DNA of 64,000 nt from Malacoraja senta (lineage: Eukaryota): assembly GCA_038087875.1 (NCBI GenBank), contig CM075991.1, positions 3,100,001 to 3,164,000 on the forward strand, in the 5' to 3' direction. The position numbers were made by a program, and so were the translations under genes. The notes under the pieces are model-generated. The model worked only from the letters and a program-made list of their open reading frames with translations. It had not been told where the DNA came from and searched no databases. Below, piece after piece: positions 1-64,000 of this stretch. Each line of letters begins with the position of its first letter. Position 1 is the first letter of the stretch.

Positions 1-14
1 TTCTCGTTGCCGAA

Positions 15-881
15 TTGAAAACCGAATTGAAAACCTTTGGAGAGAATTTTGGAGAGAAATTTAAAGAGGATCTCTACTCTTTCAAGGTAGATTTTAAAGC
101 AGAAATGCTTTCTACCGTTCAACAAATACTGGAAATCTGGAAAAGGACGACGGAGGAAGAAGTCAAGGATCAGATGGAAACGCTGGAAGCCAGGCTCGTT
201 TCGGTGGAAGCGAGTGTCAATATGGATGTGGCCCCCATTCGTCACGAACTTGATCAACATAGAACAGCGATAACCGAACTTGAGAAATGGGTGGCGACAA
301 GTGAGGAAACTGTAGCTCTACTCCTTACTGAAAACCAACGCCTCTCCGATATGGTGATCAAATTAAATGATAAATGTACCGATTTGGAGGGTCGTCAAAG
401 ACGTACGAACCTAAGAATTGTAGGGGTGAAAGAAGGAAGTGAGAAGGAAATGGGCACTCGGGATTTTGTGGCAGACCTATTACAAAAAGCCTTAAAATTG
501 GATCACAAACCTTCACTCGGTCGAGCTCATAGAGCGCAGCGACGTCGTACACAAGATGAAGCCCATCCAAGAGAAATCATCGTAAAGGTGCAACTGGATC
601 ATGAATTTGACGATATAATGAAGAAAACTGTTCAAGGCGGACAGCTCCTTTTTGAAGGTGTGAGATTCAGTATTTACTGAGATTATCCGGCAGAAGTCTT
701 CAAGAAAAGAGCGCTGTTCACTGAGACAAAAAGAATACTGAAGAATGTACATGGTTTGAGATACGGCCTGCTTTATCCCGCAAGACTAAGAGTCACCTAC
801 AAGTCCAAGGAGCTATTTTTTACGAACCACGAACAAGCACTGAAATATGCCAAAGAAATCGGGAACCTGACCGCAGACTGA
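15..881 (+). pseudogene. L1 ORF1p (coiled coil, RRM, CTD), interrupted by one in-frame TGA at 678-680
   Basis: DLEGRQRRTNLRIVGVKEG and RAHRA..PREIIVK motifs; the frame continues past the TGA as DYPAEV..KR...GLLYPARLRV to a TGA at 879-881. Confidence 0.9.
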
Positions 882-1743
882 AGAATTTACTTTACGCCTT
901 ATGAGTCAAGGACTAACAGGACCACCAGATCTAAAAGGACCTTTAGAGTTCTTTTAAGAGCTTTAAGGACATTCGAAAACCGAAATGGACGGAGGACATT
1001 GGAGAAGACCTTTGTATTTTTTAATTTTTTTTATTTTATTAATTGTACTAATCATTGTTATTATCTGTATATTCATACCTAACTACAACTAATACTTATT
1101 TAATATCCACATTACTACTAAAATTATTAACATCAACATTTCTCATAAAAATTTAATACTGTATATGATTGATAACAATGATTAATAACTAATAGATTTA
1201 GCGAAGAAAATAATATAATATGCAGAGAATAATAACGTTGTGAATTTTTGATATTCTTGAATTTTTCTGCAGGGATACGTGCTTATGTATGTATGCACAT
1301 GGATATATATACATATATATATGTGTGTATGGTGTGTGTGTGTATGTATGGGTATGTATATAAGTTTGTTACTCCCAAAGAAGTTATTTGAATGTTAGAA
1401 ATAATCTTTCTTTTTCTTCGGGCACGGAGCTGGGAATTTTTTTTTCTTACAAAGGCTACGGAAGTCTTTAGAATTCTAGCCACGTTAGTGTGGCTATCAC
1501 TAACTACACTAATTGTAGATGTAGTTCTTTTTCTTTCACCCTTTACTAATCAATTCTATCACTTTTTTCACTTTAAATATTTTTATAACTCAACGTTTGA
1601 ATGGAAAAACAAGTCTAATACAAGGAGATGTGTTCGGAAGAACGATGTATATGATTTTAAATTCATCTATCTGAAGTTCGGTAGCAGGGTCAGGTTCTAT
1701 GTGTTGTACGTTCTGCTCGGCTATAGACCACCTTAGAAACAAT

Positions 1744-4700
1744 ATGCAAGATGTTAATATGATAAGAGGGGGTCAAGGAATAACATTTTGTAGTTGGAAT
1801 GTCAAGGGAATCAATGAACCAATTAAGAGAGGTAAAGTTTTGGCACATCTAAACCTAATCAAAACAGATATAATATTTCTCCAAGAAACGCACCTTAAAA
1901 CGGAATCTCAACATAGACTTAAAGCTAAGTGGATCGCTGAATCATATCATTCCTCTTTTTCCCATAAATCCAGAGGAGTTGCAATATTAATTCGTAAAGG
2001 AATACATTTTACGAACTCTTCAACAATAGTGGATATTGATGGTAGATATATTATATTAGTTGGAGAGTTAAATGGTGAAAAAGTAATTCTTCTCAATGTA
2101 TATGGGCCTAACTTTGATAACCCCATGTTTTTTAATAAAACATTTAATAAAATTCCTGAATTTACACAATATAAATTAATAATTGGAGGAGACTTCAATT
2201 GTACATTAGATTCATACTTAGATAGATCTTCAAGGCAAAAAAAAGTAAAATCTCAATCAAGTGTATTTTTAAATTCATTTATTAATACCACTAATATTAA
2301 GGATGTCTGGAGAATAGAAAACCCAACTGGACGGGAATATTCATTTTACTCTCCAGTACATAAAACATACTCAAGAATAGATTATTTTTTGGTTGACTCT
2401 AGGTTTATCCCATTTATTTATAATTCAAAATATCATAACATTATAATCTCAGATCACGCACCTGTAACATTCATGATTAAATTAAATGGAATGTCCGAGA
2501 AACAAACATATTGGAGATTCAACCCACAAATTTTGAACGAAAGATCATGCCAGGAATATATTATTAAACAGATTCAAATATTTTTTGAGGTAAATGACAA
2601 CCCTGACACACCTACTTCTCTTATGTGGGAAACGTTTAAAGCGTTTGTTCGAGGTACATTAATTTCCGCTCAAGCATTTTATAATAAAGAGAACAGGATT
2701 AAACAACAAACATTGGAAAGTGAAATCAAGCAACTAGATATAGAAAATGCGAGAATGCCATCTATTTTAAAACATAATAAAATTGCTGTATTAAAATATA
2801 AATTAAATAAAATGTATTCAGAACAAGTAATAAAACTTTATCAAAAAACCAAACAATTACATTTTGAATTTGGAGACAAACCACAAAAACTATTATCACG
2901 TCAGTTACGAAAAATGGAAGGGGAAAAAATAATTCATAAAATTAGAACAGAGACAGGAGAATTATTAAAAATGCCTAAGGACATAAATGATAGATTTCTC
3001 CAATACTATCATAACCTTTATTGAACTAAAACCGTAGGACAATCAGAAGAAATAGCAGATTTTTTACTAAAATGTAATTTAAAAGGTTTAGATTCAAACG
3101 ATAGAGAATTATTAGAAAAGGAGATTACCATAAAAGATATTGAGGAGTCTATCGGCTCTTTAAAAAATGGTAAAGCAGTAGGACCAGATGGTTTAGGCTC
3201 CGAATTTTATAAAAAATTTCATGACTTGCTTTGCCCACGTTTACAAAGATTGTATGAGTATATCTATACTCAACAGAAACTTCCAGACACTTTAAATGAA
3301 TCTATAATAACACTTATTCCTAAAGCTGATAAAGATCCGGAAGACCCGGGATCATATAGAGCAATCGCACTTTTAAATACAGATCAGAAAATATTAACTA
3401 AAATACTAGCGAATAGATTAAGTACAGTGATGAATAAATTAATACACCCTGACCAAACAGGCTTTATTCAGAAGCGGTACTCATATTATAATCTAAGAAG
3501 ATTATTTAATATTATATATTCCAAGAGAAATATTAAGGAAGATCTAGCAATAATCTCACTTGACGCTGAAAAAGCATTTGATCAGGTCGAATGGTCTTAT
3601 TTATTTTCGGTGATGGAAAATATGCAGTTAGGGGAGAAATTCTGTACATGGATAAAACTGTTATATACAAATCCCACGGCTAGAATATTTACAAACCAAA
3701 GGTTGTCATCTAAATTTAGTCTATCTAGAGGTTGTAGACAAGGATGCCCGTTATCTCCATTATTATTTGCGCTTGCTATTGAGCCACTTGCAGAAAGAGT
3801 CAGGGGGCATCCGGAAATACACGGATATAACACAAAGGATACAGTGAATAAAATTTCTTTATACGCAGATGATGTATTAATTTACATTACAAAACCAGAA
3901 ATTAGTATTCCAAACTTATTAAAGCTAATAACCCAATTTGGTTCACTCTCAGGATACAGAATAAATTGGAATAAAAGTGAAATTATGCCAATAAGGGAAC
4001 ATAACAAACAGATAATACAACAATTTCCATTTAAAATAGTAAAGGAAAAATTTAAATATCTAGGTATTTATATAACTAAGAAATATACATCATTATTTAA
4101 AGCAAATTTTCCACCATTACTAAATAAACTACATAAGAATATTCAATACTGGAAAACACTTCCTATCTCAATGGTAGGCAAAATTAATGCCATAAAAATG
4201 ATTTTTTTACCGCAAATATTATACCTTTTTCAGACAATTCCGATATATCTGGCAAAAACCTTTTTTAAAAAACTGGATTCTATTGTTAATGATTTCATCT
4301 GGGATTATAAGAATCATAGGATAAACAAAAGACATTTGTGTAAATCAAAAATGAATGGAGGCTTGGTTTTACCCAACTTTTTGTTTTATTTTTGGGCAGT
4401 TAATATTAAAAATATGAATTTCTGGTTGGAAGAAATAGATCATCAGCCAGACTGGTTAAAAATGGAAAAGGAAGATTGTTTACCTTTTGATATCGGTTCG
4501 ATTTTATTTGCTACGTCTAAATTAAACAAAAAAATTTATAGGGAAAACCCTATAATATTTAGTGCTATACGAATTTGGAAACAATTAAAAAAGACATTAA
4601 AATTAGATAATTTATCACTTTTTCTTCCAATTGTGAATAACCCTTTGTTTAAGCCTTCATGGTTGGACGGGGGTTTTACACAATGGAAGAATTATGGAAT

Positions 4701-5559
4701 TAAAAATATGGGACAACTTTACAAGGAAGGCACTTTTCTGACATTTCAGGAGTTGCAACAGACTTACGGACTTCGAGGAAATGATTACTTCAGATATCTT
4801 CAACTTAGAGATTATGTAAAATCAAATACTCAAAATTTTCGAATTAGAAATTCAGAAATTCTTGATGAATGTTGGAACAAACATCCTCATACAGAAAAAT
4901 TAATATCTTATATATATAATATCTTATTAGACAGTGACATTCCATCGACGGACTTACATAGACAAACATGGGAAAAAGAATTAAATCAAATAATAACGAA
5001 AGATACTTGGGAAGAAAGTTTGCAACACATACATCAATGTTCATTAAATGCCAGACATTCTCTAATACAATTCAAAGTAATACATAGGTTACATTATTCC
5101 AAAACAAAACTACATAAAATTTTTCAACATATCTCACCTATATGTGATAAATGTCAACATTTAGAAGCTACCTTATCTCATATGTTTGCAAACTGTATAA
5201 AAATTAAACAATTCTGGGTAAATATTTTCAGTATAATATCTAAAGTAACCAGCACAAAATTGGACCCAGATCCAAAATTAATAATACTTGGAATATTAGA
5301 ATTAAATCAAACATTTAGAATAACACAAAGAAACTTTATTGATTATAGTTTAATAACAGGAAAAAAATTAATTCTAAAATTTTGGAAAGGCCCTACGACC
5401 CCCACAATTAAAATGTGGATTATAGAAATGACGGAGACCTTAAATGTGGAAAGAATCAGACTCTCCCTGTTGGATAAACAGGAATTATTCGTTGGAACAT
5501 GGTCTCCTTTTATTGACTACCTAAAGGGCCAGAACAGTTCAGCACAGGAACCTGACTAG
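1744..5559 (+). pseudogene. L1 ORF2p (APE endonuclease, RT, CCHC domain), one in-frame TGA at 3022-3024
   Basis: SWNVKG, LQETH, GGDFN, RIDY and SDH endonuclease motifs; DAEKAFD, RQGCPLSPLLF and LYADD RT motifs; CDKC..H...C; the ORFs at 1699 and 3226 are in the same frame. Confidence 0.93.
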
Positions 5560-5939
5560 CACCCGGGCTAAAGAATGGATGAAACGCTATATCTAGAAAT
5601 GTACGAATATATCTCGAATGAAGTTTTCTATTTCAATAAATTTTTCCATTCTTCTTTAACTATCTTTTTTTCATTTTTTTTGTTTTTGTTTTTTGTTTTT
5701 GTTTTGTTTTTTTGTTTATTTTTTTTTTTATTTTTTATTTTTCTTCTCTTTTTTCTCTTTCTTTACTTCACCTTTCTCTTTAGTTCTATTTAGCTTAAAA
5801 AAAAAAAAGCAAAAGGTATTGGAGACATTGTAATAATATTTAACAATATTATCAATTTAATAATGTAAGACTGTAATGATGTAACTAGGTTGTGTACGCA
5901 TCTCCAATAAAAAAATATTTAAAAAAAAATATATATATA

Positions 5940-8050
5940 TTTTACCCTTCACCTTAAACCTATGTCCTCGATTTACCTACTCTGGGCAAGAGACTCTGTG
6001 CATATATCCGATGTATTCCTCTTGTGATTTTATACACCTCTATAAGATCACCCCCTCATCCTCCTATGATCCAAGGAATAGAGTCCCAGCCTACTCAACG
6101 TCTCCTTATAGCTCAGACCCCCTAGTCCTGGCAACATCCTCGTCAATCTTGTCTGTATCCTGTCCAGCTTGACAACAGCTTTCCTAAAACACGGTGCCCA
6201 GAAATGAACACAATATTCTAAATGCATTCTCAGCAACTTCCTATATAACTGCGACACCCACTTACAGCCTGACTCCAGTCTGCAAACCCACCCCCTCCTT
6301 GCTGCCCAACATCAGTCTGGCCACTTCTCCATCACTAACAAAATCATTAACAAAAGCAATTGATGAGGTGGAAAAGCTATTCAGGAGACAGAAAAGACAG
6401 AAATCTCCAGGACTGGACAATGTTTCCCCCTCTACCCTCAAGCTCTGTGCTGAACAACTGGCACCAGTCTACACAGACATTTTCAATCAGTCCCTGTAAT
6501 CCTGCACTGTCCCTGCCTGCTTCAAAGTCTCCACTATTGTTCCCGTACCCAAAATGCCAAGGATTACTGGTCTTAATGACTACAGGCCTGTCACACCGAT
6601 CTCTGTAATCATGAGACACTTGAAAGATTTGTGCTGGCCCACCTGAAAAATATCACAAACTCCCCGCTGAACCCCCTGTAGTTTGCATAACGGGCAAATA
6701 GATCAGTGGATGACGAAGTGCAAGGATTTTGTTTGTGGATTTTAGCTCTGCATTCAACACCATTGTGCCAGAGCTACTACACCCCAAACTCTCCCAGTTG
6801 ACTGTGCCTGAACCCCTCTGTCAGTGGACCATCAACTTCCTGACAGACAGGAAACAGCAAGTGAGGCTGGGAAAGCACATGTCGGTCCCGCAGACCCTGA
6901 GCATAGGAGCACCACAAGGCTGTGTACTCTCCACTCTACTTTACTCTCTCTACATCAACGACTGCACTGCCATAGATTCCTCTGTCAAGCTTCTCAAGTT
7001 TACGGATGACACAACCCTGATTGGACTGATCCAGGATGGGGAGGAATCTGCCTACAGACAGGAAGGGACACAGCTGGCGTCCTGGTGCCATCGCAACAAC
7101 CTGGAGTTCAATGCTCTTAAATCGGTGGAATTGATTTTAGACTTTAGGAGAGCTCCCCCTCCCCTTCCCCCACTCACTATCAACAACATCACAGTCATAT
7201 CTGTGGAGTCATTTAAGTTCCTTGGAACCATAATCTCCAGGGACCTTAAATGGGAGGCTACCATCAACTCCACAGTCAAAAAGACCCAACAGAGGATGTA
7301 CTTCCCGTGGCAGCTGAGAAAACATAATCTGCTATAGGAAATGATGGTTCAGTTTTATACTGCCATCATAGAGTCAGTCCTCACCTTCTCCATCATTGTC
7401 TGGTTTGGCTCAGTCACCAAGCATGACATCCGGAGGCTGCAACGCATCGTTCGATCAGCCGAGAAGGTTGTTGACTGCAACCTTCCCCCCATCGACGAAC
7501 TGTACACTGCAAGGGCCAGGAAGCTAGCAGGTAAGATCATCTCTGACCCCTCTCACCCTGGCCACAAACACTTTGAAGCACTTCCCTCTGGAAGGCGACT
7601 CTGGACTGTCAAAGCCACTACAGCCAGACATAAAAAACAGCCTTTTTTCCACGAGCAGTAGCTCTACTCAACAGCCAAAAGTTTGTAGCCTCCTTTTGCT
7701 CTGGTATTTTATTTCATTCTTCACAGTTTAAATTATGTTTTATTTTTAATTGTCTACTGTATATGGTGTTGCTACTTACGAGCAAAGCACCAAGTCAAAT
7801 TCCTTGTATGTATACATATTCAGCTAATAAAATGTATTCAATTCAATTATTCAATACTCTGATGAAGGCCAAATATGACAAAATCCTTTTTGACCACTTG
7901 ATCTACCCGCGACTCCACCTTCAAGGAACCATGCACCTGCACTGCTAGATCTCTATTCTCCACTACATTCCCCAGAGCGCTACCATTCACTGTGTAGGTC
8001 CTGCCCATGTTAGACTTCCCAAAATGCAACACCTCACATTTCTCTATATT
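5940..8050 (-). mobile_element. CR1 LINE RT fragment split by a Rex insertion (pieces ~5940-6252 and ~7851-8050)
   Basis: The minus-strand translations HLEYCVHFWAP..LGLYSL and LHFGKSN..DLAVQV are consecutive CR1 RT segments on either side of the Rex insert. Confidence 0.75.
6253..7850 (+). mobile_element. Rex/Babar-type LINE, 5'-truncated, degraded RT
   Basis: KSPGLDNVSP..LKLCAEQL, FVDFSSAFNTI, GAPQGCVLS, KFTDD and DPSHPGH..F..LPSGRR; AATAAA followed by an (ATTCA)n-like tail at ~7826-7855. Confidence 0.85.
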
Positions 8051-8066
8051 TGCCAGTCAACTATAT

Positions 8067-9190
8067 CAGGGACCTCCAAACTTTTCAGCATGAGGGCCAT
8101 ATAATATATTTGGCACATTTTTGAGGGCCGTAGGAAAAAATAATGAAATGTAAGTTTTATAAATTTAATGAACTCAAAAAAGAACTTAAGTAAAACAATT
8201 GGAAGATATTCAAAACAAAACTTGTAGCCATCAATCGTAAAGTTTTATGTAACCACATTAACGGGAAGGATGGAACTGCTTTTTGTTTTCAAAATGTCAT
8301 TGAATTGAGGATCCAAATTTGAGGAGCCAATTATGAGGATGGACTTCAAATGCTCATCAGATAAATTTGCTCGATATTTAGTCGTGACCTACTTCATTCT
8401 TGAAAATGTTTGTTCACAGAGATATGTTGTACAAAAATGGACACAAATCTACAAGCAAATTGCTTCAAATTTGGAAACTGCTCAGGCTTCAAAAATGTAT
8501 AAAACCCAATCAGATTTCTTTCTTTATACTTGTCTTTCAGTCCGTCATCTGCCTGAAGATCAATAATTTCCATTTGAAACCGACTTGGGAGATTTGCTAC
8601 ATTGCAAACAAATGGATTTTGAAAGAGCCTGTTTTCATTTGCTTTGGCATCAAGGTCAGAAAATCCCTCCTGAAATTTTTTTTCAATCATAAAATTCTTC
8701 TTCGCTTTCTTCATGAAATTCTTCACAACATGGGAAATTAACCAAATTATAAACTTTCACCTTCAAGTAGCATCAGTTTTGCTCTGAATGCCTTGACTTG
8801 AGCAAAAATGTCACAAATCAATTTTTTCTCCCTTGAAGCTTCAAATTCAATTGATTCATATGGCTTGTCACAACTGCAAATAATGCCAATTTCCAAAGCC
8901 ACTCAGCAGCTGATAAAAGCGGTTGAGGATGATTTTTCTCTCTGAGAAATGAATCAATATCCTTTCAGAAAGAACCACAATTAAACCATCAAACTGCTGT
9001 ATAATAAGGCAAGTCAACACTCAGAATCAATTTCTCCCAGAAAATCATGAAACTGGCGAGGATTGAGTCCATGAGATCTAATGAAATTCTCCACAGAAGC
9101 AACAGGTTCCAAGACACAAGGCATATCAACATAATTTCCACACAGTGCTGATAAAGTTTGCTACTTAAATACAGACATTAACACAATGGG
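8067..9190 (-). mobile_element. hAT (Charlie-like) DNA transposon remnant, transposase C-terminus
   Basis: Terminus cagggacctccaaact at 8067; minus-strand FSDL..LFQNPF..QMEIIDLQ..FPNLKQFA resembles the hAT dimerisation region; inner boundary approximate. Confidence 0.7.
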
Positions 9191-9377
9191 TTGAGGTAAA
9201 CCAAGCAAGCTTTACTTCAGTTCGTCATGACGGGAGTGGCAGGGATCGCTTCAGCATGTATTCAAGTCACTCAAATTAACAAAGACTCACAGGGTCTTAT
9301 ATACTGTTAAAGTCACCTAGCAGCATAGCAAAAGCTGTCCTAATATGGAGCTGTTTTTCTGTGCCAGCTCGTACCAG

Positions 9378-9835
9378 TCAAGTTCATGTTCAAGTCAAGT
9401 TCAAGTTCAAGTTCAAGTGAGTTTATTGTCATGTGTCCCTGATAGGACAATGAAATTCTTGCTTTGCTTCAGCACAACAGAACATAGTAGGCATTGACTA
9501 CAAGGCATTCTATAAATATATACACACATGAATCAATATACTGATAAAGTGCAAATAACAGTATTGGCTAATAAAGTTCAGTGTTATGTCTGAGCCAGGT
9601 TTAACAGCCTGATGGCTGTGGGGAAGTAGCTATTCCTGAACCTGGTCGTTGCAGTCTTCAGGCTCCTGTACCTTCTATCTGAAGGTAGTAGGGAGATGAG
9701 TGTGTGGCCAGGATGGTGTGGGTCCTTGATGATACTGCCAGCCTTTTTGAAGCAGCGACTGTGATAGATCCCCTCGATGGAAGGGAGGTCAGAGCCAATG
9801 ATGGACTGGGCAGTGTTTACTACTTTTTGTAGTCT
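9378..9835 (-). mobile_element. Rex/Babar LINE 3' end
   Basis: Minus strand reads IIKDPHHPGHTLISLLPSDRRYRSLK..RFRNSYFPTAIRLLN, then AATAAA and a (CTTGAA)n tail. Confidence 0.75.
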
Positions 9836-9849
9836 CTGTTATTAGCTCA

Positions 9850-10400
9850 TACCAGTCCCTCTTATGAGCCCCGAGTACTTTTCCACTAGTGACACTTGTC
9901 CCTCTCTCTCTCTCCGCTGTTGCTACTCCCCCCTCTTAGACACGGGCCATTCCATAAAATCTTCAAAGTGTAAGCTACATTCCACACATTCCACATTCCC
10001 CTCCCTCCTTTCCAGCATGCATAAGGGAGCATATATAAAAGCATCAGGTACACAAACTTGTCCGAGATGGGTGAGCCAAAGTCCTGTGGTGAGATCAATG
10101 GCGCATCCCTCTTGTTTCCACATTTGTTTCTCATGTGCAGAGGCGTCCCTCTATAATTCCTGAACCTCCCTCATGTCTGGCAAGACCATTCTGTCTACTA
10201 GAATCTTTGGTTCTGTGGGGACCAATGTGCAGAATTCGCAAGCTGCCATGCGGGCCGTACTGTCAGCTCGGGCATTCCCCAGAGAGATTGCTTTGTTGCG
10301 GCTACTCGAATGGACATTTTTTTTTTAGTGAAACAATTCCTTTTTATTACCAGTGCATTCAGAGAACATTTTGTTTTGTTTATACAAGACTAATTTAGGC
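9850..10400 (-). mobile_element. LTR-retroelement/ERV pol fragment (RNase H C-terminus and downstream linker)
   Basis: Minus strand at ~10240-10280 reads GNARADSTARMAA (RNase H terminal helix pattern), followed by WKQEGC..GLW....GQVCVP. Confidence 0.5.
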
Positions 10401-10919
10401 AGGGTAACATTCTCAGAAGTGCAGAAATACTAATCTGGAAATATACACAAATGATTCAGAATCTGGTGTGTTTAAATTTATGTTTTAAACTAATTAAAAA
10501 GCAAAAAAAGAACTTATCCCACTTTACAAAATGCAAAATCTTAAACCTTTTTGTTGATGAATATATTTTAAAAAATAAAAAAATGAAAGTGGTAATTTTT
10601 TGGATTGATTGTGGTAAAATAAAATTATTAGCATAAATTGGGCGCTATATGTCTATATTTTTATACTTGATTTTTAACGTAGCTCTTTACTTTAATTATT
10701 TAATTGTCTTTCATGATTCCACATTTCCTTATTGAAGCAATGCTTGTTGCCTCAGTACAAATTATTTTTACTCTATTTGTGCAGTAGAATTGTAATTGTG
10801 CAGTAGAATTGTAATTGTGCAGTAGAATTGTAATTGAAAGTAACAAGATAGAAGGAAGCAGATGAATGTTCTGTAAAACCTCAGACTTACTAATGTGTTT
10901 CATCAACTTCCACCCTGCC

Positions 10920-11360
10920 AATAAAAGGACAGTGCTGGAGTAACTCGGCAGGTCAGGCAGCATCTCAGGAGAGCATGGATAAGTGATGTTTCGCATTGAG
11001 ATCCTTCTTCATACTAACGGAGGAGATAGAAGGGTCTTACCCATTCCTTTTCTACAGAGATGCTGCTTGTCCCGCTGAGTTACTTCAGCTTTTTGAGTTT
11101 ATCTTCGGTTTAAACCAGCATCTGCAGTTCCCTCCTATACATATAGAATTACAATTGGGCAGTGTGGGCCTGAGGAATGATAAGTTTGGAGGCTGTGGAA
11201 GGGAGATCGTCAGAGGAGATGAGATTAGAAACAGTTTGGGAGATATGTAGGAAGGAACAGCAGATGCTGGTCCACTTCGAAGATAGACACAAAATGCTGG
11301 AATAACAGCGGGACAGGCAGCATCTCTGGTGAGAAGGAATGGATGACGCTTCGGGTTGAT
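10920..11360. repeat. Cluster of Penelope pLTR-derived repeats, inverted arrangement
   Basis: Repeated gctggagtaactc..gcagcatctc unit and its reverse complement; degenerate hammerhead core at ~10983-11015 (-). Confidence 0.65.
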
Positions 11361-11486
11361 GATGGTCTGGTGTTTTTCTGTGGGGTTATGGTCAAGGGGT
11401 AGGTATGAGCAGGTGTCCGAGTACTGGCGCCTGGCCTCAGCATGGTAGAGGTCAGCCCGGCCTGCCAGACTACAACAGATCAGTTA

Positions 11487-11680
11487 AGGGCCTGTCCCAC
11501 TTTCACGACCTTTTTTACTTGTGGACATTTTTCATCAGGCTAGAAAAAACGCCCCAACCTACTTGATGCCACGAATACCTACGACTAGCATCACGGCCTG
11601 TTACCTCGTGACGACCATGCTGCGAGTATGAGTCAAGGGCAAACTCGGCAGAATTAGGTCGTGAAAGTGGGACAGGCCCT
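11487..11680. mobile_element. PIF/Harbinger-type MITE, 194 bp
   Basis: Perfect 25-bp TIRs AGGGCCTGTCCCACTTTCACGACCT (11487-11511, 11656-11680) flanked by TTA on both sides. Confidence 0.9.
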
Positions 11681-12437
11681 TTAGTTTACAGCAGCAATTT
11701 GTGAACACCTTTTAAAATTTCAAGCATCATGTTACAATCTGAAGAAGGGTCCCAAATCATCACCCAGTCCCTCTCTCCAGAGATGCTGCCTGGCCCGCTG
11801 AGTTACTCCAGCATTTTGTGTCTATCACTTTACAATTGTTCTATTATCTATGGCCACTGCAGTTTTCCTCATCTGCCCAGTACCTGCTTGGTGCAGCTGA
11901 GACTCATTTGCAGAGCATCTGCTCTCCCAGTTTTATCTTCAGATGCATTCCCGATCCTTGTTGTGAAGTGAAAGGATCGTATCTAATCAAGGCACACTCA
12001 GACTTACGGTTTAGTGTCTCCATTGAACTAAAGAGCTTTAAAAGTGTTAATGGAAATGAAAACAAAAGCTATAGATGCTTTACATCTGAAATTAAAAACA
12101 ATGCAAGACACAATCGTTAGTTTAGGCTACATTTGTGAAAAGAGAAACAACGTTAATGTTTCAAATCAAAGACTCTTGTCAACATGCGGAAACAAAGTAA
12201 ACCAATTAGTTATAAGTTATGGAAAGCCTCGATAGGATGGTGGAGACAAAGGAAATGCCTCTGTTAAGTTGGGGCCAGAATTACGATGGTGATAACCTCC
12301 AGGTGAAGTTATTTTATTTATTTATTCATTTTTTAATTTTATTTTTATTAGAAGCAATGTACAATAGTATAAAACATAAGTGACATATTACATTTCATGC
12401 ACAACTTCTTATTTTAACTTTAATAATTAAAGAATAG

Positions 12438-13446
12438 TGAGGAAACTACTACCATCAGCAGTTGTATCATCAATGAAGATAAGTGATCCAGTACCTTCAG
12501 CAGCCATACATGCCCAGGCCATAATACCCCCACCACCGTGTTTCAAGGATGAGGTGGTATGCTTTGGACCTTGGGCAGTTCCTTCTCTCCTCCATACTTT
12601 GCTCTTGCCATCACTCTGATATGTTAATCTTCGTCTCATCTGTCCACAAGACATTTTTCCAGAACTGTGGTTGCTCTTTTAAGTACTTCTTGGCAAACTG
12701 TAACCTGGCCATCCTATTTTTGCGGCTAACCAGTGGTTTACATCTTGTAGCCTCTGTATTTCTGTTCGTGAATTCCTCTGCGGACAGTGGTCATTGACAA
12801 ATCCACACCTGACTCCTAGAGAGTGTTTCTGATCTGTCGAACAGGTGTTAGGGGATTTTTCTTTAATATAGAGATAATTCTTCTGTCATCAGCTGTGGAT
12901 GTTTTCCTTGGCCTGTCAGTCCCTTTGTGATTAGTAAGCTCACCAATGCTCTCTTTCTTCTTAGTGATGTTCCAAACAGTTGATTTTCGTAAGCCTACGG
13001 TTTGACTGATGTCTCTAACAGTTTTATTTTTGTTTCTCGGTCTCATAATGGCTTCTTTGACTCTCATTGGCACAACTTTGGTCCTCATGTTGATAAACAG
13101 CACTAAAAGTCTCCAAAGGTGATGGAAACACTGGAGGAAAGATTAGGTGCTGAGTTGTCTTATGCCTGCATTTAGGAGGCAATTGAACACGCCTGAGCAA
13201 TAACAAACGCCTGTGAAGCCATGTGTCCCAAACATTATGGTGCCCTGAAATGGGGGGACAATGTATTAACACAGCTGTAATTTCTACATGGTGAAACCAA
13301 AATGCATAAAAATAACCTTAAATAAAATCTGACAATGAGCACTTTAACCACATGTGATTTTTTTCTATTACAAATCTTAAATTGTGGAGTACAGAGACAA
13401 ATAAATAAATGATGGATTTTTGTCCCAAACATTATGGAGGGCACTG
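12438..13446 (-). mobile_element. Tc1-family DNA transposon, 3'-truncated
   Basis: TA|CAGTG terminus at 13446 with an internal direct repeat (gtcccaaacattatgg at ~13225 and ~13422); HTH segment with RPRKTS..DDR and VWRR....[13 protein letters not shown] transposase segment. Confidence 0.88.
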
Positions 13447-13449
13447 TAA

Positions 13450-14560
13450 CTATCTTGAAAACATCCAGTGCATTGGTCTCCACTGCCTTCTGTGGCAGAA
13501 ACATTCACAACTCTCTGGATGAAAAAGCTTTACCTCATCTCAGTCCTAAATGGGTTATACTTAAAATGTGACCGCAAGTTCTAGACTCCCCCAACATCGG
13601 GAACATTTTTCCTGCATCTAGTCTGTCCAATCCTTCAAGAATTTTATATCTTTCTGTAAGATCCCCTCTCATCCTAAATTTCAGTGAATTCAAGCCGAGT
13701 CGACCCATTCTTTCATCATATGTCAGTCCCGCCATCCCAGGAATCAACCTGGTGAACCTACGCTACACTCCCTCAATGGCAAGAATGACCTTCCTTAAAT
13801 TAGGAGACTAAAATTGCACACAATACTCTAGGTGCAGTCTCACTAGGGCCCTGTACAACTGCACTTGGGCCTCCTTGTTCCTAAACTCAAATCCTATCGC
13901 AATGAAGGCCAGCATGCCATTAGCTGTACCTGCATGCTTACTTTCAGTGACTACTGTACAAGCATACACCAGGTCCCCTTCTCCTAACCTGACACCATTC
14001 ACATAATAATCTGCCTTCCTGTTCTTGCCACCAAAGCGGGTAACATCACACTTATCCACATTATACTACATCCACCAGTTCTCTATCCATATCACTCCCA
14101 ATACTATGTGTAATTTTGCACATTAATCTCTTGTGTGGGACATTGTCAAAGGCTTTTTGAAAGTCCAGCTCCACCACATCCACTGGTTCTCCCTTATCCA
14201 TTCTACTTGTTCCTCAAAAAATTCCAAAAGATTAGTCAAGTAAGATTTCCCCTTCATAAATCCATGCTGACTTTACCTGTCAGAGTCTTGCATTAAAATA
14301 ATGCATTTTATTCCAACGGTCTTTACTTGCTCCCTGCCATGCTCCTGCCTGCCTTGTATAATGGACATTCTGAAGCTCACCTGTATCAAATTCCACACCA
14401 CAGCTTGGATCCCACCTCCCCGCCAATCGAGATTAAACCATTCCAAGTAATAATTAACAGCAAAGCTGCCCATCAGGATATTGGTCCCTTTTCAGTTCTG
14501 GTGGAACCCGTTCCTCCAGTACAGGTTACTTCTGCACCAGATGAGATGCCAATGATCCAA
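13450..14560 (-). mobile_element. Degraded CR1 LINE fragments
   Basis: QLYRALVRLHLEYCVQF and FPMLGESRT CR1 RT C-terminal motifs; possible ORF1 esterase remnant at 14273-14560. Confidence 0.75.
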
Positions 14561-14589
14561 AAATTTGAATTGGGTGTTACTTAAAATTG

Positions 14590-14975
14590 GAGCTAACACC
14601 CATCCCCCATCCTTCCCCCCTCTGTTCCATGTGCCTCTCCAAGATGCACACCCATTTATTCCACTATCCACTCCATTGCCCTGTCCCTTCCCCCAATATC
14701 CTTTCCTCAGGCTTCACATTTCCCTTCTCCTACGTTATTTTATGGATTTTTTGTTTATTCATGTCTGGCCTTTGTCCACCCATCTGCCAATCACAACCTC
14801 CCTCACCTGTGTTCCCCTCTCAGTTGCCAGCATTTTTCCCACCACCACCTATTTTCCAGTTTTCTCTCCCCACTACAAATAATCTGAAGAAAGGTTCCAT
14901 CTCGAAACGTCTCCCATTCACTTATTCCAGAGATACTGCCCGACCCGTTGAGTTGTTGAAGCACTTCTGATTTTT
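14590..14975 (+). repeat. Penelope-derived 3' segment with pLTR and degenerate hammerhead core
   Basis: CT-rich tract followed by ctgaagaaaggttccatctcgaaacgtc (~14884-14911) and the pLTR unit. Confidence 0.6.
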
Positions 14976-16231
14976 AACTAATTGGAGACAGTTGGTTTGT
15001 AAGTTTCAAGACTGCACCAACACTGGAGGTGTTGCAGAGAGTGTGGAATCACTCCTAAATATTCCACTGACCAACAAATCAACCAACAGTTTAAATGTTT
15101 CTCCCACCCGCCGCCACACCGACACAGTGTGTCTGTAGTGTATAACATGGATTGGGGGCACTGCTGCAACCTTCTAGAATCTTCCAGATCGCTGGTCTCT
15201 GCCACCTGTAGGGAAGAAAAAAGGAGATGGATGAAAACGGAGCCATTTCCAAGGTGTTCTCCCAGTTAAATGTAATCTCACTTTGAAATAAACATGGCTG
15301 ATCCTTTATTGCATCAGGTTAAACAGCAGTGTTGTAATGTTACACTTACTGCAGTCTAAAAAACCTTAATTCGTTGTTTGCCATTTCTTTGCACATTTTA
15401 GAAAATTGTCCAGATTTTGTTGCAGGCAGCCAAAGGCTGCTTCATTTGCAGAGTAATGAAGAATGTGATAAAAAACAAAAAATCTTCATGTGCTGGAAAT
15501 CAGACACAAAAACAGAAAATACTGGTAAAACTCAGCATCAGTGGAAAGAGAAACAGTCAGCATTTGAGGTCAATGCCCATTCAACAGAATCAGTAATGAG
15601 AGAGATGCAAGGTACTTTTCATTGGATGAGGAGGCGAGGGAAGGATGTATAAAGCAAAGGGAATGAATGCGATGTGATTAATTGAAATGGCTTCATGGCT
15701 GCAGTTACCAGCACATTAAGACACTTTGTCTGGGTAATGAATAGTCAATGTTGTGGTCAGAACAAACAGGCTAGAACTGATGAATTAGAAAAGAAAATTG
15801 ACTTGACATGACCAACAAAAATGAAAATGGAATATTCTGGACAATCGATGCAGGATAGGCAGATTATGTGGAAAGAGACACAGTTAACTTTCCAGATGAG
15901 GGACATGCATCAGTCACCACTCAGAGAGAAATATGAAGCATTCCACGTTATACATCACACCATTTACCTGGCACTGAACCCGAAGTTGCAAATGAACCAT
16001 TTTGAATATGCGCCTGGAATAGAACTTGGATGCCAAATCTTCTGACAGAAATCACAGTGTGCTGCGGAAACATGTTTGTCAGCATACCAATATTTCACAG
16101 AAGATAAATGAAAGATAAGCGCAGCAAACACCACTCTCCCAGGTGTTTCCTGCCAGCTCAACAGCAAAATATATTTTGCAGAGACAAGCTGTGAATATTC
16201 TGCAGAATGCAGCCAGTACTTTTTACATGCA

Positions 16232-17028
16232 ATTAGACATTAGACAATTGGTGCTGTTGTAGGCCATTCGGTCTTCGAGCCAGCACCACCATTCACTGTG
16301 ATCATGGCTGATCATTCACATTCAGTACCCCGTTCCCGCCTTCTACCCATATCCCCTGACTCCGTTATCTTTAAGAGCTCTATCTAACTTTGTCTGGAAA
16401 TCATCCAGAGAATTGGCCTCCACAGCCTTCTGAGGCAGATAATTCCACAGATTCACATCTTTCTGGGTAAAAACATTTTTCCTCATCACGGTTCTAAATG
16501 GCCTACCCCTTATTCTTTTACTGTGGCCCCTGCTTCTGGACTCCCCCAACATCGGGAACATTTTTCCTGCTTCTATCGTGTCCAATCCCTTAATAATCTT
16601 AAATGTTTCAATAAAATCCCCACTCATCCTTTTAAATTCCAGAGTATACAAGCCAAGCTGCTCCATTCTATCAACATATGACAGTCCCGCTATCCCTGGA
16701 ATTATCCTTGTGAAACTACGCTGCACTCCCGCAATAGGAAGAATATCCTTCCTCGAATTTGTGGACCAAAACAGCACACAATACTCCGGGTGTGGTCTCA
16801 CTTGGTCCCTGTACAACTGCAGAAGGATCTCTTTGCTCCTATACTCAACGTCTCTTGTTATAAAGGCCAACATGCCATTAGCTTTCTTCACTGCCTGCTG
16901 TATCTGCAAGTTTTCTTTCAGTGAGTGATGAACAAGGACTCCCAGATCTCTTTGTACTTCCCTTTTTCCCCAACTTGACATCATTCAAATAATAATCTGC
17001 CTTCCTGTTTCTGTCCCCAAAGTGGATA
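16232..17028 (-). mobile_element. CR1 (HER1-like) LINE 3' end
   Basis: 213-aa ORF with DLGVLV, RPHPEYC and FTQK.VNLWN.LP; short tandem-repeat tail at ~16232-16247. Confidence 0.88.
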
Positions 17029-17029
17029 A

Positions 17030-18680
17030 AGGACTTATCTTGAGAAAGGAGATGAGGAGGAATTTCTTTAGTCAGTGGATGGTGAATCTGTGGAATTAAT
17101 TGCCATAGAAGGTAGTGGGGGACGTCGATGGATATTTTAAAGGCGGAAATGGACAGATTCTCGATTAGTACGGGTGTCAGGGTTTACGGGTAGGGGCAGG
17201 AGAATGGGCTTGACATGTAAAGATAGATCAGCCATGATTGAATGGCGGAGTAGACTTGATGTGCCCAATGGCCTAAGTGTGCTCCTATAACTTATGAAGT
17301 TATGGAAATTCAGATCTATTGCCCTCAATGCAAGGGGTCAGATCCATGGAATTCTATTAAATAATTGAAACATCGGCAATAAATGGTAAGGATAAAAATA
17401 CAGCAAACATCACTAATTATACAGAAACTTCATCCCTTTGTCAGACCTGACCTGAACCAGAAGTCCATTGGGCATTATTTTCAACAAATGTAATATCATT
17501 TATATATAAATGACCGAAATGTAAATGTCGATGGGTTTGTGTGTAAGTTGGTGGACGACACCAAAATTGGACATTTCATATAGTGAGGAATTCTGTAAGA
17601 AGATCCTGTGGAATCCAGATCAGCTGCAGAAATGGGTTGAGAAATGGCAAGTGGATTTTAACCTGAGCAAGTAGGAGATTGAATGCAATGAGAGATTATA
17701 CAGTTAATGGCAAGATCCTTAGCAGCATTGATATACAGATGGATCTTGGAGTCCAAGTTCATAGTTCACAGAAGGTGGCAGCACGAGTAGATAAAGAAGG
17801 TGGTACAGAAGGAGTATGGTATGCTTGCCTTCACTGCTAGTGGCATTGAATACAAGAGTCAGGAAGTCATGATGCACTAGCGTAGGGCTTTGGTTTGGCC
17901 ACATTTGGAGTATTGTGTGCAGGTATGGTTGCCCCATTGCAGGAAATATGTGAAGATTTTGGAGATGATGAACAGCAGTTTTACCAGAATGGTGTCTAAA
18001 TTAGTTTAGTTTATTGTTGTCACATGTGCTGAGGAACAGTGAAAAACCTTTTGTTGTATGCTATCCAGTCAATGAAAAGACTGTACATAATTACAATCAA
18101 GCCGTCCACAGTGTACAGATACAGAATAAAGGGGATAGCATTTATTGCAAGATAAAGACTGATAGAATCCATTAAATATAGTACTCTAAACGTCTCCAAT
18201 GGGATGAGAGGTCAGGACCGCTCTAGCTGGTGTGAGGACAGTTAAATTGCCAGTTGTCAGGGTTTCAGCTACAGAGAGAGGATGGATAGATTTTGATTTG
18301 GATTGTTCTCTCTGGAACATCGGAGGTTGAGGGGAGACTTAAAAGAAGTATATAAAATTAGGAGAGGTTTTGATAGGGTAAAGTCAGAAATGTTTGTCCA
18401 AGGGTGGAAATGTCCAACACTAGAGGGCAAGGCATTTTTTTTTCTTTACACAGAGAGTGGTGGGGTCTGGAACACATTGGAACATCAGGGGCGGTGGTGG
18501 TGGTGCATAAGATAGTGTTTAAGAGGCTTTTAGATTGTAAAATGGAAGTGCAGGGAAAAGAGGAATGTGGATCATATACAGGCAGATGAGATCAGTTTAA
18601 CGAGGCATCGTGTTCGGTGCAAACAATGCGAGTTGAAGGGCTCGTTCATGTGCTGTGCTGTTCTATATTCTATGTTCCTC
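17030..18680 (+). mobile_element. Degraded CR1 fragments
   Basis: CR1 RT and 3' UTR-like segments (FSLEHRRLRGDL.EVYKI) with a ttctat tail at ~18660. Confidence 0.7.
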
Positions 18681-21600
18681 AAACTTTCCAACATGCCTGG
18701 ATTTATCTAGCTCTTTGTGACATTTAGAGCCCAGGAAAAATTAAAGATCTGCAACTCATCTTTTAATTTGGGTCATTATATGATTTTGATTCCACATTGA
18801 ATTCAAAACTATTTTTCAGAGAATAGCTGATTGCATTAATCCTAAATGTTGCCTGATCTGCCTTTCTCTCCACATTCCTTAACTTTGATTCTCTCATCCC
18901 TTCTCCTTTACCTGTTCCTTTACCTCACCACTTACCTCGAGCCTTTCACTTCGATCACACTTATTGGTGCTGACAGAAAGTGACTGGGCAAAAGCAACAT
19001 TGTTCCAAGTCTACAAACATTGCCTGGCCTGCTGAGTGTTTCCAGCATTTCAATTCTGTGGGAATTGAACTATTCCAGAAGTGTTCCATCAGTGCTAGGC
19101 TGCGCATGTCTAATCACTCTGACCTTACACATCTTGCTCTTCAGTGATAAGGCTGTGTTTCTATGGGTAAGAGCAGTACAGTTAACCATGTAAACAACTT
19201 TACGTGACCCACTCCACATCTTTCCCTGTCACAAATGATATAAAAAGGCTGCATGTTTTCTGTCTGTAGAAAAGTGTCTTGTTTGACTGTACTCCTTGTC
19301 TGACAAGTTATTGAGAATAAAGAAGTTAACTGTTATTCACATCTCATGTAAATTATTCCAACAGTACTTCACATTGTTCTCATTTATACTAAAATAATGT
19401 TCAATTAATTTCTACCATCTCTCCTTTTCATTTATTTTAAACCAATTATTTATTGACAACCTGGCACATGTTATCCATTCCTAATTTCCTTTGAGAGTTG
19501 GATGGTCAGCCATCTTCCAGTGAAGTTATTTCCACACTGTTGCTGGATGGGAACTTCAGGTCTTACACTCAAGGCAAGGGAGAAAAATTAACTAATCAAG
19601 AATCTATCTATCCTTGCCTTAAAACTATCCATTGACTGCCTGCACAGCCTTTTGTGGCAAAGAATTCCACAGATTCACCACCCTCTGAATTTTTCTCATC
19701 TGAAGAAATGTTTCTCATCTCCTTCCTAAAGGAACATCCTTTAATTCTGAGGCTATGACCTCTAGTCCTAGATCTCAGATTAGTGGAAACATCCTCTCCA
19801 CATCCACTCTATCCAAGCCTTTCACTGTTTGGTACGTTTATATGAGGCCCCCCCTACTATTTTGATCACACTGCAGCCTCGGGTCTGTCATGGTAGCTCA
19901 GTCTTCCTTGTACCTGCAACAGCAGAACACAGCTAGGAGGGAGGTAGCCCACTTTGTCTCCCTTCCTCTCTCTCTCTTTCTTCCTTCCTTCTTCCACTTT
20001 CTCTCCTGCTTCTTCTCTTCTCCTTCTCCCTGTCACTCACTCTGGCTCAAGTTCCTGGGTTTTATAGCGAGTGGCTGACGTGGTTCAAGTGGATAATCAA
20101 GAGCAATAATGCTGGGAATTGGCCTCTCCTGGCCTATCAGCCAGTTAAAAGAATCAGAGCAACTCCCCAAAGGGAGAAGGTGCTGTCACAGACACCTCCC
20201 CCTCACTTTCAATGATCCCGGGATGTGAGATAGTTCGTCCTTTGTTAGTTTCTCACCATTTTCAGTTCACACTTTCAGCAACAATTATCTAGTTAGGTAA
20301 ATAAATAAATATCTCTGAAAGCAAAAAACCTTACCAGGAGACCTCTGAAGATGCGCAGTTCTACAGTGGACGCATCGTGGCAATACGCTTGCTCAGCAGC
20401 AGAGACTGCATCATCATTCAGTCTCAAGGTGATTTAAAACATCAAGAAAACTCATAGGTATTACTTTGTACTTTATTTGTCTAAAGTACCGAGGTACGGT
20501 GAAATTCATTTTTGTATACAGTACAGTGCAAGTATCATGAAACACACGCACTTAGATACATCTTTGCACTTAGATGTATCTCAGATACAGTACGTTAATA
20601 GCATGAGTACGCTGAGACAGTATACAGAGTCGCCAGTTTTTGCACCCTTTTCAAGTCCCAGTTTGCAAGCTGCAGGCCACGTCCGGTCCATGTGCTCGGC
20701 ATCTTGGAGCAGCGTCCGATCCAGCAAGCCCCAGGCTGCTGCATGGCCCTGGTGGCCCACTCCACTGTCGAGGCACTGCACTGCCTCCCACCACCAATCT
20801 GCTTACAGGTCCTCCTTCCACTCTGGGCGGGGAGCTGGGTCATCCTGGCGGGGTCTACAGCGCGGGTCCTTGGCTCACGGCGGGCATGCCGGGCCAAGTC
20901 TGGAGTTAAACATGAAGGTCGACTGGAAATAACAGGTTGCTGCTGGTCCCAAGAGAGCGAATTTGTAGAGTGCCTCAGAAATGAGTTTTGAGAGCAGCTT
21001 GTAGTTGAGCCTACCAGGGAAAAGGCAATTCTGGATTTGGTATTGTGTAATGAACCGGATTTGATTAGGCAGCTTAAGTTAATGGAACCACTAGGAGCTA
21101 GTGACAAAATTCAACCTTCAATTTGAGAGGGAGAAGAAGAAATTGGATGTGTCGGTAATACTATTGAGCAATGGTGACTACAGAAGCATGAGGCAGGAGC
21201 TGGCTAAAGTTGATTGGAAAGGGACCCGAGCTGGAATGACGATGGAACAGGGTTAACTATTGTGATCCAGCATTCAGTAACTTTCCACTGAGAAACAGGC
21301 TTGTTTAAGTATGTGGGAAGATGAGGCAGTCTCGGTGTAGCCTTGAGTTCATAAGCGCCTCTTTGTATTAAGCGGACCTTTGTCTCTATGGACCACCCGC
21401 ACCAGGCCTGTTTAGCTATTCACTGGAGTAAAGTTCGATTCCCACAGAGTGAAGTGCTGCCCATGTTGAAAGACAAAATGGAAGAGCAGCTCAGTTCTTC
21501 CCACAATTCCCACAATCCTGCCTTTTGTCCCAACAGGACTTAGTATGGCTGTATGGTAACGCAAATTTAACTGTACTTTAATTGTTATATTTCAAGAGAT

Positions 21601-21716
21601 TCAAGATTCAAGAGAGTTTATTGTCATGTGTCCCTGATAGGACAATGACATTCTTGCTTTACATGTGACAATAAACTGAACTTGACCTTGAAACCTTGAA
21701 ACCTTGAATAAAAATG

Positions 21717-23520
21717 TTAGTCCGTATTATCAGTATCATCATACTGGAGGATATTTATGAGTTGCATGATAGCGTGATCAAGATCATATTGAAGCATAAT
21801 GTGTTGTGGTTCAGCACTGAGACGGGAGTGCGGTTTTGATGAGCAGAGAGCTCGAATGAGGCAGAGTGATAGCTGGAACAGTACATATATGGTGACAACA
21901 GCGGCTGAAATATTAATAGCATATTTTAAAATGGTCTTAAAGAGCCCTCCAGCCCAGTTTCCTTGGTCAGGGAGCCATCCCCACCAGTCAAAATGTTTAA
22001 TTTCTGAAATCTTGTGCAAGGTGTGGATATGGTCTTGAATAATCCTTTCATCAGTTTCAATTTGTTTGTCTTGGTTAGAGAAGAAACAACAGGATTCATT
22101 GAGCGTTACACACCCTCCCCCCTGGGCCAATAGGAGAAAGTCCAGAGCAATCCGATTTTGAATAACCATCTTGGACAGAGACTGGACTCTGGAGTGAAGA
22201 GCGAACATCGCATCTACCGTCCTGTTCTCTATTTGTTCCATGATTGCTTTCTCCAGCTTGTTTACTCCCAGGCCAGGTATCAGGGTGCGGAGGAATCTGT
22301 GGAACCCTATATTGCAGACAACAAGTGGAGTTTCATCTTCTCTCAAGCGTCTAACCTTCCCTGGGGATGGCTGACTATGATTCCTGTTCAAGTGAGTCTC
22401 GAGGGTTTGTTAGCATTCATAGCAAAAGGATTTGAGTATAAGAGCAGGGAGGTTCTACTGCAGTTGTACACGGTCTTGGTGAGACCACACCTGGAGTATT
22501 GCGTACAGTTTTGGTTTCCTAATCTGAGGAAAGACCTTCTTGCCATAGAGGGAGTACAGAGAAGGTTCACCAGACTGATTCCTGGGATGGCAGGACTTTC
22601 ATATGAAGAAAGACTGGATAGACTCGGCTTGTACACGCCAGAATTTAGAAGATTGGGGGGGATCTTATAGAAACTTACAAAATTCTTAAGGGGTTGGACA
22701 GGCTAGATGCAGGAAGATTATTCCCGATGTTGGGGAAGTCCAGAACTAGGGGTCACAGTTTAAGGATAGGTGGGAAGTCTTTTAGGACTGAGATGAGAAA
22801 ATCATTTTTTACACAGAGAGTGGTGAATCTATGGAATTCTCTGCCACAGAAGGTAGTTGAGGCCAGTTCATTGGCTATATTTAAGAGGGAGTTAGATGTG
22901 GCCCTTGTGGCTAAAGGGATCAGGGGGTATGGGGAGAAGGCAGGGATGGGATACTGAGTTGGATGATCAGCCATGATCATATCGAATGGCGGTGCAGGCT
23001 CGAAGGGCCGATTGGCCTACTCCTGCACCTATTTTCATGTTTCTATGTTTCTATGTTTAATTCCCCAAACATTAGGGACTAGGTATCCCATGGTAGATGT
23101 CCCAATCCAATTTGGAAATAGGGATTTGTCGCCACATATCCAGAATACCCCATGCTGAACAACGGAAGGGTACAATTCAGTTTGGTTGCTGCAAATTAAT
23201 TCCAGTGCGTATGTATGCGTCCCATGGAATACTGCATGCGCACCCCAATCTCAGTGGACTAAATGCTGAAGGTATCCCAATTACATCTTTCGTGACATTT
23301 TGGTGTTTAACAAATGTATTGGCCGTCCACCAATACGAAGTGTCACCATAAGTGATGTTATAAGGTCTCTGGCAGTGGCAAGTGGAATTAATGTCGCCGA
23401 GATGTTTTAAATCATTATTGATGGTAGTGTTTATGCAAATTTTTGGGGCCCCGGGATAGCATCCCCATGAAATCAGAGGATGTTCGGAAAAGGGGCTAGT
23501 AAACTGAAAGCGGGGCACTC
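21717..23520 (-). pseudogene. Gamma-type retroviral env (SU C-terminus and TM), interrupted by a CR1 at ~22408-23057
   Basis: FWICG..PNWIGT..GYLVP, KVRR cleavage-like site, ISD QNRIALDFLL, CX6CC (CVTLNESCC), hydrophobic anchor ISAAVVTIYVLFQLSLCLI. Confidence 0.88.
22408..23057 (+). mobile_element. Well-preserved 5'-truncated CR1 inserted in env
   Basis: RPHLEYCVQFW..SRTRGHSL..FTQRVVNLWNSLP; (TTTCTATG)n tail; very similar to the copy at 44495-45148. Confidence 0.92.
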
Positions 23521-24229
23521 ACAGTTAATTTCATTGGCCTCCCCATTACTATCTCATATTGAGTTAACCCTGTACGCTGATTAGGGCTAGATCTCATTAT
23601 CACTAGGGCTAATGGCAAGGCTTCAGGCCACTTTAAACCTGTCTCATTATATAATTTAGCCAATTTAGTCTTGAGTATCCCATTTTGTGTTTCCATTGTC
23701 TCCCCGAGATTGTGGGTGAAATGGGCAGGATAAATGTGGTTGCACTGAAGTCCCTTCATTAGTTCCTTTACAACTAAACCAGTAAAGTGGAATCATTTGT
23801 CACTTGACATAAACTCTGGAATGCCAAATCTCTGTACCACTTCTGTCAGTAGCACCCTGGCTACTGTTGTGGCATCACTGCGGCAAGTGGGGAAGGATTC
23901 CACCCAACTATAAAACAAGTCTACAATTACCAACACATACTTCTTACTCATATATTCAGGCATTTGTATAAATCTATTTGCCTATAAACAAAAGGTCCCC
24001 ATGATTGGAGTTACGAAGCAGGCTGTACACTGGGAGTTTTTCCCATGTTATAGTTTTGGCATGTCATACACTTAGCAGTAACTCTATCAGGAAAAGCAGC
24101 AAAATCCGGTGCATAACAGGTTGCTTGAATAATACCATTCATCTCCCCTTTGGCAGCGTGTGTGAACTGATGACACACATGTGGCAACCAGGGTAGGAGT
24201 TGCCCACACCGCTGTTAAGGTAATGGGAG

Positions 24230-24897
24230 CACAAGGAGATAGTGAAAATAAGTTGATAAAATTCAACCATCTATTTGGGAGGGAGAAGATGAAATTGGAT
24301 GTGTCAGTAATACTATTGAGGAATGGTGACCACAGAAGCATGAGGCAGGAGCTGGCAAAAGTTGATCGGAAAGGGACCCGAGCTGGAATGACAATGGAAC
24401 AGCAATGGTAACAATTTCAGGGAATAATTCAGAAGATGTAGGATCTTTTCATTTCAAAGAGGAAGAAAGATTCTAAGAGGAAAATGAGATGGCCGTGGTG
24501 ACAAGGGAAGTCAGAGACAGTAAAAAACTAAAAGAAAAGGGATAAAACATTGAAAAGATTAGTAGAAAGTTAGAGGATTAGGAAGCTTTTAAAAAACAAC
24601 AGAAGGTAACTAAAAATACAATATGGGGCGAAAAGATTAAATATGAATGCAAGCTATCCAGTAATATAAAATAGGATAGCAAAAGTATCTTCAGATACAT
24701 AACATGTAAGAAAGAGACAAGAGTGGACTTTGGACCATTGGAAAATTATGCTGGAGAAGTGATAATGGGGAATAAAGAAATGGTAGATGAATTGAATATG
24801 TTTTTTGCATCATTCTTCACAGTGGAAGGCACCAGCAATGTGCCTGAAATACAAGAGACTTAGGAGGTAAAAGTTAGCGTCGTGGCTATTTCTCCCT
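24230..24897 (+). mobile_element. CR1 ORF2 internal fragment
   Basis: CR1 EN-RT linker-like sequence (W.TREVRD, SKSIFRYI, EM.DELN.FFAS.FT); also similar to 20920-21250. Confidence 0.7.
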
Positions 24898-24899
24898 TA

Positions 24900-25310
<411 letters not shown>

Positions 25311-25730
25311 CATATTGTCAGCCATGGTTTGTACTGGAATGAGGGGAGCCCTGGGTCTATAGACATGGGTTCATCCTCAAGTTCTGGTTGTCCGGGGTGC
25401 TTATGCCTTTCCTTCCTGCCTGTTGGCTGAGCCATTCGGGGCTTCACCTCCCTCTAATGTTGAGAGGGGTTTTTGCTCATGCAGGGACCCCAAGCAATGG
25501 CTTGAACAGCTTTGGCTCATTTAAAATGTGTTTAAAAAAAGCTTAGATATGCTTGCACATGCACCACAAGGCAAGGTGCCTTCACTGGCACAAAGCAGCA
25601 GTGAGTCTGTTACCCAAGCAAAGTTATGGGTCTACTCTTGGGTTGCTGCTGTAGTTCTCAGGCAACTCGCTGTTATTCAATGCTGGTCTCAGATAAATGC
25701 CAGATCAGTCCCTCAGGACTCAGGACTCAG

Positions 25731-25987
25731 GCCCACATTCTCCACCAATGTGGCATTGGTCATGACACCACAACAACAATAAACACACTGGAACACACAG
25801 TAAGGTGAACTCACAAAATGGGCTTTATTTCACAAAACAAGATCATCCCTCTCCCACCTCCCTCTCCCCCAGAGTTAAGGACAAGGATCAGATGAATTGG
25901 TCCAATAACCATTAATCAGATCCAACTGTTGCTCGTTTGCCCGTGGCTGGGAATCAGAGCGGACCTTAAAGTGGACATGTTGTCACA
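25731..25987 (-). mobile_element. Probable 5' LTR (25749-25987, TG...CA) with a tRNA-Ala primer binding site (25731-25747)
   Basis: Minus strand reads ...GCCACA T TGGTGGAGAATGTGGGC, complementary to the vertebrate tRNA-Ala(AGC) 3' end as I recall it; AATAAA at 25824-25829 (-); outer LTR boundary tentative. Confidence 0.65.
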
Positions 25988-25999
25988 ATGTATAAATAA

Positions 26000-28900
26000 C
26001 CTGATGTAAATGTAGATGGGCTGTTGAGTAAGTTTGTTGACTATACTAATATTGGTGGAGTTGCCGATAGTGAGGAATGCTGCCAGAACACAGAGCGGGA
26101 TAAAATGTAAGAAGAGAGTATGGAGTTAATGGCAAGACCGTAAAAGCATTGGTGTGCAGAGGGATCTTGGAGTCCAATTTCATAGTTTACAGAAGGTGGC
26201 AGCAGAAGTAGACAAGGTGGTAAAGGAGATAAATTGTGTGCTTGCCTGCATTGCGAGGGGGATTGAATACAAGAGTCTGGGAGTCACGATACAGCTACAT
26301 AGGACTTTGGTTAGGCCACATTTGAAGTATTGTCTACAGTTCTGGTCGCCCCACTACCAGAAAGATAGTTCATAAGATGTGGAGGTTTTCGAGAGGGTGC
26401 AGAGGAGATTTACCAGAATGCTACCTGATTAGTTTAGTTTAGTTTATTATTGTCACATACACTCAGGAACAGTGAAAAGTTTTTGTTGCATGCCATCCAG
26501 TCAATGAAAAAACTATACATGATTACAATCATGCTGTCCACAGTGTAGAGGTACAAGATAAAGGGGACAACATTCAGTGCAAGAAAAAGTCTGATAACGT
26601 TTATTAAAGATAGTTCAAAGTCTCCAATGTGGTAGATGGGAGGTCAGGACTGCACTCTCTCTGGTGAAAAAACGTTTCAGTTGCCAGAGAATTTTCTTCT
26701 CTGGAATGTCGGAGGTTGCGGGGAGACTTGATAGAAGTAAACAAAATTATGAGAGGCACGGATAGGGTAGATGGTCAGAACCTTTTATCCAAGGGTGGAA
26801 AAGTCCAACACTAGAGGTCATAGCTACAAGGTGGGGTGTCTTAGGGTATCTCCGAGTCATACAGAAAAGAAACAGGCCCTTTGACCCAGCTAGCCCATGA
26901 CAACCAAGGTGCCCCATCTACACTAGTTCCACCTGGCCATGTTTGGCCCATATCCCTCTAAACCTTTCCTTTCCACGTACCTGTGCCTATGTCTTTTAAA
27001 TGTTATTGTTTCTGCCTCAATTACAGTCCACCAGCAGCTCATCTCTTGTACCCATCACCCTGTGTTTGGAAAAAAGTTCCCCTTCAGATTCCTATTAAAT
27101 ATTTCCCCTCTCACCTTAAACCTAATTCTCTGGTTCTTGATTCCTCTACATGGGTAATAGACTATCCATCCTATCCATACCTCTCATGATCATATACAAC
27201 TCTATAAGATCACCTCTCATCCATGCACTCTCCACAGAATACAGTCCTAGCCTGCCCATCCAGTCCTTATAGCTCAGTCCCTCAGTTCCTGACAACATCC
27301 TTGTACAGGTAAATCTCTACATACTTTCAAGTTTAACAACATCTTCTACAGCTGGGTGACAAACTCTGATCACAATACCCCAACTGTGGCCTCACTAGCA
27401 TCTTGTTCAGCTGTAACATCCAAACTTCTATCCTCAAAATCCTGATTCATGAAGGCCAAAGTGCCAAAATCCTTTTTGACCACCTTGTCAACCTGTGCTA
27501 CCAATTTCAATGAACTATTCACCTGCATTCCGAGATCTCTGCTCTGCAAAACTCCCCAGTTCTGACATTTATAGTGAAGATCCCGTCCTGATTAAAGTTC
27601 CCGAAATGCTGTACCTCACATTTATCTGCAGTAAACTCTATTGACCATTCTGCTGCCCCCTTGCCAACGGATCAAGATCCTGCTGCAATTGTTGTTGTTT
27701 TTTTTGTTGTTGTTTTTTTTTTTTTAATTTTTTTTTTTTTTTTTAATTATTATTTATTACAAGTACATTACATTACAACCACATACATTAATACTCGTCA
27801 TTTGTATCTTCTTACAATTAATGTACTCCCTTTATTTATTTTTTTGCACTAGAAAAGAAAAAGATTGAAAGAAAGAAGAAAGTGAAGGAAAAAGTGAAAG
27901 TGTAGAAAAGTGTAGAAAATGTAACAACAAAAAAGGACGAAGACCCTATAAGAGCGCTGCTGCAATTGTTGACAACTATTTTCATTGTCTACAACACCAG
28001 CCACTTTAATGTAATCTGCAAATTTACTTACCGTGCCTTGTAAGTTCACATCCAAATTGTTGATGTAAACCTCAAACAGCAATGGATCCAGCACCAATCC
28101 TTGAAGCATGCCACTAATCAGAGTCCCCAAGTCAAAAAACAATGTTCCACCGTCGCATGTTTCCATCCATGAAGCCAATTTTCTATCCAGGCCATTAGCT
28201 ATCTTTGGATCCCATTGGATCCCATGCGATCAAACTTCCAGAACAGCCTACCATGTGGAACCTCGTCAAATGCCTTGCTGAAATCTATGTAGAAAATGTC
28301 TACAGCTCTGCCATCAACCTTTTTGGTTACATAGAGTCATAGAGTCATACAGTGATACAGTGTGGACACAGGCCCTTCAGCCCAACTTCCCCACACCAGC
28401 CAAAAATGTCCCTGCTACACTAGTCTCACTTGCCTGTGCTTGGTCTATATCCCTCCAAACCTGTCCTATCCATGTTCCTGTCTAAATTTTCCCCTTCACC
28501 TTGAACCTATGCAATCTGGTCCTCAATTCCCATACTCTGGGTAAGAGACAGTGCATCTACCTGATCTATTCCTCTCATGATTTTGTACACCTCTATAAGA
28601 TTGTCCTACTCAACCTCCCTCTATAGCTTGCACCCTCCAGTCATGGCAACATCCTCATAAATCATTTCTGAACAGTTTCAAGCTTGACAATATATTTCCT
28701 ATAACATGGTGCCCAGAACTGAACACAATGTTCTAAATGTGGTCTCACCAACATCTAATACAACTGCAACATGACCCAACTTCTATACTCAATCTGACTG
28801 ATGAAGGCCAAAGTGGGTTTACACTATATAGGGTGATCCACAGAGGTCACATGCACTCCCTGTCTATTTCCTTTTCTCATGCTCACCCACCAAAAACAAT

Positions 28901-30540
28901 CACAAGACTCACACACAACTTAGTGCAGAATTTACGTTATCCTCTTAATCAACTTCCCCCCTCCCCCAATGCAGCACTTGCCCCTCCCCCACACACAGCA
29001 TTTGCCCCTCCCTCCCACACAGCACCAGAACCACCCCACCCCCACAGCATCTGACACACGGCCCTACCAATTAATGCACAATCTTTTATCTAGGGTAGGG
29101 AAATCAAGAACCAGATGACAAAGGTTTAAGGAGACGAGAAATTTTAATAGAAATCCGAGGGACATCTTTTTTACTCAGAGAATGGTGGGTTTTCTGGTAC
29201 GAGCTGCCAGAGGAGGTACAGCAGCTGTGGCAAGTACTATAACAGCATTTAAAAGACACATGGAGAGATACATGAAAGGAAAGGTTTAGAGCCATATGGG
29301 TCAAATGTGTGCAAATGAGACCACCTTAGATGGGGCAATTTGGTGAGCATGGACAATTGGGGCTGTCGAGCCTGTTTCCATGCTGTATGACTCTATGACA
29401 GATGGATAACTTGCCCCATGTGATGCTGCTAAACAAGATGAGAGCGCAAGGTATTAGAGGGAAGATACCTGCATGGATAGCAGGTTGGCTGAATGGCAGA
29501 AGGCAAAGAGTGGGGAAAAAGGGACTTTTTGTGATAGGCTACTAGTCACTCATGGTGTTCCGTTGGGGTCGAGGTTGAGGCCGCTACTCTTCACATAGCT
29601 TATCAATGATTTGGATGAGGAAATTGATGGATATTTGGCCGTTTGCAGATGATACAAAGATAGATGGAGGAGTAGCTAATGTAGAGGAAGCAGGGAGTCT
29701 GCAGAAGGACAGGTTGGAAGAGGTGGAAGATAGAATATGGTGCAGCAAAGTGTACAGTCATGCACTTTGATAGTAGGACAAAAGTATTTTGTAAATAGGG
29801 AGAGAATTCAGAAATCTGAGGTGCAAATGGACTTGGGAGTGCTGGTGGAGTGGTCCCAAAAGATTAATTTGCAAGTTAAATCGGTAGTAAGGAAGGCAAA
29901 TGTCATGTTAGCAATTATTTTGAGAAGACTAGAATATAAAAGCAGGGATGCAATGCTGATGCTTTGTAGGATGCCCAGTCAGACTGCATTTGGAGTTTTG
30001 TGAACAGTTTTGGTCCACATATCTGAGGAGGGATTTGCTAGCATTGGAGAGAGTCCAGAAGAGATTGATGAGAATGATCCGAAGGAGGAATGGGTTAACG
30101 TATGAGGAGCCTGTGAGGGCCTTGGGCCTGGACTCGTGTGTGTTTAGAAGGATGAGTAGGAATCTCAGTGAAACCTACTAAATAATGAAAGGACCACATA
30201 GAATGGATGTTGAAAGGATATTTCCAGTAGTGGGAGAATCTAGGACCACATGGCACAGCCTCAGAATAAAAGGACATCATTTTAGAATGATGATGAGGAT
30301 ATTATTTTGCCAGAGATTAGTTTATCTGTGGAATTAATTGCCTGAGATGATTGTGGAAGCCAAGGCATTGGGTATTTTTAAAGCAGAGATAGAAAGGTTA
30401 TTAATTAACAAGGGTGTAAAATGTTAGGAAGAAGGTGGGAGAATGGGGTTCAGAGGGAAAGACCAACCATGATTGAATTGTGGAATAGAATTGATGGGCC
30501 AAATGGCCTAATTCTGCTCCTATGACATGAACTTAAAAAC
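26000..30540. mobile_element. Patchwork of degraded CR1 fragments on both strands
   Basis: Repeated CR1 RT motifs (RPHLKYCLQFWSP, SKFAD..K, DLGVLV) and CR1 tails. Confidence 0.75.
27695..27956 (-). mobile_element. Short polyadenylated L1-type insertion with a 15-bp TSD
   Basis: T-rich tail on the left; CTGCTGCAATTGTTG at 27680-27694 and 27957-27971. Confidence 0.75.
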
Positions 30541-30869
30541 ATGAGAGCATGAAGCATTTTTGTTCTCTTCTACATTGGAGACTGTGATACAGGGCACAAT
30601 AAAAATGAATTAAAACTGCATTCGGCATGGTGTGGTATTTTCAGGCGGCTGCTGAGAGTGCGGGTGGGCTGGGTGCTCTGAATTGTTTACAAATTGACAA
30701 AGTCCCTGGTGGTGGAACGATGGAAATGAGAAGAGCACCCACATGGTCTGGATCACACTGTGGACAATGGGATCAACCATCTCCTCTCTGACGGTAAGCT
30801 TCTTTAACTGTATGCTTCTTGGATGCAGGTATCGGCTCGGTGACTCGTTTCCGTTTCAAGTTCAATAGA

Positions 30870-31795
30870 TATTAGACAAGAGGTGCAGGAGTAGGCCATT
30901 CGTCCCTTTGAGCCAGCACCGCCATTCACTGTGATCATGGCTGATCATCCACAATCAGTGCCCCGTTCCTGCCTTCTCACCATATCCCTTGACTCTGCTA
31001 GCTCTCTCTTGAAAGCAGCCAGAGAACCAGCCTCTGAGGCAGAGAATTCCACAGACTCACAACTCTGCGCGTGAAAAGGTTTTTCCTGATCTCCGTTCTA
31101 AATGGCTTAACCCTTATTCTTAAATAGTGGCCCCTGGTTCTGGACTCCCCCAATATCGGGAACATGTTTCCTGCCCCTAGCGTGTCCAAAACCTTAATAA
31201 TCTGATATGTTTCAATAAGATACCCTCTCATCCTTCTAAATTCCAGGGTATACAAGCCCAGCTGCTCCATTCTATCAACATACCACTGTCCGCCATTCTG
31301 GGAATTATCCTTGTGAACCTACGGTGCACTCCCTCAATAGCAAGAATGTCCTTCCTCAAATTTGGAGACCAAAACTGCACACAATACTCCAGGTGTGGTC
31401 TCACTAGGGCCCTGTACAACTGGAGAAGGACCTCTTTGCTCCTATACTCAACTCCTCCTGTTATGAAGGCCAACATGCCATTCACTTTCTTCACTGCCTG
31501 CTGTACCTGCAAGCTTACTTTCAGTGACTGATGAACAAGGACCCCCCCAGATCTCATTGTGCTTCCCCTATTCCCAATTTGACACCATTCAGATAATAAT
31601 CTACCTTCCCGTTTTTGCCACTTAAGTGGATAACCTCACATCTATCCACATTAAAATGCATCTGCCATGCATCTGCCCACTCACCCAACCTGTCCAAGTC
31701 ACCCTGCATCCTCATAGCATCCCCCTCACAGTTCACACAGCCACCCAGCTTTGTGTCATCTGCAAATTTGTTAATGTTACTTTTAATCCCTTCAT
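30870..31795 (-). mobile_element. CR1 LINE 3' fragment
   Basis: SKFADDTKLGG, QGDLDRL and QLYRALVRPHLEYCVQFWSP. Confidence 0.88.
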
Positions 31796-32080
31796 TGGTC
31801 TCTCAAGAGAAGGCGAAAGAAAGAAAATGGATCCGATAAACCAATTAATGGGCAGGTTCTTTCTCGTTGGTGCATTAGAGCAGACTGCAGTTCACGCCTT
31901 ACTTCGTTCACAATCTATTGGTTGTTTGGAGCAAAACATCATTTACTATGAAAACAGTTATCAAAGAATTAACTCTCAGATACGTTAGTGTGTCGGAAGA
32001 TTGTGGAGAGACCATTCTATGTCCGTAGTGGGTGTTCAGTTGAAGTCCTGGTGTCATCGCTGCAATTGGCTGCTGGGAGA

Positions 32081-32126
32081 ATGCTGCGGTCCTTCTTGAC
32101 TTTGATTGTATTGCAGATTTGGAACT
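32081..32126 (+). CDS. SRCR-family gene, signal-peptide exon (MLRSFLTLIVLQIWN-C)
   Basis: ATG with a purine at -3, hydrophobic core, consensus donor GTGAGT at 32127, phase 1 compatible with the next exon. Confidence 0.7.
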
Positions 32127-33328
32127 GTGAGTTCATTGAGAATGCTGAAAGTATTCGGTGATCAATTAACATGATATTTATTATTATACTCTATATTCCC
32201 GTATCTTTCTAGCTACATAATTGCACGTTGTGGTGTATGGACTGTGGATAGTAGAAAATATTTATTCTTTGAATGGAGACACAAGGTCCTGCAGATGCTG
32301 CTTCACGAAAAAATACAAAATTAGCTGGAATAACACAGCGGGTCAGGCAGCATCTCTGGAGAACTTGGATAGATGACAATTCGTGTCGGGACCCTTCTTC
32401 AAACTGTTGCACTCCAGCATTTTGTGGCTTATCACTAAATGTTGTGATGACAAAATTGTGATCTATTAAATTGAAGATACATTTCTGCCACGTGTAAAAT
32501 TTCCACCTGTCCAGATCAGGGGTTTGGGTGTTTTTATAATGAGAGCACAGGAGCAGAGATGAGAAAATATGCTAATTTACTTCAAATGTATGACGGGAGA
32601 AGTGGACTATTCAAGTGTGGCAATTATTTTTTATAAATAATTCATTATTTTCTAATATTTTCTAACTGAGCCATTTGGTAACTCGTTGCTGACTTCTGTC
32701 GGAACAGTGTGTGTTTGGATAATTTCGCCAAGATTAGCACATTTAACGTCCCATTCCGATTTTGTCAAACAGATTTAAACGTGAAATTTCACCCACGGGA
32801 ATTTTCTTCAGTCACAGATCAGTAAACCCGCAAGACTCTGGTCTTGTGTACTGCAATTCAGAAAGAGATTATTAATCTCAATTGATCAGAGGTATAGGGC
32901 GGTCACTGTTGGGACAGGGTTCATCGGAGTCCGGAGAGTATAAACTCCGTGAGGGTGAACAGCATCCAAAGCTGCAGCTGTTGCTGACTGAAGCCGCACA
33001 CAAATACCTGATATTGACATCGACATTTCCACACAGTGGTGGAGTTTAATTTGCTGTTAGATCTTCAAATGTGTGACATTATATATTAAACTGAGTTTTC
33101 AGTTTGCCCCTATGTTTGTCCGGCGATAAGCAGCAACTCATTTTGCTCGGGGCATTTTTGCATTTTCCATTCTGTTTATGTGGAGAATCGCAGTTAGTGA
33201 GATGTTGCAAATGTCCTTAAATTGCTTTACGCTTGTTCGATTCATCTTAAAAGTTCAGTGCAGATTTCCGTGACAAAACGCAGCTTGATATTTTATCTCC
33301 TTCATGTACCTCGTGTTAAATGCACAAT

Positions 33329-33364
<36 letters not shown>

Positions 33365-34628
33365 GCGAGGTATATACAGAACCTTCGGCGGGGCAGCAGC
33401 TGCTGTGGAAAGTATATTAGTCCACGTTGGGACTGATGGACAGAATTTGTGGAAAGAACAGCAGAGCACAAATCATCTTTGTTTCTCTTTCCACAGGTAC
33501 TGAGTGTTTCAGAGTTTTACCTCTGTTTTGAAGATTTCTCCCATTTGCTGCTTTCTAGATAAATTCAGGCATATATTCAGCTGTTGTTTCTCAATCCCCG
33601 TCCACCTCATTGACACTTCTATTTAGTGTCACGTTCAGTCGATGGTATAGTTTCTCAATGTTCACGGTTTTGATTAAGGTTTATTTTAAAAACTCCATCA
33701 AAGGGAAATGCGCATTGCCTGCTCGAGTAGACTTTCGGCAATCTTTACATTTCCTTTTTTATGAAATCGATTCGCCTATATTGAATTTTCTGCAGAATAT
33801 TCAGTTTGCGTTTTATGAAATACCTATACTTTTTTCAGTCTGCTTCCACTTGCACCGCGTCCTGCATTTTCTAAATTCAGTTTATCTCTGTTTGATATGT
33901 CGATCAGAAAATATGTATCTCCGAATGGAGACACGAGGGCCTGCAGATGTTGGTTTACAAAAAAACTAAATTTGTTGGAATAACACGTCGTGTCAGGCTC
34001 TGGAGAACATGGATAGGTGACGTTTCAAATCGGCCCCCTTCTTCAAACTGATGCTGCCTGACCCGCTGGGTTACTGCAGCACTTTATGTCTGTATCTCTA
34101 AATGTTGTGATGAAAACATAGTGACCTATTAAAGTGATGAAAAATGTCTTCCACGTGTGAATTATCTACCTGTCTAGATCAGGGCTTTGGGTGTTTTCTA
34201 ATGTGGGCACAGGAGCAGAGTGAATTTAAAAAATAGGCTAATTCACCTTGACAACGGCTGGATGGAATATTGAAGTGTGTTATTTGCTTTCTATAATTAA
34301 TTCGTTATTTTCTAATGTTTGCTATTTGTGTCCTTGTGTAACAGTCGCTCAATTCCGTCGGAACAGGCTATATATTTGGATAATGTCGCCAAGATGAACA
34401 CATTTAACTTCCCATTCAGATTTTTGAAAACAGATTTAAACGTGATATTTCGTCCACGGGAATTTTCTTCATTCACAGATCAGTCAACCCGCAAGACTCG
34501 GGTCTTGTGTACTGCAATTCAGAAATAGATTATTAATCTAAATTTATCAGAGGTATAGGGCAGTAACTGTTGGGGCAGATTACATCGGAGTCCAGAGAGT
34601 ATAAACTCGTTGAGGTGAACAACAGATG

Positions 34629-34676
34629 CTAACCCTAACCCTAACCCTAACCCTAACCCTAACCCTAACCCTAACC
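34629..34676. repeat. Interstitial telomeric repeat (CTAACC)8, i.e. (TTAGGG)n on the minus strand
   Basis: Eight perfect units directly visible. Confidence 0.97.
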
Positions 34677-34682
34677 CTGAGT

Positions 34683-34711
34683 CTGAAGAAGGGTTTCGGC
34701 CCGAAACGTTA
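34683..34711 (+). ncRNA. Minimal type I hammerhead ribozyme motif in a Penelope pLTR
   Basis: CUGAAGA-A-[GGGU UUCG GCCC]-GAAAC-GUU: conserved core boxes, 4-bp helix II with tetraloop, palindromic ACGU in place of helix III. Confidence 0.7.
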
Positions 34712-35329
34712 CCTATTTCCTTCGCTCCATAGATGCTGCTGCACCCGCTGAGTTTCTCCAGCATTTTTGTGTACCAACAGCATCTAAAGCTGCAGCTGTT
34801 GATGACTGAAGCCGCACACAAATTCCTGTCGCTGATAGTGATCAGTTGCAGCTTTTTTTATCCACCATGCCATACTGTGAACTGAGCATATTTATAAAAT
34901 GTAGTTAGTATCGTGTTGATGGAAAGGTTTTTGTTAATTTTACATCATTAAACGTCATCTTGATGTAGAATGAACACTGTTAACATTAGCATTAATTTTG
35001 TCATTGAACACTCACTTCGATGGATATTAACGCTGACATTTCCACACAGTGGTCAATGATCTTCAAATGCGTCACATTATATATTCACGGAGTTTTCAGT
35101 TTGGCACTATGCGTGTCCGGCTATTAGTAGCAACACATTTATTTCTCGGGGCATTTTTGCATTCTCCATTCTGTTTAGGTGGAGAATCGCGTTAGAGAGA
35201 TGTTGCAATTTTATTTAAATTGCTTTTCACTTGGTCTATTTTGGTTAAATGTTCAGTGCAGTTCCGTAACAAATTTCGCCCTGATATTTTATCTCCTACA
35301 TGCATTTAATTATATTACCCCTGCTTCCA

Positions 35330-35640
35330 CCCAGTTGTAGCGATCTCGGTTCATTCCTTACCACCGGTGCTGTATGACATGCTATTACACTTGCATCTTC
35401 CCTGTGACTGTGCGCGTTTGCCCGGGTGCTCGGGTTTCTTCGCGCATCCCAATGATTTGTTGCTAGGTAGTTTAATTACCTACTGTAAATTATCTTGAGT
35501 AGAATGGTCAAACAGATGAAAGAAGGGTTGATGGGCCCGAATGAAGGGAAATAAGGAGAGGGTAAATTAAATCAACGAGATTGTTGTACGGTGCTTGGTA
35601 TGGAGCCGATGGGTTGAATGGTCTCCTTTTGTCCTATTGC
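35330..35640 (+). mobile_element. Old V-SINE (HE1-like) remnant
   Basis: Degenerate B-box and V-domain (ccctgtgactg..gggtgctc.ggtttc) similar to 51680-51995. Confidence 0.5.
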
Positions 35641-37508
35641 TTCCGCGTGCATTAAATACTTGCATAATCGTAATGCACGTCTGAGAAAATATGATCCTAA
35701 TGATTCCCAAATTGTCAGATACGATTGTGCTGTTTATATTATTATTCGTGAGATATAACGCTAAATTAATGAGACTGTTGTGCATGCGATCAATTGTCCA
35801 CTGCATTGTCCACGGGCTGAGTTTGTGCAATCGGTGAAAGGCATAGAATTGAATAACATTATCTAGATTCAAAAATTGTAACGCGGGTTTGAAACTGTGA
35901 ACGTAAATAGACTTTCCCTACTTCTTGAAAATCGGTTAAAAGAAAATGGCAACTCGCGAGACAGTATCTGTTCCTGGAGCCAAGTTGATAACAGCACTCA
36001 GGTGTGGGAGCAAGTCGTGCCCAGTTATTGCTGGACAACGCAGGACACAAACGAACCAACGTGTAACGGAATATCATTCAAGCATTCTCCACAAGCAAAT
36101 CTGAAAATAAATAGAGTCATAGTCGTAAATATTAGCATCGCCGCACCTGTATTAAGATACTGGAAAGTAGTATAGAAATCGGGGGCAGAATATCTTCAGT
36201 AGTCTGGGATCAGGTCATTTGTCCATCATGTGGTAGATGGTGTTGAACACAAAAAAATATCCTGCAAATCCATCGGAGGGAATATCATCGAAAATTTTGT
36301 TGGAGGGGAAATCAAGGAATGGCTGTCCGCAGAAAATTAATATGATCGAGTTTGGCACACGGGTCAGTTCACTTTGTATCGCCTGTGGGAAATAAAATTG
36401 AAATGAGAATCTGAACTCGTGACAGTATGAACCTCACAGACAATAGCTATTTCAAGAGTGTTTTTTTTAAACCTGTCAAATGTACTGAAAACTGAAAAAA
36501 ATGAAAAGATTTATTCTAGGGGAATAAGGATGGGGTTATTCACTGTTAATTGCATTATGAATTTTCCCATGCGAATTATCAGTTAGAGTGGCAACACAAT
36601 GTATTTTCAAGGCTACGTAAAATGTGCCCGAACCTGATAGTTCACCAGAGGCGATAGGAGAGTTGTCGTGGCACGACAGGCATAGTTATCAGGTATATTG
36701 TTCCCTGTCGTTGGAAGGATGCAATTAAGTGTAGGAAGGATGCAATTAAGATGGAAAGAATGCAGTGAAGATTTACGAGACGTTTCCAGCACTTAAGGAC
36801 CCGAGTTGTGGAGAGAGATTGGGCAAGCTAGGACTTTATTCCTTGGAGCGCAGGAGACCAAGGGAAGATGGAGGAGCATATAATCACGAGAGGAATTAAT
36901 AAAGTGAATGGCACAGAGTATTTTAAACCAGGATAGGAGAAATTAAAACAACAGAGGCTAAAGGTTTTAAGATGAGAAGGGAAATATTTAATAGGATTCA
37001 GAGGGGCGTTTTTTCCAGACACAGGGTGGTGGGTATATGGAACAAGCTGCCAGGGGAGGCAGCTGGGGCAGGTATTTAAGGTATTTAATGCATTTAAAAT
37101 TCATTGATCGGGTACAAGCATTGGAACGTTTTAGAGAGACATGGGCCAAACGTGGGCAAATTGAACTTGCTTAGATGGGACAATCTGGTCGGCATGGACC
37201 AAATTTACCACATCGGTAAATTGTATCCAGATCTCTGTAGATCTAACAATAAATGTAATTGCAACAGAGACACGATACGATTTTCTGACTGCTGATATTT
37301 ATTTACAGTAACATCTAAAAAAGCAGGTGGGAAGGTGAAACAACTCTCTGTAGCGGTTCGGAACGCTGCCTCTCAGGTCACTGTCGGGACTTGTGATGGT
37401 GTCATTAATGAGATGCCCACCTCCCCATGGACCCATTCGCTCCCACATCCCAACCCCATCACTCCACCCGTCACACATCCAAATCTCATTCTTTATTTCT
37501 CATTTCAG

Positions 37509-37541
37509 GCCGACCCGGGGATTGTCAGGCGGACCCTTCAG
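37509..37541 (+). CDS. SRCR-family gene, 33-nt micro-exon (C-RPGDCQADPS-E)
   Basis: Polypyrimidine tract and TTTCAG acceptor, CAG|GTAACC donor, phase 1-1, open frame. Confidence 0.7.
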
Positions 37542-38304
37542 GTAACCTCGCTTAACTTTCACTGCGTTAAGTGTGCGGCTACTGAGACTGATTGTTACTG
37601 AAGACCTTTAATGCTACTTGCGAGGTGACTGCCGTCTACAGACGGAGTGACGCTCAGTAATGTCCCTGAACCGCGCAGTGTGGGGAATCGACTCTGCTGA
37701 CATGGTTCCCGGTTCCAAGCTTCTTCCCACTGCTCATCCCACTGTGGAGTCCCAGTCCGGAGCTTTCACCTTTGGCGTCCAATTCCAGGAATGCCTTCAC
37801 ACCTCTAACACGTTTGGGTTCCATTGCCCGTCACATGAGCTTTGAGTACAGCGGGGCACTGACCCGCGCAGCTCATCAGCCGCTCTCCCGAGAATGAAAA
37901 CGAACCTGCAGCTGAACTTGGAGACACAAGGAACTGTAGATGCTGGTTTATAATAAAAATCACAGTGCTGGAGTAACTCGGTTGGACAGGCAGCATCTCA
38001 GGAGAACATGGGTGGGTGTCCGCTGAGTTGCTCCAGCACTCTGTGTCCGCAGCTCACCCTGCCTGCTCGGGCGCCACTTTCATCCCAAGAATGACCGGGT
38101 GATCCCGGTTCCCCGGACGGTTACCAGCTTACTGACTATTGTTGACACTGTTAACAGTTCATTCGGGGTCTGCCGCTCCCGTTGATCATTCCGTGGTACA
38201 TGTGGACTTTGAATGGTTGGAGCTAGGGGTGGCTGGGAGCGCGGTGTGTGGGGCGCCGACTGACCCGCGGCTCAAACCTTCTATTTTCTGATTTTTGTTT
38301 TCAG

Positions 38305-38625
38305 AAAGCGTGAAGTTGAGGCTGGTGAACGGGGGCAGTCCATGCGCCGGGAGAGTGGAGGTTCACTACAAGGGGAAGTGGGGGACTGTGTATGATCGCG
38401 GCTGGGACCTGCAGGACGCGGCGGTGGTGTGTCGGGAGCTGGGCTGCGGCGCCGCGACGGGAGCCCCGGGCGATGATCACTTTGGACCTGGGTCCGGACC
38501 CATTGTGACGTATTATGCTCGGTGCAGCGGGAGCGAGGCCGCTCTGCGGGAATGTGAATCACTGTCATGGGGGAACTATGACCATCTATATTCACACTCC
38601 GACGATGCCGGCGTTATCTGCGAAG
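38305..38625 (+). CDS. Group B-type SRCR domain exon (CD163/WC1/DMBT1-like scavenger receptor)
   Basis: LRLVNGGSPCAGRVEV..WGTV.D..WDLQDAAVVCRELGCG..FGPGSGPI...CSGSE.AL.EC...HSDDAGVIC; TTTTCAG acceptor and AAG|GTAAAC donor; 321 nt, phase 1-1; CpG-rich. Confidence 0.95.
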
Positions 38626-40632
38626 GTAAACATCAGCTTTTTCTCTCTTTGTACCGCAGTTTGGTGATTTCCGGGATGCCCTGGGTGTAAATTACTCGGA
38701 CTGACCGCCCGCGGCGAGTGGTGTGAAATTAAATCCAGTGTCTGTCGGTTTTATTCCTTTCCAATTGGAATCAAATTTCAATTCTGGATCTCACATTCTG
38801 GTTTTAATTGAACAAACACAACCAGGAGCATTAAATACTCTCACCCGGTACAATGACGGGGCCAAGAAACAAGCGGCTGGAGGAACTGAGTTGGTGAAGC
38901 AGCGACTGTCGGGGACTGGTGGCAAGAGAGGAATAGGGGGGTTGCACGTAAGGTCATCGGGTCAAAGGGCTTGACACACGGAGCAGCTCCATCCAGGTGG
39001 AGGACATCCGTCACTTCCGGTATATGTTATTAATGCAAGAAACGCTACTTTCCTACCTGTTAAAAACCGCCAAAATTTTGAATTTTTTCGCTGTAAAATA
39101 TTGTGGAAGTCGGGGTAAGTGTGAGAGACATGTACCCAACTTCAGTATTCCAAAAGTGAAGCGAAATGAAGGTAAAGAGAAGCGAGAGTTGAAGGGACAA
39201 CAGCAGCTAAAGTGGTTGGCGAACATTGGCCGTGCAGATATCAAGATTGAAAATATTAGGAATTATCGCGTTTGCTCACTGCATTTCATCAACAGTAAGG
39301 CATTATTTGTGTTTTTTCTTGATTCCTTTGGTGTCCAAAAAGTTTCAGAAGTGATAAATCTGGCTGTAAAATTTTAAAATTGCCCGTGGTTCTCAAGTGG
39401 GTTCTTACATGCACAAAGAAAACGTTTCTGAAGCTAAATTTTTCATTAAAAAAAAATCGCAAACCATACGTGGGTTTTGAATTACATTCTGCTCAGATGC
39501 AAGCCAAGGAATGGCATAATTGTTAGCTGTTAATTGGACATAATCAACCTCAGCAAATTGACAATATCTTTGAGTGGGTGTTTAAGCTGTCAGGACTTTT
39601 TTTTAAATTTTTTTTAAAATTAGAAGCAAACATATTATAAAGTATAGTAACATATTATAGTAAAAAAAAACGTTTCATATACATCAATCATACATTATTA
39701 AAATTTTCAATTCTCGATTAAATCTGCTTCTAGTGTTTTTTTTTATATAGATAGAAAAAGAGAGATAGAAAGAAAAAAGAATGACAAATATTAAAAAAAG
39801 AGAAGGTGGAATGAATTACTTATAATACGTCATTGGCGATAAATTTGTAGGTTATGAAGTATAATTTTACATCTAATGCTGAGTTCAAGCTTCAGTTGGG
39901 TTTTCGTGCTGGGCCAATCTATCCCTTCAAATAGTTAATGAATGGAGCCCATATTTTAACAAAAAGTTCTTGTTTATCCATTAAGACAAGTCTAATTCTT
40001 TCTAGATGTAGGGTCTCCGACATTTCCATAATCCACATTTTAATTGTGGGGGTTATAGGGCCTTTCCAAAATTTTAATATTAATTTTTTCCCAGTTATTA
40101 TACTGTAGTCGAGGAAGTTTCTTTGGCTTGTTGTGAGTGTTAAACTTTGTTCTGATATCCCAAGTATTATTAATTTTGAGTCTGGATCCAATTTAGTATT
40201 AACAACTTCAGAAATTATTTCAAATATATCAGTCCAGAAATTTTTAATTTTTCTACAATTTGCAAAAGTATGTGTTAAATTGGCCTCAAGATGCAGACAT
40301 TTATCACAAATAGGAGAAATATGTGGGAAGATTCTATTTAGGTTTATTTTGGAGTAATGTAATCTGTGTAAGACTTTAAATTGTATTAAAGCATGTCTGG
40401 CATTTAACGAGCATTGATGTATATGTTGTAAACTTTCATCCCAAATATCTTACGTTATAGGATGACCTAACTCATTTTCCCATGTGTGTCTATATAGTTC
40501 CATCGGTGGTACCTCGTTGTTTAAGAGGGTGTTATAAATATAAGCTATTAATTTTTCAGTGTTAGGATGCTTATTCAAACATTCATCAAGAATTTTTGGT
40601 TCCCTAGTCCTATAAACTTGTGTATTAGATTT

Positions 40633-42540
40633 TTTTTTTAAAATATTTTTATTTTATTAGAAGTAAGTACAATCATATGGCACCAAAGTGCCTAATATAT
40701 ATTGACATAATACATTTTATGTACAGCTTCTTATTTTTTTTAAAATTATGATAAAGAGAATAAGAAAAATAAATTAGATAATAAAGGATAGAAAAATGTG
40801 AGATATATAGTGTGTGAAAAAGAAAAAAAAAGAGTGAAAGAAGAAAGTTGAAGAAAAGAAAATAGAAAAAAGAGAGTAAAAAATAAAAAAATAAAAGTAA
40901 GGAGATCATTATTTATAATCTTGACCATCCCTCACCCAGTCCTGGAACAGTTAGCTTCTACAATTATGTTGCACCATATGATTCCAAAAAGACGACAAAT
41001 GGAGACCAACTCGTTAAGAATTGGTCTGATTTATCTATTAGGAGGAATCGCATTTCCTCAAGATGTGTGGTGTCCAACATGCTTGAAATCCACATTTTAA
41101 GCATTGGTATTGGTGTATTTTTCCAAAATTTAAGTATTAGTTTTTTTGCTATTATTAAACCATAATTTAAAAATATATTTTGAGATGAGTTCAATTTATT
41201 CCCATCTTCCATTACTCCAAATATAATCATTTCAGTATTAGGTTCCATTCTTATCTTGCCATAATTTTGTAAATATTTCAAAAATGTCACTCCAAAATTT
41301 ATAAAGTTTTATGCAGGAAACGAAAGAGTGTGTTATAGTTGCGTTTTAGGATAGACATTTACCACAAATGGGGGATATATTTGGATAAAATTTATTCAAT
41401 CTAGTTTTTGAATAATATAATCTATGTAAAATTTTAAATTGAATTAAATTATGTCTTGCATTAATCAAACATTTGTGTATATATATCAAACACTTTTCCC
41501 ATGTAACCTTCGTAATTTTTATCATTAATTCCCGTTCCCACTCTTCTCTAAGTACCTCTGTCGATGGTAGGTCTATATTTAAAATATTATTATATAAATA
41601 TGATATTAATTTTTGTGAGTCAGCCTTAATAATCATTGCTTCTTCCAGTAAATCAAAAGTTATTTTTTTGATATCCTTGTATATATTTCTTCATGAAATC
41701 GCAAATCTGAAGATATTTAAAATATTGGTTGTTTTTCAGTTTCAATTTTAATTGTAATTGTTGGAATGATAATAGATTTCCCATTTCATACATATCACCG
41801 ATGCTTTTAATTCCCAATCTTTCCCATTGGTTATATGTTTTATCAATAAGAGATGGTTTAAATAAAGGATTATTCGCTATTGGTATTAACAATGATAAAT
41901 TTCTTAATTTTAAAGATAATTTTATTTGTTTCCAAATTCTTATTGTATCGTGTATAATTGGGTTCTTCTTATATATTGTGCTGTTCAGTTTTTTCGGGGA
42001 GAAGAGGATCGTTCCTATATTACAAGGAAAACAATCCTCTTTCTCCATTCTTATCCATTCTCGTCTGTCGGGTAAAACTGTCCAACCAGTAAATTATATT
42101 CTTAATATGCACGGCCCAATAGTAATACAAAAAATTCGGGAGTGAAAGTCCCCCGACATCTTTTGGTTTATTTTACATAAGTGGTTTTTTTAATTCTATG
42201 TGATCTATAATCCCAAATAAAATTAGTAATATTAGAGTCTATTTAAAAAAATATATATATTGGTATATATAATGGTATAGACTGAAATAGGTATAATAAT
42301 TGTGGTAGAAAGATCATTTTTATAGCATCTATTCTACCTATTAATGATAAAGGAAGTGTTTTCCAAAATTTAATCAACATATTGAGTTTATTTAATAAAG
42401 GCATAAAATTAGCGTTGAATAATGCTTTATATTTTCTAGTAATTTGAATACCCAAATATTTAAATTTTTCTGTTGCCATTTTAAAGGGGAACTTCAATAA
42501 GTGTGTAGATTCTTGAGGTTTTAACATCATGATTTCACTT
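40633..42540 (-). mobile_element. Second, divergent 5'-truncated L1 nested in the first
   Basis: Own tail and ORF2 C-terminus; 15-bp TSD TTGTGTATTAGATTT at 40618-40632 and 42541-42555. Confidence 0.88.
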
Positions 42541-44494
42541 TTGTGTATTAGATTTAACATGATCTCTAATTTGTAGATATCTGAAGAAATTATTTGAGTG
42601 CAGTCCATGATTCTGTTGTAACTCTTGAAATGAAAGAAAGATGCCTTTCCTATAAAGATGTCCAATCTTATTAATTCCATAATTTTTCCATTGTGTGAAA
42701 CCTTTATCCAATATGGATGGCTTGAATAAAGGATTATTTACAATGGGAAGACATAGTGGTATATTATTCAGTTTCAAAGCTTTTTTTAATTGTTTCCAAA
42801 TTCGTATTCCACTATGTATTATAGGGTTTTCATAGGTTTTTTTATGCAGTTTTGTGGGAGAAAATATAATCGAACCAATTTCAAAAGGTAAACAATCTTC
42901 CTTTTCCATCCTTAACCAATCTGGTTGTTGATCCATTTCTTCCAGCCAGAAATACATGTTTTTAATATGGACTGCCCAGAAATAAAATAAGAAATTTGGC
43001 AAGGCCAAACCTCCATTGCTCTTTGACATACATAAATGTTTTTTTACTTATTCTATGATTCTTATAATCCCAAATAAAGCTTGTAACAATGGAATCGACT
43101 TTTTTGAAAAAGTTTTTTGGGATATATATCGGAATTAATTGAAATAGGTACAGTAGTTGCGGTAAGAAGATCATTTTTATAGCATTAATTCTACCAAGCA
43201 TTGAAATGGGAAGTGTTTTCCAGTACTGAATATTCTTGTGTAATTTATTCAGTAGGGGTGGAAAATTTAGTTTAAATAAAGAGGTATATGTCTTAGTTAT
43301 GTAGATTCTGATATATTTAAATTTATCTTTAACTATTTTAAAAGGGGATTGCTGTAATGTATGTAAATTGAATTTTGTTATTGGCATGATTTCACTTTTA
43401 TTCCAGTTAATTCTATATCCTGTGAACTGACCAAATTGAGTTATTAGATTTAATAGATTTGGAATACTAATAGATTTGGAATACTTATTCTAACTTTGTA
43501 ATATATATTAGTACATCATTTGCATATAAAGAAATTTTATTCCTTGTGTCTCTGGTGTTGTACCCGTGTATTCCTGGATGGGTTCTAATGCTTTCTGCTA
43601 ATGGTTCAATTGCAAGAGCAAGTAATAGTGGGGATAGTGAACATCCTTGTCTGCAACCTCTAGAAAGATTAAATTTAGCTGATAACATTTGGTTTGTTAA
43701 TATTCTAGCTGTCGGGTTAGAGTATAACAATTTAACCCATGTACAGTACTTCTCTCCCAGTTGAAATTTTTCCATTACCGAAAATAAACATGACCATTCT
43801 ACCTGGTCAAATGCTTTTTCAGCATCTAACAAAATAATTGCTAGATCTGCATTAGGAATTATATTTGAGTATATAATATTGAATAGTCTTCTCAAATTAT
43901 AAAATGAGTACCGTTTTGGAATAAAACCTGTTTGGTCGGGGTGTATTAATTTGTTAATCACTAAGCTCAATCTATGAGATAGGATTATGGTTAATATTTT
44001 CTGATCAGTATTTAAGAGAGCTATTGCTCTATATGAACCTGGGTCTTCATGATCCTTATCCGTTTTTGGTATAAGTATGATTGTAGTTTCTGTTGAGTGT
44101 AAGCGTATTTGTACAGTGTCTGTAGGCGTGGAGAAATCAGATCATCAAATTTTTAATAATATTCAGAGCTTAGACCATCAGGACCTGCGGCCTTTCCATT
44201 TTTTAAAGATCTAATTGTCTCTTCGATGTCTTTTACCGTAATTTCAGCATCTAGTGATTCTCTCTCTTTCTGATCTAAGCCCGTAAGATTACATTTCTGT
44301 AGAAATGTTTCCATTCCTGCTGATTGTTCTGTCGTTTTAGATGAGTACAGTTTTTGATAGTATTGTAAAAATCTATCATTAATATCTTTAGGCAGTGTTA
44401 ATGTTTCTCCCTTGTCTGATCTAATTTTGTAAATTGTTTTTTCGCCGTCCAGTTTACGAAGTTGACGCGCAAATAGTTTTTGTGGTTTATCACC

Positions 44495-45148
44495 ATAGAA
44501 ACATAGAAACATAGAAACATAGAAACATAGAAACATAGAAAATAGGTGCAGGAGTAAGGAATTCGGCCCTTCGAGCCTGCACCGCCATTCGATATGATCA
44601 TGGCTGATCATCCAACTCAGTATCCTGTACCTGCTTTCTCTCCATACCCCCTGATCCCTTTAGCCACAAGGGCCACATCTAACTCCCTCTTAAATATAGC
44701 CAATGAACTGGCCTCAACTACCTTCTGTGGCAGAGAATTCCAGAGATTCACCACTCTCTGTGTGAAAAATGTTTTCCTCATCTCGGTCCTAGAAGCTTTC
44801 CCCCTTATCCTTAAACTGTGACCCCTTGTTCTGGACTTCCCCAACATCGGGAACAATCTTCCTGCATCTAGCCTGTCCAACCCCTTAAGAATTTGTACGT
44901 TTCTATAAGATCCCCCCTCATTCTTCTAAATTCTAGCGAGTACAAACCGAGTCTATCCAATCTTTCTTCATTTGAAAGTCCTGACATCCCAGGAATCAGT
45001 CTGGTGAACCTTCTCTGTACTCCCTCTATGGCAAGAATGTCTTTCCTCAGATTAGGAGACCAAAACTGTATGCAATACTCCATGTGTGGTCTCACCAAGA
45101 CCCTGTACAACTGCAGTAGAACCTCCCTGCTCCTTTACTCAAATCCTT
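44495..45148 (-). mobile_element. Well-preserved 5'-truncated CR1 nested in L1
   Basis: (CATAGAAA)5 tail; CR1 RT C-terminus; interrupts the L1 peptide QLNFEF|GDKPQKL. Confidence 0.92.
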
Positions 45149-46706
45149 TCAAAATTTCAAATCAAATTCAAAATTTAATTGTTTTGTATGTTGATAACTT
45201 GGTCTGAGTATATCTTGTTTAACTTATTATTTTATTATTTTATTATTTGCCAAAATATATATCTCAATAGCACAATGATAGAAAACTAATTTTCCCACAC
45301 ACCATTGGTAAGTCTGGAGATGTTTTTAATCATAAATTTAGCTTCAGAAGCGTTTTCTATTTGCATGTAAAAACCCACTTGAGAACCATGGGCAATTTTA
45401 ACATTTTATGGTCAGATTTATCACTTCTGAAACTTTTTAGATACCAAAGGAATCAAGAAAAAACACAAATAACGTCTCACTGTTGATGAAATGCTGTGAG
45501 CAAACGTGATAATTCCCAATATTTTCAATCTTGATATCTGCACGGCCAATGTTCGCCAACCACTTTAGCTGTTGTTGTTCCTTCACCCGTCGCTTCTCTC
45601 TACCAACATTTCTCCTCACTTTTGGAATTCTGAAGTAGGATAAATGTCTCCCCCGATTTCCACAATTATTTACAGTGACAAAATTGACCATTTCGACGGT
45701 TTTTAACAGGTAAGAAAGTACCCGTTTTGTGTGTTAAAAGTGTGTGCCGTAGGCTGCCATGTCCTCCAGACGGATTGAGCTGCTCCGTGCGTCATGCCCT
45801 TTGACCCGATGACCTTACATGCAACCCCCCTATTATCAACACTCTCAGTCCTGCTGCAGGGGCTCGACCCCGAACGTCCACAGTTCCTCTCCCCCACAGA
45901 TGCTGCTCCACCCTCTGAGATGCTCCAGCAGTTTTTTTTGCACCAGGTTCCATCATCTGCCGTCTCTCGTCAATAGTGCGTTTTATTGTCACATATATTA
46001 GTTGTTAACACAGTGAAATTATTTTCCTTACAAACAGTCCAGTGGAGTAATACCATACCCCCGATCCCCAATTAGCAAGTGTACAGGAATCATCTACCGA
46101 GCCACATGCAGGAGGAGCCATGTTCTGGTGCCATGTTCAAAATCCGGGCTCTAGTTCTAACGAGCGGTGCCTGTTCCAGGCAAGTCCCAGGCTGTTGCTG
46201 GCCTCCAGCCGCCTACGACCTTGGACGCCACGTCGCTCTCTTCACCCATCCTTTGTTGCCCAGGGTGCCTCCTGCAGCCGATCACGAGGGCGGGGTAAGC
46301 CCGACCCTGGTTCCCTCTCCTTTCCTCTCCAACTGGCCTTGCTCCTCGCCCGGACATCACTGGCTCCATCCTCCGGCAGACGAGCGGAGGCCAGCACAGC
46401 AGCTCCCCCCTCCCGGTTTCTATGTCTATGTTTCTATGGAAAGTCTGCAACTTCATTAACCTGGCAGAGAAAATGCAATGCAATTCGTTCAGGCTGAAAT
46501 GAAGTGTCGCAGTCACAGAGGGAATGAACGAATAATGTGCTAGAGGAAATGGTTATGGTGCTGGATATGGGGTCAGTAAGTGAACTGCTTTCCCCTGATT
46601 TGTTCTCAAACTTCCTGAGTATTATCAGTTGACCCATGAAAGCCTTCCTGGACATTCCTGAATGCTGCCTTTTAGATGATAGAAAGATGTTGAGGAGCCA
46701 ACAGAT

Positions 46707-47175
46707 AGATACAAAAAGCTGGAGTAACTCAGCGGGACGGGCAGCATCTCTGGAGAGAAGGAGTGGGTGACGTTTCGGGTCGAGACCCTTCTTCAGACCC
46801 GAAATGTCACCCATTCCTTCTCTGCAGAGATGATGCCTCACCCGCTGAGGTACACCAGCATTTTGTCTCTACCTTTGATTTTACCAGCATGTGCAGTTCT
46901 TTCTTACACATACTGCCTGTCCCACTGAGTTTCTCCAGCTTTTTGTGTCTATTTTCTATTTAAACCAGCACCTTTGTGTAAGCAGGAACTGCAGATGCTC
47001 GTTTAAACTGAGAATAGACACAAAAAGCTGGAGTAACTCAGTGAGAGAAGCTGCATCTCTGGATAGAAGAAATGGGTGACGTTTTGGATCGAGATTCTTG
47101 GTCACCTATTCCTTCTCTACAGAGATAGTGTCTGTCCCGCTGAGCTACTCCAGCTTTTTGTGTTTATCTGCAGTT
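46707..47175. repeat. Inverted Penelope pLTR pairs; best hammerhead core at 46769-46796 (-)
   Basis: Arms 46707-46780 and 46797-46870 are reverse complements; minus strand reads CUGAAGA-A-GGGU CUCG ACCC-GAAAC-GUC; a second pair lies at ~47015-47165. Confidence 0.75.
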
Positions 47176-48189
47176 CCTTGTTGAGTCATTTGGCTCCATT
47201 GAAGTAAATTCTCACCCGGTGTTTTAGCCACTGCATTTATGTGCAATGTCTGGTTCAGCTTTGGTCACTTTGCTCCCATGTTACAGATAATGTGATGTAG
47301 CGGCTCAGACTGTCAAAGCGAGATGGCTAGAGCTTCACTCACTGTAGTGCTGGCACTTGTGTGGTATGAAAGCTTTGCGCTAGCATGAGTGCTCGCCTGA
47401 TTCCTACCAAGGCTTTGCATCACTCCTTTGGGAAATGAGAACAGAAATGAGCATTGTCGAAATCATCAGTAATGTCACACTACTTATGAAAAGATGGAAA
47501 ACTGTCTTTGAAAATGGAACTAAGTAGTGAGAGCTTAGGAGATTGCCTTTATATCCTTCACCATCTCTCTCGTCTCATTATGGATAATGTCTTCTGTGAC
47601 TGTTTGGCAGAAGGCCACTGTGAGGTTTGCACCTCCCTGGTTCTGTCAAAAGCCCATCTTACAGTCTGAAGAATGGTCTGTCCCCAACCTGGATTTGAAT
47701 TAGGGGTCATTGGCATCAGTATTGGGGAAGGAGGGAAATGTTACGATGGACGGACCCCAGTTGAACCCTGCTGGTACCAGGGTCCTGGGGAAGCGCATAA
47801 CTGCGGCCTAGGCCGTAAATAGTGGGAGGAAAGGGAGGGGTTAACAAATTGGAAATGTGCAGATGAAGCTGAAGGGAGGGAAATTGCAGGAGGAATTGCT
47901 GAAGAGTCTCGAAGTAAGGGGCAGAAAGTTTAAGAAGGGGTTAGTGCCTAAGGTCAGGCAAAATGGGGACCAATGTGAGAAGAAGGGGAGTGAATACTGA
48001 ACAAAAAATTGTTAGATTCAAATGCCCACATTATATGGAAGAAAGTGGATGAGCTTATAGCTCAGATAGAAGTTGGTAGGTACGACTTTGTGGGCATCAC
48101 AGAGATGTGGATGAAAGAGGATAAGAGCTGGGAATGGAATATGCAATGTTACACATCCTATCCAAATCACAGACAAGTGGGCAGAGGGA

Positions 48190-50680
48190 AACATGGAAAA
48201 TAGGTGCAGGAGGAGGCCATTCGGCCCTTCGATCCAGCACCTCCATTCATTGTGATCATGGCTGATCGTCCCCTATCAATAACCCGTGCCTGCCTTCTCC
48301 CCTGCCTGATTCCACTAGCCCCTAGAGCTCTATCAAACTCTCTCTTAAATCCATCCAGTGATTTGGCCTCCACTGCCCTCTGTGGCAGGGAATTCCATAA
48401 ATTCACAACTCTCTGGGTAAAAAAGTTTTTTCTCACCTCAGTCTTAAATGACCTCCCCTTTATTCTTAGACTGTGGCCCCTGGTTCTGGATTCGCCCAAC
48501 ATTGGGAACATTTTTCCTGCATTTTCCTGCATCTATATTCCTGCAGTCCTTTTATAATTTTATATGTTTCTATAAGATACCCCCTCATCCTTCTAAACTC
48601 CCGTGAATACAAGCCTAGTCTTTTCAATCTTTCCTCATTTGACAGTCCCGCCATCCCAGGGATCAATCTCGTGAACCTACGCTGCACTGCCTCAATCACA
48701 AGGTTGTCCTTCCTCAAATTAGGAGACCAAAACTGTACACAATACTCCAGATGTGGTCTCACCAGAGCCCTATACAACTGCAGAAGAACCTCTTTACTCC
48801 TGTGCTGAAATCCTCTTGTTATGAAGGCCAACATTCCATTAGTTTTCTTCACTGCCTGCTGTACCTGTAAGCCAACTTTCGGTGACCGGTGTACAAGGTC
48901 GTCCAGGTCTCGCTGCACCTCCCCCTTTCCTAACCTAACCCCATTCAGATAATACTCTGCCCCCTTGTTTTTGCTGCCAAAGTGGATAACCTCACATTTA
49001 TCTACATTATACTGCATCTGCCATGCATCTGCCCACTCACTCAACCTGTCCAGGTCACCCTGCAACCTCCTAACATCCTCTTCACAGTTCACACTGCCAC
49101 TCAGCTTTGTGTCATCTGGAAACTTGCTAGTGTTGCTCCTAATTCCCTCTTCCAAATCATTAATATATATAGTAAACTGTTGCGGCCCCAACACCGAGCC
49201 TTGCGACACTCCACTCGCCACTGCCTGCCATTCTGAAAAGGATCCATTCAATCCTAGTCTTTGCTTCCTGTCTGCCAACCAATTTTCTATTCATGTCAAC
49301 ACCCTATCCCCAATACCATGTGCTCTAATTTTAGTCACCAGTCTCCCGTGCGGGACCTTATCAAAGGCTTTCTGAAAGTCTAGATATACTACATCCACTG
49401 GCACCCCTTCATCCATTTTACTTGTCACATCCTCAAAAAATTCCCTTCATACTTCATGATTTCCCTTTCAGAAATCCATGTTGACTTGGACTAATCCTTT
49501 TACTGCTATCCAAATGCCCCATTATTACCTCTTTAATAATTGACTCCAGCATCTTTCCCACCACCGAAGTCAGGCTAACTGGTCTGTAATTCCCTGTTTT
49601 CTCTCTCGCTCCTTTCTTGAAAAGTGGGATAACATTAGCTATCCTCCAATCCACAGGAACTGATCCTGAATCTATTGAACATTGGAAAATGATCACCAAT
49701 GCGTCCACTATTTCTAGAGCCACCTCCCTGAGGACCCTGGGATGCAGACCATCAGGCCCAGGGGATTTATCATCCTTCAGTCCCATTAGTCTACCCAATA
49801 TTATTTCTCGCCTGATGAAAATGTATTTCCGTTCCTCTACCCCCTTAGATCCTCTGTCCTCCAGTACATCTGGGAGATTGCTTGTGTCTTCCTTAGTGAA
49901 GACAGATCCGAAGTACCTATTCAACTCTTCTGCCATTTCTTTGTTGCCCATAATAATTTCACCCGTGTCTGCCTTCAAGGGACCCACATTTGACAATGCT
50001 ACTCTTTTTCCCTTAACATATCTAAAGAAGATTTTACTGTCCTTCTTTATATTCCTGGCCAGCTTCCCTTCATACTTCATCTTTTCAGCCCGTATTGACC
50101 GTTTTGTTTCCTTCTGTTGTCTTATGAAAGTTTCCCAATCCTCTAGCTTCCGGCTACTCTTTGCTGTGTTATACATCTTTTCTTTTAGTTTTATTCTATC
50201 CCTAACTTCTCTTGTCAGCCACGGTTGCCTCCTACTCCCCTTAGAATCTTTCTTCCGTTTTGGAATGAAATGATCCTGCGTCTTGCGGAATATGCCCTGC
50301 ATATTGAAATCCCCCATTACCACAGTGGCATTACCTTTGTTACATGCCAGTTTTAACTCCTGCTGCAACTTACACCCTACATCCGGGCTACTATTTGGGG
50401 GTCTGTAAATAACACCACTTAGTGTCTTCTTGCCTTTACAATTCCTCAACTCATTCCACAGTGACTCTACCTCGTCAGTCCCTATGTCTTCCCTCGCAAG
50501 GGACTGAATTCCATCCCTCACCAGCAGAGCTACCCCCCCTCCTCTGCCCACCTGCCTGTCCTTTCTATAGGATGTATAACCCTGAATATTAAGTTCCCAA
50601 GCACAATCATCCTGCAGCCACGTCTCAGTAATCCCCACAATGTCATATCTACCAACCTTTAACTGAGCCTCAAGCTCAAG
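48190..50680 (-). mobile_element. CR1 ORF2 (endonuclease and RT) with internal deletions and frameshifts
   Basis: GITETWL, GGGVALLV, YRPP, VMGDFN, KSPGPDG, NYRPVSLTS, GVSQGSVLGP and KFPDDTKL. Confidence 0.92.
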
Positions 50681-50886
50681 CTCATCAAGCTCTTCTGGTC
50701 AGGAATGAAATTCAGTCCTCAGCAACGGTGGACATAGGATCAGAAGATGTAGAATCTTTGTAGGTAGAGCTAAGGAACTGCAAGGGCAACAAGAGCCTGA
50801 TGGGAATTATATCGACTCTGGACAGTAGCCAGGATTGAGGGTACAAATGACATCATGTGATACAAGAAAGGCAGTGTTACAGTGGT

Positions 50887-51362
50887 AGACACAAAATGCT
50901 GGAGTAACTCAGCGGGACAGGCAGCATCTCTGGCGAGAAGGAATGGGTGACTTTGAGTCGAGACCCTTCTTCAGACTGATGTCAGAGGAGTGAGCGATAC
51001 AAAGATAATATGTAGTCGGAGACAGTAAGACTGGTCGGAGAACTGGGAAAGGGAGGGGATGGAGAGAGAGGGAAAGCAAGGGCTATTTGAAATTAGAGAA
51101 TTTAATGTTCATACCGCTGGGGTGTTGGCTGCCCAAGCAAAATATGATGTGCTGTTCCTCCAATTTGTGCTGGGCCTCACTCTGACAATGGAGGAGGCCC
51201 AGGACAGAAAGGTCTGTGGGAATGGGAGGGGGGGTTATAGTGTTTAGCAACTGGGAGACCAGATAGGTTTAGGCGGACTGAGCGGAGGTATTCAGTGAAA
51301 CAATCGCCTAGCCTGCACTTGGTCTCGCCAATATACAGGAGTCCACACCTTGGAACAGCAAA
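50887..51362 (-). mobile_element. 5'-truncated Penelope-like element (GIY-YIG endonuclease C-terminus and pLTR) inserted in a CR1
   Basis: RCGLLYIGETK.RL.D.F.E.LRSVR...LPVAKH.N..SH; hammerhead-like core at ~50949-50976; 12-bp TSD TGTTACAGTGGT at 50875-50886 and 51363-51374. Confidence 0.85.
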
Positions 51363-51679
51363 TGTTACAGTGGTCATGGGAGATTTCAATATGCAGGTAG
51401 ACTGGGAAATCAGGTTGGTACTGCACCTCAAGGGAGTGAATTTGTAGAGAGCCTTCGAGATAGCTTCATAGAGCAGCTTGTAGTGGAAAGTAACGGCAAT
51501 TCTGGATTTGGTGTAGTGTAATGAGCCAGATTTGATATGGGAGTTTAAAGTAGAGGTATCCTCAGAAGGTAATGAGCATAATATGATAAAATTCAGCCTG
51601 CAGTTTGAGAAAGGGAGGATGGAATCCGATGTGTCGGTATTATCGGTATATGTCGGTAGCATAATCATGTGGGCGGCTG

Positions 51680-51995
51680 CGTTGCATAGTGGCGCAGCGG
51701 TAGAGGTGCTGCCTCACAGCGCTTTCAACGCTAGAGACCCAGGTTCGATCCCGACTATGGGTGCTGTCTGTGTGGATTTGCTACATTCTCCCGGTGACCG
51801 TAGGTTTCCTCTGAGATCATCGGTTTCCTCCCACACTCCAAAGATGTACAGGTTTGTAGGTTAATTGGCTTGGTATAACTGTAATTTGTCCCTATTGTAT
51901 GTAGGATAGTGTTATGATGCGGTGATCGTTGGTTGGCGAAGACTCGGCAGGCGTAAGGGCCTGTTTCTGTGCTGTATCTCTAAACAAAACCAAAT
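51680..51995 (+). mobile_element. tRNA-derived V-SINE (HE1-like)
   Basis: A box tggcgcagcgg, B box ggttcgatccc, V-domain ggtttcctcccacactccaaaga, CR1-like tail gggcctgtttc.gtgctgtatctctaaac; a partial minus-strand copy lies at ~53095-53290. Confidence 0.85.
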
Positions 51996-54900
51996 TACTG
52001 TTGAGTAAAAGCAACTTTAGAGGCATGGGGGAGGAGCTGGCTAAAGTTGAAAGGGACCCAAACAGGAAAGACGGAGGAGCAACAATGGCGTGAGTTTTTG
52101 GCAGTAACTTGGAAGACGCATGGAGACAGGAGTCATCCCAGAGGACTGGGAAATTGCAAATGTTTCTCACTGTTCACGAAGGAAGCAAAGTGAAAGAGAG
52201 GAAACTACAGGCTCGTTAGCCTAAACTATAGGCTGGTTAGCCTAAACACTCAGTGTTTAGTAAGATTTTAGAGTCCACTAGTTAGAATGAAATTTCTGAG
52301 TACTTAGAGGCATATGATGAAATTGGCAGAGTTCAGCATGGGTTTGTCAAAGGGAGGACTTGCCTGCTGAATCTGTTGGAATTCTTTGAGGAATTAAATA
52401 ACAGGATAGACAAAGGAGGATAGTGGATGTTGTTTACCTGGGTTTTCAGAGGACCTTTGATGAGAATGAGATGGTGAGAGCCCATGGTATTAGAGGGAAG
52501 ATACTAGCATGGATAGAAGGTCGGCTGAATGACAGAAGGCAAAGAGTGTGAATAAAGGGGGCTTTTATGGTTGGCAGTTGGTAACCAGTGATGTTCCGCA
52601 TGGGCCGGTGTTCGGGCCGCTGCTCTTCACATTGTATATCAATGATTTGTATGAGGGAACTAAAGGCTTTGTGGCCAGGTTTGCAGATGACTGGTGGAGG
52701 GACAGATAGTGTAGAGGAAGCAGAGGGTCTGCAGAAGGACTTCGACAAGTTGGAAGAGTGGGCAAAGAAGTGGCAGATGGAATACAGTGTCGTAAAATGT
52801 GCAATCATGCACTTTGTTAGTAAAAAAAAAAGCCGTAGACAATTTACTAAATTGGGAGAGGGTTCAGAAGTCGGAGTTGCAGAGGGACTTGTGAGTGCTG
52901 GTGCAAGTTTCCCAAAAGGTTAATTTGCAAATTGAATCGATAGTAAGGAAGGTAAAAATAATGTTAGTGTTTATTTATGAGAGGATTAGAATATAAAATC
53001 AAGGATATAATGCTTAGGCATTTGAAAGCACTGGTCAGACTGTATTTGGAAATGGTACACAGTTTTGGGAACCATGACTGAGGAGGGATTAGTTCAGTTT
53101 AGTTTAGAGATACAGTGCAGAAACAGGCCCTTTCGGCCCACTGGGTCTGCACTGACCAGCGATCCCCGCACATTAACATTATCCTATACCCACTAGGGAC
53201 AATTTTTACATTTACCAAGCCAATTAACCTACATACCTGTACGTCTTTGGAGTGTGGGAAGAAACCAAAGATCTCAGAGAAAACCGGTGATCTCCGAGGG
53301 GGACCACAGTGAAACATGAAAGACCTGGATAGAGTGGATATGGAGAGCATGTTTCCATTTCTGGGAGTGTCCAGGTCTAGAGGGTCAACCTCAGAACAAA
53401 AGAATGTACCTTTACAAGTTCACAAGATATATGAGTAGATTTAGGCCATCAGGCCCATCAAGTCCACCGCCATTCAATCATGGCTGATCTCTGCCTCCTA
53501 ATCCAATTTTCCTGCATTCTCCCCATAACCCTTGACACCTGTTCTAATCAAGAATTTGCATATCTATGCCTTAGAAATATCCACTGACGGCCTCCACAGC
53601 CCTGTGTGGCAATAAATTCCACAGATTGACTATCCTCTGACTAAAAAGGTTCCTCCTCATCTCCTTGCTAAAAGATCGTCCTTTAATTCTGAGGCTATGA
53701 TCCCTGGTCCTAGACTCTACCACCAGTGGAAACATCCTTTCCACATCCACTCAATCTATGCTTTTCATTATTCTGTAAGCTTCAATGAGGTCCCCCCTTA
53801 ACCTACTAAACTCCAGCGAGTGGAACCCAGTAATGTCAAACGCTGATCATATGCTATCCCACTCATTCCTGAAATAATTCTTGTAAACCTCGCGACCCTC
53901 TCCAGAACCAGCACTTCCTCAAAAAATGGGCCCAAATTTATTCACAAGATCATTTGCTTAGAAAGGAGATGAAGAGGAATTTCTTCGGTCGGTGTGGAGA
54001 ATCTGTGGAATGCATTGCCACAGCAGGCGATGGAGGCCATGATTCAGTTTCTTTACAGCGGAAATGGATAGATTCTTGATTAGTAAGGATATCAATGTTT
54101 ATGGGGCGAAGGCAGGAGAATGCTGTTGAGATGGAAATATAGACCAGTCATGATTGAATGGCGGAATAGACTCGATGGGCTTAATGGCCTAATCCTGCTC
54201 CTGTGACTTATGAACTCGTGAAATGTCACTATCCATGTTCGCCAGAGATGCTGCTTGACCTGCTGAGTTACTCCAGCACTCTTGTGTGTTTTTGTACAAA
54301 CCATCATCTGCAGTTCCTTGTATCTCCTGGAACGGTTTGCTCGAGCTCCCAAACTTCACTCTGACAGAGGATTCCACATGCACTCTAGCAGCGATGCACA
54401 GGTGATTTCAGGCCAAACCTCTTCTGCCCGCAACCTGAAATTTAAAACGGATATATTTTCTCTTCTTCTCGGAACTGAAGAAGCAAATTCAACCTGAAAT
54501 GTGAACATTATTGCTGAATCTCGGCAGGGTGCCTCACATTCTGAGTGTTTCCGGCACTTTTCTGTTTATTTCATACTTCCTTGATGTGCAGTTTTGTTTT
54601 GATTTTCAAATCATTTCGAATGAGCATTTAGAATGTTTTCAATTGTCTTCGAAACTAGCGAGAAAACTGAGGATAATTGGGAAATAATCGTCAAAATGCA
54701 GAATTAATTAATTAATTAATTTTACATGTATTTGTTTAATCCTGTTTTCCAATGGTCAGTAGGATGTGATATTGTGCATACTGGCAGCCTCTGCTTCCTT
54801 CCATGAAGCCAATTTTCTATCCATTCAGCTGTCCCATGGGATCTAACCTTCCACAGCAGCCCACCATGTGGAACCTTCTCGAATGCCTTACTGGAACCCA

Positions 54901-55100
54901 TGTATACATCGCCTACAGCTCTGCCTTCATTGATCTTTTTGGTCACTTCCTCAAAAAACTGAATCAAATTTGTGAGCCACAATCTCCCATGTACAGAACC
55001 AAGTCACACGAGCAGAATTAGGCGATACTGCCCATCGAGTCTACTCTGCCATTCAATCGTGGCTGATCTATCCCTCTCAACCCTGCTATCTTGCCTTTTC
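51996..55100. mobile_element. Degraded CR1 fragments on both strands with SINE and pLTR inserts
   Basis: CR1 RT motifs (GNYR.VSL, QHGF, RFAD, LQKD.D.LEEWA.KWQM). Confidence 0.7.
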
Positions 55101-56720
55101 CCTTCACTTGCAGGAAGTGAGTGCAGGGAAACTTGTCATTGGTGACTATATTTGGGAAGTGTCTCCAGCTACGATTCCTGATTGACAACATCATGTTGGC
55201 TGGACCCCAGGATGGACACATCCCAGTGCATCTGTAATGCTGAGAGCATCATAGATAGGAGGTTCAGTGAGGTGAGCACAAACAATGTGCACCTGGTGGG
55301 AGCTGGGTGACCACCAGGAAAGACAGCAGATAGGCAGAGCAATCAGGATTCCTCTGTGATGATTCCCCTCACTAACAAGTCTATTGGTTCACAAAAAAGC
55401 CACAAAGTGTTGGAGTAACTTAGCTGGCCATGCAGCACCTCTGCAGAACATGGATAGGTGATGTTTTAGTGCGTGACCTGAGTCTGAAGAAGAGTCCTGG
55501 TCTGACACGTCACCTATCCACGTCCTCCAGAGATGCTGCCTGACCTGCATAGTTACTCCAGCACTTTGTGTCTTTTTTGAATATCATATTGGGTACAGTT
55601 AGGGGGATAATCGTTCAGAGAGGAGCAGCAGCTACCATGTCTGTGGCACGGTAGCTGGCTTCAATTCACATCAGGGGCGGGTGGAGACGGAGAGCTATCG
55701 TATTAGGACCCTCGATAGTTAGAGGGACAGCAGAAGATTCTATAGTAGCAAATGAGATACCAGGATGTTACTTTGCCTTTGGGGTGTCACAGTCAAGGAT
55801 GTCTCTGAGCGGTTGCAGAAAATACTCAAGTGGAAATGTGAGCTGCCAAAGGTCGTTGGACATATTTTGTTTCAAACGACAAAGGTAGGAAAAGGAACAA
55901 AGTCGTGCAGTGTGAATAAAGGAAATTAGTTAGTTTAGTTTATTGTAACGTGTAGGTATGGTAAAAAAATATCGAGTCAGTGGACACACTGATGTCATGG
56001 GCAGTAATCTCTGGATTAATTCAGATGTCAAGTGCCAGTGGGAAGAGGGAGAGAAGCACAGGACAGGTGAATATGTGACTGAGGGGCTGGTGTTCAAGTT
56101 TTTGGACCATTGGCATCTCTTCTGGGTTGACCTGTACAGGAGGGTGTGTTGCACCTGAGCTAGAGCGGGAGAAATAGACTGGCAGAGGGATATGCCGAGG
56201 CTACATAGGTGGGTCAAATTAGTGTCTCTGGACTATGGGACGCAAATCAGTGGTGAGGCAGATAAGAAGGTTGAGCCAAGTACACGTTCAAGTGAACAAG
56301 TTTGGCAGACAGTTCTTCCAGCTACGTGGCAGTGAACAAGAATGGTCTGTGTGGGTAGGAACTGCAAATGCTGGTTTAAACCGAACATAGACACAAGATG
56401 CTGGAGTAACTCAGCAGGACAGGCAGCATCTCTTGTGAGAAGATCTCCAACGAGAATGGTCTGATGATTTAATCTGCATTTATTTCAATGCCGGACTGAC
56501 AGAGGAATTCGGGAATTGGGTTGAAACATGAGGATCGAATACAATGGCTCAATGTGTGGTTCATGGCGTCAGGACAAGCAGCTCAATGTTCTGGGGCAGA
56601 AGCGATGGACCTGGAGGTAAGATTCAAGGGGAACTTTTACCGCGGGACCAGGGTGATAATGCCGATTGCATGGTCAGTATCTTAGAAGATGACACTGAAA
56701 TTGGAAGGATACATAGTGGC
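55100..56720 (+). mobile_element. CR1 5' region remnant (ORF1 zinc finger and SGNH esterase-like)
   Basis: Frameshifted RAIVLG.SIVRG and C..G.TVKDVSERLQKIL at ~55690-55860. Confidence 0.55.
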
Positions 56721-56757
56721 AGATTATTATATCTTTCAAGGAATTGCTCCCTCAAGC

Positions 56758-57654
56758 CATGGACGGAAATCCTCGGGGGGGGGGGGGGCACATCCCCACC
56801 GTTTTGAGAGGTGGTGGACAATCCCCCCCATGTTTTGTAATCCGGATTTTGAAATTCGGTGAAAAAAACCCAATTAAAATCTCCGCTTTCCACGACAGTC
56901 AGGGGTGTCGCTGTTTAGCGCTTGTGAAATGTCTCTATTAACACCGTATTAGCACGATGTGTCACCAATTGTGTTTTGACCTTCCAAAGCTGTCTGATGT
57001 GGGTACAATTAGCATTCAAACTAATTGGATGTATTGGTGGATGGGAAAGATTTAAACGGGTATCGATTTAAACCGGTCAGGTCATTAAGGAATCCGTTCG
57101 AATAGGTTTCCTGGCTGGCTTGTAGGTAAGTAATTCATTCGGTCACTCACGTTATTTAGTATTTTCCCCCCATCTTTCTCTCTCTCCCCCCTCCAAGGTT
57201 GGTTCTTCTGTTTGCCTTTATTTGCTTCAGTTTTATTTGTTTTAGTGTTATTTATCACATTGTAGCTTTTGAAAGATTCAAGCAGATATCAGACGCTTCC
57301 TGAGGGCTGAATCGGCCCGTTCGCGGGGCCTTTCATCGCCCGGCGCGGCTTAAAATCAAACTGCTGCATCGAGGCGATCGATGCTTGCGATGTTGAAGCC
57401 CCCGCCGGCCGATTTTAAGTCACGCCGGGCGATGAAAGGCCCTGTGAACGGGCCGATTCAAGCCCCATGATTCAGGGCGGATGAAGCTGCTGTTGGTGGA
57501 GTTTGGAGTCGGTCACCAACCAGATCAGCTCCCGATGTTACCGTCCACAGGGCCCATGGCCAAAGACTCCGAAGCCTTGTGTGTGTTTGTGTGCATGCAC
57601 AGGCCGGCAAGAAATTGTGTCCCCCCAATATTTTGATAGCGATTTCTGCCGCGG
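56758..57654. mobile_element. Non-autonomous hAT-type element, 897 bp
   Basis: 8-bp TSD CCTCAAGC (56750-56757, 57655-57662); imperfect TIRs CATGGACGGAAATC / GATTTCTGCCGCGG with subterminal G and C runs. Confidence 0.75.
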
Positions 57655-58460
57655 CCTCAAGCCACTAGGAGAAAACATGGGGTGAGGAAATCATGTCGTT
57701 TATGCATGGGAGCTCTCCACGAGACTTTCAACGACGTCGAAGGATACATTTTCAAACACATTCTCTTGATTAATAGTTTCTTTATTGGCGGAGTAAAACA
57801 ATAAGATATTCATCCAGACTGATCAATGTTAGAAGGCTCCGCATGTGGCTCTGACCCTCCTCTCGAAAGCTCCGTTTATCTCCGCATGGCCCCCCATGCC
57901 TCCTCCGAACTAACTAAAAAACTGCAAGCTTCACCCACGTATCTCCGCAGCAAACACACATAATAAATCCCACCCACATAATTGCAGACATACAAAATTT
58001 AAAGGCAAATGCCATAATTTATGACATAAAATTATGCCAAATGGCCACTACATACCGGCCCCTAATTGTTCTGAGTATATAACGAGGCAATTACTAATAG
58101 ACATCAAAAAAGTAGCTATGAAGGCTTAACATATTTCAAAAACAAAAATTAGCATGCATTATATATCCTCATTCAGACTTCTTCAGCGATTCTTCCATCT
58201 TCACCTTTGCCTTCTAGAAGCAAGCATAATTAGTAAGATTAAACGAGAACTTACCTAAGTTTGAAGTTTGATCTTTATTTTATGAGGAGTTACGTAGGTG
58301 ATTACGTGAAGAACCCCGCCAGTGCGCCTGCGCGTCAATCTTCAAAGCAGCGGTGTGAAATCACAAAAAACAACAACCGAAGTAATATAGTCTCATAATA
58401 AAACGAGTAATACAAGAACTTCCATCTGACCTTTATGATAGAGGGTAGGGTCGTGGTGGG

Positions 58461-58573
58461 CACGTAATCACCTACGTAACTCCTCATAAAATAAAGATCA
58501 AACTTCAAACTTAGGTAAGTTCTCGTTTAATCTTACTATTTTACTTCGGAGTCACGTGAGTGACTACGTGAAG
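58461..58573. other. DIRS internal complementary region (ICR)
   Basis: 58461-58538 is the reverse complement of the terminus at 58231-58308; 58539-58573 is the reverse complement of the terminus at ~62956-62990. Confidence 0.92.
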
Positions 58574-58742
58574 ATTTTAAAGCTTTGTGATTTCATGCCG
58601 TGGATCAATCCCGGCTTCTCACTGCATAGATTGACTCGGAACGAGAATAATCAATCATGCATTCATAATAACATTTGTACCACAAATGCAGTAATTCATT
58701 TCAATAATGAAATGAATCAGATCCCCTTTAAACCAGAGGAAT

Positions 58743-59700
58743 TTACACAGAACTTAAAATAGTTTCTGCAAACAACCCCGCATTAACAATAGGCCGATGG
58801 TAAAAATGTTGAAACATCAACTCATTGGACCACCCGGCGGCTGCGAGGATATGGTCGACGGGGCCGTCTTTTGCCCTGGCCGCCGACGTTTCTGCTGCCC
58901 TAGGCGAGTGAGACGTAAAAACATAAGTGTTAATACCAGCAGCTGTTAAGACTTCTTTTATCCATCTGGAAATAGTCTGTATTGAAACTCTCTTGTGTGG
59001 TTTCTTGTGTGTGATCAACAACCCAGTTTCCGTATTCTCAAATTCTTTGTGACCTCAATGTATTTTAATAAATATGTCTTAATACAGAGACATGGATCAT
59101 TTGGATATGCTGCTAGCATAATTTTAAATCCTGTCACACCTGGCCTAATTTACTTTAGTAGGTCATAGATATAGAATGTAACCTTGTCTTCAGTTACTTC
59201 CATACTGTCTTTTTGTAATTTTCCAAGTGTTTGCACTCGTTGTGCTGTCACTCATGCCATAAGCATGAATACTTTCATACTGAGCTTGACCAAAGGTAAA
59301 GACACACTTGATGACCATTCACGAAGTAGTTTCAGTACCACACTTACATCCCAGATTGTCACGTACCTAGGTTTCGGTGGTTTGGAATTAAAGATTCCTT
59401 TCATTAGTCTGGAAACAATTGGGTGTGACCCAATTGAGTTTCTTTCTGAATCCAGAACCAAATATGAGGACAATGCACTTCTGGCTGAATTAATTGCACA
59501 ACAACTCAGACCTTCATCATAATAAAGTTTTGACAGAAATTCTAAACATTTGAAATATCTGCAGTACTTTATTGCACATTCTTTTGTACACAGAACTCTT
59601 CCCATTTCTTAATATAAGAAAGGTACTGTTTTTAAGTGCTCTTCCTCCCGGCTGCCGTAAGCATGTCCACAGTATGCTCAGACAGTCCTCGTCCCAGAAA
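58743..59700 (-). pseudogene. DIRS tyrosine recombinase (frameshifted)
   Basis: INSARSALS SAM-like region, TAQRVQTL, HSPRAA (HxxR) and AGWS...F..FY. Confidence 0.9.
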
Positions 59701-59756
59701 AGGCATTCTTAAAACCTGCAAATCAACAAATCCAAATGATGATATAATGGATGTTG

Positions 59757-61460
59757 TTACCCTGTTACAGAGTGCAACAATAAATTACTCCTTTTTGGGA
59801 CTTTCATCAACATTTGTGTTGTTAATTCTAATATCAACAGATACCATGGCTGTATAGGCCAATCTGGTACTACCAATACCCTTGAAGCAGCATCTTGCCT
59901 GATTTTAAGCAAACATTGGCTTATGAGGCAGAAAGGTGGAAATATATATGAAAACATACCACCCCAATGTAGCGAGAAAGCATCAATCGCCACTGCTCCT
60001 GGATCTGGTTTCCATGAGACATATCTCGATAGCTGATGATTCAAGTCGATGTCGGTCATTCCAAATCTGGTTACTATATCATTGAATACCTCTTGATTCA
60101 ACATCCATTCTTTATTATCATGGAACTTTCGTGACCTGGTGTCTGCTATCGTATTCATTCTACCTGGTAGATGGATAGCTGAAATCCAAATATTCTTTTC
60201 AATACACCAAGACCAAATTTAATTAGCCATTTTGTCACATGACACCGACTTGATTCCACCCATATGATTAATATAGGCAACTGCTGTTGTGTTATCAATT
60301 TGAACTTGAACATGCTTATTAGTTGTGTTAGAACAGTAAGCTTGGAGCCCATAGAAACATCCTAGAAGCTCCAAATAGTTAATTCCCCATGTCTGCAGTA
60401 ACAATGACTCTTCCTGATTCCATCTGCCTCCGCAGCTAGATGTTAAGTCAGTTGCACCCCATCCTAGTGCACTGGCATCAGTTTGTAATATCATGGAAGG
60501 TTGTTCAATCAGCACTTTGCTGGAACTGCTTGAGACATGTAGAATCCACCACTGCAGATCAGAAACTGCATTTGTTGTTAGTTGCATGGTTCTATCAAAA
60601 TGACCAACATGCTTTCTCAGTGCCTGTTCTTTAATTCTCTGCAGCTGTTGATAATGTAATGGTCCAAATTGAACTGCTGGGAATGCTGCTACTAATTTTC
60701 CTTGTACACGAGCCACCTGTCTAATTGAGGGTTTTTGCTCGTTTAGGAGATTACTACAATCTTTAATCAAATCCACCCTTTTTTCCCTGGGCAAAGTAAT
60801 ATTCATTTGGACTGAATCAATTGTAAACCCCAAATAATTAATAGAGGTGTTAACCTAGATTTCTTTGGATGAATTAGAAACCCCAAATTTTCAAAAATTG
60901 ATTTCACAACTGCAACAGATGCTTCTGTTGACTGTTTTGTCTTTCCTATAATCAAGACATCATCCAAATATGCCATGAGTACATGCCCCTGGCTTCTCAG
61001 CAAACCCAGAATTGGTTTTAACAATTTTGTGAATATTCTGGGTGCAGATGTTAACCCATTAGGCAGAGCTTTGAACTGCCACAAATGGTTCATCCATTTA
61101 AATTTAAGATACTTCCTATCTTCTGAATGAACAGACACTGAATAATATGCATCTTTCAAGTCTATAGTTGCCATATAACATGCTTCTGAAATAAGCTGTT
61201 TGGCAGTCACAAATGTTTCCATTTTAAAATGTCTAAATTGCACAAAAGGATTCAGATTTGTCAAATCTAGAATAATCCTACATCCTCCATCCTTTTTTGA
61301 TCGAGGGAATATATTTCACACAAATTGGTGACTTGGGTAGACTGATTTTTTCAATAACCCCTTTTTTATATAGGGTTTCAAGTGCAACCTGAACCTCCAT
61401 CACTTCTTTTTGTACAAAGTGCAGAGTTCGGCTAGGAACATGCTGAACAGGCAAATCATA
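59757..61460 (-). pseudogene. DIRS RT, RNase H and DAM-methylase-like ORF (frameshifted)
   Basis: IDLKDAYYSV, LPNGLTSAPRIFTK and AYLDD; TDASALGWGA, INYLEL and DNTTAVAYIN; DAFSLHW...Y.FPPF. Confidence 0.92.
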
Positions 61461-64000
61461 ATTTGGATTGACTCCAATTCGAAATCCTTGTATATGATTC
61501 TGCCTCCAACTTTTGGACTTAATCCAGTTAGTATGTTCCCATGAGAACCAGGTCCACCTACCTCTTGAGTCATTTGAGTACCCTGAGATTCCTGGGTTCT
61601 CCCGGAAGCACGCCCACTGGTTCTTGCTCCCGCTGCAGGCCGCCAACTACGTCCCTGCGTTGATGAGCGACTTGGTCCAGGATCCGTATGACGTCTGAAA
61701 GGATACTTCCTCTTTACAGACTTCACAACCATTGATGTCTTCATCAATCCTGTTTTCGCTTCATCTTCCAACTCTTTAATACGTCTCCCGAGATCCTCTC
61801 CAAAGAGTAAGTTGGGTAATTGTATATTACTTGGTTTGCAGAGTGCTGCGAATTTTGGATTCATAGTAGGCCGTATCACACTTTTCCTCAGACAATTGTC
61901 TCGAAGTGGGTGCTGCATAGCAACCCCAGTGTTTCCTGATGCAACTCCGTCATCTCTTGGCTTTTTTCTGCTATTCTGGCAAAAGCAGTTATTCCAGAAC
62001 CCAGCAGCTTTAATATTCTCTGCAACTGATTCCAGATAATTTTATTCACTGCTGCTGCTTTCAGCAACCCACAGTTACTTCTTGCAGTCTCATCCATTTC
62101 CTGCTGTTCCAGCTAATGGTAAACCAAGTAATTTATTAAGGAGGCCAGTTCTTCTCCTAATGGCTCTCCTGACCCTGACGGGGCAGCGAATCCTACTGCC
62201 AGGAGTGGAACATCTGGCAGCTGCCGTTCATCGCCTTGTACAGCCTCACCGTCAGAGTCGGGGTCTGAAATCTCATGACCCGTAGCACGCTCCTCATTCC
62301 TGAGGGTGCATTCCATCAGCCCTGAGCCAGGTGCTGTTAAGCTGCTCCTGCAGCTTGGATTACAGTACACTCCTTCCTGAGTGAACTTTGCTCCAACAGC
62401 CTACGAAAAAGGCTTTCTATTTGGGCAACATGCTCGAAAGCAGTATCTAGCCCTGTACCAGGAGCTGTTTGAGCTGTTTCCAGCAGCTTGCTTTCAGTAC
62501 ACTCCTCCCTGAGTGAACTTTGCTCCAAAAGCCTATGTAAAAGGCTTTCTATTTGGGCAATATGCTCGAAAGCAGTATCTAGCCCTGGAGCTACTTACAT
62601 TGCCTGGGACTCCCTCCTGGGCCGTTGGGGTTTAAACTTCGTCTTTTGCCCGACAGGCGCTGGCTGTGTTTTCACCAGCCCCAGGTCCACAGTCGCTATG
62701 CTCACCGCTGGCGACTGTACCGCGGTTTAGAGGCGGTTGGTCTCTAACCGCAGACTCCCGACTTTCCCGACTACTGTCGGCTGTGTCGCTCGCCTCTTCC
62801 CCCTGTCCGTTTTTTCCATGGCGTCTGTGGAAAAAATTCCCCATAGACCCACAGTAAACGGACCTGGAAAACCTGAAAAAAGTTATTACTTACCTTGTAG
62901 TTGAAAAACTACAAATCCACTCTCAGGAATGACGCGCAGGCGCACTGGCGGGGTTCTTCACGTAGTCACTCACGTGACTCCGAAGTAAAATTGGTTATTG
63001 GTCTTATTAAAACATTGTTTTTAGTTTGAAGTCGTACCATGCGCACCAAACCCTTAACATCAGGCATGATACTCTGCATATAGTCCAAAACACAAAAGCC
63101 CAAAGTTTTGATGGCATGAAACTTCTTCCTCCATGTCCGATCAACTCATGGATATGTTGTAACAATAATGTTGAATTGTGAAAATCCTTCGAGAGAATAA
63201 TAGGATATTTAGCAATAACGTTCATTGTTAGGTTTTGTTTAATTTCCGGATCATTAGCAGAGATTTCAATTCACAGCTCAAGTTTTGGCCATTCTCTGTG
63301 TGGCTTACAGAGAAACTCTGGTCCATTGATCCATCACTTATTGCTTAAGAAGCGGTTCACTGTCAGTCTTCTAGAAGCTTCATGTGCAGAATTGTCTTTT
63401 GTGTTAACATATTTCCATTGTGAAACATTAGTAGCTCCCAATGCTCTTTCCATTTGCAAATTGTCTTTGACCAAATCCAACTCTCTGGTCTCTTTGGCTC
63501 TATCATCTGGTGGAATGCTTTCCAATATAACACAACTGTTGCTGATCCACTTGGAAAGCGAGAATCCTTCCATTTTGCAAAGGGAAGTCAGATGTTCCAT
63601 TTGAATTGCTTCCTGCCCAGTAGCCATGGATTTTAAGCAATCATCCACATAGAAATTATTCTTCAAAGTGGTTATCTCTTCCTCTGTAAAGTGAACTTTA
63701 TTGTCCTCTGTGGTTTTCTTTAATGCAAAGTTCGCACAACTTGGTGATGACACTGCTCCAAAGAGATGTATCTTCATCTGGTATTCGACAAGATCTTGTT
63801 GTACATCCCCTTCAGGCCACCATAAGAATCGCAGGTAGTCAATGTGATTTTTTGATTCTTTGACTTGATGAAACATGGATCAGATATCAGCCATCAAAGC
63901 AATTGGTTCTGGTCTGAATTTAATGAGAACTCCAATGAGTGAGTTGGTAAGGTCTGGACCTTGCAGTAGTTGACAGTTAAGTGACGTTTCTTTGAAGACT

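Follow-up and report, generated by a model that had tools for sequence, protein, structure and literature searches.

Foreign sequence at the 5′ junction of a retroelement is known from LINE-1, where it takes the form of U6/L1 chimeras. Among Penelope-like elements (PLEs), Athena and Coprina are reportedly endonuclease-deficient elements found at telomeres, and Gladyshev and Arkhipova are said to have described them as such in 2007. Endonuclease-encoding (EN+) PLEs, according to PMC8557442, have an optional tail of 30–40 bp and inverted, 5′-truncated partner copies, and a PLE protein was found in vitro to cut and extend both DNA strands, with two adjacent internal start sites for reverse transcription (PMC11167929). 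In metazoan PLEs, the work of Cervera and De la Pena (2014, PMC4209133) describes a minimal hammerhead without a helix III of its own. Interstitial telomeric repeats made by telomerase, some of them with fragments of the telomerase RNA (TERC), are described for vertebrates including sharks in PMC8537989.

The window analysed here is a stretch of 64,000 nt (C15:3100001–3164000) from a genome of 1.94 Gb. It carries, at 34626–34775, a single insert of 150 nt between two AACAG copies, consisting of ATG, (CTAACC)8 plus CT, G and the end of a PLE, in this order. The features of the locus, including the target-site duplication (TSD), are as follows.

32953–32967, + strand: empty site in unit 1, GGGTGAACAGCATCC, with AACAG at 32958–32962, read from the sequence
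34621–34625, + strand: left TSD copy AACAG, 5 bp; a single AACAG is present in the empty site GGTGAACAACAGCATC of 9 of the 10 closest paralogs
34626–34628, + strand: filler ATG, 3 nt, at the boundary of target and telomeric tract; missing from the empty sites
34629–34678, + strand: telomeric tract (CTAACC)8 plus CT, 50 nt, with the C strand on + and zero variant repeats, read from the sequence
34679, + strand: filler G, 1 nt, at the boundary of tract and element; the canonical element has C here (CAGT)
34680–34775, + strand: 3′-terminal 96 nt of the PLE, 5′-truncated, from the family 5′-end hotspot to the proximal 3′ end GTGTACC
34683–34710, + strand: minimal hammerhead-like motif, by inspection against the description of minimal hammerheads in PMC4209133
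34776–34780, + strand: right TSD copy AACAG, read from the sequence

The minus strand of the tract is the G strand, AGGG...GGGTTAG. The PLE fragment at 34680–34775 reads AGT followed by CTGAAGA...TTTTTGTGTACC, which can also be written as AGT CTGAAGAAGGG...CTCCAGCATTTTTGTGTACC. Neither the 25-mer of the core nor the telomeric 18-mer was matched in any of 100 shuffled versions of the window, and an ORF scan of 30500–37500 revealed no evident coding sequence.

Unit 1 lies about 1.66 kb upstream and is 84–94% alike block by block, its identity being 89% versus the 96–97% of closer paralogs; the flank is a member of a family with 35 genome matches, which goes beyond a simple two-unit duplication. 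The original prediction, which had placed an insert in unit 2 and its empty site in unit 1, was found to be correct to the base, and alignment of the two units revealed the 32953–32967 site to be uninterrupted in unit 1. The site is also uninterrupted in ten of the ten closest paralogs (96–97% identical), nine of which read GGTGA[A/G]CAACAGCATC and one GGTGAACAGCATC. From the readings of the paralogs and of unit 1 it follows that the pre-insertion site was GGTGAACAACAGCATC, that AACAG was duplicated and that the insert comprises 150 nt. Because the empty sites are without both parts and one TSD encloses both, the repeat and the PLE fragment are regarded as one insertion, in agreement with their predicted joint arrival; co-insertion of tract and fragment in a single event is very probable.

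The identical insert is borne by a second contig, C173, which differs at 1 position in 3,042 nt and probably represents either the second haplotype or a stretch assembled twice. The C173 contig may derive from the same individual as C15. In contigs of two public runs (X15, X16), position 34619 is joined directly to 34775, and the same empty left flank was found in a third public run; these contigs may be paralogous and are not callable as orthologues because the paralogs are so many, and the comparison covers the flanks of 34629–34678. Among the public sequencing runs the best share was 0.47, and none resembles the source individual. An assembly artefact, by which telomeric reads would have been joined to a repeat, could be favoured by telomeric and PLE sequence both being hard to assemble and by a contig and read comparison that skips the tract. 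It is hardly credible in view of the clean 5-bp TSD, of the identical structure in C15 and C173, and of analogous structures on seven other contigs, with TSD enclosure at four of them.

The element belongs to a large family: an exact 28-mer from CTGAAGA onward has 19,101 occurrences in the genome, and the 5′ anchor 12-mer TCTGAAGAAGGG has at least 170,510 copies. Upstream of one canonical copy (L056), an ORF of 870 amino acids was found to match RVT_1 at residues 354–523 with 27.9 bits (cut-off 29.6) and, at its C-terminus, GIY-YIG at residues 774–807 with 20.0 bits (cut-off 22.6); the domain order, reverse transcriptase (RT) followed by GIY-YIG, is identical at L033. With Pfam scores just under the cut-offs and with fitting order and position, the element is assigned, on its predicted protein, to the EN+ PLEs. 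The 3′ ends of copies are either GTGTACC or lie about 35 nt further (TTCGATTTTCCAGCATCTGCAGTTCC...), and head-to-head inverted partner copies are common, such as in L010, L023 and L024. Ordinary copies have a TSD of 8–21 bp (11–21 bp in L012, L020, L026, L027 and L031) and no telomeric repeats.

In canonical copies, the sequence continues upstream as a pyrimidine-rich stretch ending ...CCCCCTATCAGT (14 of 30 sampled), and eight 5-kb stretches lying upstream of such copies held no runs of two or more telomeric units. That the tract might be a fixed part of the family consensus is ruled out by these canonical copies without repeats. A 5′ break within a few bases before CTGAAGA was observed in 16 of 30 distinct sampled copies, several of which have the TSD directly abutting. 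The fragment in the window begins at −3 relative to CTGAAGA and hence at this hotspot, so that the tract sits at the usual cDNA end of the family. Should reverse transcription begin at the proximal internal site, this cDNA end would be where a short template has its 5′ end. The final 93 nt of the fragment, which run from CTGAAGA to its 3′ end, have exact counterparts in 12 of 32 sampled unit instances, and the insertion is therefore young.

The hammerhead-like motif is composed of the CTGAAGA core (34683–34689), a bulged A (34690), helix II with GGGT/UUCG/GCCC (34691–34702) and GAAAC (34703–34707), followed, on inspection, by GT-T with a predicted cut after 34710 and a helix I of about 2 bp. 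With the Rfam hammerhead models, no family reached the gathering score in the window, none was found at E up to 10 on 34560–34860, and none at E up to 1 at four loci with fuller copies; the unit folded no better than shuffled sequences (z-score −0.34). The description of the fragment as hammerhead-containing is not supported beyond the core boxes, which were recognised by inspection. As judged from these boxes, the motif fits the type known from PLEs, and self-cutting is putative.

Further junctions were sought in the genome as at least two telomeric units within 16 nt before the 5′ anchor, in both polarities. This search revealed eight independent junctions, of which five are C-rich (one doubtful) and three G-rich; the present locus and its C173 copy count as one of the C-rich junctions. 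The other seven are listed below.

C1:258575013, C-rich: head-to-head pair with the tract in central position; possible 13-bp duplication overlapping an element motif
C1077:23224, C-rich: inside another repeat; no duplication and about 4 nt lost, as compared with five other copies of that repeat
C3:1374152, C-rich: imperfect TSD of about 12–16 bp around an inverted copy, the tract and the unit
C7 (L087), C-rich: doubtful, because it has just two repeats, apparently within the element's own pyrimidine-rich upstream region
C23:2653937, G-rich: 9-bp TSD; inside it lie an inverted copy, a forward piece that snaps back and ends in CCATAG, five repeats in G-rich polarity, and the unit
C4699:3346, G-rich: 14-bp TSD with 1 mismatch around an inverted tail, the tract and the unit
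C12:27008153, G-rich: 8-bp TSD (GTTCAGGA) around ACCAGAG, the tract and the unit

The fillers at the junctions are 1–4 nt in length across the loci. Searching with reverse-complement patterns re-found known loci; the first matches were all on the + strand, a later one on the minus strand. A further search for G-rich junctions yielded no new locus.

At the other end of the element, telomeric repeats of either polarity 3–24 nt after the 3′ anchor were found in 0 of 80,906 copies. The telomeric tract as an insertion target was rejected on this zero at the 3′ side, which also argues against an Athena-like 3′ structure. Genome-wide, 1,361 in-register tract ends were counted and 355 in the control read backward. 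A rough chance estimate, which is weak since the ends of tracts occur in clusters within arrays and other registers were allowed for by a guessed factor, amounts to approximately 1–6 adjacencies per polarity; the observed counts are not clearly above it, and adjacency counts alone thus prove little. Judging from the zero at the 3′ side, this estimate seems too high. Co-insertion is proven by the anatomy of the junction loci, not by counts. Two unrelated events that became adjacent by chance, or a tract that grew later at the junction, might be entertained since the number of adjacencies roughly expected from the 170,510 anchors and the 1,361 tract ends is similar in magnitude to that observed; this explanation is very unlikely, however, because AACAG encloses both parts, the empty sites hold neither, the gap of 1 nt between tract and element leaves no space for a separate duplication, TSD enclosure recurs at four other loci, and tracts are present on the 5′ side at 8 loci versus 0 on the 3′ side.

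The census also bears on how firmly the element is tied to telomerase. About 8 events per 170,510 anchors correspond to a rare recurring accident and not to a regular coupling, so that the coupling of Penelope retrotransposition to telomerase proposed in the original prediction finds no support. Nor does its analogy to Athena and Coprina, given that the element encodes GIY-YIG, is inserted interstitially with a TSD and is without repeats at all of its 80,906 3′ anchors. A regular, Athena-like coupling, in which the element would depend on telomerase or telomeric priming, might be argued from the position of the tract at a 5′-truncated end, as described for endonuclease-less elements, and from PLE RTs being the sister group of telomerase RTs (PMC8557442). 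The rarity of the events, the endonuclease domain, the tract-free 3′ anchors and the 8–21-bp TSDs of ordinary copies without repeats make it extremely improbable. A rule of polarity was not borne out either, with five C-rich junctions (one of them doubtful) against three G-rich ones. As the PLE intermediate has two converging 3′ ends, polarity cannot decide on the mechanism; polarity as a test for telomerase was discarded as uninformative, both polarities having been found.

The TERC of the genome was located at C8:12633527–12633993 with 173 bits (gathering score 70), and its template region reads ...CGCUUCUAACCCUAAUGCACGG, also quoted as ...CUAACCCUAAUGCAC and ...CUUCUAACCCUAAUGCAC. Beside the 5′ end of the element, the C-rich tracts of C1077 and C3 have ...CCCTAATGCA as their last bases, so that TGCATTAGG opens the G strand, either immediately behind the cDNA end or behind a 4-nt filler. 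By its bases, the TGCATTAGG start is a copy of the TERC template together with its non-telomeric 3′ flank (TGCA); at C1077, just CA is independent, because TGCA shares 2 nt (TG) with the element's own CAGT. This flank copy is present in 2 of the 4 clear C-rich loci. TGCA was found on 64 of the 1,361 in-register tract ends, roughly nine times as often as composition would predict, with 0 in the control read in reverse, and a few TGCA tract ends extend to TGCACGG or TGCACGGTT; TERC-templated patches seem to be common in the genome. At the G-rich loci, the repeats are in register with the primer end by TAG at C23, by AGG at C4699 and by 1 nt at C12. In-register starts serve as the criterion in PMC2246262, according to which 3 nt or more would be reached by chance in fewer than 1.6% of loci. 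The variant repeat TTAGGA at C1077 and C3 fits copying of the 3′-most template U, and a plain transition is equally simple.

At the present locus the TERC flank is not copied, and the G strand (ACT-C-AGGG) starts with 0 nt in register; it begins with AGGG after the C filler and ends with GGGTTAG before CAT. G strands ending TTAG, the template boundary, were found at 2–3 of the 8 loci, which is not significant. Comparison of the junction bases with the telomerase RNA template showed the TGCA flank copied at C1077 and C3 and no such mark at the present locus. The predicted extension of the cDNA 3′ end by telomerase is partly supported, by a tract at the expected cDNA end and by flank copies at sister loci, the junction in the window itself being devoid of such a mark.

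The absence of a telomerase-specific mark at the present locus is also what would be seen if the element RT had jumped, at the RNA 5′ end or from a top-strand primer, onto TERRA or C-rich telomeric RNA and had copied a few repeats. Fillers of 1–4 nt are typical of template jumps, the snap-back and head-to-head structures in the C23, C1 and C3 inserts show switching by the enzyme or the intermediate, and both polarities are seen (5 to 3). The TGCA at C1077 and C3 is non-telomeric, however, and matches the TERC flank, which copying of TERRA cannot yield; moreover, a G strand on the cDNA requires C-rich telomeric RNA, and jumps onto random RNA would be expected to give chimeras with far more abundant RNAs. 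Such a template switch is considered unlikely.

The near-equal polarity (5 to 3) is, on the other hand, as predicted for random ligation, by which a piece of double-stranded telomeric DNA, either extrachromosomal or from a broken telomere, would have been captured and end-joined into the open 5′ junction. Capture is named as an alternative to telomerase in PMC2246262, and the tract in the window has fillers at both ends (ATG and G). We nevertheless regard it as rather improbable, since TERC-flank copies are present at two loci and 3-nt in-register starts at two others, and the tract in the window is short and without a variant repeat.

Our preferred reading, held with moderate confidence, is that the tract and the 96-nt PLE fragment were inserted together within a 5-bp TSD and that telomerase extended the run-off 3′ end of the cDNA before the junction was sealed. 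For the tract in the window, it is from the sister loci and from precedent that telomerase is taken to be its probable maker. According to this reading, the PLE RT would start at the internal site GTGTACC and reach the RNA 5′ end after about 96 nt, and telomerase would add TTAGGG repeats onto the cDNA 3′ end before the 5′ junction closes. The open 5′ junction would present two facing 3′ ends, one belonging to the cDNA on the bottom strand, the other to a top-strand product of target priming or snap-back. A G strand made on the cDNA would result in C-rich repeats before the sense unit, as at the present locus, C1077, C3 and C1, and a G strand made on the other, target-derived top-strand end would result in G-rich repeats, as at C12, C23 and C4699. 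Closure by end joining or microhomology could then leave the fillers of 1–4 nt. A PLE protein that cuts and extends both strands would provide the two 3′ ends and thereby explain both the two polarities and the head-to-head copies.

Extending this reading beyond the window, we see about an even chance that vertebrate germ-line telomerase recurrently primes on the cDNA ends of EN+ PLEs and on nicked target ends, leaving short caps, some of which are marked by the TERC flank. If this is true, the junctions would be an internal-site counterpart to the chromosome-end capping by endonuclease-less relatives and a natural record of telomerase reaching retrotransposition intermediates, and the patching of breaks by telomerase would extend from ordinary to transposon-made breaks. 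If telomerase primes there, the junctions would represent fossil snapshots of an unsealed Penelope insertion, showing its free 3′ ends and the cDNA stop. The two enzymes involved, the PLE RT and telomerase, are evolutionary sisters, and the Penelope target-primed reaction with and without telomerase offers a testable system. The case does not show that the element depends on telomerase.

In a limited search of the literature, no paper was found that reports a telomeric tract at a 5′ junction of an endonuclease-encoding PLE. Among the described systems, the element itself is closest to canonical EN+ PLEs of the Penelope/Poseidon type, such as PAc of the green anole (PMC8557442, PMC11167929). 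It shares with them an ORF with RT and C-terminal GIY-YIG, two 3′ ends about 35 nt apart, inverted 5′-truncated partners, the use of both strands as primers and a hammerhead motif approximately 70–90 nt upstream of the 3′ end; it differs in that the architecture described there is without a telomeric tract at the 5′ junction. The motif agrees with the minimal type I hammerheads, as described in PMC4209133, in the CUGANGA and GAAA boxes, the bulged base before a long helix II, the lack of helix III (palindromic ACGU) and the very short helix I, whereas it matches no Rfam hammerhead model here and just 3 nt of helix I's 5′ strand are retained in the fragment.

With Athena and Coprina, as known from PMC8557442 and from general background, the present case has in common the PLE class, a hammerhead motif near the 3′ end and telomeric repeats at the 5′-truncated end. 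Those elements are without endonuclease, have 3′ ends with telomeric repeats in reverse complement and join onto the ends of chromosomes, while the family described here encodes GIY-YIG, shows 0 telomeric repeats at 80,906 3′ ends and was inserted internally with a TSD. Twin priming of LINE-1 (Ostertag and Kazazian, as cited in PMC2246262) resembles the proposed mechanism in that a second 3′ end or template is used before sealing, which leads to 5′ inversions and foreign sequence; LINE-1 twin priming and 5′ chimeras involve another element class and another enzyme, and it is telomeric sequence that was added here.

The closest likeness of the tract is to interstitial repeats made by telomerase at double-strand breaks, with or without TERC fragments (Nergadze et al. 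2007, PMC2246262; 2021 vertebrate survey PMC8537989). Shared features are a short, exact array, its appearance in one step as shown by empty sites, short fillers or duplications where the break was, and TERC-flank or in-register starts, here in sister loci. In contrast to these, the break in the present case is a retrotransposition intermediate, the primer would be a cDNA end or a nicked target, and the tract is fused to a retroelement fragment within one TSD. Interstitial repeats made by telomerase at breaks are known, and the tracts at PLE 5′ junctions, if telomerase is their maker, would be a form of these that recurs at eight loci in one genome.

In the Malacoraja senta genome (G000), the telomerase RNA gene was located as follows.

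C8:12633527-12633993 (L085 1501-1967), minus strand: gene for the telomerase RNA, matching Rfam Telomerase-vert at 173 bits.

The template region of this RNA reads CUAACCCUAAU, followed by GCAC. Short interstitial telomeric tracts with the end ...CCCTAACCCTAATGCA, corresponding to template and flank of the telomerase RNA, gave 64 exact matches in the genome (including L088-L117) versus 0 for the reversed control, and some of the ends run on to TGCACGG or TGCACGGTT (L102, L105, L117). These matches suggest that the genome contains numerous telomerase-RNA-templated patches. In the tracts of the two sister loci, L006 on C1077 and L086 on C3, the sole variant repeat was TTAGGA (G strand) both times. 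This would be the exact product expected from copying the 3'-most U of the template of the skate telomerase RNA; alternatively, a simple transition could account for it.

Two more telomeric patches were observed to adjoin pieces of the Penelope-like element (PLE), at other PLE positions.

C6:32726293 (L104): telomeric patch touching a PLE piece.
C11:10424437 (L117): telomeric patch touching a PLE piece.

One of them lies at a PLE 5' end whose truncation point falls within helix II, flanked by GTGCA toward the target, and the other between the PLE unit's 3' end and the tail extension.

The "duplicated unit" (window 34380-34625 and 32719-32964) was found to belong to a family that numbers at least 35 copies, scattered over C15 and many small contigs, several being 96-97% alike; the family looks like a segmentally duplicated cluster.

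Among the 30 sampled PLE copies (L007-L036), 16 break at the 5' side within a few bases upstream of CTGAAGA, a hotspot located at window 34680 in the insertion itself. On contig C1, a 28-mer of the PLE core occurs in head-to-head pairs with one base between the two copies; these are inverted dimers with the junction exactly at the hotspot.

C1:5164104-5164160: head-to-head 28-mer pair.
C1:8231934-8231990: head-to-head 28-mer pair.
Window 46700-46950, minus strand: second PLE copy, from a different subfamily, with GGGTCTCGACCC as its helix II.

The last of these carries an inverted upstream arm predicted to pair with its tail over ~60 nt. The hotspot may represent the transcript start, or run-off from the proximal reverse-transcription start site. 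Immediately 5' of it, canonical copies carry a long pyrimidine tract ending in CAG, which resembles a 3' splice site.
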